Of a stretch of DNA of 64,000 bases, positions 1-64,000 are shown piece by piece. How positions within the stretch are numbered: position 1 is the stretch's first letter; every line of letters starts with the position of its first letter. A program made the translations under genes and the position numbers. The notes beneath the pieces were generated by a model that was not told where the DNA came from, made no database searches, and saw only the letters and a program-made list of their open reading frames with translations. The stretch lies in the IMG/VR virus record IMGVR_UViG_3300033145_003233, positions 372,001 through 436,000 of that record; one strand, 5' to 3'.

Positions 1-134
1 TCTTATCATTTTAACACCTATATACATATATCATACATATATCATATATTTCCAAGTATGCGCAAAAAACTCCTTTATTTCATTAAAAGAATAAAGCAAG
101 AAATGATTAAAATTTCACTATTTAGAAGAATATT

Positions 135-1154
135 TTATCTATTGCTCAAATATTGTTGTTCAATCCAAACATATGTCTTCTCCATCCCCTCTTCTAAAGA
201 AATTGATGGTTCCCAATTCAAGACTTGTCTAATAAAATTATTATCACTATTCCTACCCCTAACCCCCTCTGGAGCATTCAGGTCATAAATTTTCTCAACC
301 TTAATATTAGCAATATCCTCAACAAGTGATACCAATCTATTAATAGAAACAAGTTGACTAGAACCAAGATTAATAGGAGTAGCTATTAATTTGTCACAAT
401 GCATAATCATATCAATACCATTTAGACAATCTTCTATATATGTGAAAGTGCGTGTTTGTAACCCATCTCCCCATATAACTATTTTATGATTACTTGTAGC
501 TTTAGCATCTATAACCTTGCGACAAATAGCAGCTGGAGCTTTTTCTCTTCCTCCTTTCCACGTTTCGAAAGGTCCATAAATATTATGAAAACGAGCAACA
601 AAAGTTTTCATCTTGCGCTCGACCCAATATTCTTTACAAAACATTTCCGATATTAACTTTTCCCAGCCATAACCTCGTTCTGCCATCGCTGGATACGCAT
701 CAGATTCTTTTAATGCAGTACTATCAGAATCACCTTGTAAAGAAATATTGTAAGCACATGCTGATGAAGAAAAAAAATAACGATTGACTCCGGCCTTGTA
801 TGCCGCTTCAATCATATGTGTATTAATTAAAATGCTTCGAAGACAATCAACCCTGAATTTCTGAATAAAACCTATCCCCCCCATATCAGCAGCTAGATTA
901 TATACTTCTACCGCTCCCTCACATACCCTAGCACAATTGTCCTTCTCTGTTAAATCTAGGCATAAAGATTCAACACCCTCTACTCTCTGATGCCATTCAG
1001 AAAGCGGTTTTTTATCCACAGCACGAATTCTAAAAAAACCTAGATTGCTGAAATACTTAACTAAAGAGCCTCCGATAAATCCACCCGCTCCGGTAATGAC
1101 AATCAAATCTTCCTTATCAAGCACATCAATAGCTTGCTTGTTTTCCCCCACCAT
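135..1154 (-). CDS. NAD-dependent epimerase/dehydratase, GDP-mannose 3,5-epimerase-like
   Basis: GAGGFIG Rossmann motif, YGWEK (YxxxK), GGREKAPAAICRKV and GVRGRNSDN typical of the GME family. Confidence 0.85.
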   Translation of the reverse strand: MVGENKQAIDVLDKEDLIVITGAGGFIGGSLVKYFSNLGFFRIRAVDKKPLSEWHQRVEGVESLCLDLTEKDNCARVCEGAVEVYNLAADMGGIGFIQKFRVDCLRSILINTHMIEAAYKAGVNRYFFSSSACAYNISLQGDSDSTALKESDAYPAMAERGYGWEKLISEMFCKEYWVERKMKTFVARFHNIYGPFETWKGGREKAPAAICRKVIDAKATSNHKIVIWGDGLQTRTFTYIEDCLNGIDMIMHCDKLIATPINLGSSQLVSINRLVSLVEDIANIKVEKIYDLNAPEGVRGRNSDNNFIRQVLNWEPSISLEEGMEKTYVWIEQQYLSNR

Positions 1155-1175
1155 AATAACTCCCCCTTGAAAAAA

Positions 1176-1910
1176 TCATACCCCTTTATAAACGTTCTTC
1201 ACATATTTAGACAATATAAGATACGCCATAGTTAAGTTATCGGAATTAAAAACAAAATCTTCATACTTATAAGACGGTGACACTCTTAATAAATGACATG
1301 GAATAGTTGGCCTCACCAAATCCTCTGATATAAATTTACCAATCATTTCCATCTCTTCTTCTATCTTATCGTCAGAAAAATATAATGGGATGCTAATCTC
1401 TATATGAGGATTGGCAAAACGAATAGCCCAGTTATTACAAGCTTGTCGTATTCTATCTTTAATTACATAATGCTTAACACCAGCAATAGAATAAAATGAT
1501 TCCTCAGATCCCTTCCAATCTATATTAATAGCATCAGCTACCAAACAAATATATCTCCATGGCCTTTCCTCGACATAAGCATTAGTCTTTATAATAAACT
1601 TAAGATCATTCTTATGACATTCTTCTCCTAGTTCTATCAAAAATTCATAATGAATGGTAGGTTCATTAAATGTCATGCAAATACTATCACAATCGCTCTG
1701 TTTAGCCATAGTAACCAGCTGTAAGGGATCATAATGAAAAGACTTAACCTGCAAATCTTGCTGACTAATCTGCCAATTTTCACAATTATGAACTATGAAG
1801 CCATTAGCAACATAATTTTCATATCCTGGGACATTAAAATTATATACCTTCTGCTTCTTTTTTAATCTTTTAATAGATTTTATTTTTTTATATTCTAAAT
1901 TATCATCCAT
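1176..1910 (-). CDS. Split intein C-part (42 aa) fused to C-terminal part of AmmeMemoRadiSam-type radical SAM enzyme
   Basis: VYNFNV...NYVANGFIVHN/C (intein blocks F/G) followed by CENWQISQ...TFNEPT...TNAY...DAINIDWKG. Confidence 0.9.
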   Translation of the reverse strand: MDDNLEYKKIKSIKRLKKKQKVYNFNVPGYENYVANGFIVHNCENWQISQQDLQVKSFHYDPLQLVTMAKQSDCDSICMTFNEPTIHYEFLIELGEECHKNDLKFIIKTNAYVEERPWRYICLVADAINIDWKGSEESFYSIAGVKHYVIKDRIRQACNNWAIRFANPHIEISIPLYFSDDKIEEEMEMIGKFISEDLVRPTIPCHLLRVSPSYKYEDFVFNSDNLTMAYLILSKYVKNVYKGV

Positions 1911-1963
1911 AATATCATTGCACTGTCTTTCTCAGAATTACATGACTCTTATCTCACTTAATT

Positions 1964-3025
1964 TTAAAATGGATTGATTCTTTTATATATATGATTCGAA
2001 AACTTTTTTAGCAACTCTTGCCTTTCATTATAAGAAAGATCTTTTGTCTTATTTAACCAATTTCTACCCTGACATAAGACAACTTTTCCACATCTAAATT
2101 TTATATCATAATATTCATATTCATGCCACGCCTGGCCATATTGACAAGTTATGGACCATCGTTCTGTGTCTAATATTTTTTCGGAGATCCGCAAAGGATT
2201 CCCAATAATCCTTCTTACATCATTTTCGGTAGAACCGACTATGATATAATTCAATTTTGAGGTATAAATAGAAAAATCTTTATGGGCTTTTTTGAAATTT
2301 TCTTCTTCCATTTTTCTTATTTCTCCTATCCTCTTCTTCGCTATCCCCTCCTTTTGTTTATATTTTGATATATCGGAATAACCACTTTTTATTATCTCAC
2401 CATTATTTATCCATGCCTCGAAACCATCATCCCATATAAGATATATCTTATTATTGTTTTTATCGTATTCATAACAAATCCCAACGTTATTGCTGTCTAC
2501 GACCAAGACTCTATTCTCATTTTTATCATACCAGCACTGCCACCCATCTGCCCATTTAACATAAATAAATTTACCATCTACAGTTTTTCTATGCTCGTAA
2601 CCATCAGAAATCTTATAATAAATTGGATTATTACTTTTATCATATTCCCATTCCCACTGCTTATATCCATCAGATTCTTTTTGATAAATTTTATTATTAT
2701 TTTTATCATATTCAGCCCATATCTCATACCCTTCTGGGGACTTCTGATAGATGCAATTTTTACGAGTATCATAATTTTTTATATACCCTATAGCAGAATT
2801 ATATGACCCCACACCTACACTCTTAGTTCCTATCTTCCCAGTATAGGGATTTATATTCCCTTTAGTGCTCCAATTATTATAAGGATTACCATCAGGATTT
2901 GACCTATAGTGAGGAGCTACATAAGTCCCATTTTTGCGATAATATCCCTTAACACTAACATCAGCCATAAGAAGAGAAGTAGCTAGAGACATCATAATAA
3001 CTATTAAAATTATTAACTTTTTCAT
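1964..3025 (-). CDS. Secreted/membrane-anchored hypothetical protein with YD-like repeats
   Basis: Signal-peptide-like MKKLIILIVIMMSLA (likely start 3025); VKGYYRKNGTYVAPHYRS domain; EYDKNNN repeats. Confidence 0.6.
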   Translation of the reverse strand: MKKLIILIVIMMSLATSLLMADVSVKGYYRKNGTYVAPHYRSNPDGNPYNNWSTKGNINPYTGKIGTKSVGVGSYNSAIGYIKNYDTRKNCIYQKSPEGYEIWAEYDKNNNKIYQKESDGYKQWEWEYDKSNNPIYYKISDGYEHRKTVDGKFIYVKWADGWQCWYDKNENRVLVVDSNNVGICYEYDKNNNKIYLIWDDGFEAWINNGEIIKSGYSDISKYKQKEGIAKKRIGEIRKMEEENFKKAHKDFSIYTSKLNYIIVGSTENDVRRIIGNPLRISEKILDTERWSITCQYGQAWHEYEYYDIKFRCGKVVLCQGRNWLNKTKDLSYNERQELLKKFSNHIYKRINPF

Positions 3026-3087
3026 TTTGCTGTTCCTTATCAATTTTTCCACAATATTATCTTAATCTTAATCTCAATCTCAACATT

Positions 3088-3116
3088 ATTATATATTAAA
3101 TTGCTTTCACTTTCAA
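3088..3116 (-). promoter_or_regulatory. sigma70-like promoter TTGAAA-GTGA-17bp-TATAAT
   Basis: TTGAAAGTGAAAGCAATTTAATATATAAT on minus strand upstream of the 3025 gene; one of 10 similar motifs. Confidence 0.7.
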
Positions 3117-3142
3117 GAATTTTTTCATATTTTCAAAAATAA

Positions 3143-3159
3143 AGGAGGATTTTCCTCCT
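3143..3159. promoter_or_regulatory. Perfect 7-bp inverted repeat, possible operator
   Basis: AGGAGGA-TTT-TCCTCCT between divergent genes. Confidence 0.4.
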
Positions 3160-3216
3160 AAACTCATAATTATATAGGTAGAAAAACATAACAAATATAT
3201 TTAATAGGAGATAAAT

Positions 3217-3465
3217 ATGAGATATTTTAGATTAGTATTAAGTGAAAAACGAGGAGAATATTACTTTGACAGTATCCACGAAAAATTCGTCCACGCACAA
3301 AACAGAAATAAAGCATACAAAAAAGCTCTAAAAATAGCTGCCACATTCTTTAAAAACTATAAAAATGCTCCAACAGGAATTCCTGATGAAGATACTATCT
3401 TTTGGTTTAATGGTGATTATGCAGCTATCTGGATAAACGATTTAAAAGAAATTGAAATGATCTAA
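3217..3465 (+). CDS. Hypothetical protein
   Basis: ORF with AGGAG Shine-Dalgarno. Confidence 0.65.
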   Translation: MRYFRLVLSEKRGEYYFDSIHEKFVHAQNRNKAYKKALKIAATFFKNYKNAPTGIPDEDTIFWFNGDYAAIWINDLKEIEMI

Positions 3466-3533
3466 ATTATGAAATTTCACAATCTTTTACGATATAATAA
3501 TGACAATATTATGTAATAAAATAGGAGTAAAAA

Positions 3534-3683
3534 ATGAAAGATTGTAAAACCATTAGGATAGATGTCCCAACAGAGCTTCATGAGCGACTAAAAAAAAGTG
3601 CAAAAAAAGACTATGGCAATATAACATCTGTCGTTAGGAATTTAATAGTTCAATACGTTAAAGAAAAAGAGAAAGAGGGATAA
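3534..3683 (+). CDS. Ribbon-helix-helix (CopG/Arc-like) protein, not in ORF track
   Basis: MKDCKTIRIDVPTELHERLKKSAKKDYGNITSVVRNLIVQYVKEKEKEG; AGGAG SD; TAATG overlap with next gene. Confidence 0.7.
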   Translation: MKDCKTIRIDVPTELHERLKKSAKKDYGNITSVVRNLIVQYVKEKEKEG

Positions 3684-4712
3684 TGGGAAAATTTATAAAT
3701 CTAACTGATAAAAAATTTGGGCAATTAACAGTACTATCTCAAGCAAAATATCATAATAAAAGAATCCAATGGAAATGCAAATGCTCCTGTGGAAATTATA
3801 TCAATATTTGCACAAAAGACTTAAATAACGGGAAAAGAATATGCTGTAAAAAATGTGGCAAAACAAACTGCCTTATATGTGGCAAAAGAACAAAAAATAA
3901 AAAGATATGCTCCAACAAATGTAAAATAAAATTTGATAAATTATCAAAAAATCCATTACCACCTTTCTATTCCTATAAACATGCTGCTGCATATCTTCAA
4001 AAAGATCAAAGAACTATTAGAAAATGGGAAAATATTTTATATAAAATAGATAAAAATCTTAAATCTGATTTTAATCTAATAAAATGGAAAAACTGCAAAA
4101 TATGCAGGGATAAAACCCCATCAGCAAAATGCAGAGTAGGATACTGCAAAAAATGCTCTGAAAAAGGACTGGGACGTAAGAATACAGCAAAAATACTTTC
4201 TAAAAAATATAAGGGAAAAGGTAATCCAAATTACGTTCATGGCAAAAAAATGGAACATAGCAGAGAAAGAAGCGTCATGCATGATAGATGGGCAAAAAAA
4301 AATATTAAAAATAAAACCAAATGTATGCATGTTGAGTGGAAGAACAGATAAATTACATGTTCACCATATCTTGTCTTTTTCTATATTTCCGAAATTAAGG
4401 TATAAAATATGGAATGGACTTATTATAAACAGGTTTTATCACATAGAACTTCATCGTCTTCAGTTAGATCTTTTGCTTCTACCCACCTTCTGCTCTTTGT
4501 CATCACTGGATGTTCAGGAGTTAATCTCAACTTTTCTCCTTCTACCTCAAGTTCAATCAATTCTTCAGCTTCCCTATCAACAACATGTCCGACATGAGCT
4601 AATACGAGTTGTGGGTCGCTACTCGAATTATCCCAAACAACTATCTCTTCTCCATCCTCAATTTGCTCAATCTTCTTTGTCCCAATTGGAGTCGAGATTA
4701 GAGTTCCAGTAG
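3683..4712 (+). pseudogene. HNH homing endonuclease, frameshifted at A9 run 4294-4302
   Basis: N-part with KFGQLTV..WKCKCSCG and Zn fingers; HNH core (LHVHHI..FPKLR...NG...H) lies in the next frame; removing one A fuses them. Confidence 0.7.
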
Positions 4713-4995
4713 GCAAACAAAAAACACATTTTAAACTACAACCATATCCACCTATAGAAAAAGTTTTTGTACCAGGGAGAAAATGTTTAAATGGTTTCTT
4801 CTCTATAGGATCTATAGATATGGAAGAAATGTGATGATATCCTGATGGGACTACCTCATCGTCCGCCGCTCTCCTCGCCAAACATTGACCCAACTGCCCA
4901 TTTTTTAACAAACAAGAATTAGGACATAATAGGCATTGCACCTTATCATCTTGCTTTTGAAAAAGCTTTAATGTGTCATTCTTGTTCCTGAACAT
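4423..4995 (-). CDS. AmmeMemoRadiSam radical SAM N-part fused to split intein N-part (98 aa, 4719-4426)
   Basis: VQCLLCPNSC...DPIEKKP..HFLPG...GCSLKCVF then CLPTGT (block A) ... TPEHP (block B); likely ATG at 4995. Confidence 0.9.
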   Translation of the reverse strand: MFRNKNDTLKLFQKQDDKVQCLLCPNSCLLKNGQLGQCLARRAADDEVVPSGYHHISSISIDPIEKKPFKHFLPGTKTFSIGGYGCSLKCVFCLPTGTLISTPIGTKKIEQIEDGEEIVVWDNSSSDPQLVLAHVGHVVDREAEELIELEVEGEKLRLTPEHPVMTKSRRWVEAKDLTEDDEVLCDKTCL

Positions 4996-5614
4996 CTCTT
5001 TCCCTCTTGAAATCTTCTGACTCAACAACTTCATAAGCTCCAGAGGTTTCTGTTTCTTCATCTTCTCCCTGAGTTTTTCTCCAAGCACTCCCCACCAAAC
5101 AAAGACCATTAACATGATCTATTTCATGCTGAACTATGATGGACTCAAATCCTACAAACTTATCTTTCTGAGATTTTCCTTCCTCATCTACATAAGCCAC
5201 AACCACCTCTTTAGAACGCTCTACACCAACATAAAAATTCGGAAAAGAAAGACACCCTTCTCTCCCCATTTGTTTTTCTTCTCCCATCTCAATTATTTCA
5301 GGATTCACCAAAACTTTCATATCATTGGTTTTTCTGTTAGGACATAACACCACGACCTTTTTAAGATGCCCTATCTGAGAAGCAGATAATCCCACTCCAG
5401 AATCAGATAATTTCAAAATCTGTTTTAATTCCCTAACAATCGGAGAGATATCTTCCGAGTCATCAACGTTCTCGCAAGGGATCTTTAATATAGGATCATC
5501 CCATTTCCTAATAAGAGACATGAGTTTTTTCCTTCTTAGAAAAAACTCATTCTTACGTTGCAACCTCTTCTTCTTATTATCCCTAGCTCTCGCCTTTCCT
5601 TTAGATTTCGCCAT
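4976..5614 (-). CDS. def: Peptide deformylase
   Basis: GVGLSASQIG, EGCLS and QHEIDH motifs. Confidence 0.95.
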   Translation of the reverse strand: MAKSKGKARARDNKKKRLQRKNEFFLRRKKLMSLIRKWDDPILKIPCENVDDSEDISPIVRELKQILKLSDSGVGLSASQIGHLKKVVVLCPNRKTNDMKVLVNPEIIEMGEEKQMGREGCLSFPNFYVGVERSKEVVVAYVDEEGKSQKDKFVGFESIIVQHEIDHVNGLCLVGSAWRKTQGEDEETETSGAYEVVESEDFKRERDVQEQE

Positions 5615-5623
5615 AATATCTCC

Positions 5624-6025
5624 CTATTTCTGGATTCTTAAATGTATCTCTATCTGCCCCTTCTCATTTTCTCTACGCGAAAAAATATTACAAGAAGCAG
5701 TGCTGCCTACATATCTTTTAATCTTTGTCTCTGAATAAGTTTTATTCAACTGTTTTAATTTAAATCTCTTCCCATGAGAACCAGCATCATAATCATCAGC
5801 ATGCATCACAAATCCCTTTTTAGTTCTCTCGAACCCCACATCTCCATAACCTCCGAATACTCCCTTCCTAACAACAACATGAGCAGTAGGTTTGGCACTA
5901 CTGTATGAATTAGAAAGAACAGTCCCATCATTATGAACCTCTGGCTTATACCCCATATCATTGAGGGCCTGAACTAAACAACCTTCATCTTTAAACTTAA
6001 CCTCTACTACATGGTACTCACTCAT
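5624..6025 (-). CDS. DUF1257 (Ycf35-like) protein
   Basis: MSEYHVVEVKFKDEGCLVQAL..MGY...DVGFER pattern; paralog of next gene. Confidence 0.75.
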   Translation of the reverse strand: MSEYHVVEVKFKDEGCLVQALNDMGYKPEVHNDGTVLSNSYSSAKPTAHVVVRKGVFGGYGDVGFERTKKGFVMHADDYDAGSHGKRFKLKQLNKTYSETKIKRYVGSTASCNIFSRRENEKGQIEIHLRIQK

Positions 6026-6039
6026 AATTCATCCTTTAT

Positions 6040-6444
6040 TTAATTAGTTACTCTAATATGAATTTCTATCTTGCCGTTTTCAAGTTCTTTCCTGTCAGTT
6101 ATATTATAACTGGAAATACTATTAACTGTCTTCCTTAATTTATTCTCAGAATAAGATTTATTCAATTGCTTAATTTTAACTCCTTTTCTCCACGGAGAAT
6201 CAAAAGCTGAAGCATGAAGAACAAACCCCTTCTTCACTCTTTCAAAGCCCACATCATTACTCATTCCCCCCACTTGAGAACGAGGGATAACAATATGTGC
6301 CTTTTGTTTCCTTTTATCTCCACGATATCCATGAAGACTAACGGCATCTTTATGAACCTGAGGATTATAGCCCATCTCTTTTAAAGACTGAATTAGGACT
6401 CCTTCATCCTTGAAACCAACTTCTACTACATGGAATTCTGACAC
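6040..6444 (-). CDS. DUF1257 (Ycf35-like) protein
   Basis: LHGYRGDKRKQKAHIVIPR..VGGMSNDVGFER. Confidence 0.8.
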   Translation of the reverse strand: MSEFHVVEVGFKDEGVLIQSLKEMGYNPQVHKDAVSLHGYRGDKRKQKAHIVIPRSQVGGMSNDVGFERVKKGFVLHASAFDSPWRKGVKIKQLNKSYSENKLRKTVNSISSYNITDRKELENGKIEIHIRVTN

Positions 6445-6445
6445 A

Positions 6446-6790
6446 TCATTCCTCTTCGGTTTTATAAACTGTTATTTTATCATCAACATATACAATTTTT
6501 TCCCAATTCTTGAAAACTTCATCAAAATTATCAAATTCATAAACTGTGCTATAAGGATCATTCACTGCATTATTAATAGCATTCTCAAAAGAACAGTAAT
6601 TATCACCGATTTCAGATATATCAATAAAACGATCCGTTCTTAATGAAACCCATTCCCATGTATGATGACCATGACCTACTTTGATTTCTTTTAAAAAGAA
6701 TTTATTTTTAGTATCTGCTGCAAAAACATAAACATGATATTTTGCAATTGTCACAACCTTTTGACCTGTATTTGATTCTAAAATTTTCAT
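6446..6790 (-). CDS. Hypothetical protein
   Basis: Tightly packed ORF in operon. Confidence 0.65.
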   Translation of the reverse strand: MKILESNTGQKVVTIAKYHVYVFAADTKNKFFLKEIKVGHGHHTWEWVSLRTDRFIDISEIGDNYCSFENAINNAVNDPYSTVYEFDNFDEVFKNWEKIVYVDDKITVYKTEEE

Positions 6791-7314
6791 TTATTCTCCT
6801 TCTTTTTTTGTGCTAGTATATGTGTGCAAAAATCATGAACTGCACCTTTACCTCCATAATAATCTGAGGGATAAGTCACATCATCTCTAATTTGAGGAAC
6901 AGCATCAGTAGGACATGCTGTAACTCCTGCTAATTCCATGCACTCAAGGTCATTCTCTGCATCTCCCATGTATGCCACGTTACTCCATTCCAAATCTCTA
7001 CTACGCAAAAAATTATCAACAACGAGAACCTTACTTGTAGCTCCGATTGCTATAATTAATTCCTCATTATACCACTTGCTCCATCTTTCAGAATGATTAC
7101 GAATCCTCCCTACTTGCTTATGTATCACATGATCATGAGAAGCAGTAAGAATAAGTATCATTATCCCCGCTTCCATTACCCTAGTCATAGCATCAAAATC
7201 ACGAGTATAGAATGATTTAATAACATATCCATCTTTGTCAACTTGATAGATTCCATCCGTTAATGTGCCGTCCACATCAAGTACAAGCAGTTCTATCTCT
7301 TTATACATAGTCAT
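6787..7314 (-). CDS. KdsC/YrbI-family HAD phosphatase (KDO-8-P / nonulosonate-9-P phosphatase-like)
   Basis: LDVDGTLTDG, YMGDAEND, GGKGAV motifs. Confidence 0.9.
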   Translation of the reverse strand: MTMYKEIELLVLDVDGTLTDGIYQVDKDGYVIKSFYTRDFDAMTRVMEAGIMILILTASHDHVIHKQVGRIRNHSERWSKWYNEELIIAIGATSKVLVVDNFLRSRDLEWSNVAYMGDAENDLECMELAGVTACPTDAVPQIRDDVTYPSDYYGGKGAVHDFCTHILAQKKKENK

Positions 7315-7341
7315 AACTCCCTATTCTACAAGCACTTAGTA

Positions 7342-7893
7342 TTACCATTGCCCTATTATACCACATTGACAATCACTTTCAAATTGTTTTTTTCTACTAT
7401 TTTCTTCGATATATAATACGGCATTTTTTAACAAAGGAAGGGGATCTCTAAATTTGCCCCCCAAACCTCTTTCGATCATTCCCAACACGCTATTACATTT
7501 ACGGCAAAGTAATCCTCTGGGATGCCCATTTTTATGATTATGATCTAAACATAATTTATTTTTAAATTCTAATTCATGAACTTCACAAATAGCACATTTA
7601 CCTTGCTGTTTTTTATATATTTCTTCATAACCGCCAATAGTTATGCTGATTTTGCGTTTTTTCCAAACAGACATCCTGCTTTTTAGAGGGTTTTTCTCTC
7701 TATATCTCTTACTTCTTAATTTCCTCTTCTCCTTATCCTCGGCATCTGGATTGTCTTTCCTATATTTCTTAATTCTTTTCAGTATTGCTTCTTTATTTTC
7801 TTTGTAATATTTTTTACTATATTCTTTAAAATACTCTTTCTTTCTTAAACGATATTCTTTATCATATTTTTTCTTGGCTTCTTTAGAGATCAT
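7342..7893 (-). CDS. Endonuclease VII-type homing endonuclease
   Basis: QQGKCAIC...LCLDHNH..G..RGLLC..CN. Confidence 0.85.
   Translation of the reverse strand: MISKEAKKKYDKEYRLRKKEYFKEYSKKYYKENKEAILKRIKKYRKDNPDAEDKEKRKLRSKRYREKNPLKSRMSVWKKRKISITIGGYEEIYKKQQGKCAICEVHELEFKNKLCLDHNHKNGHPRGLLCRKCNSVLGMIERGLGGKFRDPLPLLKNAVLYIEENSRKKQFESDCQCGIIGQW
7355..7382 (-). promoter_or_regulatory. sigma70-like promoter TTGAAA-GTGA-16bp-TATAAT
   Basis: TTGAAAGTGATTGTCAATGTGGTATAAT upstream of the kdsC-like gene. Confidence 0.65.
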
Positions 7894-8746
7894 TTCCTCC
7901 CCTTTTGATTTTTAATTTCTCACTATTATTTCTTTCATCTTCCGTCAAGTCAATATTTTTGTAACTCAATGACCTATGACAAGCTTTCAAATTCCTACAA
8001 AGTTTTTGCAATCCAATTGGCTCTAAACTAGCGGCGTTATCTGTTCCCTTGGCCGTCCTGTCTAAAGTAAAATGTCTCTCTATCCACTCTGCCCCTAAAA
8101 CGTAAGCACCAATATCTACAGCTATTCCTAAATGATGCCCGCTATAACCAACCCTCTCAAATACCCTTTTTAATGCTGTAATTTCCATCAAATATAATTC
8201 TTTAAATTTGACAGGATAACCAGAAGTCGTGTGATATACTACTATTCTGTTTTTCTTGTCATGAAAATAATTAAATAATTTTTCTTTCCCTTTTTTAGAA
8301 ATCATCCCCAAAGATATATGAACATCGCCATGATAATTATTAAAAAGAGTATCTAATAAAACATAATTTTCATTCATGGGAGATGGTATTTTGATGAAAT
8401 CTGGGTTAAGAGATGCTATCTCTAACGCAGAGTCCTCATCCCAGACAGAAGTAGAATACCCTATTTCTAACTCATCACAATAATCTTTCAATTCTACATG
8501 TTGAGGAATTGTAAATTCTAGATTAATCCTGTGTTTTAAATATGTTTCTCCAAAAGAATGCACAGGACAAGGATGCGGTCTATTATGCATATTCATAGGC
8601 ACTGCTTTTATCGGATTCCTTTTTTGAAATTTAACATAATCAGCACCGCACAATTTTGCCATTTGAATCATTTTCTTAGCTAAATCTATATCTCCTCGAT
8701 GATTACAACCTATCTCGGAAACTATTTTACATTTCTTGTATTCCAT
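7883..8746 (-). CDS. neuB: N-acetylneuraminate/nonulosonate synthase family, lacking C-terminal SAF domain
   Basis: EIGCNHRGD, VKFQKR, KIPS, GYSGH, IERHFTLDR motifs. Confidence 0.92.
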   Translation of the reverse strand: MEYKKCKIVSEIGCNHRGDIDLAKKMIQMAKLCGADYVKFQKRNPIKAVPMNMHNRPHPCPVHSFGETYLKHRINLEFTIPQHVELKDYCDELEIGYSTSVWDEDSALEIASLNPDFIKIPSPMNENYVLLDTLFNNYHGDVHISLGMISKKGKEKLFNYFHDKKNRIVVYHTTSGYPVKFKELYLMEITALKRVFERVGYSGHHLGIAVDIGAYVLGAEWIERHFTLDRTAKGTDNAASLEPIGLQKLCRNLKACHRSLSYKNIDLTEDERNNSEKLKIKRGGNDL

Positions 8747-8889
8747 TTTTCCCCCTTTTTATATTTCTTAATATATTCAAATAGAACATCTGTCACCAAT
8801 TGAGTGAATGTTTTTTTATTCTCCTTCGCTATTGCCTTACAAATAGATATAATTTCCACATCTAATTTCATATTAACTGGTTTTTTCAT
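8722..8889 (-). CDS. Small RHH-like DNA-binding protein, not in ORF track
   Basis: MKKPVNMKLDVEIISICKAIAKENKKTFTQLVTDVLFEYIKK...; beta-alpha-alpha pattern. Confidence 0.55.
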   Translation of the reverse strand: MKKPVNMKLDVEIISICKAIAKENKKTFTQLVTDVLFEYIKKYKKGEKWNTRNVK

Positions 8890-9059
8890 CTCTCTTTGCC
8901 TCCAAAAAAATAATCTTTATTTAGTATTTAATATATATTTACTAAATAAAGATTATTATCCTCTTTTTTACTGGGGGAAATTTGTATTATACAAGTGGAC
9001 TGGAGCAAATTTGTATTATAATTATGGAAGATCGCATTTAATCATAAAGGAGATCAAAA

Positions 9060-9191
9060 GTGGGACAAAATTTACATTATAAACAACGTAACAACAATAA
9101 AACGAGGGCAATACCAAGAAGAAAAAGAGTTGCCAAAGAAAAAAAATGGACTCAAAAACGAAACAGATTAAGAAACAAACTAAGGATTTAG
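9060..9191 (+). CDS. Small, very basic protein (43 aa), not in ORF track
   Basis: AAGGAG SD, GTG start; MGQNLHYKQRNNNKTRAIPRRKRVAKEKKWTQKRNRLRNKLRI. Confidence 0.55.
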   Translation: MGQNLHYKQRNNNKTRAIPRRKRVAKEKKWTQKRNRLRNKLRI

Positions 9192-9557
9192 GAAATCACT
9201 TCTTCCCATTTTCCTCAATTTAGTAAAATCAATAATATGAACATTATTATGATATTGCCCTAGATATTTTTTTATATTTCTTTGACCGCGAGGATTGACC
9301 GTATGAACAACTATACACGCATTTTTAGCCAGCTGCTCTTCTTTCATAACCCAAGCCACATCTTCTCCATTCTCTTTTGGGTGGCTCAGGTCTCTATCTA
9401 GAAATATAAGGTCATAATCCTTCGTCCTTATTTCATCACAAGCTTCTTCGACTCTTTGAGCAAAGACTATATTGCAATCCCCAAATGTTTTTTGAAACCA
9501 TTTGATTCTTTCAGGACTATCTTCTAGAACAAAAATATCCATAACTCCATTATCCAT
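9180..9557 (-). CDS. Cyclic-phosphate-processing receiver (cREC)-like protein
   Basis: IFVLEDSPER...LIFLDRDL...VVHTVNPRG. Confidence 0.7.
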   Translation of the reverse strand: MDNGVMDIFVLEDSPERIKWFQKTFGDCNIVFAQRVEEACDEIRTKDYDLIFLDRDLSHPKENGEDVAWVMKEEQLAKNACIVVHTVNPRGQRNIKKYLGQYHNNVHIIDFTKLRKMGRSDFLNP

Positions 9558-10038
9558 TTTCTAAATCTTTTAAAACAGTTCTAACTTTCATTATCGCCTC
9601 ACCCAACCAATTAGTTCCTCTCCAATTTTTAGAATCTAATATCTTCGAACTAGTAGCTCTTAACCCCACTCCCCAAATACAATCAGTAGGACTAGCTTCA
9701 ACGATAACTTTATCTCCACTATCCATCAATTGTTGTTTCAAATTGTCGTGTTGTGTAAACTTCGCATAATTAGCGTCAAAAACAACTTTTCTTGCTATCT
9801 TTTCCCATTTATTCTGATCAAAATTTTTAACTCGTCTACCCCAGGATTTTTGAGCAGCTGGATCAGAACTACTCATAATCTGACCAAGAGCATAATTATC
9901 ATCGAATAATTCTGCCTTCTTAATCATCATATATTGTTCGCATGTGCAGTATTTTATATTATCTATCACTATATCACATAAATGCCATTGTGAAAAAATC
10001 CCACCATAAAAGAAAATATATTTATCAGTAACTTTCAT
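9550..10038 (-). CDS. NADAR (YbiA-like) family protein
   Basis: FSQW, EQYMM..KA.LF.D, VEASPTDCIWGVG, WRGTNWLG. Confidence 0.93.
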   Translation of the reverse strand: MKVTDKYIFFYGGIFSQWHLCDIVIDNIKYCTCEQYMMIKKAELFDDNYALGQIMSSSDPAAQKSWGRRVKNFDQNKWEKIARKVVFDANYAKFTQHDNLKQQLMDSGDKVIVEASPTDCIWGVGLRATSSKILDSKNWRGTNWLGEAIMKVRTVLKDLENG

Positions 10039-10606
10039 CTAAAAACCCATTATTTTTTAAATTATTATACACATTTTTAATCCATGTTATAAAATCATTT
10101 TTAGACATAGTATCTTTGGACCTATTACACTTTTTACAACAAGGAACACAATTGCTTTCTTCATAACCAACATTATTATCTATTCTATCAATACCATTAT
10201 ATTTAAAATCTCCATAATAATTCTTAATCTCTCTATAATTACTTGGAGGGAAACCACAATAATAACAATTCTTATTTGTCACCTCTTTAAAAAACTCTTT
10301 AGATATGTTAAATTCAATATTTCTTCTTATAGCATTCTTTCTATATCCAGCATAAACAACTCCCATTACTCCATCACCACTATTTAAACGCTTATCACAA
10401 CCGCAACTTTTTATTTTTCCTTTTTCTAGAACATCAGATCGAACCCATATATTATTTCCACAAGAGCATTCACACAACCAGTAAGATCTACCATGTCCTG
10501 CCTTGCTTGTTCTTTCTTTGCTTTTTGAACTATGCCTTATTTCTCTTTTATCAGTAACACATAACAGATTTACTTGAATATTACTCAGATCTTTTATTTT
10601 CCCCAT
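10025..10606 (-). CDS. HNH homing endonuclease
   Basis: WLCECSCG, SCGC, CYYCG, NGIDRIDN..GY...NCVPCC..CN. Confidence 0.85.
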   Translation of the reverse strand: MGKIKDLSNIQVNLLCVTDKREIRHSSKSKERTSKAGHGRSYWLCECSCGNNIWVRSDVLEKGKIKSCGCDKRLNSGDGVMGVVYAGYRKNAIRRNIEFNISKEFFKEVTNKNCYYCGFPPSNYREIKNYYGDFKYNGIDRIDNNVGYEESNCVPCCKKCNRSKDTMSKNDFITWIKNVYNNLKNNGFLDESY

Positions 10607-10766
10607 TATTTCTTTCCTGTTTAGAATATTGAACCATATAATCCCTAATCACCTCTGATATGGTTTTATATTCATTTTTACAGGACTTCTTAAAAGACTT
10701 ATATAATGAAGGTTGAACCATAACCCTAATTTCTTCTGTTAATTTTTCTCCAGCATTCTTTTTCAT
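10581..10766 (-). CDS. RHH-like regulator
   Basis: IRVMVQPSLYKSFKKSC..EYKTISEVIRDYM; close paralog at 13635-13805. Confidence 0.7.
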   Translation of the reverse strand: MKKNAGEKLTEEIRVMVQPSLYKSFKKSCKNEYKTISEVIRDYMVQYSKQERNNGENKRSE

Positions 10767-10776
10767 TATATCTTAT

Positions 10777-10791
10777 TTCTGTATTACAGAA
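10777..10791. promoter_or_regulatory. Palindromic operator TTCTGTA-T-TACAGAA
   Basis: Identical palindrome precedes the paralogous RHH at 13825-13839. Confidence 0.65.
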
Positions 10792-10800
10792 CAAAATCCT

Positions 10801-11091
10801 TTATTTATTTTCTTCTATGATTACACTTAAATCATTATTCATTATTTTTCTAATTGATGGACTAGGGCACTCCTCAATTTTCTGCATAATCTTTACTGCT
10901 TGTTTATGCCACAAATCACTGATATAAGGACAACAAAATGCATCATGCAGATGCCCCCTACGAGACATCGCCTCCCCAAAACTAGTAGCACCATGCACTC
11001 TGCGCCTTACATCACAAATTGCCCCGCAAACATCGCATTTCTTTTCTGAAACAGAATCTGGTTCAGCACTAGAAGACCCATAGCCACTCAT
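10801..11091 (-). CDS. Hypothetical Cys/His-rich protein
   Basis: CDVCG..HDAFCCP. Confidence 0.65.
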   Translation of the reverse strand: MSGYGSSSAEPDSVSEKKCDVCGAICDVRRRVHGATSFGEAMSRRGHLHDAFCCPYISDLWHKQAVKIMQKIEECPSPSIRKIMNNDLSVIIEENK

Positions 11092-11092
11092 T

Positions 11093-11359
11093 CTATGCTC
11101 CGCTTTTTAATTTTTCCAGCTCATCTCCATTGACAGCACTAATACAGTTCTTTCCACCCTCGCCCTTCCATTGAAATACAAAATTATCATTTCCAGCCTG
11201 ACTATCTTGAGACATTATAATTCCATCTACTTTTTTGCCTCCTCTAGTCAACGTAACTCTCCTACCATGCAAACTAGGTGGAGCGATAATAACTGTGCCA
11301 ACCGGCTTAGCCTCTTCAGCAACTACTTTTTTCTTTTTTTTCTTGGCTTGTTTTGCCAT
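11093..11359 (-). CDS. Hypothetical protein
   Basis: ORF with GGAG SD. Confidence 0.65.
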   Translation of the reverse strand: MAKQAKKKKKKVVAEEAKPVGTVIIAPPSLHGRRVTLTRGGKKVDGIIMSQDSQAGNDNFVFQWKGEGGKNCISAVNGDELEKLKSGA

Positions 11360-11384
11360 TTTTTTCTCCCTTTAACTTTAAATA

Positions 11385-11945
11385 TTACTTAATTTCTTTT
11401 TTATCTATATCTAATATTTCAAAACGATCTTTTATTCCACCCTCTGCCCTTCTCTCTCTCTCCTTTTCTACATAATACTTTATCTCCCCCTGAGTGATAA
11501 GAAACCTATCATTCACCACGACCCCCATATCTAAATCATCAACATGTCTACCAATAAAATTTTTAGAAAATTCTTGATGACGAGAAACTACTTCCCAATC
11601 TATCTTATCGTGATATTGATCCATAAAAGATTCTGACAACTTTTGTTTAACACACACAATATCCCAACAATGGATATAAGTCGCAAAAACCCCTAAAAAC
11701 TCATTAGATACCTTATTCTCGGCAAGAAGTACTCTCCAATTAATTTTAACAGGAAATCGTAAAAGAGAACATTTTAAATTATATTGAGTTATATAATGCT
11801 CAACAGATTTTTGAACTGTCCTGCTATAAGCTATAGAATCATCAGGATGCCTCCCGACTACAACCCTACTAGAGTCATTACAATTAGTGCCGTGACGATT
11901 GTTCCCATTAGGGTTATTCCTAATTATTGGACCTTTTTTAGCCAT
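11385..11945 (-). CDS. Tryptophan-repeat-like protein with near-terminal RFEILDI tag
   Basis: Repeats W..V...Q.LSE.F; ends DRFEILDIDKKEIK. Confidence 0.6.
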   Translation of the reverse strand: MAKKGPIIRNNPNGNNRHGTNCNDSSRVVVGRHPDDSIAYSRTVQKSVEHYITQYNLKCSLLRFPVKINWRVLLAENKVSNEFLGVFATYIHCWDIVCVKQKLSESFMDQYHDKIDWEVVSRHQEFSKNFIGRHVDDLDMGVVVNDRFLITQGEIKYYVEKERERRAEGGIKDRFEILDIDKKEIK

Positions 11946-11947
11946 TT

Positions 11948-12778
11948 TTAAAACTCGAATATCTGTCCTTCTTTAACAAAACCAGCAAATCCATCTGCTA
12001 CAGCATCAGGCATTACACCATACCTTTTGCTACCTTCCTCATCAAATTTAGATAAATCTGTATAATGATAAAGCCATATATCTTTTTTACGATCAGAAGG
12101 CATCCTTTTTAATATATCATAATTACAATGAATACCACCCGAATTAAGGGTGTCAGCATCTTGAAAAACTAAATCTATTTCCTCATCCCAAATCTCGTCA
12201 GGAGGACAAGACACAGTATCAGAAGAGATATATAATCTTTTCTTGTATTTATCTAAACCCTTACGATGATGATAAATTATCGACAAGCCATAACTATACA
12301 TATCTCCCACAAAAGAATCTACATGAAGATTCTTAACGAGATTACACTCCATTGTCGTAAACCAAAAATCAAGATGTCTATCATAAACTATATGAAGATT
12401 AAAATAAGTTTCAAGAGTCTCAAATCTAGTTCCCTTATGTTGCCTGTTCATGGCCGGTGATAACATCTGCCATAAACTATCAACCAAAGACTCATGAATA
12501 TAAAGATATATCTTACGTTTTAAAACGAAATAATTATAATAAGCCAACCAGCTCAAACCACCCATATGATCATAATGCAAATGACTAATATAAACGCCAT
12601 CTATTTCTTCTACTTTTCTATTCGCATTCTTCAGAGATTGACTGATATCCTCCCCACAATCAATCAATAAGGTATATTTGTCCCTCTTAGCTTCTGTCGC
12701 CGGAATATCTATCAACATATTAGAATTAAATCCTTCTGACAAAGCACCTGAGACACCTAAAAACGTTAATTTTGACAC
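11948..12778 (-). CDS. MBL-fold metallo-hydrolase, Apyc1 (anti-Pycsar)-like
   Basis: LLIDCG, ISHLHYDH (HxHxDH), SSDT, FQD, IH..Y..L..MP....IWLYHY. Confidence 0.75.
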   Translation of the reverse strand: MSKLTFLGVSGALSEGFNSNMLIDIPATEAKRDKYTLLIDCGEDISQSLKNANRKVEEIDGVYISHLHYDHMGGLSWLAYYNYFVLKRKIYLYIHESLVDSLWQMLSPAMNRQHKGTRFETLETYFNLHIVYDRHLDFWFTTMECNLVKNLHVDSFVGDMYSYGLSIIYHHRKGLDKYKKRLYISSDTVSCPPDEIWDEEIDLVFQDADTLNSGGIHCNYDILKRMPSDRKKDIWLYHYTDLSKFDEEGSKRYGVMPDAVADGFAGFVKEGQIFEF

Positions 12779-12841
12779 AATTATACCCTTTATACTAAAA
12801 TCTTAATATTCTTTATATCCGCTAATTTCTCTATTAATATA

Positions 12842-13657
12842 CTAACATAAAATTTCATTTTTGTCAAGATTATAATAAACTTTTTTTATCCATTCTATAA
12901 ATTCTCTTTTGGACATTATATCCTTTGCCCTATTACATATAGAACAACAAGGGACACAATTATCCAATTCATAGCCTTTTAAATTAACGACCCTATCTAT
13001 ACCGTTATAATGAAAACCTCCATTATTATTAGGAGCTGGATTATAATTAGATAAATCAGACCCACAATAAGAACAATTTTTCTGAGTAATTTCTTTAAAT
13101 TCTTCTTTATTTAATCTAAAAACTATTCCTTTTCTATTGGCCCTATTTCTATACTGAGAATAAATAGCATTAAAAGCTGCTTCTCCTTTTTTCTTACTGT
13201 TTACTTCTGATGCTCTTTCTTTTGCCAAACATCCACAACTCCTTGTACGCTTCTTACCAGAAACAAGAGAAGCCATTTGAATCCATTTTTCATCACCACA
13301 ATCACATTTACACAACCATTTTGTAACAAATCTTTTACCTGATTTAAACCTTTTGTGACTTGAAGTAACTACTAATTTGCCAAATCTTTTACCGCTTAAA
13401 TCAATTAAATCTTTTTTACCACTAATTTTATTTGCTCTATTCTTCATTAAAATAGAGTTATTTTCTTTTCTATAACAACCGCAACTCACATAAGAGCCAG
13501 AAGTGATAGAAGATCCTCTAATCCATTTCTTATTTCCGCAATCGCAAATACATAACCAATACGCTTTCTTGCTGTTATACTCTCTTCTCAATTCATATTC
13601 AGAAGACACAGCCAATCTCCCGAACTTTTGCCCCTCAAGATTTTTTACTTTTCCCAT
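12842..13657 (-). CDS. HNH homing endonuclease
   Basis: Two G.KFG.L.V..WLC.CDCG..SCGC modules plus NGIDR...NCVPCC..CN. Confidence 0.85.
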   Translation of the reverse strand: MGKVKNLEGQKFGRLAVSSEYELRREYNSKKAYWLCICDCGNKKWIRGSSITSGSYVSCGCYRKENNSILMKNRANKISGKKDLIDLSGKRFGKLVVTSSHKRFKSGKRFVTKWLCKCDCGDEKWIQMASLVSGKKRTRSCGCLAKERASEVNSKKKGEAAFNAIYSQYRNRANRKGIVFRLNKEEFKEITQKNCSYCGSDLSNYNPAPNNNGGFHYNGIDRVVNLKGYELDNCVPCCSICNRAKDIMSKREFIEWIKKVYYNLDKNEILC

Positions 13658-13805
13658 TATCCTTCTCCTGTTTAGAATATTGAACCATATAGTCCCTAAT
13701 TACTTCTGATATGGTTTTATAATCATCATTACAGGCATTTTTAAAAGACTTATATAATGAAGGATAAACCATAACTCTAATTTCTTCTGTCATTTTTTCT
13801 TTCAT
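13635..13805 (-). CDS. RHH-like regulator, not in ORF track
   Basis: MKEKMTEEIRVMVYPSLYKSFKNACNDDYKTISEVIRDYMVQYSKQE...; GGAG SD. Confidence 0.7.
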   Translation of the reverse strand: MKEKMTEEIRVMVYPSLYKSFKNACNDDYKTISEVIRDYMVQYSKQEKDNGKSKKS

Positions 13806-13824
13806 ATCTTCTCCATTATATTAT

Positions 13825-13839
13825 TTCTGTATTACAGAA
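13825..13839. promoter_or_regulatory. Palindromic operator TTCTGTA-T-TACAGAA
   Basis: Second copy of the 10777-10791 palindrome. Confidence 0.65.
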
Positions 13840-13874
13840 TAAAATCCTTTATTTTATATAAAATAATTAATCTA

Positions 13875-14789
13875 TTATCTATATACTAGATGACCGTCAA
13901 TTCCCAATTTGGCTTTTTTACTTTTGTCAAAAAGTCTGGGAACCAACTTTGGATTTTCCTCACTCCCTATATTTTTATATTCATCCTTATTGTAGATAAA
14001 ATTTTCCTTTACATTTGGTGAAAATGGATTTACATCTTCATCAACCAGACTTTTTATCCCCTCCGCCTTGGCCATACTCTCTATAAGATTAAAATCATAT
14101 TTCTTATCTATTTGAAGATTTTGAATCCCTATAGTTTCATAAACCATATGATTGTCACTTATTCTACATCCTGTTTTTAATAAAACTTTAGAATCAACCA
14201 CATAAATACTCCCATTATCGTGCATCAAAAATTTCGAATTCTCCTCATCTTCAAAAATTTCTTGCCTCATTGGACGTTTACAACAATCTTCTCCAGTTAT
14301 ATATTCCCATTTGTTATTTATTTTTTGCCAAAAAAAAGGAGTATATTTTTGAGCAGTAAAAAGACTCTTATAGTTTCCATTGCTATATTTCTCCAAACAC
14401 TTATCAAGCAATCTTTTAAAACGGCAAGGAGAGGTAGGCTGAAGATTTACTATAATTTTAAATTGCTCTCCACTTTTTTCTCTGAGATAATCCATAGAAT
14501 GTATTAATGCTTCTTCATTTTTAGACAAATCTCCTGATATTTTTTTGGGCCTCAGAATAAAAAGCAATCTGGGTTCTTCCTTTTCAGTCTTATACTTTTC
14601 AACTATTTGTTTTATCTGTAAACAATCGCTCGAAACAACAACTTTATCTACATACTTAGATTGCAAACCCGCGTCTACGCTCCATATAAACAAGGGCTTT
14701 CCTAATAATTCTCTATAGTTTTTACCATGAATTCCCTTGGACCCAGCTCTTGCTGTGATTACACACAATATTTTTTTATTTTTTATCAA
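13875..14789 (-). CDS. neuA: Acylneuraminate cytidylyltransferase (CMP-nonulosonate synthetase)
   Basis: ITARAGSKGIHGKN, LQPTSP.R, RQ, NGSIY motifs. Confidence 0.92.
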   Translation of the reverse strand: MIKNKKILCVITARAGSKGIHGKNYRELLGKPLFIWSVDAGLQSKYVDKVVVSSDCLQIKQIVEKYKTEKEEPRLLFILRPKKISGDLSKNEEALIHSMDYLREKSGEQFKIIVNLQPTSPCRFKRLLDKCLEKYSNGNYKSLFTAQKYTPFFWQKINNKWEYITGEDCCKRPMRQEIFEDEENSKFLMHDNGSIYVVDSKVLLKTGCRISDNHMVYETIGIQNLQIDKKYDFNLIESMAKAEGIKSLVDEDVNPFSPNVKENFIYNKDEYKNIGSEENPKLVPRLFDKSKKAKLGIDGHLVYR

Positions 14790-15435
14790 TTTTCTTCTTT
14801 GTCTTCCTTACATCTTTCTTTACTGCTTTTTTCTTAGCTTTCTTTACCGCTTTTTTCTTAGCTTTCTTTACTGCTTTTTTCTTAGCTTTCTTATTTTTAA
14901 TAACCTGGATTATAGCCTTACCAGCATCAGAACTGTTACATGTAGGGGATATAGGATCATCATTAGGATCATCATAATTATTTTTTATCAATTTCTCTAT
15001 CATGTCTTTTTTTTGTTCATCTTCCAATCCCTCTGTTAAATCAATTTTTATCATTTCATCCATCACAGGATTGGACCTCAAATGAACAGATTCAGCATTA
15101 GAAACAACCGGAGATGCGTTACGCATTATTGTCTTTTTAATATCTATCACCTTCGCCTCTTCCCCATATTGCTGAACAATCTCCTCCCCCTGCTCTTCAA
15201 TGAACTTACCCATAACGTTGTCACAAAATTCAACATATTCTTCATCATCTTGATAAACTCCAGAATATACTCCTCTTGTTATTTTAGATACAAATTGCAA
15301 CCTTTTTACAATCCCGCCTTTTATTTTTCCGCCTTTTTTCATATTAGCCATCATAACATTAGTCACAACTCTTCCCTCCATTACTATAGGACCAGTTGCC
15401 ATTTCTTGATTATTTGATTCATTTTCTTCTTTCAT
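14776..15435 (-). CDS. Hypothetical protein with histone H1-like Lys/Ala tail
   Basis: C-terminal (KKKAVKKA)n. Confidence 0.65.
   Translation of the reverse strand: MKEENESNNQEMATGPIVMEGRVVTNVMMANMKKGGKIKGGIVKRLQFVSKITRGVYSGVYQDDEEYVEFCDNVMGKFIEEQGEEIVQQYGEEAKVIDIKKTIMRNASPVVSNAESVHLRSNPVMDEMIKIDLTEGLEDEQKKDMIEKLIKNNYDDPNDDPISPTCNSSDAGKAIIQVIKNKKAKKKAVKKAKKKAVKKAKKKAVKKDVRKTKKKIDKK
14815..14886. repeat. Three 24-bp tandem repeats encoding AKKKAVKK
   Basis: TTTCTTTAC(T/C)GCTTTTTTCTTAGC x3. Confidence 0.9.
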
Positions 15436-16154
15436 TTCTTTTCTCCATACTTATCTAATATCTCATTTATATTCATTTTAGGAAAGCACTTTAAAGCACT
15501 TTCTGACGCATCTATTATATCAACGGTTTCTCCCAAAATGTCTTTATTAACTTTAGCAAAAGTATTCCAATAATTTACAAAGGCCTTTTGATCGAAACCT
15601 ATAGATTGTGTTCTTTTGTTAAATTTAGTCCCTGCTATCCTCTGAGCTTTATTCTCTCCCTTATATTGCCAGAAATATCTTTTACCACTTTTAAACTTGC
15701 AATCATTACCCAATAAAACAATAGGATTACATCCCATTATATATGCCAGATGGACAGCAGATCCCATAGATGTCCTTGCCCCTATAATAGGTTCACTATC
15801 TCTAAGCAATAAACCTTTCATATTAAAATGTCTTTCTTTGGGAGAATACCACCATGTGTGAGAAAATAAACAAACATAATCTAGGTGACTACAATGATCT
15901 TTTAATTTATCTCTATACAAAAATTTAACACAATCTAAAGTAGGCAACAACTCCGTATAATAGTCCCAATTTTTTACTCCTATATCATCAGATACAAAAG
16001 CATAGCAATTAGGATATTTAACTATTCCTGAATTAACTGCTATAATGACATGATCTTTAATTAAATCTATATCAACATCATGAAGAGAAGGTCCACCACC
16101 TAATAAAAAAGCTATCCTTCCCTTATATTTATCTTTAAAATCACTTACCTTCAT
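15432..16154 (-). CDS. DUF115/MptE-like (Maf-type glycosyltransferase-like) protein
   Basis: AFLLGGGPSL, IIAVN, HLAYIMGCNPIVLLGND. Confidence 0.75.
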   Translation of the reverse strand: MKVSDFKDKYKGRIAFLLGGGPSLHDVDIDLIKDHVIIAVNSGIVKYPNCYAFVSDDIGVKNWDYYTELLPTLDCVKFLYRDKLKDHCSHLDYVCLFSHTWWYSPKERHFNMKGLLLRDSEPIIGARTSMGSAVHLAYIMGCNPIVLLGNDCKFKSGKRYFWQYKGENKAQRIAGTKFNKRTQSIGFDQKAFVNYWNTFAKVNKDILGETVDIIDASESALKCFPKMNINEILDKYGEKK

Positions 16155-17320
16155 AAAATCTCAATCTCTTCTTTTAATTTAATAATTGATTTTTCGATGT
16201 TCTCATCATATCTAATTCTGTAAAGAATAATTCCCTTCTCTTTACAAAACATAGCATCAAGTTTATCTACAATTTGTTGTCTTTTAAATTGTTTCTGAGC
16301 TTTTTTGATAGATATCCCATTAAAACTCACTGGCTTAAAATGTTGTTCTCCATCATATTCTACAATCATTTTTATGTCTTTTTTCTCCAACCAAAAATCA
16401 CAATATCTCTTATGATGATAATGCCTATATCTATCCCATATCCTCTTATTAGGAACAATTTTCCAATCATCAAAATATTCTAATAAAAATTCTTTAACTT
16501 TCCCTTCTTTCTTATATCTGCAATGGGGGCAGCCGTGATCTCTTAAATGATTATTTGCGGTTGTCTCGTAATCACCATGTTTAGGACACGTAACAATGAC
16601 TTTGTGGTAATGTGTTATATATCTTGTCTTAGAATAATCATATTTATTCTTATGCACCTGACTAGCTTTTTCTACGAATTCTTCCTGAGTTAATCTTCTC
16701 TCTTTGCTTTTCCTTGCTTGCTCTATTTTACCGCAATCAGGACAACCCTTTCCTTTTAAATGATTATCTGGTGTTTGCTTAAATATGCCATGAATTTTAC
16801 AACCAATATCGATATATTTATGAAAACCATCGTAATGCATTCTACTGTAATCATACCTATCACCATGAATTTGAGACACTTCTTTAATAAATTTTTTCTC
16901 ACTTCTCTCTATTCTAGGTAATTGATTCTTTATTAAACCACAGTCTGGACATCCCTGACCATATAAATGAGCATATGGAACTTGTTTGAATTCTCCATGA
17001 ATTTTACAAATAATTACTACTTTTTTGTTACTACTTTTATATTCTACTCTAGAATAATCGTATTCGTCACCATGCATCTTTTTTGCATTTTCTATAAAAT
17101 ATTTTGTTGTGCTTGCCGCTGTTCTTGCGCAATGACCACAACCTCCACCATTTAGATGGTAAAATGCCCGTTGATAAAAAAAATACCCATGTTTATTACA
17201 ATATATTTTTACCTTATCTCTAGCTCTTACATATTCTGCTTCTCTGTAATCATACTTATCACCGTGGACAGCTTTAGATTTTCTTATAAACTCTTTTGTA
17301 GTTAATCTTTTATTTGGCAT
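16151..17320 (-). CDS. Homing endonuclease with DUF723-like repeats and Vsr/DUF559-like nuclease
   Basis: Four HG..YDYS...C..HG.F...H..G.GCP.C repeats; CDFWL..IVEYDGEQH. Confidence 0.8.
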   Translation of the reverse strand: MPNKRLTTKEFIRKSKAVHGDKYDYREAEYVRARDKVKIYCNKHGYFFYQRAFYHLNGGGCGHCARTAASTTKYFIENAKKMHGDEYDYSRVEYKSSNKKVVIICKIHGEFKQVPYAHLYGQGCPDCGLIKNQLPRIERSEKKFIKEVSQIHGDRYDYSRMHYDGFHKYIDIGCKIHGIFKQTPDNHLKGKGCPDCGKIEQARKSKERRLTQEEFVEKASQVHKNKYDYSKTRYITHYHKVIVTCPKHGDYETTANNHLRDHGCPHCRYKKEGKVKEFLLEYFDDWKIVPNKRIWDRYRHYHHKRYCDFWLEKKDIKMIVEYDGEQHFKPVSFNGISIKKAQKQFKRQQIVDKLDAMFCKEKGIILYRIRYDENIEKSIIKLKEEIEIL

Positions 17321-17607
17321 TATTCCCCCATAGGATATTGCTTCAAGGCAGCTTCAGTTATAAATCTCTGATAAGGAACATCTTTTTTGGTTCTCACAGA
17401 TTGTTTTCTTGCCAGTTGCTTAAAATGCTCTAATTCTTCTGGCAACATTCTCATAGAAAAAACAACAGTATCAGGACTTCTATGTTTTTGGATATTTAAA
17501 TCAACCAACCCATTCTCATCCACATCCTCGTCCTTTACTGTAACATCTAAATCTATAGGGGGTGCAGAAGTGTCTAATATCTCATCTTTTTTCTTTTTCT
17601 TTGCCAT
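17320..17607 (-). CDS. CopG/RHH-like protein
   Basis: VFSMRM..EELEHFKQLA....VPYQRFI; TAATG-type overlap with endonuclease. Confidence 0.55.
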   Translation of the reverse strand: MAKKKKKDEILDTSAPPIDLDVTVKDEDVDENGLVDLNIQKHRSPDTVVFSMRMLPEELEHFKQLARKQSVRTKKDVPYQRFITEAALKQYPMGE

Positions 17608-17695
17608 TTTTTCTCCATAAATAATAAGATTGTAATTCTGTAAGAAATATTCTCATATTACTTTCAAATTTCCTTCTTTTATTTTTCCACGGCGA

Positions 17696-18067
17696 TTATG
17701 GGACTGGAATATTGCGCCTGCTTGCCCCCGTATCTTCTAAATGATATTTATATTTTTTTGCTAATCTCTTTAATTCTTCCTTCTCTTTTTTCTCTTCCTT
17801 AACTGTCCATTCTTCATTCGCCTTGTCAAACTCTATCTTTTTAGCAATTCTTCCCTTACGCTCTGTATCATCTTCTTTTCTGTTACCATACAAACGAAGA
17901 CAATAGTGATCTTCTCCGTCAGTATCTAATATGAGAGAAAGTCTATAGTATTCTTCCTCATACTTTAATTTTAACTTTATTAGAATTTCAATCTCATCCC
18001 CTATCGTTTCTCCATGGATGGGAACAGTATCTACCATCTCAAAAATTTCTTCTCTATCTTCACTCAT
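17696..18067 (-). CDS. Hypothetical protein
   Basis: Packed ORF. Confidence 0.6.
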   Translation of the reverse strand: MSEDREEIFEMVDTVPIHGETIGDEIEILIKLKLKYEEEYYRLSLILDTDGEDHYCLRLYGNRKEDDTERKGRIAKKIEFDKANEEWTVKEEKKEKEELKRLAKKYKYHLEDTGASRRNIPVP

Positions 18068-18782
18068 CTTTATCCCCTTTCTCTATTATTATTTTAGCTT
18101 GATCAAAATTTATCTTATCAAATGCTTTTACCGAACTTGTCGGGCTACAACTATATATCTCTACTTTCTTACTAATAGCCCAACTCTCTAAAGCAGCATA
18201 TGCTAAATTACTTATTTCAAATACTTTCTCTTGCCCTTTATATGGTTGTTGAGCTGGCCTATTCTGAGTAGGCCAATCTTTCTTGTCCCATAATAATTGC
18301 CAATAATGGGTGGCATCTCCACATCTATTATGATCTAATCCAAAAACGAATATTCTTTTACACCCCATCTGAATAGCCAAATCAATCCCGCTAGGGACAC
18401 TAGAACAATATGCTAAACCCTCATCATCAGAATCAATAATACCCTCACTCGTTGGTCTGGGTTTGAAGAATAAAAAACCAGGAAGCTCATCTTTATATTT
18501 TAACCAACTATCTCTTACTATTTTTGTGCATTTGGAATTTAGAACTTTCTCCCACCAAGACCATCTCCTACAAAGAGAATCATTAGAAATGAAATATCTT
18601 TTATCCGGATCTCCTTCTTCCCAGTGAGTAACCATAATACTAGAATTGATAGATATGACAACATGATTAAAAATCTCAGGAAAAGAATAACTAACACATA
18701 AATCATATAAAGAAGTACCTGCTCCTAAAACAAAAGCATTCTCTCCTTCATGCTTCCCTATTAAAGATGTATAAGTATTCAT
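18060..18782 (-). CDS. DUF115/MptE-like (Maf-type glycosyltransferase-like) protein
   Basis: AFVLGAGTSL, ISIN, LAIQMGCKRIFVFGLD; paralog of 15432-16154. Confidence 0.75.
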   Translation of the reverse strand: MNTYTSLIGKHEGENAFVLGAGTSLYDLCVSYSFPEIFNHVVISINSSIMVTHWEEGDPDKRYFISNDSLCRRWSWWEKVLNSKCTKIVRDSWLKYKDELPGFLFFKPRPTSEGIIDSDDEGLAYCSSVPSGIDLAIQMGCKRIFVFGLDHNRCGDATHYWQLLWDKKDWPTQNRPAQQPYKGQEKVFEISNLAYAALESWAISKKVEIYSCSPTSSVKAFDKINFDQAKIIIEKGDKDE

Positions 18783-18786
18783 AAGT

Positions 18787-19257
18787 CTAAGGTCTAAAAT
18801 CTAAAATCTCAAATCTATTTTCTATAAGAATGTCCTCTCTATCTTTAATCGTATAAGGGGCACATTCTCCATCAGTGAAATCCTCAGAAGTCAGATGGGC
18901 ATTGATAATATACCCCCCATTAAAACCATTTGATGATGCAGGACTCATAAACCAAGATTGTTTATACTCCCAAAAATCAACATGAACAGGAATCTCTATA
19001 TCATGTCTTTTTAAAAAAATTATATCCATAAGACGAGGTTGTGCCTTATATCTAATTTCCCATTCGTGATAACCAGCCTTTGCACATATTAATTCTAATT
19101 GATATATATCATACTTAAAAGGAGGGAAACGAGCAACCCCTTCCATTGTAGATATTACAACTGATAAACCATCTGGAAAGTCAGGATAATAAAGAGACCA
19201 TTCGTCCCATTTAAACGAACGCAAATATTTTAACGCCTTCTGTATTTCTGTTATCAT
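18787..19257 (-). CDS. Hypothetical protein with near-terminal RFEILDF tag
   Basis: Ends IENRFEILDFRP. Confidence 0.65.
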   Translation of the reverse strand: MITEIQKALKYLRSFKWDEWSLYYPDFPDGLSVVISTMEGVARFPPFKYDIYQLELICAKAGYHEWEIRYKAQPRLMDIIFLKRHDIEIPVHVDFWEYKQSWFMSPASSNGFNGGYIINAHLTSEDFTDGECAPYTIKDREDILIENRFEILDFRP

Positions 19258-19742
19258 AAATCCAATAATTCAAATCGACTACAATATTCTTCATAAGCAT
19301 CTTTAGTATCTTCAGCAGAAGCGAATAAAGAGATATTAGTATCTTCTAATTTCAACTCTATTCTCACATGATCATTAATGGTATTAGCAATAGCAAATAG
19401 ATGGTATGTCCTCCCATCAGGTCTAGCGGTTATATCTGCTTTAAATCTATATTCTTCCCTGCCTAATTGGAGATCGACATCTGTGGTATGTAATATTGAA
19501 GAAGCTAAAGACCCAGCATTTTTAAATATAAATTTAAACTTTTCTTTATTAGCAGAATCTATCTTGACATAATAAGTAATAAGAGGAGACAAAATAACTT
19601 TCCTATCTCCCCTCACAAAAGCAATTCTTTGAGAAAAATCTATATTAATATTTGCATATTTTTCTATAGATATTCTTTCCCCATTATCGCAAATAATAAA
19701 AAAATATTTTGGATCAGGAACGAGAACTGTCAACAAATTCAT
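19254..19742 (-). CDS. Hypothetical protein with C-terminal RFELLDL tag
   Basis: Ends SRFELLDL-stop. Confidence 0.65.
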   Translation of the reverse strand: MNLLTVLVPDPKYFFIICDNGERISIEKYANINIDFSQRIAFVRGDRKVILSPLITYYVKIDSANKEKFKFIFKNAGSLASSILHTTDVDLQLGREEYRFKADITARPDGRTYHLFAIANTINDHVRIELKLEDTNISLFASAEDTKDAYEEYCSRFELLDL

Positions 19743-19745
19743 TTT

Positions 19746-20057
19746 TTAATCTTCCCAAAAATCATCCACTTCTACGCATATCTCTTCTATCAACTTAACA
19801 AGAATATCTCCGTGACATGAAGCAGGCTTACAAAAACAACCTAATCTCTTACCCCTTAATTCCCAAAGACTAGCAAGCAATTCTGGTTGCTGTCGTATCC
19901 ACTCCTCATACTTCTCTACTGCTTCTTCTCTTGTCTCTACTATAAACTCAGCTTTAGTTTTCTTGTCCTTTATGTGGGTATAAGGGTTCCCCCACTTAGA
20001 TCCTCTTCCAATATAAACATCATATTCTTCGTAATGTTTATTAACTACTTTTGTCAT
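19746..20057 (-). CDS. DUF4326 protein
   Basis: YDVYIGRGSKWGNPY...ELRGKRLGCFCKP..CHGD. Confidence 0.9.
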   Translation of the reverse strand: MTKVVNKHYEEYDVYIGRGSKWGNPYTHIKDKKTKAEFIVETREEAVEKYEEWIRQQPELLASLWELRGKRLGCFCKPASCHGDILVKLIEEICVEVDDFWED

Positions 20058-20295
20058 TAAGCTTTTTTTCTACGCAATCTGCAAGTGAAGCAACAGTTAA
20101 ACACTTTTCTGCTTCCTCATCGGTTATACTTATATCGAAATGGTCCTCTGTCATCATTGTTGTCTCTACAGCATCAAGACTATCAGCATGTAAATCTTTC
20201 ACAAAACTAGCCTCAAGGTCTACTTCATCAACCATTATACCGAATTGAACAGCTATTATCTCTTTTACTTTATTTTCTATTTCTATTCTAGTCAT
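20041..20295 (-). CDS. acpP: Acyl carrier protein
   Basis: F..DL.ADSLD.VE with the phosphopantetheine Ser; F.I.I.DEEA. Confidence 0.88.
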   Translation of the reverse strand: MTRIEIENKVKEIIAVQFGIMVDEVDLEASFVKDLHADSLDAVETTMMTEDHFDISITDEEAEKCLTVASLADCVEKKLNDKSS

Positions 20296-20804
20296 TCAGT
20301 TTCTCCTGAATTTTTCCAATTTTTATACGGATTCTTAGCTAAATTACAATTATAATATCTATCATCATCTGTTACTTCTTTACCTATCCATTCTGGCAAT
20401 ACAATTTCTTGATCTTCTGATTCTAGCTCTATTTCTGCCACCCGCAAACCAGAATTCTCACCTTTAAAAATGTCTACCTCCCAGCCATTCCCATCTTCAT
20501 TAAAAATGTATCTAGTTTTATCTATAGAATATTTACAAAACTTTTTCATCATTTTACAAGCATCTTCAACAGGTATATCATATTCAAATTCCAACCTAGA
20601 ACAGCCCTCTGTTTCTCCCTTGATGGTTAAAAACCCCCTCGTAAATTCCTCATAAGGTCCATTAGAAGTTACTCTTACCCTTACCCTATCCCCATGAAAA
20701 TATCCCTGCAAAATATTAACTTCTGAAAAATAAATACTATTCTTGTGTTTCCAAACAGAAAAATCTTCCTTAACTAAAAACTTTCTTTCTATTTCTACTG
20801 CCAT
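20292..20804 (-). CDS. CYTH-domain protein
   Basis: EIERKFLV, LTIKG, EFEY, WEVDIF, AEIEL. Confidence 0.92.
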   Translation of the reverse strand: MAVEIERKFLVKEDFSVWKHKNSIYFSEVNILQGYFHGDRVRVRVTSNGPYEEFTRGFLTIKGETEGCSRLEFEYDIPVEDACKMMKKFCKYSIDKTRYIFNEDGNGWEVDIFKGENSGLRVAEIELESEDQEIVLPEWIGKEVTDDDRYYNCNLAKNPYKNWKNSGETE

Positions 20805-20805
20805 T

Positions 20806-22701
20806 TTATTCCTTCGTTGCAAGCCCTGACTCAACAAGAAATCTGCTGGCCCTACTTTTATTCCTACTCATATTTCCATGCTTTCCAAATCTACGCCTAT
20901 ATCTACACCAACTAGTAAATAATAATTTTTTAGCTCTTGTCATCCCAACATAACATAATCTTCTCTCTTCTTCCATACCAGCATAAGGATCGTCCAACAC
21001 AGCATTCTTATGGGGCAAGATATCCTCCTCAACGCCTATTACAAACACAATAGGAAATTCCAATCCCTTAGCTGCATGCAAACTCATAAGAGACATATTA
21101 TTCCCCTCTTTTTCTTTATCTGATTTTGTTACAAGAGATATTCTCTGCAAATATTGACTCACTCCGTCATCCTCATCAATAAATTCTCCTGCCGAGTCAA
21201 TGAGTTGACTTATATTATCTTCTCTTTCAGTAGCAGTACCAGCAAATTTATCTAATAAATAATTTCTATAATTAAATTCATGTACTAGCTTCTTCAAACA
21301 TTCTGCCGGATTAGATAAGTCCCAATTATATTTATATACTTCATTTATTTTATAACATGCTTTCTGTATTTTTATAGACTTAATATTCTTAGCCATCTCC
21401 CCGCATGCATCGGGGATAGAAATATCCTTCTGGCTTGATAGTTTTTCAATTTTGCCAACAGTTATATTTCCCAATCCCTTCATCAAAGAACACACCCGAC
21501 TAAATGCTATACCATCTTTTGGATTGGAAAGAAATTTCAGCATGGCGATACAATCTCTAATTTCTTTTCTATCAAAAAAATTCCACGATCCTATTACTTC
21601 ATATGGAATACCATTATTAACCATCGACTGTTCAATAGGTTCTGACATTTTATTGACTCTATATAAAACTGCCATATCTTTAGGGTCCCATCCACCTTCA
21701 TGAATAAGCCTTTTAGCAGTCCTTCCAACCCATGCAGCCTCCTCTAATTGATCATTAAACACATAACATCTAACTTTTTCCCCATCACTGTTATCTGTTT
21801 CAAACATAGTATCCATATGACTGGAATTACATTTTATAAGTTTACTAGCTATTTTAATAATTTGAGGAGTTGACCTATAATTCTTGGATAAAGAAATAAC
21901 CTTACAATCTTTGTAATTGTCTATAAAATCTTGTATATTCTGATACCTTGCTCCCCTCCACCCATAAATGCTCTGATCTATATCTCCAATTAAAACAATA
22001 TTTTTCCATTTGTCTCCAAGCAAATTAACCAAATAGAATTGAGCCTTATTAGTATCTTGGGTCTCATCAACCATAATATATTTGAAAGTATTTTGGACCT
22101 TATTTTTTATCTCTTCGTCATTCTCTATGATTTTAATAGCATCATAGATAAGACCGCTAAAATCTATAAGATTATCACTCTTACATTTTTTAAGGTATTC
22201 CTGAGCTATCTCTACCAATGGCCCCACCTTTAAGGAATCTTCAAGCCAGCTAAAATCCTCCATCTGATCCCTGTATCTATTAAGACGATTAGCTATGCGC
22301 CGAGCATCTCCATATTCTATTTTATATTCTAATTTTCTGGCCACCTGCATAATTAAATCTACTTGGTCTTTTTCATCCAAGATATTAAAGCGAGGAGAAT
22401 ATCCCTGAGATGACCCAAGTTTCCTAATTAGCTTAGAGCATAAAGAATGAAAAGTTCCGACAAAAAAACCAGGCTTTTTATTATCTAATCTCTTACATAT
22501 TCTTTCTTTCATCTCATTGGCAGCCTTATTAGTAAAAGTAAGGACAAGAATATTCCTAGGTTGTACTCCTCGCTCAATAAGCCATAACACCCTTTCCACA
22601 AGAGTGAAGGTCTTACCTGAACCAGGACAAGATGTTACAAGGCAAGGGCCATCAAGATGTTCTACTGCTTCTTTTTGATACTTATTTAACTTCGATTCCA
22701 T
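20806..22701 (-). CDS. uvrD: UvrD/PcrA SF1 helicase
   Basis: PGSGKT, TFTNKAA, VDETQD, NYRS, HAAKGLEF, EERRLCYVGMTRA. Confidence 0.95.
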   Translation of the reverse strand: MESKLNKYQKEAVEHLDGPCLVTSCPGSGKTFTLVERVLWLIERGVQPRNILVLTFTNKAANEMKERICKRLDNKKPGFFVGTFHSLCSKLIRKLGSSQGYSPRFNILDEKDQVDLIMQVARKLEYKIEYGDARRIANRLNRYRDQMEDFSWLEDSLKVGPLVEIAQEYLKKCKSDNLIDFSGLIYDAIKIIENDEEIKNKVQNTFKYIMVDETQDTNKAQFYLVNLLGDKWKNIVLIGDIDQSIYGWRGARYQNIQDFIDNYKDCKVISLSKNYRSTPQIIKIASKLIKCNSSHMDTMFETDNSDGEKVRCYVFNDQLEEAAWVGRTAKRLIHEGGWDPKDMAVLYRVNKMSEPIEQSMVNNGIPYEVIGSWNFFDRKEIRDCIAMLKFLSNPKDGIAFSRVCSLMKGLGNITVGKIEKLSSQKDISIPDACGEMAKNIKSIKIQKACYKINEVYKYNWDLSNPAECLKKLVHEFNYRNYLLDKFAGTATEREDNISQLIDSAGEFIDEDDGVSQYLQRISLVTKSDKEKEGNNMSLMSLHAAKGLEFPIVFVIGVEEDILPHKNAVLDDPYAGMEEERRLCYVGMTRAKKLLFTSWCRYRRRFGKHGNMSRNKSRASRFLVESGLATKE

Positions 22702-22727
22702 ATTATTCCTCTATTAATAAAACCCCA

Positions 22728-22756
22728 ATTATACAACAATCATAATCACTTTTCAA
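22728..22756 (-). promoter_or_regulatory. sigma70-like promoter upstream of uvrD
   Basis: TTGAAA AGTGATTATGATTGTTG TATAAT (17-bp spacer). Confidence 0.75.
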
Positions 22757-23019
22757 TAATCAGGAAAATAATCCACCAAATATTCAATAAATTCTTTATC
22801 GTGTAACGGCCCAATATGCTCAACTACAACCTGATCTTCATCAAGTATAAATTGAATATGAGGTAATTCTTCCACATTATTTTTATCACATAACATCTGA
22901 ATATCATCATTATCATCAATAGCATCTATATACTTATATTCTACCTGATGTCTGTTTAATATCACAAAAAATTTAAGACACTCTTTGCAATCAGAACTCC
23001 CAAAAAATCTAATCCACAT
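22753..23019 (-). CDS. Glutaredoxin/thioredoxin-fold protein
   Basis: CKEC motif, ELPHIQF (cis-Pro-like). Confidence 0.6.
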   Translation of the reverse strand: MWIRFFGSSDCKECLKFFVILNRHQVEYKYIDAIDDNDDIQMLCDKNNVEELPHIQFILDEDQVVVEHIGPLHDKEFIEYLVDYFPDY

Positions 23020-23380
23020 TTTCCTCCTCCTCATGGGATTGAGACCGAATATTATTTATCATTTCGTTAATAGGATACTGATCTAAATTAGCAATCATTT
23101 CATTCGCACCTTCTCCAGTAAGGCCTCCATTTTTATTCCTACTAACATGGTCAGAAGACGAGTCTATTTCGATAAAAAGATTTTTTTCCTTATTAATCAT
23201 ATTCCCACAAAAATCATCTACTATTTCCTGAGGGACATCTGGGGCTATTCCCCAGTCAGTTCCCTTAATGGCAAAAGTGACCATATCATTTTTCTCCAAA
23301 TCTTTTACCTTCATCTTAAAAAGATTATTATCTCTATCATATTCCATATCTAAAATTTTAACTTTAACTGGCTTATTCAT
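23009..23380 (-). CDS. Hypothetical protein
   Basis: Packed ORF. Confidence 0.65.
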   Translation of the reverse strand: MNKPVKVKILDMEYDRDNNLFKMKVKDLEKNDMVTFAIKGTDWGIAPDVPQEIVDDFCGNMINKEKNLFIEIDSSSDHVSRNKNGGLTGEGANEMIANLDQYPINEMINNIRSQSHEEEENVD

Positions 23381-24227
23381 TTTTTATTTCTCTCAAATAT
23401 TTTTCAATTGCTATGTCCCAGGTTTTTGTCTGTATAACCTCTGTTCCATTTTTTAGAGCCGGTTCTAAAAAATGACCGCATAATCGACATAATTTCTTGA
23501 ATTTATCTTTTACATTGCATGAGGAAATATCCTCTATAGTTTTTTCTCCCAGCCCCAAACCGAATATATTATCAATAACATTAGATGGAGTGCAAGGATA
23601 ATATAATCCATTTACAGATTTAGACAAACCACAATCTTGAGTTATCCAGCATCCCTTATCAAAATCTTTGTAACCTTTAAAACTGTTTAAATCTATTGGA
23701 GCAACCCTAGAAAGCCAAAACAAGTCAAACTTCTTTTCAAAAGTTTGATCTACCGAATCTATCTTGCCCAACCAAGGAGGAATACGATTTATTATATCCC
23801 TAATTTTTCCCCCACAACCATTTGTAGAAAGAATAAACATACATTTTTTATAAAATTTCCTATACTTATTTAAAATTTCTATCACTTTAAAAAAAGAAGG
23901 ATGAAGAGTTGGCTCTCCACCAACTAATTTTATACTTTTCCATTTGTGATCTAATCGTATAGATTCTTCTACAAATTCCTCCATATCCTCTAATGAAAGA
24001 TATTTATCTGTTTGGAATACATCCATACAAGCATTACAATTACCACATTTCAAATTACAATAATCTGTTAATTTAAGTTCTATCTTGTTTTTATTTGTCT
24101 GCCATGTTTTTTTGTCTTCCATCTCATAGCATTTAATAAATAATTTTGATAGAAATCTTTTATTCTTATTAAATTTATAAGTTTTCATATTTTGATCTAT
24201 TTTTATGATGTTTCTCCAATGCCTCAT
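23373..24227 (-). CDS. Radical SAM protein
   Basis: CNLKCGNC, GGEPTLHP, STNG, YYPC, C..C. Confidence 0.9.
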   Translation of the reverse strand: MRHWRNIIKIDQNMKTYKFNKNKRFLSKLFIKCYEMEDKKTWQTNKNKIELKLTDYCNLKCGNCNACMDVFQTDKYLSLEDMEEFVEESIRLDHKWKSIKLVGGEPTLHPSFFKVIEILNKYRKFYKKCMFILSTNGCGGKIRDIINRIPPWLGKIDSVDQTFEKKFDLFWLSRVAPIDLNSFKGYKDFDKGCWITQDCGLSKSVNGLYYPCTPSNVIDNIFGLGLGEKTIEDISSCNVKDKFKKLCRLCGHFLEPALKNGTEVIQTKTWDIAIEKYLREIKNE

Positions 24228-25007
24228 CCCAGGTTATAGAATTAATATCAAGAACCCCTCCAGGACTATATTTTGTCCCTCTATGAATATTGGGAACTAA
24301 AAACTTCCCACAATAACAACATATTTTTTCCAGCTTGCTCCCGATATCCGCCTCAAACATATCCTTAATATGCTTCTCCCCTATACCCACTTCAAATATT
24401 TTATCTATAAAAGCCGCCACTGGACAAGGGTAGTACATCCCATCAACGAACATCCTTCCCCCACATTTTTGCATCCTTTATTGAATTCTCCATATTCGTT
24501 AAAACATTTTAAATCTACCGGAGCCACCCTAAAAAGAGAAAACTGAGACACTTTATAATCCATCCCTCGACCAGTCGAGTCATCTATACCCACCCAGGAA
24601 GGAAGTTTAGCAATTATTTCCAGAACTTCTTCTCCCCATCCGTTAGTTCTAAGCAAAATTCGATCATCATTAAAATCTTTATACTTTTTCAATATATCAA
24701 TAACATCAAAAAAAAGGGGATGAAGAGTTGGCTCTCCACCAGTAATAGATACTCTTCTCATTCTAACATTTAAATCTATTAAGTCTTTTACAAATTTTTC
24801 CACATTCTCTAATGAAACATATTTATTCGATTCAACAATATCGCAACCCACATTGCACTGAACACATTTTAAATTACAATAATCAGTTAATTGAATTTCT
24901 ATTTGATCTTTACGCATTTTATAAGCTATAATATTTCTATTATTAACATAAAAAGTATCAAGAATCTTTATTATAAAATTAGTATCTTCTTTTTTTATTT
25001 TATACAT
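24175..25007 (-). pseudogene. Radical SAM protein, frameshifted near 24465-24475
   Basis: CNLKCVQC and GGEPTLHP in 24405-25007; YYPC and CCYCG in 24175-24474; paralogs are contiguous. Confidence 0.75.
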
Positions 25008-25818
25008 TTTTTTTAGAATATTCTTTTAACGCCCTGTCCCAACTTTCTGATTGTAATTCTAAAGTACTATAAAACAAACCTGGCTCAAAAAAGAAACCAC
25101 AATACTGACATACCTTTTTTAGCTTATTTCTTATATTACTATTTAAAAGATCTGCAAAGCTATCCTCTTCTATCTCTATCTCAAAAATCCGAGCTATAAC
25201 TTCCCCTAGAGAACACGGATAATATTTTCCCCACACAGACATATTTAACCCACATTGTCCTACTACTCTACATCCTTTATCAAACTCTTCATAACCTTTA
25301 AAAGAATCTATATCAACAGGAGCAATTCGAAAAAGTTCAAATCGAGCAAGTTTACCTTCTACCCCTCCCCTCTGCTCCCCTGTAGTATTTAATATCTCCA
25401 TCCATTCAGGAATTTTTTCCATTACTTTTTGAACCTTATTCCCCCATCCATTAGTTTTAATCTCAAATTTACAATCAGAATAAAATTGCCTATATTTACC
25501 TAAAATTTCTATTATTTCCGAAAAAAAGGGATGAAGAGTTGGCTCTCCACCCACCAATACTATATGATTCCATTTATACTCTGATGCTATAGATTCTTTT
25601 ACAAATTTCTCCATATTTTCTAATGAAAGATAATCATTTGTCTGAACTACATCATGACCAGCATTGCAATTACTACACTGCCGATTACAATAATTAGTTA
25701 ATTTGAGTTCTATAGCTTTTTTTCTTATCCCCCATTTTTTTTTATCTTCAAGCTTATAAGTCTCCTTAATCATCCTTAAAACTAAATCTTTTTTATTATT
25801 TAGATCTTCTACACGCAT
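25000..25818 (-). CDS. Radical SAM protein
   Basis: CNRQCSNC, GGEPTLHP, YYPC. Confidence 0.9.
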   Translation of the reverse strand: MRVEDLNNKKDLVLRMIKETYKLEDKKKWGIRKKAIELKLTNYCNRQCSNCNAGHDVVQTNDYLSLENMEKFVKESIASEYKWNHIVLVGGEPTLHPFFSEIIEILGKYRQFYSDCKFEIKTNGWGNKVQKVMEKIPEWMEILNTTGEQRGGVEGKLARFELFRIAPVDIDSFKGYEEFDKGCRVVGQCGLNMSVWGKYYPCSLGEVIARIFEIEIEEDSFADLLNSNIRNKLKKVCQYCGFFFEPGLFYSTLELQSESWDRALKEYSKKNV

Positions 25819-26551
25819 TTTTTATTATTTGCACCAATTCTTTAATAGTGATTAGCTTATCTTCTTCTCTATCATATAATCTAATTGCTGCTAAAACATT
25901 CAAAACATTTTCAGGCATGTTATATAATAATATATGATCATGGGGTGTTCTATAACTACCCCCCATCTCATCTGTTATCATATTCTCTGGAATACCTATA
26001 AATTTCTCCACATCATTCAATTCTTTCCACCATCTATTCGTTTCAAATATAGTTAATTCAGAATGATCCTTAATAGAAATTAAATTACATTGAGGCCTTA
26101 CAACAGCCCCAATAATACTCTTATATTCTTCCTTTAATTTCTTATACCTTGGAGAAAATTCCTCTTCCGGAGTTATCCCATATATCCTACAATTATACGG
26201 TCTCACCTCATGTACTCCGCAAAGATTTGTTTTATCATTAAAAAAAACACATTGCTTAGAAGGTGTGATATTTACGACATTCTTCATACATCTTTCAAAT
26301 AAATCGCATACATCATCATCATTTGTATTTTTGGACAGATATTCCCAGATAAATAAAAATTCAGAATATAATAATTGAGGAGTTTGGATTTTGCAGCACC
26401 AAGCGCCACAGCCTCCTTCTTTCTCTATATTATCTAAACACCCTTCTGTTTCAGGTATTATATCGTAAATACGATTTAATCTAGAGAAAGCTTTTTTTGT
26501 TTTTCTACAACTAGAAAGACGAATAATCTTATAAAATTCAAATTCTTTCAT
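25796..26551 (-). CDS. YkgJ-family Cys-cluster (Fe-S/Zn) protein
   Basis: CGAWCC, CVFF....LCGVHEVRPYNCRIYG. Confidence 0.8.
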   Translation of the reverse strand: MKEFEFYKIIRLSSCRKTKKAFSRLNRIYDIIPETEGCLDNIEKEGGCGAWCCKIQTPQLLYSEFLFIWEYLSKNTNDDDVCDLFERCMKNVVNITPSKQCVFFNDKTNLCGVHEVRPYNCRIYGITPEEEFSPRYKKLKEEYKSIIGAVVRPQCNLISIKDHSELTIFETNRWWKELNDVEKFIGIPENMITDEMGGSYRTPHDHILLYNMPENVLNVLAAIRLYDREEDKLITIKELVQIIKNACRRSK

Positions 26552-26583
26552 AGACCTTCTACTCTAACTAGAAAAGATAGCTA

Positions 26584-27249
26584 TTAAAGATTGTCATAAC
26601 CATCTAATCCGCCAGCTGCTTCGGCCCCCTTAACAGGAATAGGAACATCCTCTATTTCGTCTTCTGCTTCTTCTTCTTTTTCAAAAAATTTCAAAGAAAC
26701 CGTTACTTTTGGAGGATCTTTACTAACAACGCTTTCCACATCTTTTTTGGCCTTACCTAAGAAGTCATCTAGCTTGCCGCTTGATTGCCATGCATCGAGT
26801 AATTTATCCGCTTCTCTTTTTCTAACATTATATTGAACAAATTCCTCAAGGACATCATCTACATCTTCTCCAGCTTTTTTAGCTGCTTTGAGAATTGTAA
26901 TAAATTCTTCCTCATCATCAATTCTCCATCTTCCTTTTTGATTTCTTGAAGAAACCGCACAGGAGCCAGGAAATTTAACACTTTTTTCTTTATTGGACTT
27001 AAGAGTAGAAACAATAACAGATTTAAAAAAGTCTATTTTATTTTCCAAGACTTTTATTTCATCATTAATGTCCTGAGATCTCTTCTTTTTATAGTCCTTG
27101 TTAAAATTCACTTTTTTAGTTAATTCCTGAATAGTCAACGCGGCATCTTCTATTAGATACAAATCATCAAGGGGCTTAATTTCTCCTGCTGCGTACATAT
27201 CATGTAGTTCTTTACGTCTAAAAACATTTTCGTACTCTAATTCTGGCAT
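26584..27249 (-). CDS. Gam/Gp157-like coiled-coil protein (possible host-nuclease inhibitor)
   Basis: Coiled coil followed by KSVKFPG..VSSR..W.IDDEE. Confidence 0.45.
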   Translation of the reverse strand: MPELEYENVFRRKELHDMYAAGEIKPLDDLYLIEDAALTIQELTKKVNFNKDYKKKRSQDINDEIKVLENKIDFFKSVIVSTLKSNKEKSVKFPGSCAVSSRNQKGRWRIDDEEEFITILKAAKKAGEDVDDVLEEFVQYNVRKREADKLLDAWQSSGKLDDFLGKAKKDVESVVSKDPPKVTVSLKFFEKEEEAEDEIEDVPIPVKGAEAAGGLDGYDNL

Positions 27250-27297
27250 ATTATCACCTCATTAAAAAAAACTTACTTCATAAACACTAATAACTTA

Positions 27298-27618
27298 CTA
27301 CCTAGATGACCCCTCAAGGACAATACCTGTTTTTTCAATCCCTTGAAATTTAACAGTTGTAAAACTAGGATCTAACACAAGAGAGTCCCCCTTCTTCTGA
27401 GCTTCTCCCTTAGCAATAATAAAAGCTTTAATAGCATTATTTAAGGAAGCCGCTCCTACACAACGCAACCTAACAATATCATGTTTATAAAAAACCTGTA
27501 AAACTGCATTAGAAAGTTTCTTGACATACTCCTTATCTTTTTCTTTACTTCCCTTACTCCCACTTACAAGAAGCAAAGCCACATCTATCTCACCATCGCG
27601 TTCCATATCATCTGTCAT
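27298..27618 (-). CDS. spoVS: Stage V sporulation protein S family
   Basis: VGAASLNNAIKA.IIA.G...PSF..V.....KTGI. Confidence 0.8.
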   Translation of the reverse strand: MTDDMERDGEIDVALLLVSGSKGSKEKDKEYVKKLSNAVLQVFYKHDIVRLRCVGAASLNNAIKAFIIAKGEAQKKGDSLVLDPSFTTVKFQGIEKTGIVLEGSSR

Positions 27619-27699
27619 TTTACCTTCTCCTTTATTCAATAAATTTAAATACAATAATATTATCGTATTTTTTGCTAAAAAACTTTATTGAATGGATAT

Positions 27700-28716
27700 T
27701 TACAACAATGACTTATAAAAATCTTTCCTATTCTTCTCTAGGTTAGGATTCTCCCAAACCTTTGATTTCTGACAAAGTTCTTTAAAATCACAATACTTAC
27801 AGGCATATGCTGTTCTAGTAGCGAATTTAGGAGGAGGCAGTTTTGTATTATTCCCCTCTGACATGGCCATCATAGTCTTTGCTTGATATTTAACAACTTC
27901 CCACCACTTATCATTTCTAGGCACTTGATACCACATCATCTTGGAATTATCTTTATTCTCATACATTATCATCCCGTAATCGCAATCAAGTATATGGACA
28001 TATATTGTTAGCTGTACAAGATAATCTTTATGTGGACCTTTTTTCATCAACTGGTTGTCCCATGCTTTACTTCCTATAGTTTTCATATCTCCTACAACCT
28101 TGGCCCCTTTTACTGGTAAAAAATCTTTATTATATGTTATCCTTGTTCCTTCAAATCTTTCTTCTTTCAGAAGATCACAATTTAGAATAATATCTGAATG
28201 ACCTTGAATATTAAACTTAGGAGCAGACACCTTTGCTTCTACATATTCAAAATCTGAACAACCACAAACACATTTTTTAGGTTTGAGAACCGGAGCATCT
28301 TCTCCATATATTCGACCTCCCTTAGTCTTGTACAATGTATTTAGGGAATCGATATCTGAAGCAAAAACATTGCCTTCATCGGTAAACATATAACAAAGTA
28401 TATTTTTACATTTCCAACCACCTAATAAGATATTTCCTATGCCATCAAAATATTCAACCCAGCGACGATGCATATTATGTCCTTTATCGAACAATCTATG
28501 TTTAGTACTATCTGGATCTGAATAAGTTACATCTATCAATCCCTTCCATGCATAATGTTTGTACTGTTGCATCCTAAGGCATTTGCCCCATTCAGAAGGA
28601 TGATAATGGTCATAACTTCTTTCGGATCTTTTATCATTGGTTTTCCATCTAACATAAGTGTCCACAAGATTCATTAAAGAAGTAATCTCTTGTGGAGTAT
28701 AAGAATGATCTGTCAT
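27700..28716 (-). CDS. Cas4-like PD-(D/E)XK exonuclease
   Basis: PS....CLR, G...H, GHSD, DMKT, Q...Y, C.YCDF...C. Confidence 0.8.
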   Translation of the reverse strand: MTDHSYTPQEITSLMNLVDTYVRWKTNDKRSERSYDHYHPSEWGKCLRMQQYKHYAWKGLIDVTYSDPDSTKHRLFDKGHNMHRRWVEYFDGIGNILLGGWKCKNILCYMFTDEGNVFASDIDSLNTLYKTKGGRIYGEDAPVLKPKKCVCGCSDFEYVEAKVSAPKFNIQGHSDIILNCDLLKEERFEGTRITYNKDFLPVKGAKVVGDMKTIGSKAWDNQLMKKGPHKDYLVQLTIYVHILDCDYGMIMYENKDNSKMMWYQVPRNDKWWEVVKYQAKTMMAMSEGNNTKLPPPKFATRTAYACKYCDFKELCQKSKVWENPNLEKNRKDFYKSLL

Positions 28717-28729
28717 AATATTTCTTCCC

Positions 28730-29437
28730 TCAAATAATAAATTCTCCATCCTCCCTAGCGGTAATTAATTTTTTTCTCACTCCCTCTCGCCCTTCTTCTT
28801 TAATATAATCATCTGGGTCATAACCCTCTGGCAAAAATACCGGAAAGAAATTCAAACCATAAGTATTCAAACTATATTTTTCATACATCTTCATGGCTCT
28901 TTCTATAGCGGCTCTTCCTGCCGTGTCCCCATCAAAAAATAAATAAAAATCAGTGCAATATTTGGATAGTAAAGAAATTTGAAAAAGAGTGAAAGCGCTA
29001 CCGCAGCATCCCACTGTCATCGTAAAACCATTAGTGTGAAAAGCAGCAACATCAAATTCTCCCTCAACCACTATAACTTTATTTATTTTGTAAATAGTTT
29101 TTTTGGCATAATACAGACCATATAAATAAGATCCCTTGTCAAAAGTTTCATGCCAAAACCTATTTCTAACATTTTCATTTAGATGACGAGTTGATAGGAC
29201 TATTAGTTCCCCGTAAGCATCATAGATAGGAGTTATAATTCTACCTTGTACTTCATGGTGAAATTCCATGGGGCAATAGCCCATATCAAATCGCTCTATT
29301 ATGTCACTAGAAAATTTCCTAGTATCTCGAAGATATTCAAGAGCCTGTTTTCCTTCTGGCTTTTTTAGGGTTATCTTCCCCGCCTGAACTATCTTCTTTC
29401 TCTCCATCTCCGGAAAGCTGTCCCTTAGATTTCCCAC
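28730..29437 (-). CDS. dnaG: DNA primase catalytic/Toprim domain (no Zn finger)
   Basis: YL..R, RIITPI, LYGL, VVEGEFD, FDGD.AG, DPD. Confidence 0.88.
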   Translation of the reverse strand: MGNLRDSFPEMERKKIVQAGKITLKKPEGKQALEYLRDTRKFSSDIIERFDMGYCPMEFHHEVQGRIITPIYDAYGELIVLSTRHLNENVRNRFWHETFDKGSYLYGLYYAKKTIYKINKVIVVEGEFDVAAFHTNGFTMTVGCCGSAFTLFQISLLSKYCTDFYLFFDGDTAGRAAIERAMKMYEKYSLNTYGLNFFPVFLPEGYDPDDYIKEEGREGVRKKLITAREDGEFII

Positions 29438-30593
29438 TTACTTCTCCACTTTTCAAGGGTCTATAAAGACTAATCTCAGGAGGAAGGATAACACCCTTTT
29501 CCGAAGCCATTTCCTTAATATCATTAATAAATTCATCAATTAATGAATTATCAACAATATGCTTAATAAAATTCTTTTTTCCTTCAATCCTTAATTCTTT
29601 CCACTTAAATACCTCATGCCGAACCGATACGAGCTTAACCTGTCTCCCAGTATCAAAAGCTATATCCTCTATTTCAGGGAAATAAGGCTCATAATAAATA
29701 GGAATATCTAATGTCTCAGTAAATGGTTTAGCAAATCTATTCTTAACCAACCTAACACCCGCATGCCTACCTATTAACATATCCTCTCCAGTTTCTGGAT
29801 CGGGAATATTAATATTTGCATCTTTACCACTCTTCTTAGAAATCTTTAAACTGAGAGAAGCATTATGTTTTAAAGAATGACCACCAGGACTAGTCTCTGG
29901 ATTGCCATACCTCTGTCCTATTTTTTCCCTCAATTGATTAATAAAAACAAGAAGAGTACCATTCTTTTCGGCATATGAAACTAATTTTCCCAACGCCTTC
30001 GTCAACAATCTTGGAAGCAAACCCATAAATTCTTGTTCTGTATTTGCCTCAAATAATGCCTTTGGAACCAAGTTTGCAACAGAATCCAATACTATTACTT
30101 TTATATCGGTTTCTGCCCAACCCCCATCTTTCTTCTTCCCCATCATACTCATCATAATATCAAACGCATCTTCTGCATGAATGGGCTTCTCTGGGTCATC
30201 ATAATTAATGAAATCGACAATGGCCAATTTATCTCTATCGCAACCATTAATAGTAGCAAGATCTTTATTAAGAGAATGTTCAGCATCAATCCACCCAACC
30301 TTATATCCCATTTTCTGGGCATATCCTGCAATCCTATATGCTATGGACGATTTGCCGCCACCCTCTTCTCCAAAAATTTCAATTAACTTGCCAAGAGGAA
30401 TGCCAAGAGTTTTACCTGGGTCATAGCCATCTACCTGACTTAAATCAACTTTACTAGGATCTCTCCCATATTGAATAATAAAATCCAATCTAAAATGCCC
30501 CGTAGGAATATTGCAAGGAGGTTTTGACCTTACCCCAATCCGACAAAGACCCTCTAACCCTGGAGGGAGACCATCTTTTTTCTTTTTAGACAT
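29337..30593 (-). CDS. recA: RecA/UvsX recombinase
   Basis: EIFGEEGGGKS, IDAEH, VLDSVA, FINQLREKIG..YGNPETSPGG..LK. Confidence 0.93.
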   Translation of the reverse strand: MSKKKKDGLPPGLEGLCRIGVRSKPPCNIPTGHFRLDFIIQYGRDPSKVDLSQVDGYDPGKTLGIPLGKLIEIFGEEGGGKSSIAYRIAGYAQKMGYKVGWIDAEHSLNKDLATINGCDRDKLAIVDFINYDDPEKPIHAEDAFDIMMSMMGKKKDGGWAETDIKVIVLDSVANLVPKALFEANTEQEFMGLLPRLLTKALGKLVSYAEKNGTLLVFINQLREKIGQRYGNPETSPGGHSLKHNASLSLKISKKSGKDANINIPDPETGEDMLIGRHAGVRLVKNRFAKPFTETLDIPIYYEPYFPEIEDIAFDTGRQVKLVSVRHEVFKWKELRIEGKKNFIKHIVDNSLIDEFINDIKEMASEKGVILPPEISLYRPLKSGEVSGKSKGQLSGDGEKEDSSGGEDNPKKARRKTGS

Positions 30594-30608
30594 AGATTCC
30601 TCCCTCTC

Positions 30609-31319
30609 TTACCAGTTATTGGCGAAATCATCCTTGCCGGAACTTTTAGAATCAACAGGAGCAGAAGCGGGAGTAGAAGCGGGAGCAGAAGCAGCAGTAG
30701 CGGCTACTGGCTCACTTGGTGTGCTGCTTTCCTTCTTTTGCCATTCTCCAAACAACTTTTCTTCTATTTGCTCTGGAGCATCCGTCTTGTATAATTTCTT
30801 CAGCTTGTCCTTATCCCCATCCAGAGATTCTTTAATAGCTTCTCTTTCCTCTTCGGTTAAAGGAGTATTTGCACAAAACACAACGTCATATTTAGTATTT
30901 AACCCCTTACCACTTACCGTAACGCTCCAATCGCTACCATCCTTACCACTTCCAGGATTTTTGCCCGTTATCTCTAAACTTTTTCCGATTGGGCGAAAAA
31001 CTGTCTGAGGAGCCTCTAAAATCTTAACTTTGCCGTCTGAACGATCAATAACATACGCAGCAAACCTCAAAGAAGGCTTTTTCAACTCAGAATGACGGTC
31101 CCTGACTGGACAAGTATCAGGAGAACCACAAATAGCAGTTCTCAATCTACCATCATGCTTATGAAAATACTTAAAAAATTTCACTGGAGAAAAGATTGGT
31201 CGGATACGATAGCTTTTTCCGCTTTCAAATCTGAGGTAATCATTTTTCTCCCCATCCCCACCACTACTAGTTGTTGGGATAGAATCCCATTGAACAAATT
31301 CCGTCATTTTTTCTGTCAT
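30609..31319 (-). CDS. Single-stranded DNA-binding protein (phage gp32-like)
   Basis: Y.IR, Zn-like C...CP.C/H, VKILE, G.GLNTKY.V, flexible tail ending DDFANNW; adjacent to recA. Confidence 0.7.
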   Translation of the reverse strand: MTEKMTEFVQWDSIPTTSSGGDGEKNDYLRFESGKSYRIRPIFSPVKFFKYFHKHDGRLRTAICGSPDTCPVRDRHSELKKPSLRFAAYVIDRSDGKVKILEAPQTVFRPIGKSLEITGKNPGSGKDGSDWSVTVSGKGLNTKYDVVFCANTPLTEEEREAIKESLDGDKDKLKKLYKTDAPEQIEEKLFGEWQKKESSTPSEPVAATAASAPASTPASAPVDSKSSGKDDFANNW

Positions 31320-31361
31320 TTTTCTATTCTCCTGTTTACTAATATTAACTTTACTTGCTAC

Positions 31362-31390
31362 TTTATAACTTATTCACAATCACTTTTCAA
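31362..31390 (-). promoter_or_regulatory. sigma70-like promoter upstream of ssb-recA
   Basis: TTGAAA AGTGATTGTGAATAAGT TATAAA. Confidence 0.65.
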
Positions 31391-31409
31391 AGCATTTTTT
31401 TAAAAATTT

Positions 31410-32516
31410 TTAAATTTCGCCCCAACCAATTTCCCCGGTCTTAAGATGTTTAGGGGCCGAAGACGCCTCGGAAGGCAAATCATCGTAATCATCTAAATTA
31501 TCTATAATTTCTTTATCAACTACTTTATCTACTCTATCTACTTTATCTACTCTATCTACTTTATCTACAGAAGAATAAGTTGCACTAGACAATGCCCTCT
31601 TCTTCCTTCTATCTATCCTCTCAGCAGGAGGAAGCTCCATGCATATAGTAATTTTTCTACTAAAAGTATCATAAGCAGAAGCAAAATTTTTCTCAGCAGT
31701 AATAATAGAATTATGCAAACCTTCTAACCTACTTAGATATAACTCAACATCTCCCATATGTTCAAAAACAAGACCATCTTGCCTAAGACTAGGCTTAAGA
31801 TATTGCGCCCTCGCCAAAATTCCCCTCAATTCTTCTGTAAACCTTTTAAATTGATAGAATTGATTATTAACCCGAACCCCTATATACTTAACCCTCTCAC
31901 GATATTGTTGCACCTCTTCCATATATACAATTATTATAGTTGGGTCAAAAACCTCACTCGCCATATCTACCTTACCATCTGCCAACTCGTTTATCCATCT
32001 TGTGTATTCTATCTGACCTCCTGGTAAATGATTAAAAAGCTTTCTCTTATGTCGATAAAAACCATTATACATAGGAGCTGGACTTGTTAAAAACCACTGT
32101 ACCTTATCATCAATGATCATGGGTTTTTCTTCCTGCACTTCATTATCAAGAGCATCCGTACTCTCCACAACATTTTTAACAACAGCAACTGGAGGTATAA
32201 AATTATCCAACACATCTTCTTGCTCTTCTTGCTCTGTCTCCATTTCTATTTCTATTTCTACTCCATCATCTATTTCCACTACATTCTTTTCATCATCACC
32301 GATAGAGCAAACATCCTTAACAATATCATGAGGATTCTCTTCATCTCCTGAAATTTGACTTATATCTTCTCTAATATCTTCTGTAAGTTTCTGAAAAGAC
32401 TCTTTAGGAACAGCACCATGCCCATCATCTTCTACCTGAGAACCACTATCCTTACCTGATGGCAAGTCAAATATATCTTCAAAATATTCTATATCTATTT
32501 CTTTTTCTTTGGCCAT
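31410..32516 (-). CDS. Hypothetical protein (acidic N-terminus, helical core)
   Basis: Long ORF in replication block. Confidence 0.7.
   Translation of the reverse strand: MAKEKEIDIEYFEDIFDLPSGKDSGSQVEDDGHGAVPKESFQKLTEDIREDISQISGDEENPHDIVKDVCSIGDDEKNVVEIDDGVEIEIEMETEQEEQEDVLDNFIPPVAVVKNVVESTDALDNEVQEEKPMIIDDKVQWFLTSPAPMYNGFYRHKRKLFNHLPGGQIEYTRWINELADGKVDMASEVFDPTIIIVYMEEVQQYRERVKYIGVRVNNQFYQFKRFTEELRGILARAQYLKPSLRQDGLVFEHMGDVELYLSRLEGLHNSIITAEKNFASAYDTFSRKITICMELPPAERIDRRKKRALSSATYSSVDKVDRVDKVDRVDKVVDKEIIDNLDDYDDLPSEASSAPKHLKTGEIGWGEI
31523..31567. repeat. Five 9-bp tandem repeats (VDK/VDR)
   Basis: CT(T/C)TATCTA x5. Confidence 0.85.
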
Positions 32517-32528
32517 AATCCTCGCTCA

Positions 32529-32807
32529 TTAATCAAACATATCAATTTCATCTTTAGGCGTTTTACTGGTTTTTTTTACCTTAACGCTACCTATACATCT
32601 ATCGACCTTAAGGGTTGTAACCACCTCATTATATGTCTTTGTAAAATCTTCTATCAGAATATCTGTAATTTTATTAGTTTTTTCTTCCCTTTCTCCTGGA
32701 TTCTCCCATTCAATTTCTTCCTCTGCCTCCACTGTAATCGTAACTTGCTCAAATTGTTTCGTTTGTATTCCTCTTACTATACTCTTTTTAATTTTAGACT
32801 TACCCAT
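32529..32807 (-). CDS. Hypothetical protein
   Basis: ORF with SD. Confidence 0.65.
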   Translation of the reverse strand: MGKSKIKKSIVRGIQTKQFEQVTITVEAEEEIEWENPGEREEKTNKITDILIEDFTKTYNEVVTTLKVDRCIGSVKVKKTSKTPKDEIDMFD

Positions 32808-32818
32808 ATTATTTTCCC

Positions 32819-32980
32819 CTATTTAATTTGAACATTTATAAATTCAGCTTTTACATCAAAAACCATATTACATTCCCTACATTCGTGAACCTCAACAAAC
32901 TGACCATACTCGATACAACCAGAATTACCGATAAGCTCCAGCTCTCCACTCTCACACTGAGGACACTTTATCTTATTCAT
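32819..32980 (-). CDS. Small zinc-ribbon protein
   Basis: CPQC...CREC; probable start MNKIKC. Confidence 0.55.
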   Translation of the reverse strand: MNKIKCPQCESGELELIGNSGCIEYGQFVEVHECRECNMVFDVKAEFINVQIK

Positions 32981-33015
32981 AGGTTCCCCATATATAATAT
33001 AATGGCTATCACTTT

Positions 33016-34998
33016 TCAAAACAAATCCTCAAACATATCCACTGATTCTATTTTCTTTTTCGTTGTTTTTTTACGATCTCTCCTGATCATCAAAAAATCT
33101 TCCATCATTTCTTCCTTACGATCTATTTGCTTTTTCCCGAAAAATCCCGCTTCGATTAAAGCCTCCACCGCTCTAGTATCTACAATAGAAGAATCAGTTT
33201 TATTCACTATATCCCTCATGCCGCTATAAGGCTGATTGTCCTCTATATGCTTAGCCGTATTTGCTCTCATTCCCTTACATAACAAACTAGGTCTTATCTC
33301 TGTCTTTTTTATCCCGTTTTTTTCATCTTTTCTTTTTTCTATAACATATTGAACCTTCGATTTATTTATGTCTCTAGGAAGGAATTTGATATTCATTTTC
33401 CTTTTAAACTCTTTCTCAAAAGCATCTATTTTATCATATCTGTTTCCCTGAGAACCATTAATAGTCACATCTAACAAAGAGCAAATAAATTCATCAGGAT
33501 AATTAGCTTTCAAAAATGCCGTAGTATAAGAGTTGTATCCATAACAGGCACTATGAGCTAAATTAAATCCATACGAAGCAAATGGAGTAATAAATTTAGT
33601 CCAGTATTGTTGAGCTACATCCCTTGGAACCTTATTATCTATACATCCATCAACAAACTGTTTTTCAAACTTAGCCATAAGATATTCTTTTTTCTTTCCA
33701 ATGGCCTTAATCATTACATAACCATCTGTAATAGTAAAACCAGCTAAGTTGCTACATATCTGCATCACTTGTTCTTGAAAACACAAAACCCCATAAGTCT
33801 TTTTTAGATAAGACTTTACAAAAGGCTCAATTGACTTGTGGAAATAAGTTACTTCTTTTTCTCCGCTCTTCCTATCACAATATTCTGGAATACTATCCAT
33901 TGGACCAGGACGATAAAGAGCCAAACCAGCAACAATATCTTCAAAACTATCAACACCTATACTTCTCATGGTATGTTGCATACCATAATTCTCACATTGA
34001 AAAACTCCACCCAAATTACCATCTCTATATAATTTAAAAGCTCCCGCGTCATCAATAGGGAGATTCTCCAAATCAATTTCTATCCCCCAATAATCTTTTA
34101 TTTTTTCTACTGTTTTCTTAATTACCGTCAAAGTGGCAATAGCTAGAACATCAAATTTAATCAACCCCAAAACTTCTAAATCTTCATTAGGAAATTGGGT
34201 TGCCAGCACCCCCTTCTTAGCATTTCTTAATGGAGCTATTTCATTTAAAGGAATATTAGAAACAACCACGCCAGCCGCATGAAAACCGAAATTAGCGAAT
34301 GTGCCTTCGATCACCTCCATATACTCTTTTATACCTGTATCTTCGTACTTATCTATATAATGTCTAAAATCTGGACAATGCTCATAAGCATCATCGAAGG
34401 TTTTAATAAGATGACTATTCCCCCCTTCATCTTTAACTTTAAGCAAGCCATATTTCGGAAATGGTGATAAAATTTCAGAAGCCTTAGCAGCATTTTCGCT
34501 TATATAGGAATCTTTTCCTTTATGAAAAGCATCTGCGATATCTAGTGCTTTAACCACCCTAGTAACACATGATTTAAATTTTAATAAACCATGAGTACCT
34601 ATATTCCCAACATTCTCTCTGCCGTACTTATTTATAATATAACTATATACACCATCCCTATTCTCATAATCAAAATCAGTATCTATATCAGGCAAGCCAG
34701 CTCTAGCAAAAGCACGTCTGGTGGGGAGGAAATCTCCCGATGGCTTAGTTTTAGTCATACCAAGAAAATAGGCCGTCCAGCTATTAATATCATTCCTATT
34801 ACCAGCTTTTTTATCATGATTTTTCCATATATTGTAAAAAACTTCCAAATTATTCCTAGATTCCAGCCCCTCTGTAGTTTCCATTAATTCCATTTCTCGC
34901 TTTGCTTTTGAAAGAATTTTGGATAAATCAGAATGATCAGCGTATTTTCTCTCCACCGCCTCTATGATTTCTAACTTAATTACCCTCAATTCTGCCAT
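33016..34998 (-). CDS. dnaE: DNA polymerase III alpha subunit, C-terminal (catalytic) part
   Basis: PDIDTDF, HAAGVV, KFDVL, GVFQ.E, YRPGPM, FQEQVM, YGFN..HS. Confidence 0.93.
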   Translation of the reverse strand: MAELRVIKLEIIEAVERKYADHSDLSKILSKAKREMELMETTEGLESRNNLEVFYNIWKNHDKKAGNRNDINSWTAYFLGMTKTKPSGDFLPTRRAFARAGLPDIDTDFDYENRDGVYSYIINKYGRENVGNIGTHGLLKFKSCVTRVVKALDIADAFHKGKDSYISENAAKASEILSPFPKYGLLKVKDEGGNSHLIKTFDDAYEHCPDFRHYIDKYEDTGIKEYMEVIEGTFANFGFHAAGVVVSNIPLNEIAPLRNAKKGVLATQFPNEDLEVLGLIKFDVLAIATLTVIKKTVEKIKDYWGIEIDLENLPIDDAGAFKLYRDGNLGGVFQCENYGMQHTMRSIGVDSFEDIVAGLALYRPGPMDSIPEYCDRKSGEKEVTYFHKSIEPFVKSYLKKTYGVLCFQEQVMQICSNLAGFTITDGYVMIKAIGKKKEYLMAKFEKQFVDGCIDNKVPRDVAQQYWTKFITPFASYGFNLAHSACYGYNSYTTAFLKANYPDEFICSLLDVTINGSQGNRYDKIDAFEKEFKRKMNIKFLPRDINKSKVQYVIEKRKDEKNGIKKTEIRPSLLCKGMRANTAKHIEDNQPYSGMRDIVNKTDSSIVDTRAVEALIEAGFFGKKQIDRKEEMMEDFLMIRRDRKKTTKKKIESVDMFEDLF

Positions 34999-35022
34999 AT
35001 AAATCTCCCCTACGTCAGCTAT

Positions 35023-35051
35023 AGAATATCCGATTCCCTTTCACTTTTCAA
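35023..35051 (-). promoter_or_regulatory. sigma70-like promoter upstream of dnaE C-part
   Basis: TTGAAA AGTGAAAGGGAATCGGA TATTCT. Confidence 0.6.
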
Positions 35052-35264
35052 CTATAAATCTAAAATTTCGAATCTCAACCCAATATCTGAAACGATATCT
35101 CCATATCCCCTAATAGAAATAGGAGGTTGAAATCTTTTTTCTTTCAACTCGGATACGCTAATAGTGGGAGTAACAAACAATGGAGTATAAGGGACATATA
35201 TATATGCCTCCCCTAGAATATCTCCTCCTTTAAAACCAAGCCGGATTTGACTAGCTGTAGCCAA
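35052..35264 (-). CDS. Small protein resembling the C-terminal segment of T4 gp23-type major capsid protein, with RFEILDL tag
   Basis: LGFKG....AYIYVPYTPL..TP....FQP...R.YG versus gp23 VGYKG...AG.YY.PY..L.....FQP....RYG. Confidence 0.55.
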   Translation of the reverse strand: MATASQIRLGFKGGDILGEAYIYVPYTPLFVTPTISVSELKEKRFQPPISIRGYGDIVSDIGLRFEILDL

Positions 35265-35282
35265 TGTTTTACTCCCCCTCTT

Positions 35283-35513
35283 TTATAAATCCAAAATTTC
35301 AAACCTACTTTCTATAGGTTCCCATTCCCACATTATTGATGACCCATAAGGGACAATTATAGAACCAAGAGTTGTTCTTAACCTCATATATTCCAGCATC
35401 ACATCATGGGGAATCTCTCCCCTCCCATAATATTTTATCATCTCTTGAGTTCTCTCGTCCTCAAAAAATTCAACTTTCCCATTAATAGATATCTTAATAT
35501 CTGTCAACGCCAC
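35283..35513 (-). CDS. Hypothetical protein with RFEILDL tag
   Basis: Ends PIESRFEILDL-stop. Confidence 0.6.
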   Translation of the reverse strand: MALTDIKISINGKVEFFEDERTQEMIKYYGRGEIPHDVMLEYMRLRTTLGSIIVPYGSSIMWEWEPIESRFEILDL

Positions 35514-35826
35514 CTAAGTCATCCTCTAATTCATGCTCATGCGAATCATCATTTAAGTCAGAAAAATCCATAGCTCGAACAATATTCCCGATATGGTTAG
35601 CCAGTACAGGGTTTTCTGCCTGCATTTCCTCTATCGTATATCTATCTTTCATCCACCGATTCTCCATTTTTTTATCATCGAAAAAAACATACATACCCTT
35701 CCTAAATTCTGATTTATCGCCAAATTTAGTGTACACTAAGATTCCCCCATCCTTAATTTCTTCACGACTCACTATCTCTGTCACTCCTCTTGACCCATCA
35801 TCAAATTCATATCCTATATACAACAT
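35494..35826 (-). CDS. Hypothetical protein sharing C-terminal ELEDDLGGVDRY with DnaE N-part
   Basis: AGGAG SD; identical last 12 aa. Confidence 0.7.
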   Translation of the reverse strand: MLYIGYEFDDGSRGVTEIVSREEIKDGGILVYTKFGDKSEFRKGMYVFFDDKKMENRWMKDRYTIEEMQAENPVLANHIGNIVRAMDFSDLNDDSHEHELEDDLGGVDRY

Positions 35827-35858
35827 TCTATTCTCCTAACTTTTATTAATATTATCTT

Positions 35859-36896
35859 TCAATTTTTTATATGCTTCTTTAATTCCCAAATTGCTCTCTT
35901 ATATCTCGGCATAAATGTCTCATATTTACAATCCCCAGGTTTAACAGTCCTTAAAGTTATTCCAAGTTCTTTACATTTTTTACGCTTTCTCTTATCTCTA
36001 TCTTTTTGTTGCTTTAGCTTACTTTCTCCATGAATAGGTTTATAATGAAAGTTCCCACTAACCTCTACTGCATAATTTATATCAGGGAAATAAAAATCTA
36101 GCTCTAAAGGAGCAACAACTGTTCTATTATTTCTATCATATTTTACATTCAGTTTTTTAACCAATTTTTCAAACTGAGTCTCTACAAATGATTCTTTAAA
36201 TTTATACTTAGCGAAACATCTAATAGAACAAAAATGATGCTGATTCCTTTTAACATAAATAGGGGATTTAAAAACATTTTTATCGCATCCGTCACATTTT
36301 ACCCGAATTTTATTATTCTGAAATTCATTACAACACTTTTTTGAGCAAAATATATTATCCTTCCCCCTTAAAATGCTAGGAGATCTATATAAAATCTTAT
36401 CACAATTTTTACAATATACTCTCATTCTTTTATTATTATTGTCACTCCTGCATTTGATCGAGCAACAGTGAGTGAGGCTTCTTTTTCGTTCTGCTGAATT
36501 TTTATAAAAGTTTTTCCCACATACCTCACAGGCTACACTATTAATCCTTTGATAATAACTGGACTTACACTGCATATTACAAAAATATATATCTGTTTTA
36601 TTATCATCCCTCTCTCTCTTACATCTGTAAATAGATTTATGACAATTAGAACATCTTACTTCATTTTTTTCTATTTTATGCTTCGACAAACATATTTTAT
36701 TACAATAATGATGCTTAGACTTTTCTAAATATTTTTTTCCTCTCCTATTTTTTTTACCACAATAATCACAGTCTATTATTTTCGATCCCTTAATATCATT
36801 AGCACAATTCCTGGAACAACAATTTGTTTTACTTTTTAATATATGTGACAATTTTTTATAGAATTCTTTACCACAATAATCACAGTCTATAAGCAT
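35859..36896 (-). CDS. Homing endonuclease with Zn-finger (CxxC..FCS..C) repeats and Vsr/DUF559-like nuclease
   Basis: Six C..C.K.....(F/Y)C...C repeats; ELDFYFP..YAVE..G.FH. Confidence 0.75.
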   Translation of the reverse strand: MLIDCDYCGKEFYKKLSHILKSKTNCCSRNCANDIKGSKIIDCDYCGKKNRRGKKYLEKSKHHYCNKICLSKHKIEKNEVRCSNCHKSIYRCKRERDDNKTDIYFCNMQCKSSYYQRINSVACEVCGKNFYKNSAERKRSLTHCCSIKCRSDNNNKRMRVYCKNCDKILYRSPSILRGKDNIFCSKKCCNEFQNNKIRVKCDGCDKNVFKSPIYVKRNQHHFCSIRCFAKYKFKESFVETQFEKLVKKLNVKYDRNNRTVVAPLELDFYFPDINYAVEVSGNFHYKPIHGESKLKQQKDRDKRKRKKCKELGITLRTVKPGDCKYETFMPRYKRAIWELKKHIKN

Positions 36897-36978
36897 ATTT
36901 CTTATCTCCTATTGAAAAATAAATGTTCTCAACTATTATTAAATACAATTTAATAGGAGATAATCCCTCTTTTATTTT

Positions 36979-38391
36979 TTAATAACGGTCTACTCCCCCA
37001 AGATCATCTTCTAATTCTCTATCTACATCTCCTTTATCGGCGGCTTGTTGAATAAGGTTTTCCTCAAAGCCAAAATCTGACTCTTTTATAAACTTGAGCG
37101 AATCAAACCCAAGGAATCTCTCCCACAACAACCCATGTTCTATAGGGTCAATCCCATATGTAATCCCCAAACACCTCAACAAGACACTCGCATAACCCGA
37201 TCCACGCCCACAACCAACTAATATACCTCGTTCTTTGGCATCCTGGATATAATCTCGAACAATCAAAAAATAAGTCGAAAAATCATAATTATTACTTTCC
37301 TGTGCTACCAAAACATCTTTTAATTCCAGTTCTAATCTTTCAACATGTTTTTTACTATTATTCCATCCTACAGTCTTCATGCCTTCCCATGCAAGACGAC
37401 ACAAATATTCATAAGCATTTTTATATTCAGATGGAATTTCAAATTTGGGCAACCTCATTCCCCCAAATAAATTTTCTTCTATGTTCTTGGTATCTATTCG
37501 TTCAGCCAGCATAACAGAATTAGATAAACAATTAGAAGTGTTATTAAATATCTTCGCCATTTCTTCTGCACTTTTAAGATAGAACTCCATATGACTAAAA
37601 CTCAACCTGTCTGGATCTTTAACGCAACGTTGTTGTGACATGCACATTAAAACTTCTTGAGATTGGCCTTCTTTTCCAATTATATAGTGCCCATCATTCG
37701 TGCAAACTACAGGAATATTTAATTCAGAGGATAGTTTAAAAATTAAGGGGATAATCGCTTTCTCTTCCCTGATACCGTGGTACATTACTTCTAAAAAGAA
37801 ATTCTTATTAAATATCTCATTAAAAGTCCCGCATATCTTCTTTGCTCTATCATAGTTGCCATATACCAAATTGATATTAATAACACTTGATAAACAAGCA
37901 GAGCTACACATCACTCCCTCAGAATGCTTAGCCAGCAAATCTATATCAACTCTTGGATCAAAATAAAAACCATCAGTATATGACTTCTGAGACATACGAC
38001 ATATATTCTGATAACCCTTAAAATTCATAGCATATAAGTTGATATGCCTGTTTCCCCTTCTCCCATCAGGTTGGTTCTTTTTAGTTTTTTTAGTATCTTT
38101 TTTTTCATCGTATTGCCCTATATCCATTTTTCTAGAAAGATACATCTCACACCCAAGTATGGGTTTGATAGGAGCATAGGGAATACTATTGCCTTTTTTA
38201 TCTTTTGTGATACGACAATGTTGAAGGAATTTAATCCATCCCATAACAGACCCATGATCTGTTAGGGCAATAGCAGGAAACCCCATTTGCCTAGCTTTCA
38301 AAACAAGCTTATCAATTTTCGCGAGACCATCAAATTGGCTATACTCAGAATGTACGTGCCAATGAACAAAATCTTTATTTTCAAATTTCAT
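36979..38391 (-). CDS. dnaE: DNA polymerase III alpha subunit, N-terminal (PHP) part
   Basis: HVHSEYS..DG, TDHG, TNDGHY, YFLIV.D, GRGSG, LLWERFL. Confidence 0.93.
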   Translation of the reverse strand: MKFENKDFVHWHVHSEYSQFDGLAKIDKLVLKARQMGFPAIALTDHGSVMGWIKFLQHCRITKDKKGNSIPYAPIKPILGCEMYLSRKMDIGQYDEKKDTKKTKKNQPDGRRGNRHINLYAMNFKGYQNICRMSQKSYTDGFYFDPRVDIDLLAKHSEGVMCSSACLSSVININLVYGNYDRAKKICGTFNEIFNKNFFLEVMYHGIREEKAIIPLIFKLSSELNIPVVCTNDGHYIIGKEGQSQEVLMCMSQQRCVKDPDRLSFSHMEFYLKSAEEMAKIFNNTSNCLSNSVMLAERIDTKNIEENLFGGMRLPKFEIPSEYKNAYEYLCRLAWEGMKTVGWNNSKKHVERLELELKDVLVAQESNNYDFSTYFLIVRDYIQDAKERGILVGCGRGSGYASVLLRCLGITYGIDPIEHGLLWERFLGFDSLKFIKESDFGFEENLIQQAADKGDVDRELEDDLGGVDRY

Positions 38392-38394
38392 CTT

Positions 38395-38562
38395 TTACCA
38401 ATTCCAATTATCTAAACATTTAACGCAGAACGACTCAAATTCTTCCCTTGTAAGATGAGAATCAGGAGTGACTAATCTATGAATTGCCTTTCCTTCATCT
38501 AAATCCTTATAAGAAATGAATCTGCCGCAAAACTCACATCTTATTCGTTCTACTTTTTTCAT
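38395..38562 (-). CDS. Small Zn-finger protein
   Basis: CEFCGRFI...CVKC; ATGA overlap start. Confidence 0.6.
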   Translation of the reverse strand: MKKVERIRCEFCGRFISYKDLDEGKAIHRLVTPDSHLTREEFESFCVKCLDNWNW

Positions 38563-38918
38563 AAATCTAAAATATCCCACCTCGTTATATCATCATCTAT
38601 ATCTAATATTTTATGCTTTTTTGTGGTAGCATTAATCTCTACAACATGAGCAAAGGGGACTCTCTTCATTGTGGTCTTGACCCCCTTTTTGAAAGCTAAT
38701 AAATCAAGAGTTTGATCTTCGTATATTTTTAAAACTCTTACTTTCTCAAAATCTAAATTAAAAAAATCTTCCTGATGAGGAAGCCACTTCTTCATAGTCA
38801 TAGAAAATTCTATTCTATGATCATAAAGATTTTTAAAAACAATCTTGATAGTATCTATGTCTGACAACTCTTTATTGAAAATAGTTGTAACTATATGTTC
38901 TCGTCTAATAAATCTCAT
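38559..38918 (-). CDS. Hypothetical protein with RWDILDL tag
   Basis: Ends ITRWDILDL-stop. Confidence 0.7.
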   Translation of the reverse strand: MRFIRREHIVTTIFNKELSDIDTIKIVFKNLYDHRIEFSMTMKKWLPHQEDFFNLDFEKVRVLKIYEDQTLDLLAFKKGVKTTMKRVPFAHVVEINATTKKHKILDIDDDITRWDILDL

Positions 38919-38920
38919 CT

Positions 38921-39181
38921 TTAGCAATGCTTCGTAGGATCGTATCTCTCCCTATGACCATCTTTAAATCTAATGTACTTCGGATTTTGTTTTTTAACAT
39001 AATTAGAATCAGCTTCAAAACACTCTCTATCACCTCTCCATCCCCTAATATTCTTGGGAACTTTTATTCTTATACATTTTGTCCCATCAGGAGCATAAAA
39101 AGGTTTATTAATCTTTTTAAATGGTCTTATTTCCTCAAAAATTTCTCCCGTCTCTGGATGTTCAAATTCGTAAATTGGAAT
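38921..39181 (-). CDS. FmdB-like small protein with ATT start, not in ORF track
   Basis: GGGGAG SD then ATT CCA ATT TAC GAA TTT = (M)PIYEFEHPETGEIFEE; 86 codons open, fills an operon gap. Confidence 0.7.
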   Translation of the reverse strand: MPIYEFEHPETGEIFEEIRPFKKINKPFYAPDGTKCIRIKVPKNIRGWRGDRECFEADSNYVKKQNPKYIRFKDGHRERYDPTKHC

Positions 39182-39193
39182 TATTTTTCTCCC

Positions 39194-39724
39194 CTATAAA
39201 TCTAAAATATCAAACCTAGAAATAGATTCCCCTTTAGATTTCTTTTTCCTTTTCTTTTTTACTTTTTTCTTTGATTTTTTCGCTGCCTCAGTCGGAGAAT
39301 CTGGAAAAACCGTGTTCCACTCTATCCCACTAACATGACCCTCATTATATGGTTCACTCAATGTCGAAGAAGATATAGTGAAGCCCGAAGAAAAATGGAC
39401 AGGATTATTAAAATGAATTTGAGAGTTAGCAGTCATATTGATATAATTACCAGAGCTATCCTCGACATATGGCTCAATATGGATAGGATTCTCAGACATT
39501 TGCAATTCACCCGTTTGCACAGTAAGATTAATAGGCAACTGCTTTTCTATTACAAAATTTTTATTTTCAGAAAGATTAAATTGTAAAAATTCTAAAAAAG
39601 TTATACCGGAAACACAACTTTGCATATCATCATGCAAAGTTAAATATTCTGCACGAATATCTAAATAATCTTGTTCTTCATTAAAAACAACTGAGAGATT
39701 TTCTATATTATGCGAATAACTCAT
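39194..39724 (-). CDS. Hypothetical protein with RFDILDL tag
   Basis: Ends ISRFDILDL-stop. Confidence 0.65.
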   Translation of the reverse strand: MSYSHNIENLSVVFNEEQDYLDIRAEYLTLHDDMQSCVSGITFLEFLQFNLSENKNFVIEKQLPINLTVQTGELQMSENPIHIEPYVEDSSGNYINMTANSQIHFNNPVHFSSGFTISSSTLSEPYNEGHVSGIEWNTVFPDSPTEAAKKSKKKVKKKRKKKSKGESISRFDILDL

Positions 39725-39725
39725 T

Positions 39726-39974
39726 TTACAAATCCAATATTTCTAACCTAGATAGACCTTCTTTTCTATCTGGGGAACTTTTAATTTTCACCATAAAATC
39801 TTCGTATTGACTCAAAGATTGCTCCATCTCATATATCATATCAAACAACACGGTATTAGGTTGATCTAATATTTGATCTACCTCCTCAATAGTTAATCCA
39901 TGAAATCTGGCGAAAGATGAGACACCTAATAGGAAGAATATCTCACTAAAACTGCGACCGTGCTGATCACCCAT
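39726..39974 (-). CDS. Hypothetical protein with RLEILDL tag
   Basis: Ends LSRLEILDL-stop. Confidence 0.65.
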   Translation of the reverse strand: MGDQHGRSFSEIFFLLGVSSFARFHGLTIEEVDQILDQPNTVLFDMIYEMEQSLSQYEDFMVKIKSSPDRKEGLSRLEILDL

Positions 39975-40765
39975 TATAAATCTAAGAGGTCAAATCTATC
40001 ACAGTTGTCCTCTTCTCCCCTATAATCCGTCCCTTCCTCTAACTTATCGGAATATATCCCCATAATTTTCCAACCCTTCTCCATAGCTAACTCCTTGGCC
40101 CTCGTAAAAATCCTTCTCCCATATTTTCTTTTAAATTCTTTGTATTTAAATTTGCTATATGCATTATAATGCCTAGTCTCTATTTTTTCCATTGCCAGAA
40201 TATTTCTTGTCGCTTCATCATAAGATATATTCATCAAATGCGGCAAAAAATTATACTTAATTATATGTTCATCTGAATGACCATTACTCCTTAAATATCC
40301 TATTGACCACCCATATGCAAATTCCTCCCTAATCTCACTACTAACAGAACGATGCCCCAAAGCAACATAACAATAATGACACAATTCATGAACAATAACT
40401 TCATCTTTACTTACCTTTGCCTCTATATGATAAGTTCTATTGACAGGAGTTGAGGAACGATGAGCACCACACAACACCACTATCTTCGTAACAGGGTCAT
40501 AGAAACCCTCCACTCCATGATATCCCATTCTATCCATGTCCCTGGCAGCAACTTTGAAAACCACTACATCTTTTACACTGGCCCCTGGAAATAAAGCATC
40601 TACATAATCATAAGCCTTTTGAAAATCTGTGTAATATATTTTCTTGAGAGCTATTTTTCTAATCTTTTCGATATTTTTTTGAGTTAGCTCAAACTGCTTC
40701 TTCGATTCTTGTCTGAAACCATGATCATACAAATAAGAATGAGATAAACTAGTAGCTCTAAACAT
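39974..40765 (-). CDS. Putative zinc metallopeptidase with RFDLLDL tag
   Basis: GFY...IVL, HELCH (HExxH), downstream EEFA. Confidence 0.65.
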   Translation of the reverse strand: MFRATSLSHSYLYDHGFRQESKKQFELTQKNIEKIRKIALKKIYYTDFQKAYDYVDALFPGASVKDVVVFKVAARDMDRMGYHGVEGFYDPVTKIVVLCGAHRSSTPVNRTYHIEAKVSKDEVIVHELCHYCYVALGHRSVSSEIREEFAYGWSIGYLRSNGHSDEHIIKYNFLPHLMNISYDEATRNILAMEKIETRHYNAYSKFKYKEFKRKYGRRIFTRAKELAMEKGWKIMGIYSDKLEEGTDYRGEEDNCDRFDLLDL

Positions 40766-40980
40766 TATCTAATATACCCTTCACATTCTACAATAAATTT
40801 AGGATTACTACCTCTATTATGAACCTTAATAGTCTTCTTAACCCCAACAATACTAAAACTCATTTTTTCTATAGGATGACTACAATCCTGAGTTTGACAT
40901 GTCTCGCAAAGAGGAAAAATAAACCCCTGAGGGCTAACATTTAATTGAGAAACATCAAGCATTTTACATTTATATTCCAT
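40765..40980 (-). CDS. Small Cys-rich hypothetical protein
   Basis: LCETC...C...C. Confidence 0.6.
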   Translation of the reverse strand: MEYKCKMLDVSQLNVSPQGFIFPLCETCQTQDCSHPIEKMSFSIVGVKKTIKVHNRGSNPKFIVECEGYIR

Positions 40981-40985
40981 TATGC

Positions 40986-41570
40986 TTACTTCTTAACCCT
41001 TTTAACACCTTTACCAGAATCGTCTTTCATTGCCCTTCTTAAATTAGAAGCATCTTGCTCGGCACTTAGTGGGTCATCTCCCTTCACCCTAGAACGAATA
41101 ACAGGTCTCTTAACCACTTCCTCTGTTGCTACCTCATCGCCCTCAGAAACAACGGGGCCAACTGGTTGTGCCTTCTCCTCCTGAGGAACAGTTGCATTAA
41201 GTGTCTTACTAATATCAAATGATGAAAGAGGATCAACGTTACTATCCCTAATTATAACAGGAGCTTCAATAGCAACAGAATCACTCTCAGCTATAAGATT
41301 ATCCCTTGCCTCAATAATAGGCATAGGAATAACGCCCCCTCCAAATGAACCCCTCACGCTAGATTGCATAATCCCCTTCCCCCTCAAGAATGCCACTACT
41401 TCCACAAACAATTCCAAAGGAAAACCAGTTGATTCATCTCCATCTTTAATAGTAATAGGAAAAGTTTCATCATTAGAATCATAAATTATATCATATGTCA
41501 CTTTCTCTTTATCTGCCTTATCAAGGGTAAAGATAAATTCTAAAGCCTTGTTTTTCTCTTCTATAGCCAT
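40986..41570 (-). CDS. Hypothetical protein
   Basis: Packed ORF. Confidence 0.7.
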   Translation of the reverse strand: MAIEEKNKALEFIFTLDKADKEKVTYDIIYDSNDETFPITIKDGDESTGFPLELFVEVVAFLRGKGIMQSSVRGSFGGGVIPMPIIEARDNLIAESDSVAIEAPVIIRDSNVDPLSSFDISKTLNATVPQEEKAQPVGPVVSEGDEVATEEVVKRPVIRSRVKGDDPLSAEQDASNLRRAMKDDSGKGVKRVKK

Positions 41571-41804
41571 TTATTTTCTCCTTAGTTTCTCTCTCAATTT
41601 TTCTCTCATTTGCTCTCTTAAAAGCTCCATCTTTAACTCATTTTCGCTGATTATTGGCATTTTCCGAAAAGACTTAAGAAAATTGCCACAATTAGGACAA
41701 TGAGTTCCATAAATATTATCGTATTCTTCTACCAAATGTCCTTTACTATATTTATTTCTATCAATCAAATAACCACATTTATTACATACTATTTTCACAA
41801 TCAC
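41571..41804 (-). CDS. Zinc-ribbon protein
   Basis: CNKCG...CPNCG. Confidence 0.6.
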   Translation of the reverse strand: MIVKIVCNKCGYLIDRNKYSKGHLVEEYDNIYGTHCPNCGNFLKSFRKMPIISENELKMELLREQMREKLREKLRRK

Positions 41805-41812
41805 TTTTCAAC

Positions 41813-42250
41813 CTATTTTTTCTTAGCATTCTTACCTTCCAGTTGAGGTCTTGTCCCATATACTGTATCAAGATAATCAGAATCTACAACAAGTGTGTCA
41901 TAAAAATGTTTCCAGAATTCTTTATTATTCCTAACTAAATCGGGATGAGGTTGAGGTATGTTCCATCCATTTTCTTGCAACCACATAGACAAAACCTGAA
42001 TATCAGGATTATAAAAAAGATCACCTATAGATGGTTCATAACTTAAAATAAAAACATTTCCATCAGCGTGACATTGGACTTCCATTGTCCCAATTCCAGT
42101 AGGGCCTCCTATTGTTAAATAACTTCTTAAAACCCATTCCCCATCATATGGAAATTCCCCCTTCATTAAGTCATCAATATCTTTAAAGACACCATCTGTC
42201 TCATTAAAAGTCACATCAGTAAAATCTATATTATATTCTGCCGGTTCCAT
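41813..42250 (-). CDS. Hypothetical protein
   Basis: Packed ORF. Confidence 0.7.
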   Translation of the reverse strand: MEPAEYNIDFTDVTFNETDGVFKDIDDLMKGEFPYDGEWVLRSYLTIGGPTGIGTMEVQCHADGNVFILSYEPSIGDLFYNPDIQVLSMWLQENGWNIPQPHPDLVRNNKEFWKHFYDTLVVDSDYLDTVYGTRPQLEGKNAKKK

Positions 42251-42251
42251 A

Positions 42252-42884
42252 TTATATATCCCAATCTACACTAGATAAGGTTTCTTTTTCTTTCCTTTTT
42301 AAAAATGCTTTTGATCTTTTTCCTAATCCAGGCGCTAAAAGATGATGAACCTTTTCCAACGTCTCCACATTTTTAGACCTAGCAACAATCTCAACTTTCT
42401 TAAGAAACTCCCGAATAAAATTAAATTCTTCTTCATCTTTATAAGTTAATAAATGATTTCTACAAGTTGTATTAATTAAAAGTAATAGACACTCTATCCT
42501 CTTATTATCTCCTATCTCCAGATTCCCTTCTTCAACAAATTTTGAAAGATTGTCCGCAACTGACTCTATCCTATCTCCCTTATCTAGCTTCATACCTCTT
42601 AAAAAAGATGTCGCAGACTCCTTAACAGAGAGATCATCTAAATCTTTTTTCAAATTAATAATATTAATACCAGAATGACAACCGAAGCAATAATAAGTTT
42701 GATACTTTCTATCATCTGTTCCTAACAAATATACTACAAAAGAAGGATCATTATCTCCAGAATGAATAGGACAATGATAAACTAACTTATCAGTAGACTC
42801 TCTTACTGGATGAATTCCCCTTTCCTCCAGAAAAGTTGTAATCTTATGCTCTTCTAATATTCTATCAATATAATAATCTTTCAT
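42252..42884 (-). CDS. CHC2 zinc-finger (primase Zn-binding domain) protein
   Basis: CPIH..D.DPSF.V....YYCFGC..G. Confidence 0.85.
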   Translation of the reverse strand: MKDYYIDRILEEHKITTFLEERGIHPVRESTDKLVYHCPIHSGDNDPSFVVYLLGTDDRKYQTYYCFGCHSGINIINLKKDLDDLSVKESATSFLRGMKLDKGDRIESVADNLSKFVEEGNLEIGDNKRIECLLLLINTTCRNHLLTYKDEEEFNFIREFLKKVEIVARSKNVETLEKVHHLLAPGLGKRSKAFLKRKEKETLSSVDWDI

Positions 42885-42897
42885 TTTTAAACTCTAT

Positions 42898-44436
42898 TTA
42901 AAATACATCATCTATATCTTGTGATGATTTAGAATCGCTATAACTATAAATGTCATCAGCTTCTTCAAAAACACTACTCTTCTTAATAATATCCTTGTCA
43001 GCTTTCGCCTCATCCACTTGTTCTCCCATAATATCATCTTCTCCATCATTCCCATCATAAAGAGGAGGGCTTTTAATAAGACCAAACTGAGGATAAATTT
43101 CCAATATAGCTCGTGCCTTACCATCTGCAAAAGTAGTTGGACCATTACGAGACTTAACAGTAAATAAATCTAATATTTGATTTGGTTGTGCAGTATTTTT
43201 TAATTGAGCATATATGTTATCAGCATCAGCGGCATATTCATGTGACCCCCTAATATCTTCAGAATTAATAGATGCTTTATCTCTATTTGCTCCTGCTTTT
43301 CTAAGCCTTTTAAGAGCCTCTCTTCCCAACTGGGCAGCAGACACTACTGCAAAATCCAAATCTTTACCCATTTGTCTCATTGACTTTAACATATCTCCAA
43401 TTTCCAGGTCATTACGATCATATCTTTGCCGATCTGCTTCCAGATTAGCCACATAATCAATAACAACTAACTTGGGAGCAATAAGTTCTATATTCCTTTC
43501 TATCTGTCTACCTATCTTACTTACAGTAGTATAGCCACGTTCTTGCATCATAAAGAACTTAGAAGGCAAAGAATCCCAGTTCCTATTCATTTCTTCTATC
43601 TTCTCAAAATCTTCATCTGACAAATCTTTAACATTTTTGGTAATTACTTCAGATGGCAATCGTGCTTCTCTAGCACATGCTCTTCTCCACATTTGGTCTC
43701 GATGCATTTCCAGAGGAACAAATAAAACATCATAACCAGACCTCCATACATTCAAACCGATATTGAGTATCATCGTGCTTTTATAAGCCCCCACATCCGC
43801 CGTGAATAAAGTTAATGTCCCCTTCTCAAGACCAGTAACCATTGTATAATCTATTTCTCTAATGCCGGTTAAGATTGGAGGTTCTTCTATTATTTTGCCG
43901 CTTCTTACATCTGCTATATATTGAGTTCTTTCTTTAGATAATACCCTGATATCATCAAAATAAGCTTTAGCAGAAGGCCCAGTAGTTCTGTCTAATAAAG
44001 TATTACATTTATCAGACAAATCCTGCACAGCACCGATAATGCCTTTAGATTTATAATTTATTTTAAAAGCATCCATAGCGTCAGCTACAGAGTCCTGCAC
44101 ATGACCTTCTAAAACTTTATTGATATATAGTGGCAAATCATCCATCTCCGCATAAGCAGAGAAACAGGCATTAAAAGATAATTCTCGAGAGATTCTTTCT
44201 TTAGGGATTAAATAACTTTTTATTTTTTCTCGAAATGATTTAGGGGTCAAAAGAACCCCATTAATATCATAAGTTTGTAATATCAATGTGACAAGAGGAC
44301 TATAAATATCGCTAAAATATTCTACAGACAAACCACTATCAATAAAAAAATCGATGGCAGATCGGTGATGTAATAAAAGATATATTAATTCTCTTTCTGT
44401 CTGTAAGCTATCTTTATTTTTTGTGGCATTAGCCAT
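42898..44436 (-). CDS. dnaB: Replicative DnaB-like helicase
   Basis: GAYKST Walker A, LEM, VIDY, AQLGR, IRGS..ADAD, KSRNG. Confidence 0.9.
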   Translation of the reverse strand: MANATKNKDSLQTERELIYLLLHHRSAIDFFIDSGLSVEYFSDIYSPLVTLILQTYDINGVLLTPKSFREKIKSYLIPKERISRELSFNACFSAYAEMDDLPLYINKVLEGHVQDSVADAMDAFKINYKSKGIIGAVQDLSDKCNTLLDRTTGPSAKAYFDDIRVLSKERTQYIADVRSGKIIEEPPILTGIREIDYTMVTGLEKGTLTLFTADVGAYKSTMILNIGLNVWRSGYDVLFVPLEMHRDQMWRRACAREARLPSEVITKNVKDLSDEDFEKIEEMNRNWDSLPSKFFMMQERGYTTVSKIGRQIERNIELIAPKLVVIDYVANLEADRQRYDRNDLEIGDMLKSMRQMGKDLDFAVVSAAQLGREALKRLRKAGANRDKASINSEDIRGSHEYAADADNIYAQLKNTAQPNQILDLFTVKSRNGPTTFADGKARAILEIYPQFGLIKSPPLYDGNDGEDDIMGEQVDEAKADKDIIKKSSVFEEADDIYSYSDSKSSQDIDDVF

Positions 44437-44445
44437 TATACGAAT

Positions 44446-45264
44446 TTAATCTGATAGTGGGATTTTATACGTCCTTGAACTTTCAACAATTCTACCAATC
44501 CCCGTCCCAAATTTACTCCCAATAAGTAATGATTCATTTCTAATATCAAATTTAAAAACTAATATAGTTGGAAGTTTGTTTCTATGTCTTTCTATAAAAA
44601 AAGGATCTATATAATCTAATAATAAAGTTGTTTGAGCTGGAGACCTTCTAGTTCTTGAAATATTATCTACAACCAACCAGTTACTACTTTTATAATCTCC
44701 CAAGTCTAACGAATCTTGTAGTAAAGCGTCCATCAACACAGGAAAATCTATCCAATCATAGGTATGATCTCTTCTGCGATAAGTGGTTCTCAGTTCCATA
44801 GCTTCTTTCATAATAATAGATGCTACCATAGTCCTACCTATAGGCTTTTCTGATGAACCGAATATAACAACATCATTTCCCTTATCTGCCCTGCGATTCA
44901 TGACACTTCTTCCTCTCAAAAATTTCATGGTCTCAGACACAGATTTTAATTCTTGTTTCTTCACTTCTTCCCAGCTTATATTCCAACAATATTTGCATAT
45001 CTCATCTTTAGCTGATAAAAGAACAGAAGGAGACATGACCCAATCTGATATGCTTTTATCCCCATTGACGGCATACCCATCAAAATCACAAATAGTATAA
45101 TGGGCGTGTTCTTCTGGAACTACCGCCTCTATATATGCCCATAATTCAGCGAGAGAGGTACATCTTTTCCTCTCTTTATCAGTCAGGTTCTTCTCTGATT
45201 TACCATAATTCTCATGGGCGAAATATCTTATATATTTTGCTCTGATCTTTTCAATATTTTCCAT
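44446..45264 (-). CDS. DnaC/IstB-like helicase loader (degenerate)
   Basis: VVIFG....GRT, WLVVDNI, ER....PTI; adjacent to dnaB. Confidence 0.55.
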   Translation of the reverse strand: MENIEKIRAKYIRYFAHENYGKSEKNLTDKERKRCTSLAELWAYIEAVVPEEHAHYTICDFDGYAVNGDKSISDWVMSPSVLLSAKDEICKYCWNISWEEVKKQELKSVSETMKFLRGRSVMNRRADKGNDVVIFGSSEKPIGRTMVASIIMKEAMELRTTYRRRDHTYDWIDFPVLMDALLQDSLDLGDYKSSNWLVVDNISRTRRSPAQTTLLLDYIDPFFIERHRNKLPTILVFKFDIRNESLLIGSKFGTGIGRIVESSRTYKIPLSD

Positions 45265-45267
45265 AGA

Positions 45268-46926
45268 TTACAAATCTAAATCTCTCGGTGGGTTAGTTAT
45301 CCCATGACTTGCTTTCTTCTTAGGTTCCTCATTAGCCTTCAAACATCTACTATCGGCCCATTCTTTCAACTCTTCAAAATCCCCTTCTCTCATCTTAAAC
45401 AATGGCTTAAAAGCCTTAAGACTTGCAAGGATATCATCAGTATCAATCGGTCTTTTTTTATCATGAAAACCAACCAACATAGCATTATCTATTGCCTTCT
45501 CTATTTCTGCTCCACTATATGTGTCGCTTCTTTCAGACAATAATTCCAAATTAAACTTCTTAGAATCTATACTTCTCAACCTTAGAAGAACCTCAAAAAT
45601 TTCTGCCCTTTCCTCTACATTGGGTAAATCCACAAAGAAAATCTCATCAAACCTACCAGCCCTAAGAAATTCAGGAGGAATGGCCTGATGGTCATTCGCA
45701 GTAGCCACAACAAAAACAGGGGATGTCTTTTCTTGCATCCAAGTTAGAAAAGTACTTAAAACACGACTAGTGGTTCCACCATCCGAGCGACCACTGGAAC
45801 TGTTCCCTGAAATAGCTTTTTCAATTTCGTCAATCCATAATATAGCTGGAGCAATAGCTTCCGCTAATTTAATAGCTTCCCTAGCATTCTTTTCAGAATC
45901 ACCGACAAGAGAACCAAATAGTCTACCAAAGTCCAGTCTAAGCAATGGAATTTTCCACGCACCACTAATAGCCTTGCACACCAGTGACTTCCCACATCCT
46001 GGCAACCCTATAGTTAAGAGACCTCTTGGCTTTTTTAATCCATAATCTTCAGCTTCCTGAGAAAAAGTTGTCTTCCTAGTTTTAATCCACTTAGTTAGTC
46101 TTTTCAAGCCTCCAATATCTTCCATAGATACTATATTATCATAATACTCTAGCATCCCACTCTTACTAATAAGTTGTTTCTTCTCCTGTAAAATATGTGA
46201 GATGTCCCATGAATGATGTGCAACTAAAGATTTAGAAAAGGCAGTTTGTGCTTCCATTAACGTTAATCCGCTAACAGAGTTTATTAATTCTTCTTCTTGA
46301 GCCTTAGTTTTTTTCTCTATATCAGGGATGCTTTTCTGAGCACCTCTTACAACGTCATATAAAGCGTGTCGAATTTCTTTTTTATTAGCAAAAGGAAAAT
46401 CTACCACAGGCATAAGATTTTCCAATACATCTGTAGCCTGATAATAAGGGCCTGTTACGATAGTGCATAAAATAGAATTTAAATTTGAGATAGCTTTAAA
46501 TCTTCTTTCAATATCTGGGTTATCGGTAATGAATCTGAAATAATCTAGCATAACATATATTATACCGTTAACTCCTTTATCTCTTTTCTCCTGAACAGTA
46601 GTTTTCTTTTTCTCGTAGGTTTTAGCCTCGCTAATAATATAGTCGAGAATAGCCAAGGGATTATTTTTCAACTCCTCAGTAGCAGTAACCTCTTCAGCAC
46701 TGGATAGCTCAATTAGTCCATTATAACTATCCCACAAATAACATTCATATCCCTTTACTCTACAGAAGTGGTCCAAGAATTGAATCAGCCTTCTTTCTTC
46801 ATTAGTAGTAATATAAAATAGTGGGTAACGAGAACGTAACAAATTGGTGAAATCGTTCTTAAACTTATCTGTACACATTTCCTGCAATGTTGCTTCACTT
46901 ATTTTCTTGCTAATTTGTTTTGCCAT
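45268..46926 (-). CDS. AAA+ ATPase (Ycf46/SpoVK-like)
   Basis: EERR, IGGL..L, GLPGCGKS, WIDEIEK, TWMQEK, RAGRFDEIFFVDLP. Confidence 0.9.
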   Translation of the reverse strand: MAKQISKKISEATLQEMCTDKFKNDFTNLLRSRYPLFYITTNEERRLIQFLDHFCRVKGYECYLWDSYNGLIELSSAEEVTATEELKNNPLAILDYIISEAKTYEKKKTTVQEKRDKGVNGIIYVMLDYFRFITDNPDIERRFKAISNLNSILCTIVTGPYYQATDVLENLMPVVDFPFANKKEIRHALYDVVRGAQKSIPDIEKKTKAQEEELINSVSGLTLMEAQTAFSKSLVAHHSWDISHILQEKKQLISKSGMLEYYDNIVSMEDIGGLKRLTKWIKTRKTTFSQEAEDYGLKKPRGLLTIGLPGCGKSLVCKAISGAWKIPLLRLDFGRLFGSLVGDSEKNAREAIKLAEAIAPAILWIDEIEKAISGNSSSGRSDGGTTSRVLSTFLTWMQEKTSPVFVVATANDHQAIPPEFLRAGRFDEIFFVDLPNVEERAEIFEVLLRLRSIDSKKFNLELLSERSDTYSGAEIEKAIDNAMLVGFHDKKRPIDTDDILASLKAFKPLFKMREGDFEELKEWADSRCLKANEEPKKKASHGITNPPRDLDL

Positions 46927-46981
46927 TTCTGCTTCCTTTAAACATCAATTACAATAATACTACCATATTCTACATTCTACT

Positions 46982-47009
46982 ATTATACCAATAAACTTTC
47001 ACTTTTCAA
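46982..47009 (-). promoter_or_regulatory. sigma70-like promoter upstream of AAA-dnaC-dnaB operon
   Basis: TTGAAA AGTGAAAGTTTATTGG TATAAT. Confidence 0.75.
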
Positions 47010-47010
47010 G

Positions 47011-47517
47011 TTATATCGGGCGAAGAATGGTAGAAATATCTGTTTTTCTCGAATTTAAGACCTGAACAGGCTTCCATGTAGCCACTCCCTCAAATTCTTG
47101 AAGGTGAGATTCCATCTTTTTTAGAGCTTCGTCCCTCATCTGCCTCTCCCGACCCTTGAGTTCTAAAACATATTTAACAATATATCTCTTCTTTAAAAAT
47201 TTGAAAATCTTCTTATGTTTAACGGCAAGATCGTGATCAGAGATATTAAAACTGCATTTTATTTCTTTTTGATGCTGAATTTGCTTCTGGTTTTTCTTCT
47301 TTTTAGTTTGTTGATATTTCATTTTACCATAATCTAAGATTTTACAAACAGGAGGTTCTCCATCCTTATTAGAGACTTCAACAAGATCCATTCCTTCATC
47401 CTCTGCCATATCTATAGCATCACTCAATAAAACTACTCCCTCTGCCGTACCATCAGGTAAAATCAAATTCACTTTATCAACTCGAATTTGATGATTAATC
47501 CTATATTCTCTGTCCAT
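47011..47517 (-). CDS. infC: Translation initiation factor IF-3
   Basis: IN..IR...V.LI, DLVEVS, PPVCKILDYGK.KY, KEIK, HDL..K, GRE. Confidence 0.93.
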   Translation of the reverse strand: MDREYRINHQIRVDKVNLILPDGTAEGVVLLSDAIDMAEDEGMDLVEVSNKDGEPPVCKILDYGKMKYQQTKKKKNQKQIQHQKEIKCSFNISDHDLAVKHKKIFKFLKKRYIVKYVLELKGRERQMRDEALKKMESHLQEFEGVATWKPVQVLNSRKTDISTILRPI

Positions 47518-47531
47518 CAAACTCCTTTCTC

Positions 47532-48440
47532 TTATTTTAGTTGTAAGAATTTAAATTTATTGTCATCGTTAAATTCAATATCTAACTTGATATTATCATC
47601 TACCTCATCCATTATTGACTGAGGACTTTTAAAATTTAAATTAATTGGATAAGGAGAATAACATTCCGTAGAATTTTTAATAATATTAATCATTCCCCTT
47701 TGGTTCATATTCCTGCAAGAATCTATTACTAGTTTAGCTGCTTCCTTTTTTGAAATCTTTTTAATCTTTATTAACCAATTCATGGCAACAACAATACCAT
47801 AATTCCCCACAAGAGTAGTATCTCCAACTATAAACGCTTGTCGAATTTCTTCTCGAGTAATATCTTTTTCCTCCGTTTCTTTCTTCTCTCGTCTAGTATA
47901 ATCTGCAAATTTAACAGCAAAATCATAATGTTCATAAAATGATATAATGACCCAATTAGTAGACATATGTGTGAAGAAAAAATCTCCATTCCTTTTTATA
48001 AAATCATCTATATAATTATCAAAGAAAAAAATAATATAATCTCTCATTATAAGATTACAACAGAAACCAAATAAATCATAAAACTTATCTCTAATTCTAT
48101 TAATTTCTAAACTTCCCCCGCCTATCTTTAAATCCCACGGGCGTCCATACTTCTCCACATATAATTTATGACCGAACACAAAGAAATCATAAGCCCCCCA
48201 TTCTTCAAGACTATTCTTCGGCAACAATTGGTTTGTCTTTTTTCCAATGTCGCTATATTCGCAGAAATCAGTATCTACCTTCTCAATTATAAATCCTTCC
48301 TCATTATCATGGTCAGAACTGCCTTCTTTTTCATCTGCCCTTAAATCCCTAAAAACGATATCGTCAGGAGAAATTCCCTCCCAATCGGACTTCACTTCTT
48401 TTAAAATGTCTTCGGGATCTTTTCCCATTTTCCTAATCAC
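47532..48440 (-). CDS. Hypothetical protein
   Basis: Long ORF in operon. Confidence 0.7.
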   Translation of the reverse strand: MIRKMGKDPEDILKEVKSDWEGISPDDIVFRDLRADEKEGSSDHDNEEGFIIEKVDTDFCEYSDIGKKTNQLLPKNSLEEWGAYDFFVFGHKLYVEKYGRPWDLKIGGGSLEINRIRDKFYDLFGFCCNLIMRDYIIFFFDNYIDDFIKRNGDFFFTHMSTNWVIISFYEHYDFAVKFADYTRREKKETEEKDITREEIRQAFIVGDTTLVGNYGIVVAMNWLIKIKKISKKEAAKLVIDSCRNMNQRGMINIIKNSTECYSPYPINLNFKSPQSIMDEVDDNIKLDIEFNDDNKFKFLQLK

Positions 48441-49998
48441 CTATAATATTGAATTCTTCTTCTGTCTTATAAATGTTAGCCCTTCTCTTACTATGTGCTT
48501 GCATATATTTACAAGTATCCATAAAATCTACAACAATAGCATTTTCCTTCCCCTCAAAAGGCCTCAATATCCTTCCGACTCTTTGTAAGGCTCTTGTGGG
48601 AGATTTTCCCCCACCAGCTAAAATAAGAGTGTCTAAAGGACGACAATCTATTCCTTCATCAAAAATCACACTAGCGATAGTTATTCTTGGCTTATCTTCT
48701 CTCATAAGATCAAGGTGCTTTTGTCTTTTCTTCTTTGAAGTAGAACCATGCAAAAATATACTTTCAGGAATTAAAGTTTCTAATAATTTACCATGCACAA
48801 TTTGTCTAACTAGAATCAAAATCTTTCTACCGGAATCTCTAAAACGAGTTGCCATCTGAATAATATTATTGTTCCTAAGTTCATTCTCTACTATAGCTTG
48901 ACGATAAATATTAGGATAACTAGTTTTTCTAAATCCCCTCATATTATTTATTTTTGCAAAATAAATCGTTGGCCTAATAAGATATTTTTCTTTAATCAAA
49001 AAAGAAGCACTTATATTAACAATAGACTTACCAAAACAACCATCTATTAAAATATCATCTCCCTTATCTCTCCATGGAGTAGCAGACATCCCATATCTAT
49101 ATTGACAAGACAAAGAATTATCTGAAATAATTTGACATGTCTCGGCCGCCCAATGTTGAACTTCATCACAAATCATTAATCTGCAACTTTTTATAAGCTT
49201 CTTTATTTCTGCCTTCACATCATTGATATCAGTTTCATCTTTTGAGCTATCCTCGTCATCATACTTTACGTATACCCCACCCAACGCTCTAACTGCGGTT
49301 TGAATCGTCATAACTGTTATATCTTTCAGATTTTTATTACCCCCACCAACCACTCCAACTTCTACAGGAATATCATTTTCTCTAACAAACCTAGTAATTT
49401 CATCTTTGGCCTGTTTTAATAAATCTATAGAAGGAACATAAAAAATAGTTGGAGAAACTCCAAGACCAGCGATAATGCCACATGCCACCGGAGTTTTTCC
49501 TCCACCAGTTGCACATTTAATAATCCCCCTATCAATTCCCCCACCATTAGTTCCTACTACTCTGTCAATAATATCTACCTGATAATCTCGAGGCTCAAAT
49601 TCATCCGACATTGTGTATCTATCACTCTTACCAACCTTATCGCGCATATCCCCCACAGTGAAGGTAATGTTATTTTTCTCAAAAAAAGCGATTGCCTTAC
49701 TTAAAAGACCTGTAGGAAAATGGAGTCCGGTTTTTTTAAGACTACAATGACAAAATTGTTTATTCCAGCAAACAGTAGAGATATAACCGTCCCAATCTTT
49801 TTTCCATTTTTCACGTCCAGCCGCCGCCTTCGCCGTATGATTTTGAATCATCCACCAAGCATTTTCTGGAAGATAACCCAAAATCTTTTTAAATTTCTGG
49901 TAAACTTTCGACTCTATTTTACCCGTGATGAGAGTAGAATTATTACATACATGCAAAAACAGTTTATCAGAATTTGTGCTATTTATCGTATCTGACAT
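48433..49998 (-). CDS. Superfamily II helicase (UvsW-like)
   Basis: RDYQ, ATGGGKT, DEVQH, SATP, EGID, QRVGRILR. Confidence 0.9.
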   Translation of the reverse strand: MSDTINSTNSDKLFLHVCNNSTLITGKIESKVYQKFKKILGYLPENAWWMIQNHTAKAAAGREKWKKDWDGYISTVCWNKQFCHCSLKKTGLHFPTGLLSKAIAFFEKNNITFTVGDMRDKVGKSDRYTMSDEFEPRDYQVDIIDRVVGTNGGGIDRGIIKCATGGGKTPVACGIIAGLGVSPTIFYVPSIDLLKQAKDEITRFVRENDIPVEVGVVGGGNKNLKDITVMTIQTAVRALGGVYVKYDDEDSSKDETDINDVKAEIKKLIKSCRLMICDEVQHWAAETCQIISDNSLSCQYRYGMSATPWRDKGDDILIDGCFGKSIVNISASFLIKEKYLIRPTIYFAKINNMRGFRKTSYPNIYRQAIVENELRNNNIIQMATRFRDSGRKILILVRQIVHGKLLETLIPESIFLHGSTSKKKRQKHLDLMREDKPRITIASVIFDEGIDCRPLDTLILAGGGKSPTRALQRVGRILRPFEGKENAIVVDFMDTCKYMQAHSKRRANIYKTEEEFNIIGD

Positions 49999-50135
49999 AT
50001 TATATTGAAACGTCATCAACCATTCTGTTTAGTTGGTAAAGCTTTTTTTTCTTTTTTTTCTTTTTTCTAGAATCGCGATGCTCTTCTGTAGCAACAGGAG
50101 GATGTGTTATTAAATCAGCCATAAGAATTTTAAAA

Positions 50136-50474
50136 TTATTTGTTATTATTTGTCTCATTTATAATGCTCAAAGAAATCCCTACAATCCCTTCTTTCAGCT
50201 TTTTCATTTGCCCTATTGCTTCCCTATATCTCCCGTTCAATAAATAACTGATAACAGATCTAATAGTTATCAATTGAGGAAACATCTTATCTCTATATTC
50301 ACTATCTAATTCCGCCAACTTTTGCTGTACCCCCAACGCCTTGCGATATGCTAAAATATGTCTTGGCGGATCTTGATGCTCTAAAAAATTAATAGCATTT
50401 TCAATTTTTACCAACACCCCTCTTAGAAACAAGATATATTCTTCTTTATTCATTCTTTCTTCCCCACTCAGCAT
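50136..50474 (-). CDS. Hypothetical protein
   Basis: ORF downstream of promoter motif. Confidence 0.65.
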   Translation of the reverse strand: MLSGEERMNKEEYILFLRGVLVKIENAINFLEHQDPPRHILAYRKALGVQQKLAELDSEYRDKMFPQLITIRSVISYLLNGRYREAIGQMKKLKEGIVGISLSIINETNNNK

Positions 50475-50485
50475 AACAGCTAACT

Positions 50486-50513
50486 ATTATACTATATCGG
50501 CTTTCACTTTCAA
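50486..50513 (-). promoter_or_regulatory. sigma70-like promoter
   Basis: TTGAAA GTGAAAGCCGATATAG TATAAT. Confidence 0.7.
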
Positions 50514-50520
50514 AGCATAT

Positions 50521-51588
50521 TTACCATACTCTATCTGATGAAAGTAATGATTGAATAGTCTGAGTAGGATCTGTTTCATAACCCACTGTCTGCTTTGACT
50601 TTATACGTAGTAGCTCATCAAACGGCACTCCCTCATCATGACCACTTTTCATTCTTTTTTGTTTCACTTCTTCCACTTTGGCCCAAAATTGTTCAACATA
50701 TGGCTGTAAATTCTGATAAACGGACCAATCCCCGCCTCGAGCAGGTTCTATCATTTTTTCCAATATTCCAAGATACCAAAATTGATTAGGAAGACCAGGA
50801 ACAGAGTTTTGCGCTGTCTTTACAAATCTAGGATTTAACTTAGTCATTTTTTTAGTCATCAAGCCATAACAATTGATGCCCAGAATAGTCATAACAGTGC
50901 ATTCAAAATCATTTATCTCATCATCACTATCTAAGCCTATTTCTAATAACCCTCTAAATTTATCATATAGATCTGTTTCATAAATATTTTTTACAACTTC
51001 TATAGGAGACAATCCATATGCTCTTAAAGCCTCCATAAAAATAAAAGAAGTTTGAACTACCCTATTATCAATTCTATTAACAAATATAAAATCCTCTTCT
51101 GCTATTTCTGGAGTAGGAATTTCTTCTTTCTTATAATATTTTGCTATATCAACATGAGGACTTCCAGCACATATCATCTTAAGATTAACAAGATCTTTAT
51201 CATATATTGGGCAAATTATATCTTTCATCAATATCCATACAAGAGAATATTGATATAATCTCAGAATATATGGTTCCTCAGTGGCCCTATCAGGAGAACG
51301 CTTATAAATAAAACTCCTAAGATTGGTAGCAAGCATAATTAAGAAATCATTTCTTTCAGAAATATCTGGCATAAATTCCACACCAACTATTTCAATAGAT
51401 TTTTCTATATATTTGGCAACAATTTTAAAAATAGTATGAGCTATATTTTTAGTATCATCTATAAACAAAGCTCCAGCAACATCTTCATCAAAACTGACAA
51501 AAACATCTGAAAAAGAAGCATTGTATCTTTTACAAAACTTTCTAATTATAGATTCGGCTATTTTAAAATCGCTTACTTTATTATCCAT
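50521..51588 (-). CDS. Hypothetical protein
   Basis: Long ORF. Confidence 0.75.
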   Translation of the reverse strand: MDNKVSDFKIAESIIRKFCKRYNASFSDVFVSFDEDVAGALFIDDTKNIAHTIFKIVAKYIEKSIEIVGVEFMPDISERNDFLIMLATNLRSFIYKRSPDRATEEPYILRLYQYSLVWILMKDIICPIYDKDLVNLKMICAGSPHVDIAKYYKKEEIPTPEIAEEDFIFVNRIDNRVVQTSFIFMEALRAYGLSPIEVVKNIYETDLYDKFRGLLEIGLDSDDEINDFECTVMTILGINCYGLMTKKMTKLNPRFVKTAQNSVPGLPNQFWYLGILEKMIEPARGGDWSVYQNLQPYVEQFWAKVEEVKQKRMKSGHDEGVPFDELLRIKSKQTVGYETDPTQTIQSLLSSDRVW

Positions 51589-51589
51589 A

Positions 51590-52069
51590 TTATTTCTTTA
51601 TATTATATTTATCGATCTCTTCCAAAGACATGCCCAAAGCTAGTAAGAATTCCTCATGTGTGTTTAACGACTTTAAGAAACTAACATCTTTATTCATTTC
51701 CTTCAATGTAATCTTACTCCTCTTTCTTCTTTGTGGCCCGCTTCCCTGACTATTTCTTAAAGAAGATGGAATACTTCTTCTTTTCTTCTTTCTTACTTTA
51801 GGCATATGCGCCTTGTCATTCTCTGTTTCTCTTCCCAAAATCTCAAAAGCAAATTCCAATAACGACATTTCTTTTAATTCAAAAATAGTTAACTCTTTAC
51901 ATCTATGACAAAATATCCCAATACATAAAGTATCATGATGAGGGGCTTGGCTACTTTCTTGAATACCTATAGAAATTAAATTATCCACCTCAAATATTTT
52001 ATCACATTTACTGCATGTTAATTCCTCTTCTTTTAGTATATTAAGAATCCAGTTGGGAATCTCTTTCAT
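51590..52069 (-). CDS. Hypothetical Zn-binding protein
   Basis: CSKC...CHRC; GGAG SD. Confidence 0.7.
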   Translation of the reverse strand: MKEIPNWILNILKEEELTCSKCDKIFEVDNLISIGIQESSQAPHHDTLCIGIFCHRCKELTIFELKEMSLLEFAFEILGRETENDKAHMPKVRKKKRRSIPSSLRNSQGSGPQRRKRSKITLKEMNKDVSFLKSLNTHEEFLLALGMSLEEIDKYNIKK

Positions 52070-52126
52070 TGTATTCTCCCTAAATATATCCCTATTAATA
52101 TATTCAACAATCTTATAAAAAAACCT

Positions 52127-52900
52127 CTAACAATCTGATTTAACCCATGATTTTTGTCTTACTTCTATCCCAAAAAATTGTGGCCAATATTTTCTACACA
52201 TAGTAAAATGCTCTCCTACAGTTTTATCCTGATGTATTGTAGTAACACTATTATCATGCTTTCTATAATAAACTAATGGCTGAAGGATATTATCAAATTT
52301 ATATCCATACGAAATAGCCTTGCCCCATAAATAGAAATCTGGCACTAATCTCCACTCTGCCGAATACCCCCCTATTTTTTCAAAAGCTCGTCTCCTAAAC
52401 ATACTAGCAGGATCTATTATAGGATTTTTTACTTTTAAAAATTCTGCTCTTATCTCTTTGTGTGTCGGTGGAGGATAGTCCATAATCTCTAGCTCTTCAC
52501 CATTCTCATCTATTTTAATGGCCCAGGAACTAACACAAAATACATCTTGATGATCTTCAAGAAAAGCAACTTCCTTTTCTAATCTCTCTGGAAAACTAAT
52601 ATCATCTGCATCATGTATAGCTAAATACTTTCCCTGAGCATATCTAATAGCTTCATTCCTGCCTGCTCCACAACCTATATTTTTCTTTTCTCCCAATTCC
52701 TTAATCGCGATAAAACGATTCAAAATCCCCCCTTTACTATATGCTTTTAATATTTCAAAAGTATTGTCAGTAGAGGCATCATCATAAACAATGAGTTCAA
52801 AATCTTTAAATGTTTGTGAAAAAATAGAATCTAATGCTTCCTCTATAAACTCCTCACAATTATAAACAGTCATAATTATACTAACTTTTGGCCTTTTCAT
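52127..52900 (-). CDS. Glycosyltransferase family 2
   Basis: VSIIM.VYN, DDASTD, RN, DADD. Confidence 0.92.
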   Translation of the reverse strand: MKRPKVSIIMTVYNCEEFIEEALDSIFSQTFKDFELIVYDDASTDNTFEILKAYSKGGILNRFIAIKELGEKKNIGCGAGRNEAIRYAQGKYLAIHDADDISFPERLEKEVAFLEDHQDVFCVSSWAIKIDENGEELEIMDYPPPTHKEIRAEFLKVKNPIIDPASMFRRRAFEKIGGYSAEWRLVPDFYLWGKAISYGYKFDNILQPLVYYRKHDNSVTTIHQDKTVGEHFTMCRKYWPQFFGIEVRQKSWVKSDC

Positions 52901-53121
52901 AAATCTAATATCTCCCATCTGCTATTAATCGGATCATGAAACCCTTCTAAGCAATCTTCTCTCCATTCAAAAACACCAACCCTTTTTAAAATATATTTAT
53001 CTTTATATATCTTCCTTACCACAGTGGTTCTATCATTTAATTGGTTTATACACGCTTGTGCCGCTGAATTACAAATCAAATCTGTTCTTATCCTTACCTT
53101 GTCCCCTACTTTATACTTCAC
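52897..53121 (-). CDS. Small KOW/SH3-like protein with RWEILDL tag
   Basis: MKYKVGDKVRIR; ends INSRWEILDL-stop. Confidence 0.7.
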   Translation of the reverse strand: MKYKVGDKVRIRTDLICNSAAQACINQLNDRTTVVRKIYKDKYILKRVGVFEWREDCLEGFHDPINSRWEILDL

Positions 53122-54212
53122 TTGCTAAACACCTCATGATACAATGGCACAATATTTTTCCAGTCCTTTCCTTCTATCTCTATTTGCCCCTGCTCTTTCT
53201 CTATCGGCTGATTCCCTGTTAAAAAATGCTCAAGACAAGTAGAAAAATGACAAATATCTCTATCTGTAATAATAGCATATCCCTTCTTATCAAGCCCCCC
53301 AGAAAGAGTCATCGCAATTCCCCCTGATTGTTGTAATAAATCTCCCACAGTCAATGCTACCCATGGCAATTCTGCCGCCCTACATTCCAGAATAACTATC
53401 GGAGAAACTTCTTTGAGGCTTGTCAATATGAATACATCAGACGCCAGAAAAGCTGCTACCACATCTTCTCTTGGAAGATCTCTCATAAATCTTATATTTA
53501 ACCCTCTGCTTTGTTGCGCCGCCCTATTGAAAAATCTTTTGTCATAAGGATACTCAATAGTATTTGATAGTTGTAAAATAACAAAATCATCTATTCTTTC
53601 TAACAACTTTTTGCATATTTTGGGAAGAATTTCTTGTCCTTTGCCGAAGAAGAACGAAGCAGCATTTAAAATTATATATTTCTCTTTAATATTATACTTA
53701 TTTTTGAAATCAATGTTATTACTGCTAAATTCTGATAGAGAAATTCCATTGGGTATTATACTCACTTTTAACCCATTTTTTACAGCAAAATCGTAATCTG
53801 GCCCCTTAGAATGAGTAATTAGATTAAATTTATCGATATTCTCCTTTAACAACTTAAAAGATTGAGGATGGGAACGTAGGTGGTAGGCCCCTACGAGGGG
53901 CAGAGACAGCCGTGGGACGATCTTCTCGATATTCTGGAGTAAAGTATCCATCCCCCAAAACGAGTCGCTATAAGTTAATACGTGGTCGTTCTGGTTGATT
54001 TGAGAAATAAGCTCATTTCCTTTAGGACAAGGATAAATACCTATGTCATTATACTTAGAAACTTTTTTATAATTATAACCATAAATACTTACTGTATAGC
54101 CATAGTTCTTTATTAAACCCAATGCCAGGGCAGAAATTACAGCTTCAGACCCCCCTACGCTCCCGCCTACCTCCGGAAAAGGTCCAAAATTACATAGAAT
54201 GCATAACTTCAT
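53118..54212 (-). CDS. Glycosyltransferase family 4
   Basis: GGSE, IPNGI, KG, SDVFILTS..E..PIVILE. Confidence 0.88.
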   Translation of the reverse strand: MKLCILCNFGPFPEVGGSVGGSEAVISALALGLIKNYGYTVSIYGYNYKKVSKYNDIGIYPCPKGNELISQINQNDHVLTYSDSFWGMDTLLQNIEKIVPRLSLPLVGAYHLRSHPQSFKLLKENIDKFNLITHSKGPDYDFAVKNGLKVSIIPNGISLSEFSSNNIDFKNKYNIKEKYIILNAASFFFGKGQEILPKICKKLLERIDDFVILQLSNTIEYPYDKRFFNRAAQQSRGLNIRFMRDLPREDVVAAFLASDVFILTSLKEVSPIVILECRAAELPWVALTVGDLLQQSGGIAMTLSGGLDKKGYAIITDRDICHFSTCLEHFLTGNQPIEKEQGQIEIEGKDWKNIVPLYHEVFSK

Positions 54213-54213
54213 A

Positions 54214-55533
54214 TTATACTCTTATAAGGAATTTCCAATCACTTTCCAATCTTTTTATAGATTTTTCTTTATCTTCGTCATATTTTATCCTATGTAGTAT
54301 AATATTATTTTCTTTACAAAATTGAGTGTCCAACTTGTCCTTCAAACGATATTTTTTAAGATTTTTATTAGCCCTATATAAAGAAAACCTTCCATAAGTA
54401 ATAGGCTTAAAATGTTGCTCTCCGTCATATTCCACTATTATATTAGTAGAATCCTTTTCCAACCAGAAATCACAATACCTTCTATGCTTATAGTCTTTAT
54501 ATTCATCCCATATTTTTTTATTTGGGATAATATTCCAATCTTCGAAATATTTTAATAAAAGTTCCCTTACCTTACCCTCATTCTTTTTGTAGCAAAAAGG
54601 ACACCCCTGCCCCTTAACTCGATTAGATACGGAGCTTTCCCACTCATGACTCTCATTTTTAGAACAAATCCACCAAACTTTTCTATCTGACCCATAAGAC
54701 ACCTCCTTAGCAGTTAATTGACCATTCTTAGTGGGATGCCATTCTTTTGCTAATTCTGGATATTTAAGTTTCAAACAATTTTTTTTAGAAACCCTTTTAC
54801 CTCCACAATATGGACAATTATCCCCTCTAGCCCTATGATTAACAATTGTCATCCACTCATGTCTCTTATTGCATTTCCACCACACCTTTTTATTACAACC
54901 TCCCGTAATATCTTTAGCAGTTAATTTACCGTTCTTAGTAGGATGCCATTCTTTAGCTATTTCTGGGTATTTAGTTTCTAAACAATTATCCTTACAAGCT
55001 TTACTCCCCGAACAATATGGACAATTTCTCCCATTTGACCTATTATTAACAGTAGCCTCCCATTCATGTCCCTTACCACATTTCCACCACACTTTTTTAT
55101 TACTTTGTGGCATCACATCCTCAGGAGTTAAATTTTTATTTTTGATAAAATGCCATTCCTTAGATAATATAGAATTCTTAACAGACAAACAAGTTAGTGA
55201 AGTCGTTCCAGATAATTTTTCTCTATAACAATATAAACAATTACAACCATTTTTTCTATTATTTATAACTGCCTCCCATTCATGCCCCTTACCACATTTC
55301 CACCAAACCTTTTTCCCACTGCCTGCTGTCAACTCTTTTGGACTTAACCCTCTCCTATCATTTTTCTCATAATTCCATTCTTTCATTAACTTTTTGTGAG
55401 TCTGATATAATGACTTTTTATCATTTCCTCCTCTACGATAATAATGAAAATAAAAACATTTTTTCGAGCAATAGTTCTTCTGTTGCTTTACCAACCCTTT
55501 CCCACAATTCAAACATTCTTTATTCTTTCCCAT
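54214..55533 (-). CDS. Homing endonuclease with DUF4379-like zinc-ribbon repeats and Vsr/DUF559-like nuclease
   Basis: EWH..KN...KVWWKC..GHEW...R..G..CPYC x4; CDFWL..IVEYDGEQH. Confidence 0.82.
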   Translation of the reverse strand: MGKNKECLNCGKGLVKQQKNYCSKKCFYFHYYRRGGNDKKSLYQTHKKLMKEWNYEKNDRRGLSPKELTAGSGKKVWWKCGKGHEWEAVINNRKNGCNCLYCYREKLSGTTSLTCLSVKNSILSKEWHFIKNKNLTPEDVMPQSNKKVWWKCGKGHEWEATVNNRSNGRNCPYCSGSKACKDNCLETKYPEIAKEWHPTKNGKLTAKDITGGCNKKVWWKCNKRHEWMTIVNHRARGDNCPYCGGKRVSKKNCLKLKYPELAKEWHPTKNGQLTAKEVSYGSDRKVWWICSKNESHEWESSVSNRVKGQGCPFCYKKNEGKVRELLLKYFEDWNIIPNKKIWDEYKDYKHRRYCDFWLEKDSTNIIVEYDGEQHFKPITYGRFSLYRANKNLKKYRLKDKLDTQFCKENNIILHRIKYDEDKEKSIKRLESDWKFLIRV

Positions 55534-55712
55534 TATTTCTCCTCCTCACATTTATATGCCCTTCTTTGGACTTCTCCAATACTTACCTCTATCCTCCTAT
55601 TATTTAATCGTTTGATAATACCTACTACCTTGAAATAAGCTCTATCAGGGTCCTTCTCATTAAGAAACAATCGAGATAACCCACCTACCAACCTATCATT
55701 TTCTTTTAACAT
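55533..55712 (-). CDS. Small hypothetical protein, not in ORF track
   Basis: AGGAG SD, 59 aa, TAATG overlap with the endonuclease gene. Confidence 0.5.
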   Translation of the reverse strand: MLKENDRLVGGLSRLFLNEKDPDRAYFKVVGIIKRLNNRRIEVSIGEVQRRAYKCEEEK

Positions 55713-55866
55713 TTCTATTCTCCTATAAGAAAACTTATATTTTCTTATACTTTCTTAATTTCTATATAAAATCCTTCTTTTATTTTTATTTTCTGTGTAA
55801 AAAATAACGAAGGATAATAATTATTCCGATACAATAGTATAAGAACAAAATATTAAGGAGCAAAAA

Positions 55867-56037
55867 ATGGCCAAAAAAGAAAAAACAGATAAGATAATCA
55901 ATTTTGCAATTAAACAATCTCTCTATGATAAATTTAAAAAGATATGCGATCAACGCTATAAGAGTCTGAGCGAGCAGATTAGAGAATTGATAGTGGAAAA
56001 AGTAAATAGGGAAGATAACATTAAAGAATCTAAGTAG
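55867..56037 (+). CDS. RHH-like regulator, not in ORF track
   Basis: AAGGAG SD; INFAIKQSLYDKFKKIC..RYKSLSEQIRELI, similar to the 10581 and 13635 RHHs. Confidence 0.7.
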   Translation: MAKKEKTDKIINFAIKQSLYDKFKKICDQRYKSLSEQIRELIVEKVNREDNIKESK

Positions 56038-56088
56038 ATTGATCGATACCTAATTATAGATCAAAGTTTAATTAAAAAGGAAAAAATA

Positions 56089-56487
56089 ATGCATGAAATT
56101 ATAATAGCAGTCTTGCTAACGATAATCTCCGGATTAACTGTTAAAATATATGGAGACTATGCCTCTAATGCTAAAATAGCAAAAATACAAAAGAAAAAGA
56201 CAAAAAAATACTACAAAGAATTAGAAGACGATATCCCCTGTGCCTTAAAATATATAAAAAAATGCGTACAAGAAAAGAATAGTGTAAGTTGCATATTTGT
56301 CCCTACCACTTTTGGTAAATTTGAGGATAAAGAATATAATAACCAAAAAATTACAAAAAATCCCCTAATTGAAGAAGAGATTATAGAATCATTACAAAGT
56401 AAACAATTTATTTCTATGTCCCTTAATTCTGATGAAACTTATATATATAAAGAAGAGTTTATAGATTTATTAAAAAAGAATTTATAA
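56089..56487 (+). CDS. Membrane-anchored hypothetical protein
   Basis: N-terminal hydrophobic segment. Confidence 0.6.
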   Translation: MHEIIIAVLLTIISGLTVKIYGDYASNAKIAKIQKKKTKKYYKELEDDIPCALKYIKKCVQEKNSVSCIFVPTTFGKFEDKEYNNQKITKNPLIEEEIIESLQSKQFISMSLNSDETYIYKEEFIDLLKKNL

Positions 56488-56538
56488 TCACTTTCTTCTT
56501 AAAAATATAAATATTAGAATAACACTAAGGAAAATAAA

Positions 56539-57327
56539 ATACAAAAGTACAAATATATTTGCCCGATATGTGAAGAAACTGGTAATGAATCCAAAAGAGC
56601 GCATGTTCTCCCTGAAAGTTTAGGATTTACTAAAATTGTCGAAGTAGTTAAAAAAAAAGAATGCAAATGTGATCATATTATGGGGAGTACTTGCGAAAAA
56701 GCTTTAAGAGATTGTTATATCTATAATTATCATAATTACAAAGGAGATAAAAAAACTAATACAGACGATCTATCTGAAGTAAATAAATTAGACTGGAAAA
56801 TAGATACTAAAAAAGATAAAAAAATGAATGCAAAATTTATAGAAAGAAATGGAAACATCGAAATAAAACCATGCCCCTCTGGAGGTTGGGACAAATTTAA
56901 ACAACAATCAAAACACCTATTAAAGATAACCCAGGTAAACACAGTGAAAGCAAAAGCAGAAATAGAAAAAGATGCATATAAAATTTATTTTTGCCTTATT
57001 CATTCTTTGCTTTTAATGAATCTTGACAAAAAAATTCTTGATGATAAAATTAGGAATAATCTCAGAGAGACATTAAAAAGGAACTGTAAGAATAAATTTA
57101 ATGATTTTAGAAATAGACAGGCCACTTGGGAATATCAAAAAGAAAAAGAAATACAACATATTAGTTTTTGTAATCAAATAGGAACAGGGAGGATCATATA
57201 TGCTAAAACCAAAATGATAGGATTTGGGTGTGGAATCCAATTAAATAATTATTGTTATGCCTATACGGTTGATGTCCTAAATTGGACCGTAGAAAAAATA
57301 AAGAAAAAAATCAGAAGACGTTTCTAA
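56539..57327 (+). CDS. HNH-like endonuclease domain protein, start uncertain (ATA at 56539 or ATG at 56680)
   Basis: In-frame upstream CPIC...HVLPESLG...CKC precedes the annotated ATG. Confidence 0.5.
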   Translation: MQKYKYICPICEETGNESKRAHVLPESLGFTKIVEVVKKKECKCDHIMGSTCEKALRDCYIYNYHNYKGDKKTNTDDLSEVNKLDWKIDTKKDKKMNAKFIERNGNIEIKPCPSGGWDKFKQQSKHLLKITQVNTVKAKAEIEKDAYKIYFCLIHSLLLMNLDKKILDDKIRNNLRETLKRNCKNKFNDFRNRQATWEYQKEKEIQHISFCNQIGTGRIIYAKTKMIGFGCGIQLNNYCYAYTVDVLNWTVEKIKKKIRRRF

Positions 57328-57426
57328 TCTAATTAATCTATTATAACGGCACATCTACTCAATTGTAAATTTTTATTTTCCAGACAATTGTTTTTTTGAT
57401 ATAATAGAATAAAAAGGAGATTAAAA

Positions 57427-57933
57427 ATGAAAAGAATGTTAGTAGTTATAATTATCTTATTAATAATTATTGCTGGTTTGTTAATAGACAACTTTTACCC
57501 TGATATCAGAATAGAGATACAAGATGGAATTTATGCCTCCAAAACGTCCAATAAAATTATAAAAGAAGCTAATGAATGTATATCTCTGTGTAATAAATGC
57601 GGAGAAAAATTAACTCGTTGTGGCCCCATCAGTATATATGCTGCTCTTGATTATACAATTCGAGGTTCTTTTTGTGCTATCTGTAATAAATGTCTATCTG
57701 GTATTAAAGATATTAACTTAGAGAATATTATAAATTCGGGAATAGGAAAAATTTTAACTTATCCTTCTAATGTATATATACCTGATAATAAATTCTGGAA
57801 CATATGGGGAGAAGTTTATATAAGATCAAGAGATGCAAATAAAAATAAAGAATTATTGGTAGAAATAGGCTTTTATGATAAATTCGATGAAAAAGCTCTT
57901 CGCAATTTTAATATTTTCACTGGACAAATCTAA
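57427..57933 (+). CDS. Membrane-anchored/secreted hypothetical protein
   Basis: AGGAG SD, N-terminal TM helix, CxxC pairs. Confidence 0.65.
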   Translation: MKRMLVVIIILLIIIAGLLIDNFYPDIRIEIQDGIYASKTSNKIIKEANECISLCNKCGEKLTRCGPISIYAALDYTIRGSFCAICNKCLSGIKDINLENIINSGIGKILTYPSNVYIPDNKFWNIWGEVYIRSRDANKNKELLVEIGFYDKFDEKALRNFNIFTGQI

Positions 57934-58008
57934 TTCATTTTCAAATGTTTTTTTTAATTACTTAATAATCAAGATATATCTACTCCATCCTAAATTTTTA
58001 TTTCCTTC

Positions 58009-58036
58009 TTGAAAGTGAAAATATAAATGTTAAAAT
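58009..58036 (+). promoter_or_regulatory. sigma70-like promoter
   Basis: TTGAAA GTGAAAATATAAATGT TAAAAT. Confidence 0.55.
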
Positions 58037-58361
58037 GGCATCTATGTTTAAAATCGAAGAAGAAATTCAACTAACAAAAAATGGAGATTTTTTACAAAGT
58101 TCTAAAGAACTTAGAGAATACTACACCCCTAGAACTATAGGCTATCATAAATATTGCGATTCAAATCGATCAAAAGATTCTTTCATGTATTTACACAGAA
58201 CATCAAAACAAAAAAATACCATCTTTTGTAAAAAATGTAATTTTAGAATTGAGATACCCCTAAAAGTAAATAATTTCAAAAAAATAAAAAAATATTTTGA
58301 AAATAGATTTGATGATCCAATTGATAGAATCCAAGACAGATCAGAAATTTTAGATTTATGA
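58035..58361 (+). CDS. Hypothetical protein with RSEILDL tag
   Basis: Ends IQDRSEILDL-stop. Confidence 0.65.
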   Translation: MASMFKIEEEIQLTKNGDFLQSSKELREYYTPRTIGYHKYCDSNRSKDSFMYLHRTSKQKNTIFCKKCNFRIEIPLKVNNFKKIKKYFENRFDDPIDRIQDRSEILDL

Positions 58362-58864
58362 TGAAACTCGAAAAAGATTTTATACAATGTTGTGCAGAAT
58401 TTTTATTCAAAATAGCTGATTTTGAAGACTATGATGATAAACACTATATTAGTATGGGCCACGGGGATGGAGAACACCTTTGTTTTAAGTGTTGTGAAAA
58501 AGAAGTCGAAAAAATTAATAAAGAATTGCCCGAGAATGAAGAAAAAGCTTTTGTAGATGGAGGATGGAATGGTGCGGGTATTGACGGAAATGATGAAGGA
58601 CCTGATTCCTGTGATATATGCTATAAAAAATTAGATTATTCTTTATCTGAAAGTGGAGTTATACAAGAATGTAAATTTTTCTTAGAGGAAGACTTAGTAG
58701 AAATAACTCCGAATAATGCTGCTGAACTATATTATCTTTTCGACAATAGTGATAATTATGATTTTCAAGGTAATGACTTAAATAAATTGACAAAATTAGC
58801 CAATAAAATTTGGCGTCTTTTAGATCAAACAATTGAGAGTAGGTTTGAGATTTTAGATTTATGA
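58358..58864 (+). CDS. Hypothetical Cys-containing protein with RFEILDL tag
   Basis: Ends IESRFEILDL-stop. Confidence 0.7.
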   Translation: MMKLEKDFIQCCAEFLFKIADFEDYDDKHYISMGHGDGEHLCFKCCEKEVEKINKELPENEEKAFVDGGWNGAGIDGNDEGPDSCDICYKKLDYSLSESGVIQECKFFLEEDLVEITPNNAAELYYLFDNSDNYDFQGNDLNKLTKLANKIWRLLDQTIESRFEILDL

Positions 58865-59181
58865 GATATAAAGTAGGAGATAAAGTAAGAATAAAGACGC
58901 AAGAACAAATGAGGGAAGAAGGACATGTGGGAAGACATAGTAATAAGGTGATAGTCTGTAATTATAGATATTTTTTTGATTCGATAGAATCTGATGTCAA
59001 TAAATATTCTACAGATAGAATATTAACAATTGCAAGTGTAGAAAACGATGAGGATGGGGATTATTATTACACAATGAAAGGGATGTGTTGGAGATGGAAC
59101 GATCCTATGATTGAAGGTATAGTAAAAAATTGTGAGAAGCCCATATCTATTAAAAGCAGATTTGATATTTTAGATTTATGA
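58861..59181 (+). CDS. Small KOW/SH3-like protein with RFDILDL tag
   Basis: MRYKVGDKVRIK (paralog of 52897-53121); ends IKSRFDILDL-stop. Confidence 0.7.
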   Translation: MRYKVGDKVRIKTQEQMREEGHVGRHSNKVIVCNYRYFFDSIESDVNKYSTDRILTIASVENDEDGDYYYTMKGMCWRWNDPMIEGIVKNCEKPISIKSRFDILDL

Positions 59182-59184
59182 ATA

Positions 59185-59931
59185 CTAATTTTGTGGCATT
59201 TTGAGAATAGGGATTTCTTTTCCTCTCCATTTTTCCCTAAATTTTTTCCAGTTATTTTGGAAATATACTCTTCTTTCTGCATTCAACAATTGATGAGGTT
59301 TATGTAGGATATAATTAGGACACCAACCTATCTTATATCCAGCTTCATCAGCTTCAAAACAAAAATCAGGATCCTCGAAATACATCATTCTATATCTCTC
59401 GTCAAATAATCTGATCTTTTCTATAACCTCATTTTTTATCATTAATCCGCCTATCCCTATATAGTTAAATTCTTCATCCGGATTAGAGCATTTTTTAAAA
59501 GGATAAAAATTACGGTCTAATTTCCACGCTTCCGCACCAATTATATCATAACCATCATTAATTAATTTCATATATGCTTCTTGCCAACCCTCCTGAACAG
59601 TTTGATCAACATCTAAAAACATCACAAAATCAGATAATGGAAAATTTTCTATCAAAAAGCTATATGCATGATTTCTACCAGCCACAACTCCCAGGTTTTT
59701 TTCTTGAAAATCCACACTAATATTATTATGCATATTAGCTATCTCTTCTAAATATTTTGGGGTTTCATCAGATGAGCCATTGTCTATTATAATAAGACTA
59801 AAATCAGTGGAGTAGAGGTATAGAGCATTAATACATTTTATAGTATCTTCTATATCATTATAAGTTAAAATCAAAATATTAACTTTAGGATGATAATGCC
59901 CAAGTTTGTATTTTCTAATTTTATATTCCAT
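59185..59931 (-). CDS. Glycosyltransferase family 2
   Basis: ILTYN, IDNGSSD, NLG...GRN, FLDVD, FDE...YFED.D. Confidence 0.9.
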   Translation of the reverse strand: MEYKIRKYKLGHYHPKVNILILTYNDIEDTIKCINALYLYSTDFSLIIIDNGSSDETPKYLEEIANMHNNISVDFQEKNLGVVAGRNHAYSFLIENFPLSDFVMFLDVDQTVQEGWQEAYMKLINDGYDIIGAEAWKLDRNFYPFKKCSNPDEEFNYIGIGGLMIKNEVIEKIRLFDERYRMMYFEDPDFCFEADEAGYKIGWCPNYILHKPHQLLNAERRVYFQNNWKKFREKWRGKEIPILKMPQN

Positions 59932-59970
59932 ATTAGTTAGTGGCAGAAGTTATTGTGATAATAGGGGTGA

Positions 59971-60555
59971 TTAGAATTTCATAAATTCTATTTTTTCTAC
60001 ATTTTCAAACATTTCTCCGACATTACCAGGGTCGTTATCTACAACTGGCAAATCCACTAATTCCAATTCTCCCTTCTCTATTTTTTCAAACCACTCCTCT
60101 ACATTTTTATTATTATAGTTATGTCTAAATGACATTTCATAATCAAGAGAACCATTTGGCCATTTTTTTCTATTTAAAAATCGAATGTTCGCTAAAACAG
60201 TTTTAATATGTTCTCTAGTTACACCTTCATATAAACTAACAATTTTTAATAATCTTAATCTACATTCTCTAATATTATCTTTCATTATATCAAGACCATA
60301 TAATGTTTTTAGAGCTTGTGCGGAATCGTGGCCCTTACTAATTTTCCTCCATAATATATGGATAAGAAAATTACCATTACCACAGGCGGGATCTAAATAA
60401 GTTTTTTCTCCTTCCCAAACCTCATCAGGCAGCTTATCTAACATCTCATTTACTAGACTATTCGGGGTAAAAACCTCTGCTGTTTGCTTTCTTCTCTTTT
60501 CGCGTTTTTTGGTGTTTCTCTCAGTATTGCACTCCATTAAATAAACTCCTTCCAA
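59971..60555 (-). CDS. N6-adenine DNA methyltransferase fragment (motifs X/I, SAM-binding)
   Basis: EVFTP..LV.EML, YLDPACGNGNFL, LYGLDIM.DN; no NPPY. Confidence 0.8.
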   Translation of the reverse strand: MEGVYLMECNTERNTKKREKRRKQTAEVFTPNSLVNEMLDKLPDEVWEGEKTYLDPACGNGNFLIHILWRKISKGHDSAQALKTLYGLDIMKDNIRECRLRLLKIVSLYEGVTREHIKTVLANIRFLNRKKWPNGSLDYEMSFRHNYNNKNVEEWFEKIEKGELELVDLPVVDNDPGNVGEMFENVEKIEFMKF

Positions 60556-61733
60556 AAATCTTTGCGGAATAATCTTAAAATATCTTTATTTATAGAAAGC
60601 ATACCAACTGAACACGCTTCCATCAGGTTTTTAAATTCTTTTGTTCTCATCGCCTGGTATATCTTTTTCAGATTTTTAACATTATCTATAATCCCATAAG
60701 AAAATTGAGTTAACCCGTATTCTCCGTCTTTATCTATAAAATAATTAGCAGAAGATATTCTTCCATTAGAAAAAACTAATTTTGGCATCCCAAAATGTCC
60801 TCTATTTTTTGAAGAATACATTAAACTAAGTTCTCCTTCAGAACTAACAAGGTAAATTATAGGATACTTAAATCTTTTTGTCTTTTCTTTAGACATCCAA
60901 GGTTTTCGTGTCTCATAGGTTGAAAAACTATGCAACATTTCTACTTTCTCTTCTCCATCTTTAGCTATAAATTTATGAACATCATTAATTCTAAAATTAG
61001 GAATTATTTTCATTTCTTTAATATTCATACTAACCTGCTCATTATTCTGATCCAAAATTATAGTTGGTTCTTCATCCTTTTTATTCTGCAATACATACCA
61101 ATCATATCTTGTCTCAGCATCAAAAGTTTTCACCCCATCCTTCTCATCGTGTATCTCTAAATATTTCATCTGTTTAGATTTAAGAAGATCTCCAGTCTTC
61201 TCAAACGCCGCACTAGCCCCACGCCATCCTGAAGGATGTATTAAAGATGTATATCCATTTTCTTTGCAACATCGTAAAGATAATTCTACAAAGTAGGGCC
61301 AAATAGCCTGTGTCTTTTTATTTTTAACCGAACTCTTTCTCTGATAAGGTGGATTACCTATAACAACATCAAATTGTTTTCCCATTATATTTTTTCCTTC
61401 CTTAATTGATTCAAAATCTTCAAGATACTCTGTTTTAACACCCATTCTTTCTGCTACTACATTTCTCATCCTAGAATCAGATAAAAAAATAATATTTTCT
61501 TCATTAACACCATAATCTTCCATCAGCGTTAAAACAAATTCAAGATTAAATAATACCAAAATATTTATATTCTTGTTCGTTAAATCTATATTCTCCTCCA
61601 ACTTAGAAATTACATCTCTACAAAGGCCATAAGGAGTATGAATATTATGTATCGAATCATCTATATAACAAGATTTTTCGATATGCCTCCTAAATCTTTC
61701 GAAATTTATATCAAGCATAATTCTATCCCACAT
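60537..61733 (-). CDS. Eco57I-type adenine methyltransferase (catalytic motif IV plus TRD)
   Basis: FDVVIGNPPY, W..FV, IHPSGW; motif I degenerate. Confidence 0.8.
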   Translation of the reverse strand: MWDRIMLDINFERFRRHIEKSCYIDDSIHNIHTPYGLCRDVISKLEENIDLTNKNINILVLFNLEFVLTLMEDYGVNEENIIFLSDSRMRNVVAERMGVKTEYLEDFESIKEGKNIMGKQFDVVIGNPPYQRKSSVKNKKTQAIWPYFVELSLRCCKENGYTSLIHPSGWRGASAAFEKTGDLLKSKQMKYLEIHDEKDGVKTFDAETRYDWYVLQNKKDEEPTIILDQNNEQVSMNIKEMKIIPNFRINDVHKFIAKDGEEKVEMLHSFSTYETRKPWMSKEKTKRFKYPIIYLVSSEGELSLMYSSKNRGHFGMPKLVFSNGRISSANYFIDKDGEYGLTQFSYGIIDNVKNLKKIYQAMRTKEFKNLMEACSVGMLSINKDILRLFRKDFWKEFI

Positions 61734-61749
61734 CTAAATATCATTATTT

Positions 61750-63513
61750 TTACAAAGACAAGCTATCTATGTAGAGTTTTATTTCTTCTAAATCTCCTCT
61801 TTTATACATTTCTTTAACATATTCATCTTCTTTATCCTGCCTCTTTTCTTCTTTCATCGTTTTTTCACTTTCTATATCATGATAATACAATCTCTCTATT
61901 TCAGAAATTATATTACCGCTGAAAGTTCTTATCCCATTTTCATCCTCAATAACTACATTTGTCGGCTGACCACTACCAATATGCACAAATTCATATGCCT
62001 TAAAATCATAATAATTTCTTATCTCATTTACTGTCCTACTAAATTGATTGATAAAATCATGCATGTCCTCAAAAAGCATTGGTAGAATGACATAAAAATT
62101 GGGTTTGATATAACCTTTATCTCCATATTTTAATTTTCCCTTTTCCCATTTCTTTCTATCATCATCGTGCAACCTACAAGCCCTTCCAAGATTCTGCAAT
62201 AACTTTATTTTCTTACAATATCTAAAAAATAACACTCCAGTTAAAGCCGGAATATCTAACCCACAAGTCATGATGTCAATATGAAAAATAATAGCTCTAT
62301 CCGATGATTCCAATCCCTTTATAGAATCCAGCATCCTTCCTTTACTTTTATTACTCACTTTTATATTCTCTTCTTCAGGCATGTCCACGCCCGTGAAAGA
62401 GCTAATATAATATAATTTAATATCAGGATACTTTTTCCTCATTTTTTTCATCTCTTTGGAATCCCTTATCCCCTGCATCTCGGCACTGCCATTTGAAACA
62501 ACTAACATCTTCGCTCCGATTTTATCAGGACAAAATGATTCTTCTTTTATCTTTTTTTCATGTTCTTCAAACGATTGAAAAATCACTTTAGTTTTTTCAT
62601 CAAATTCTCTTTCCCTAATAGGGCTATTAATATCCACCCTATTTGCATTTAATATATCTCTATCAATATCATATGTTGTTAATTTAACATCTGTAGAAAC
62701 AAAATGGACAAGAGGCTCTAATATAACCCCAAACTCAATCAAATCTCTTGGAGACATACGCCTACCAAAACCATTTTCATCTTTCTGCCCAAAAAGTTCA
62801 TCACCATATATATCAGAATTATTCATTCCCCTACCCTTATATGTTTCTTTATCATCTACATTACCTAATTTTTCTGTGGCTGTCATAAATATCTTTTTCT
62901 TGGCAATGATCTCTGTAGCAGAGAATAAGTCGTCTTTAGCCCTTTGAATACCTCGTGGGTCCTCTCTCCCAGGAAGATAATGAGCCTCATCAAAAATACA
63001 TAGGTCGAATTCTAATCCCGATTTTCTAACAACCCCATTAGAATGATATGTAGAAATGACAATAGTATTAACACCTATTCTTTTATTGTTCTCCGCAGTT
63101 TTCTTAATCAATCTAAAATCTAGAGTGCTGATTGGTTTATCCACCCCTGCCCCATTAATGCGATACAAAGCCTCTTCTATTTGATCCGTCATATTCCGAC
63201 TCATATTTTCTGAGCCAACAAAAATAAAATTGACAGGATTCGTCTGATTTTCAAAATATTTCACAAAATCAGATATCCACTGTTTATTAAGCATAAGTCT
63301 TGGAGTAAAGACTATCCCCAAAAACTGATTAAATTTATTTTCATAATTAGAAATTATTCTAAAAAAGACCTCTCTTCCAATCACCCCTTTTCCAGAACCT
63401 GTAGGAAGTATAATTTTACCCTTTTCAAAGTCATCTTTTAAAATACTTTCAACAAAAGATTCTTGGAAAGGATATAAAAAATCATTTTTACATCTATTTT
63501 TTCTTTTGGCCAC
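61750..63513 (-). CDS. SF2 (ResIII/DEAD-like) helicase of restriction-modification type
   Basis: PTGSGK, STYHS, FDEAH, MTAT, GLDIP, Q.LGR..R. Confidence 0.85.
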   Translation of the reverse strand: MAKRKNRCKNDFLYPFQESFVESILKDDFEKGKIILPTGSGKGVIGREVFFRIISNYENKFNQFLGIVFTPRLMLNKQWISDFVKYFENQTNPVNFIFVGSENMSRNMTDQIEEALYRINGAGVDKPISTLDFRLIKKTAENNKRIGVNTIVISTYHSNGVVRKSGLEFDLCIFDEAHYLPGREDPRGIQRAKDDLFSATEIIAKKKIFMTATEKLGNVDDKETYKGRGMNNSDIYGDELFGQKDENGFGRRMSPRDLIEFGVILEPLVHFVSTDVKLTTYDIDRDILNANRVDINSPIREREFDEKTKVIFQSFEEHEKKIKEESFCPDKIGAKMLVVSNGSAEMQGIRDSKEMKKMRKKYPDIKLYYISSFTGVDMPEEENIKVSNKSKGRMLDSIKGLESSDRAIIFHIDIMTCGLDIPALTGVLFFRYCKKIKLLQNLGRACRLHDDDRKKWEKGKLKYGDKGYIKPNFYVILPMLFEDMHDFINQFSRTVNEIRNYYDFKAYEFVHIGSGQPTNVVIEDENGIRTFSGNIISEIERLYYHDIESEKTMKEEKRQDKEDEYVKEMYKRGDLEEIKLYIDSLSL

Positions 63514-64000
63514 TATCCCCCCTTTTTCTCAACTGATTTTTCCACGATTCGGCAAAAGAATTCCAGAAAATCCCATTGTCATCTACCCTTCTCCGGATAT
63601 CGCTTCTATTAACCTCTCTGACATCGCTCAACATATGCTCTTTTACATCATAATGAATTTTTTTACCACAATGGATAATAGTCATATTACAAGTATCTTT
63701 AATTCTATCCCTGCCATTTTTTAATTGACATTTTTCGTTAGGGTCAACTCCAAAGCCACCAGCTTCTTTACTCATCGTTGAAAGAGATCTAAAATTAGTA
63801 AGATGGTCTTTATTCGCAGTCAACTCATAGTTAGCTTGGCGATATTTAATCTGTATGGTATGTATCTTACCATTAGTCCCCAATCCAACAGAGTCCACTC
63901 CATAATCATCTTCAGAATCTATAAGTTCATAAGATTCTGGATCAATGCCAATTAACATATCCCCACCAAAGATACGAACTAACATCTCTACAAATAATTC
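63494..64000 (-). CDS. Mrr-like restriction endonuclease domain protein (5' end outside window)
   Basis: Frame open to window edge (ELFVEML); DYGVD.VG...IQIKYR. Confidence 0.65.
   Translation of the reverse strand, partial: ELFVEMLVRIFGGDMLIGIDPESYELIDSEDDYGVDSVGLGTNGKIHTIQIKYRQANYELTANKDHLTNFRSLSTMSKEAGGFGVDPNEKCQLKNGRDRIKDTCNMTIIHCGKKIHYDVKEHMLSDVREVNRSDIRRRVDDNGIFWNSFAESWKNQLRKRGDSGQKKK

What the first reader, a model, noticed from the sequence alone, without database searches (positions are those of the whole stretch)
35494..37017. Identical 12-aa C-terminus ELEDDLGGVDRY on DnaE-N and an unrelated small protein
Seen: both 36979-38391 (DnaE-N) and 35494-35826 end in ELEDDLGGVDRY-stop. Seven of the 12 codons differ synonymously (E GAA/GAG, D GAT/GAC, L CTT/TTA, G GGG/GGT, G GGA/GGC, V GTA/GTT, R CGT/AGA) with no amino-acid change, and the upstream sequence is unrelated. 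So this is not a fresh target-site duplication but a peptide under selection. Inference: a second docking-tag system. The tail may tether DnaE-N to DnaE-C or the replisome, and the 110-aa protein may be a competitor, regulator or alternative partner using the same socket.
Basis: partly seen in the sequence, partly recalled or inferred. Interest (0 to 1): 0.8.

Follow-up and report, generated by a model that had tools for sequence, protein, structure and literature searches.

The report
Displaced polymerase tail beside a homing endonuclease
The second copy of the 12-residue tail is the old 3' end of the split polymerase gene, pushed aside when a selfish endonuclease cassette inserted and then fused by a deletion onto a truncated cassette gene, so it is not evidence for a second docking-tag system, although the tail on the polymerase itself is a real, strongly conserved peptide.

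Summary
DnaE-N (38391-36979, minus strand) and a 110-aa ORF (35826-35494) both end in ELEDDLGGVDRY-stop. Nine nucleotides in seven codons differ, all synonymously.

- **DnaE-N tail:** it is a genuine conserved peptide. About 45 distinct metagenomic DnaE-N genes (51-77% identical) end in DDLGG[VI]DRY after a variable, predicted-disordered acidic linker, with free synonymous variation.
- **Second copy:** it is a by-product of a mobile element. A Vsr-like (EDxHD-type) free-standing homing endonuclease gene sits directly behind DnaE-N in scattered relatives. In six of the eight distinct endonuclease-bearing arrangements examined, a diverged duplicate of the local DnaE-N 3' end lies at the far end of the cassette.
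- **Origin of copy B:** it matches all 36 nt of the natural DnaE-N end of endonuclease-free relatives. Those codons embed the Shine-Dalgarno and GTG start of the next gene, and copy B still supplies them here.
- **The 110-aa ORF:** its one homologue (191 aa, locus L061) follows the same endonuclease but stops in another frame, leaving the relic untranslated. The window ORF is that gene shortened by a ~260-280-nt deletion that fused it in frame to the relic.

A competitor role for the chimera is not excluded but has no support.

The parts
36979..38391 (-). DnaE-N: N-terminal piece of a split Pol III alpha (PHP domain plus first part of the palm), 470 aa
   Evidence: Pfam PHP 8e-43 and DNA_pol3_alpha profile positions 1-97; phrog_405 positions 40-435. 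The split lies at the same site in all relatives.
36979..37017 (-). Tail copy A: the functional DnaE-N C-terminus ELEDDLGGVDRY plus stop, in the freely varying codon class
   Evidence: It matches the dual-coding consensus at 23 of 33 nt. The endonuclease 5'UTR follows directly and is shared with L061, L020, L067 and L064.
36902..36963 (-). Hairpin in the endonuclease 5'UTR: TTATCTCCTATT pairs with AATAGGAGATAA and covers the endonuclease's Shine-Dalgarno
   Evidence: A 12-bp stem in both the MFE and centroid folds, -16.2 kcal/mol, z = -1.85. The same arms occur in L061 and 9 bp of them in L020. Such hairpins are described for free-standing endonuclease genes (PMC2677866).
35859..36896 (-). Free-standing homing endonuclease gene, 345 aa: repeated zinc-finger modules plus a C-terminal Vsr-like (EDxHD-type) nuclease domain
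   Evidence: PHROG 559/1271/9084 'HNH/homing endonuclease'; zf-FCS. AF2 model pLDDT 87. Foldseek matches Vsr 1cw0 and I-Bth0305I 3r3p, probability 1.00, TM 0.70 to the target. Invariant E265, D267, E278, H284, D301. Homologues always lie just after DnaE-N and are scattered on the DnaE-N tree.
35533..35826 (-). Truncated cassette gene: residues 1-98 of the 110-aa ORF, homologous to the first 97-104 residues of a 191-aa protein (P0002)
   Evidence: phmmer E 3e-21 and BLASTP 9e-31, 53% identity, with homology ending at the tail. P0002 occupies the same position after the endonuclease in L061. dN/dS is 0.78.
35494..35532 (-). Tail copy B (relic): displaced original DnaE-N 3' end, 12 codons plus stop, now the end of the 110-aa ORF. 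It holds the Shine-Dalgarno GAGGA (35526-35522) and GTG start (35513-35511) of the next gene
   Evidence: 36 of 36 nt identical to the natural DnaE-N end of L030/L055, and 30 of 33 to the dual-coding consensus. The L061 relic differs at 1 nt over the 11 shared codons and at the G/T that makes its upstream stop (2 of 36 nt), although untranslated there.
35283..35513 (-). p76-family gene (76 aa, ends RFEILDL) whose GTG start lies inside tail copy B
   Evidence: Homologues in L008, L013, L019, L023, L030, L047, L055 and L061 start at the same GTG inside the natural DnaE-N tail.
35052..35264 (-). Second small gene of the gap (70 aa, ends RFEILDL)
   Evidence: Homologues in 15 other loci between DnaE-N and DnaE-C.
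33016..34998 (-). DnaE-C: C-terminal piece of the split polymerase (rest of palm with PDIDTDF, fingers, HhH), 660 aa, with a conserved N-terminal extension of about 98 aa
   Evidence: Pfam DNA_pol3_alpha 69-260, DNA_pol3_finger, HHH_6; phrog_405 positions 439-952.

Best explanation
The two identical tails are two copies of the 3' end of one gene, DnaE-N, flanking an inserted mobile cassette.

Shown:
1. The polymerase of this megaphage clade is encoded as two genes split inside the palm domain, and the gap between them is a variable insertion hotspot.
2. In the ancestral arrangement DnaE-N ends in ...DDLGGVDRY-stop. In one common arrangement the next gene (p76 family) starts at a GTG inside those codons, preceded by a GAGGA formed by the Glu-Asp codons.
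3. A free-standing Vsr-like homing endonuclease gene, with a 5'UTR hairpin over its ribosome-binding site, sits immediately after DnaE-N in scattered members of the clade.
4. In six of the eight distinct endonuclease-bearing arrangements examined, DnaE-N is completed by an upstream copy of its end (A), and a second, diverged copy of that same end (B) lies at the far side of the cassette. The duplicate is 11-14 codons in the window, L061, L020 and L067, 45 codons in L009, and the different ending IKEKDFG[LF] in L062.
5. Window copy B is the dual-coding type of DnaE-N end and still provides the start of the 76-aa gene.
6. The 110-aa ORF is the first half of a 191-aa cassette gene.

Inferred:
- The cassette entered by endonuclease-triggered break repair from a diverged donor. 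It brought copy A with it and left the recipient's own end (B) to the right of the break.
- B persists because it is the translation-initiation region of the downstream gene, and probably the right-hand homology arm for further homing.
- A deletion of about 260-280 nt (2 mod 3), at a short GAA microhomology, then fused the cassette gene in frame to B.

The synonymous-only differences therefore come from protein-level selection on A as the polymerase's tail, and from DNA-level retention of B. They do not come from selection for the peptide on the small protein.

The tail on DnaE-N itself most likely works as a tethered C-terminal docking peptide on a disordered acidic linker. Its partner is unknown.
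For: - Tail conservation: the scan found 53 metagenome loci where about one is expected by chance. About 45 distinct DnaE-N C-termini carry it, with every synonymous codon in use.
- Genome-wide count: large contigs of 351-499 kb carry the tail once. Only the window's contig (548 kb) and L009 (53.5-kb contig) carry two exact copies; other cassette loci have a variant second copy.
- Endonuclease homologues occur in L020 (71%), L009 (38%) and L061 (83%), and P0007, P0009, P0010 and P0012 all lie right after DnaE-N.
- Second copies downstream: L020 mini-ORF; L061 untranslated, with an in-frame TAA just upstream; L009 45 codons; L067/68 fused to an unrelated 120-aa ORF; L062/63 where the endonuclease ORF ends in a copy of that lineage's tail-less DnaE-N end.
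- Dual-coding class: 13 distinct natural ends embed a GTG with an ORF of at least 47 codons; 11 end in RF[DE][IL]LD[LI] (five with one extra residue), one ends ERFEILGL, one has no such ending. Third-position identity is 0.74 against 0.45 in the ends without a GTG there. B copies match the consensus at 28-33 of 33 nt, A copies at 22-27. Window B is 36/36 identical to L030/L055.
- p110 residues 1-97 match P0002 residues 1-96 (E 3e-21), and the homology stops at the tail. A DNA alignment shows the internal deletion.
- dN/dS is 0.78 for p110/P0002 against 0.15 for the endonuclease at equal dS.
- Endonuclease fold and catalytic residues and the 5'UTR hairpin.
- Endonuclease carriers need 5 changes for 5 rows on the DnaE-N tree.
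- There is no intron or intein signal between the pieces.
- The tail is disordered in the monomer model.
Against: - The 110-aa ORF has a good AGGAG site and is still open after 31% nucleotide divergence from its relative. That is unlikely under pure decay (P about 0.04 if half the change fell on this branch, 0.005 if all). The chimera is therefore probably translated and carries the polymerase tail.
- Fusion to the relic recurs: the window, L067/68, L026, and the endonuclease itself in L062/63. That is 4 of 7 relics against about one third expected, which is not significant but is suggestive.
- In L067 no downstream gene overlaps the relic. Both copies there share the otherwise unseen variant EED, which retention as an initiation region does not explain.
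- With only two members of the 110-aa family, the direction of change (deletion in the window or insertion in L061) rests on parsimony.
- The repair pathway and the cleavage site are inferred, not shown.
Confidence: 0.8

Rival explanations
1. One reading: a second docking-tag system. The 110-aa protein is selected to carry the same C-terminal peptide as DnaE-N and competes for, or shares, the socket on DnaE-C or another replisome protein.
For: The tail on DnaE-N is a conserved peptide on a disordered linker. The 110-aa ORF looks translated and has stayed open. Three unrelated ORFs end in the tail. L067 has the same rare EED variant in both copies.
Against: The only family member besides the window's own protein lacks the tail and stops in another frame at the relic. 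The relic is as conserved when untranslated (L061) or in fragments (L009, L020). A second copy is seen only with the endonuclease cassette, and in L062 the duplicated end is a different sequence altogether. In L020 the DnaE-N copy has changed (DDMGGADRY) while the relic has not, so the two do not co-vary. Large contigs without the endonuclease carry the tail only on DnaE-N.
Confidence: 0.1
2. A duplication of the tail within this genome (a target-site duplication at insertion), followed by long independent divergence with both copies held by peptide-level selection.
For: Two copies flank an inserted element, and the differences are all synonymous.
Against: Copy B is nucleotide-identical to the natural ends of distant endonuclease-free relatives whose DnaE-N is only about 75% identical in protein and saturated at synonymous sites elsewhere. 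It belongs to a different codon class from copy A. The A/B codon differences are shared with L061 and L020. Duplicate length ranges from 8 to 45 codons between lineages, unlike a fixed target-site duplication.
Confidence: 0.06
3. The relic is kept mainly as the right-hand homology arm of the homing cassette, and part of it is re-copied from the recipient's functional tail at each homing event. On this view it is not kept as the initiation region of the downstream gene.
For: Relics occur where no gene start overlaps them (L009, L067). L067 copy B looks chimeric: A-type GAA GAA GAT joined to dual-coding-type GGT GGC GTT. Endonuclease carriers are scattered on the tree, implying repeated transfer.
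Against: In the window, L061, L020 and L026 the relic spans exactly from the Shine-Dalgarno to the DnaE-N stop and carries the downstream gene's GTG. The two reasons do not exclude each other.
Confidence: 0.3

Closest known systems
Free-standing Vsr-like (EDxHD, I-Bth0305I-type) homing endonucleases in 'fractured genes' of phages (Dassa et al. 2009, PMC2677866)
   Same: A free-standing endonuclease gene with a Vsr-like catalytic domain lies between the two halves of a split replication gene, with a hairpin in its 5'UTR. That paper also lists DnaE loci and one intein-less case (SbcD-like) with short extra residues at the break.
   Different: There is no split intein here: the halves are plain separate genes. 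The endonuclease did not create the split, which predates it and exists in all endonuclease-free relatives. The N-terminal DNA-binding part is a string of zinc-finger modules. The passages of that paper I read do not mention diverged duplicates of the upstream gene's 3' end or chimeric ORFs reading into them.
Element-borne replacement 3' ends: e14 (and phage 21) in the icd gene of E. coli, leaving the icdC fragment (Hill et al. 1989, as described in PMC13626634)
   Same: The inserted element carries its own version of the host gene's 3' end, which completes the gene. The displaced original end stays as a fragment on the far side, and the two copies differ mostly synonymously.
   Different: e14 inserts with a site-specific recombinase at an att site. 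Here the mobile agent is a homing endonuclease in a lytic-type megaphage genome. The relic doubles as the initiation region of an overlapping gene and is repeatedly captured by cassette ORFs.
Genes in pieces made by free-standing endonucleases in T4-like phages (nrdA/mobE in Aeh1; split gp43 polymerase in Aeromonas phage 25)
   Same: An essential replication or nucleotide-metabolism gene is encoded in two pieces with an endonuclease gene between them (mentioned in PMC2677866; details from my own knowledge).
   Different: In those cases the endonuclease insertion is thought to have made the split. Here the split is clade-wide and older than the endonuclease.
Acidic C-terminal docking tails of replication proteins (SSB C-terminal tip; T7 gp2.5 and gp4 tails that share a site on T7 DNA polymerase)
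   Same: The DnaE-N tail is a short, conserved, acidic C-terminal peptide ending in an aromatic residue, on a variable disordered linker. The comparison with SSB and T7 rests on my own knowledge.
   Different: No partner is known. The motif DDLGGVDRY is unrelated in sequence. In T7 two proteins carry such tails by selection, whereas here the second carrier is an accident of insertion. The tail has been lost in some lineages (L003, L004, L062, L065).

Membership tests
Vsr-like / EDxHD homing endonucleases | Catalytic domain with the Vsr / I-Bth0305I fold | tested here: met
   AF2 model pLDDT 87. Foldseek against PDB: 1cw0 Vsr E 7e-3, probability 1.00; 3r3p I-Bth0305I catalytic domain probability 1.00, TM 0.70 normalised to the target, 108 columns. 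E-values are modest because the query is a multi-domain model.
Vsr-like / EDxHD homing endonucleases | Conserved acidic and histidine active-site residues (Vsr Asp51, His69, Asp97, plus the family's extra Glu) | tested here: met
   E265, D267, E278, H284 and D301 are invariant in 28 homologues. Spacing is close to Vsr: D267 to H284 is 17 residues (Vsr 18) and E278 to H284 is 6 (Vsr 7). The residue-to-residue correspondence is inferred from spacing and fold, not from a superposition I inspected.
Vsr-like / EDxHD homing endonucleases | Mobile: present or absent at one fixed site of a conserved host gene among related genomes | tested here: met
   All homologues looked up lie directly after DnaE-N. 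Carriers are scattered on the DnaE-N tree, 5 changes for 5 rows.
Vsr-like / EDxHD homing endonucleases | Site-specific cleavage of the endonuclease-free allele | not testable with these tools
   Needs an in vitro cleavage assay.
Fractured genes sensu Dassa et al. 2009 | Split intein halves flanking the endonuclease gene | tested here: not met
   No Hint or intein Pfam hit in the DnaE-N tail or the DnaE-C N-terminal extension. The extension lacks the C-terminal intein His-Asn plus Cys/Ser/Thr motif (read). Inteins elsewhere in the gene in relatives are detected readily.
Fractured genes sensu Dassa et al. 2009 | Free-standing endonuclease gene between the halves of a conserved enzyme gene | tested here: met
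   R458, D462, D463, L464, G465, G466, D468, R469 and Y470 are at least 90% conserved in 24 DnaE-N sequences, while the linker is variable. pLDDT is below 50 for residues 435-470.
   The only homologue (P0002, 191 aa) lacks it. The other tail-bearing ORFs (L067 p120, L026) are unrelated to each other.
   No complex prediction or binding assay was available.
Element-borne replacement 3' end (e14/icd type) | Two diverged copies of the host gene's 3' end flank the element, with the upstream one completing the gene | tested here: met
   Window, L061, L020, L009, L067 and L062.
Element-borne replacement 3' end (e14/icd type) | Integration by a site-specific recombinase at an att site | tested here: not met
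   No integrase is seen in the cassette. Its genes are the endonuclease and small ORFs with no family match.

The most novel reading that the evidence does not exclude
The chimeras are not inert. By repeatedly capturing the polymerase's C-terminal docking peptide, cassette-encoded proteins (the 110-aa protein here, the 120-aa protein in L067/68, the ORF in L026) are delivered to the tail's binding site on the replisome. There they would modulate polymerase assembly or favour the selfish cassette, for instance by coupling homing to replication. Insertion-made relics would then be a ready source of new replisome-targeted proteins.
Probability: 0.1. Interest if true: 0.7.

Novelty: new variant of a known kind. 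Interest (0 to 1): 0.35.

Why it matters
This is a clean worked example of a trap in sequence reading. Synonymous-only differences between two copies of a peptide usually mean selection on both. They also arise when a mobile element brings a diverged replacement end for the gene it hits, and the displaced end is held by an overlapping start signal.

It documents a site-specific Vsr-like homing endonuclease family. These endonucleases target the 3' end of the first half of a split replicative polymerase in uncultivated megaphages. Their insertion repeatedly creates chimeric ORFs ending in the polymerase's own tail.

The conserved DDLGG[VI]DRY C-terminus of DnaE-N does not appear in the literature library I could search. 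It is a concrete handle for asking how a polymerase split inside its palm domain assembles or recruits partners.

Tried and rejected
- **Relatives of the 110-aa protein.** A word-indexed search of 5.8 billion proteins and tblastn against phage records found nothing but the protein itself. Only the exhaustive HMMER search found the one real homologue.
- **Homology to the L020 cassette ORF.** I thought the 110-aa protein might be related to the 93-aa ORF after the endonuclease in L020. BLASTP found no alignment, so I rejected this.
- **A longer relic.** I thought residues 81-98 of the 110-aa protein might be a degraded DnaE-N linker, because of weak tblastn hits at E 0.001-0.009. I rejected this because P0002 aligns across those residues.
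- **Intron or intein joining the two polymerase pieces.** There is no Rfam hit and no intein domain. In several relatives the two genes are adjacent, about 15-30 nt apart.
- **The original split as a duplicated-flank event.** The Pfam profile overlap (1-97 against 69-260) suggested it, but profile-profile comparison of the DnaE-N C-terminal and DnaE-C N-terminal regions gave E 0.3. It remains unsupported.
- **Hidden tail in L004 or L003.** None is present in any frame.
- **Sequence-only family assignment of the endonuclease.** PDB and NCBIfam searches gave nothing useful, so the fold comparison was needed.
- **Promoter and terminator scans.** Uninformative: 19 promoter-like sites against 16.6 expected, and no terminators.
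- **A scripting error.** My first codon-class split used a wrong offset. I redid it correctly.
Full report
**1. The observation**

On the minus strand the gene order is as follows:
- DnaE-N, 38391-36979, 470 aa
- a 345-aa gene, 36896-35859
- the 110-aa ORF, 35826-35494
- a 76-aa ORF, 35513-35283
- a 70-aa ORF, 35264-35052
- DnaE-C, 34998-33016, 660 aa

DnaE-N and the 110-aa ORF both end in ELEDDLGGVDRY followed by TAA. The 12 codons differ at 9 nucleotides in 7 codons, all synonymous. Upstream of the 12 codons the two sequences are unrelated. The motif occurs nowhere else in the six frames of the window, and only twice in the whole 548-kb source contig.

**2. The setting**

The window is part of a viral contig of about 548 kb, so the source is a megaphage.
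- Pfam and PHROG profiles show that DnaE-N holds the PHP domain and the first part of the Pol III alpha palm. DnaE-C holds the rest, including the catalytic PDIDTDF strand, the fingers and the HhH domain.
- The split lies at the same point in every relative found.
- The gap holds anything from nothing (the two genes 15-30 nt apart) to eight small genes, or a ClpP gene.
- There is no intron or intein signal between the pieces.

The split is therefore old and clade-wide, and the gap is an insertion hotspot.

**3. The tail on DnaE-N is real and conserved**

A degenerate DNA pattern for DDLGG[V/I/M]DRY-stop hit 53 metagenome loci, where about one would be expected by chance.
- In nearly all of them the hit is the C-terminus of a DnaE-N homologue, 51-77% identical to the window's.
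- The tail follows the conserved SDFGFEE segment and a linker that varies in length and sequence.
- Across 42 distinct natural ends, the Asp-Asp, Gly-Gly, Asp, Arg and Tyr positions never change, while every synonymous codon is used.
- In an alignment of 24 full-length proteins these positions are at least 90% conserved.
- In an AlphaFold2 monomer model, residues 435-470 have pLDDT below 50, so the tail does not pack back on DnaE-N.

However, the tail is absent in four lineages: L004 (nested among tail-bearing relatives), L003, L062 and L065. It is therefore not indispensable for joining the two halves. No partner could be tested.

**4. The gene between the two copies is a homing endonuclease**

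- The 345-aa protein matches PHROG families annotated as HNH or homing endonuclease, and carries zinc-finger repeats.
- Its AlphaFold2 model is confident (pLDDT 87).
- The C-terminal domain matches Vsr (1cw0) and the catalytic domain of the homing endonuclease I-Bth0305I (3r3p, TM 0.70 to the target, probability 1.00).
- E265, D267, E278, H284 and D301 are invariant in 28 homologues, with spacing close to the Vsr active site.
- A 12-bp stem pairs TTATCTCCTATT, just after the DnaE-N stop, with AATAGGAGATAA over the endonuclease's Shine-Dalgarno. The same arms occur in L061 and, over 9 bp, in L020. Such hairpins were described for free-standing endonuclease genes in fractured phage genes (PMC2677866).
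- Every homologue whose context I fetched lies directly after DnaE-N.
- Carriers are scattered over the DnaE-N tree: 5 changes for 5 carriers, and well-supported branches force at least 4.
- Between the window and L061, synonymous divergence is lower in the endonuclease (0.52) than in the adjacent end of DnaE-N (1.0).

All of this is the signature of a site-specific mobile element.

**5. A second copy of the DnaE-N end goes with the cassette**

| Locus | Endonuclease identity to window | DnaE-N's own end | Second copy downstream |
|---|---|---|---|
| L061 | 83% | ...DLEDDLGGVDRY | Relic TTA GAG GAC GAC TTA GGT GGC GTT GAC AGA TAT TAA, preceded by an in-frame TAA, so not translated in the tail frame |
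| L020 | 71% | ...EDDMGGADRY (diverged) | Consensus-type copy in an 18-codon mini-ORF after two other cassette genes |
| L009 | 38% | ...DVEDDLGGVDRY | 45 codons of DnaE-N end, not in an ORF with an ATG |
| L067/L068 | 72% | ...ELEEDLGGVDRY | An unrelated 120-aa ORF ends in ...EEDLGGVDRY; 6 of 10 codons differ synonymously |
| L062/L063 | 63% | ...FIKEKDFGL (no linker or tail) | The endonuclease ORF itself ends in ...LIKEKDFGF |
| L064, L065 | 59%, 55% | ...DDQGGVDRY; ...DFEPISDAV | None found |

The L062 case shows that what is duplicated is the local 3' end of DnaE-N, not one particular peptide. Large contigs without the endonuclease (351-499 kb) carry the tail once.

**6. Copy B is the resident end and still does a job at the DNA level**

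Natural DnaE-N ends differ in whether they are dual-coding.
- Thirteen distinct ends read GAG GAT GAY TTA GGT GGC GTT GAY AGA TAY. They contain a GTG in the +1 frame that opens an ORF of at least 47 codons. Eleven of the 13 end in RF[DE][IL]LD[LI] (five with one further residue), one ends ERFEILGL, and one has no such ending. The GAGGA made by the Glu-Asp codons lies 8 nt upstream of the GTG.
- Third-position identity in this class is 0.74, against 0.45 in the 17 ends with no GTG at that position.
- Window copy B belongs to the dual-coding class. It is identical over all 36 nt to the natural ends of L030/L055, whose DnaE-N proteins are only about 75% identical to the window's.
- The 76-aa gene starts at that GTG (35513). 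Its homologues start at the same place in endonuclease-free relatives.
- Copy A has the other codon pattern (GGG GGA GTA), lacks both GAGGA and GTG, and is followed at once by the endonuclease 5'UTR shared with L061, L020, L067 and L064.
- All B copies match the dual-coding consensus at 28-33 of 33 nt, and A copies at 22-27.

The absence of amino-acid change in B therefore follows from DNA-level conservation of a translation-initiation region. That conservation is just as strong where B is not translated in the tail frame.

**7. What the 110-aa ORF is**

- Word-indexed and phage searches found only the protein itself. An exhaustive HMMER search found one homologue, P0002 (191 aa, E 3e-21).
- P0002 aligns with residues 1-97 at 53% identity, and the homology stops where the tail begins.
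- P0002 is the gene right after the endonuclease in L061. It ends at a TAG formed by the relic's TTA-GAG, in the frame of the downstream gene.
- Aligning the two loci shows that the window lacks about 260 or 278 nt, depending on which of two TATGAA sites is the breakpoint. Both lengths are 2 mod 3, which moves the ORF into the relic's frame. The junction has a GAA microhomology (coordinates read).
- dN/dS between the two N-terminal halves is 0.78, against 0.15 for the endonuclease at the same dS.

The tail is therefore not a feature of this protein family. The window's ORF is a truncated cassette gene fused to the relic.

**8. What remains open**

- The 110-aa ORF has a good ribosome-binding site. 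Its staying open after this much divergence is unlikely under pure decay (P about 0.04 to 0.005). It is probably made, or the fusion is recent.
- In-frame capture of the relic recurs in 4 of 7 relics. This may reflect selection for translation through the relic to keep coupling to the overlapping downstream start, chance, or function.
- In L067 no gene overlaps the relic and both copies share the unusual EED. This fits better with the relic serving as a homology arm that is partly re-copied at each homing event. It also weakly fits a functional second tail.
- I put the functional-competitor reading at about 10%.

**9. Comparison with known systems**

- The endonuclease is a member of the Vsr-like/EDxHD family first described in fractured phage genes (PMC2677866). 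The locus is not a fractured gene in the strict sense, because it has no split intein and the split predates the endonuclease.
- The duplicated, synonymously diverged gene end mirrors e14 in icd with its icdC fragment (PMC13626634), with a homing endonuclease taking the place of an integrase.
- Neither motif appears in the literature library I could search.

**10. Verdict**

This is a new variant of known kinds, of moderate interest.

Noticed in passing
window 59161-59181(+), 58844-58864(+), 52917-52897, 39994-39974, 39746-39726, 39214-39194, 38579-38559, 35303-35283, 35072-35052, 19274-19254 (all -): Ten ORFs in the window end in R[FWL][DE][IL]LDL-stop, against none in a reversed-sequence control. 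The same ending closes most small genes in the DnaE gap of relatives (L002, L020, L061 and others). Codons vary (TTT/TTC, GAA/GAG/GAT, ATT/ATA/CTC, TTA/TTG), so it looks like a peptide-level motif. Its function is unknown.
   Followed up: partly
window 33016-38391; L002-L004, L033, L045 and others: The replicative Pol III alpha of this megaphage clade is always encoded as two genes split just before the catalytic PDIDxDF strand. DnaE-C has a conserved N-terminal extension of about 98 aa. The gap holds 0-8 small genes, or a ClpP gene in L003. How a polymerase split inside its palm assembles is not known.
   Followed up: partly
L009:6448-9027(-), L017:5187-7775(-), L034:426-3116(-); L062:5452-7971: LAGLIDADG-type inteins interrupt DnaE-N at three different positions in relatives, and DnaE-C in L062/L063. 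In L062 and L064, DnaE-C is itself cut into further pieces (210 + 839 aa; a 335-aa piece followed by others). This polymerase is a hotspot for selfish elements.
   Followed up: partly
L020:6140-6179 and 7949-7988: In L020 the polymerase's own tail has changed at two otherwise invariant positions (DDMGGADRY). The relic downstream keeps the consensus DDLGGVDRY and forms an 18-codon mini-ORF (MKILARDIEDDLGGVDRY) whose ATG overlaps the stop of the preceding gene (ATGA).
   Followed up: no
L067:108-147 and 2004-2043 (same in L068): Both tail copies carry Glu-Glu-Asp where all 42 other distinct ends have x-Asp-Asp. Copy B looks chimeric, with A-type GAA GAA GAT followed by dual-coding-type GGT GGC GTT. 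This is unexplained: it could be gene conversion, a junction inside the tail, or co-selection.
   Followed up: partly
window 33016-33060 (C-terminus of DnaE-C); L002, L003, L004 equivalents: DnaE-C ends in ...SVDMFEDLF, and its relatives end in ...IDIFG, ...HDIFA and ...ESLFD. These resemble clamp-binding motifs of the QLxLF type. This is read from the translations only and was not tested.
   Followed up: no
window 36979-37290 and 34700-34998: The Pfam DNA_pol3_alpha profile matches overlap between the two pieces (positions 1-97 in DnaE-N, 69-260 in DnaE-C). INSWTAYFLGMTKTKP in DnaE-C resembles the GSGYASVLLRCLGIT helix of DnaE-N by eye. Profile-profile comparison did not support a duplicated flank (E 0.3).
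   Followed up: yes
L004:11230-11660: L004 is nested among tail-bearing relatives on the DnaE-N tree, yet it has lost the linker and tail (DnaE-N ends ...FGFATDQGARA). This suggests the tail is dispensable or compensated in that phage.
   Followed up: partly
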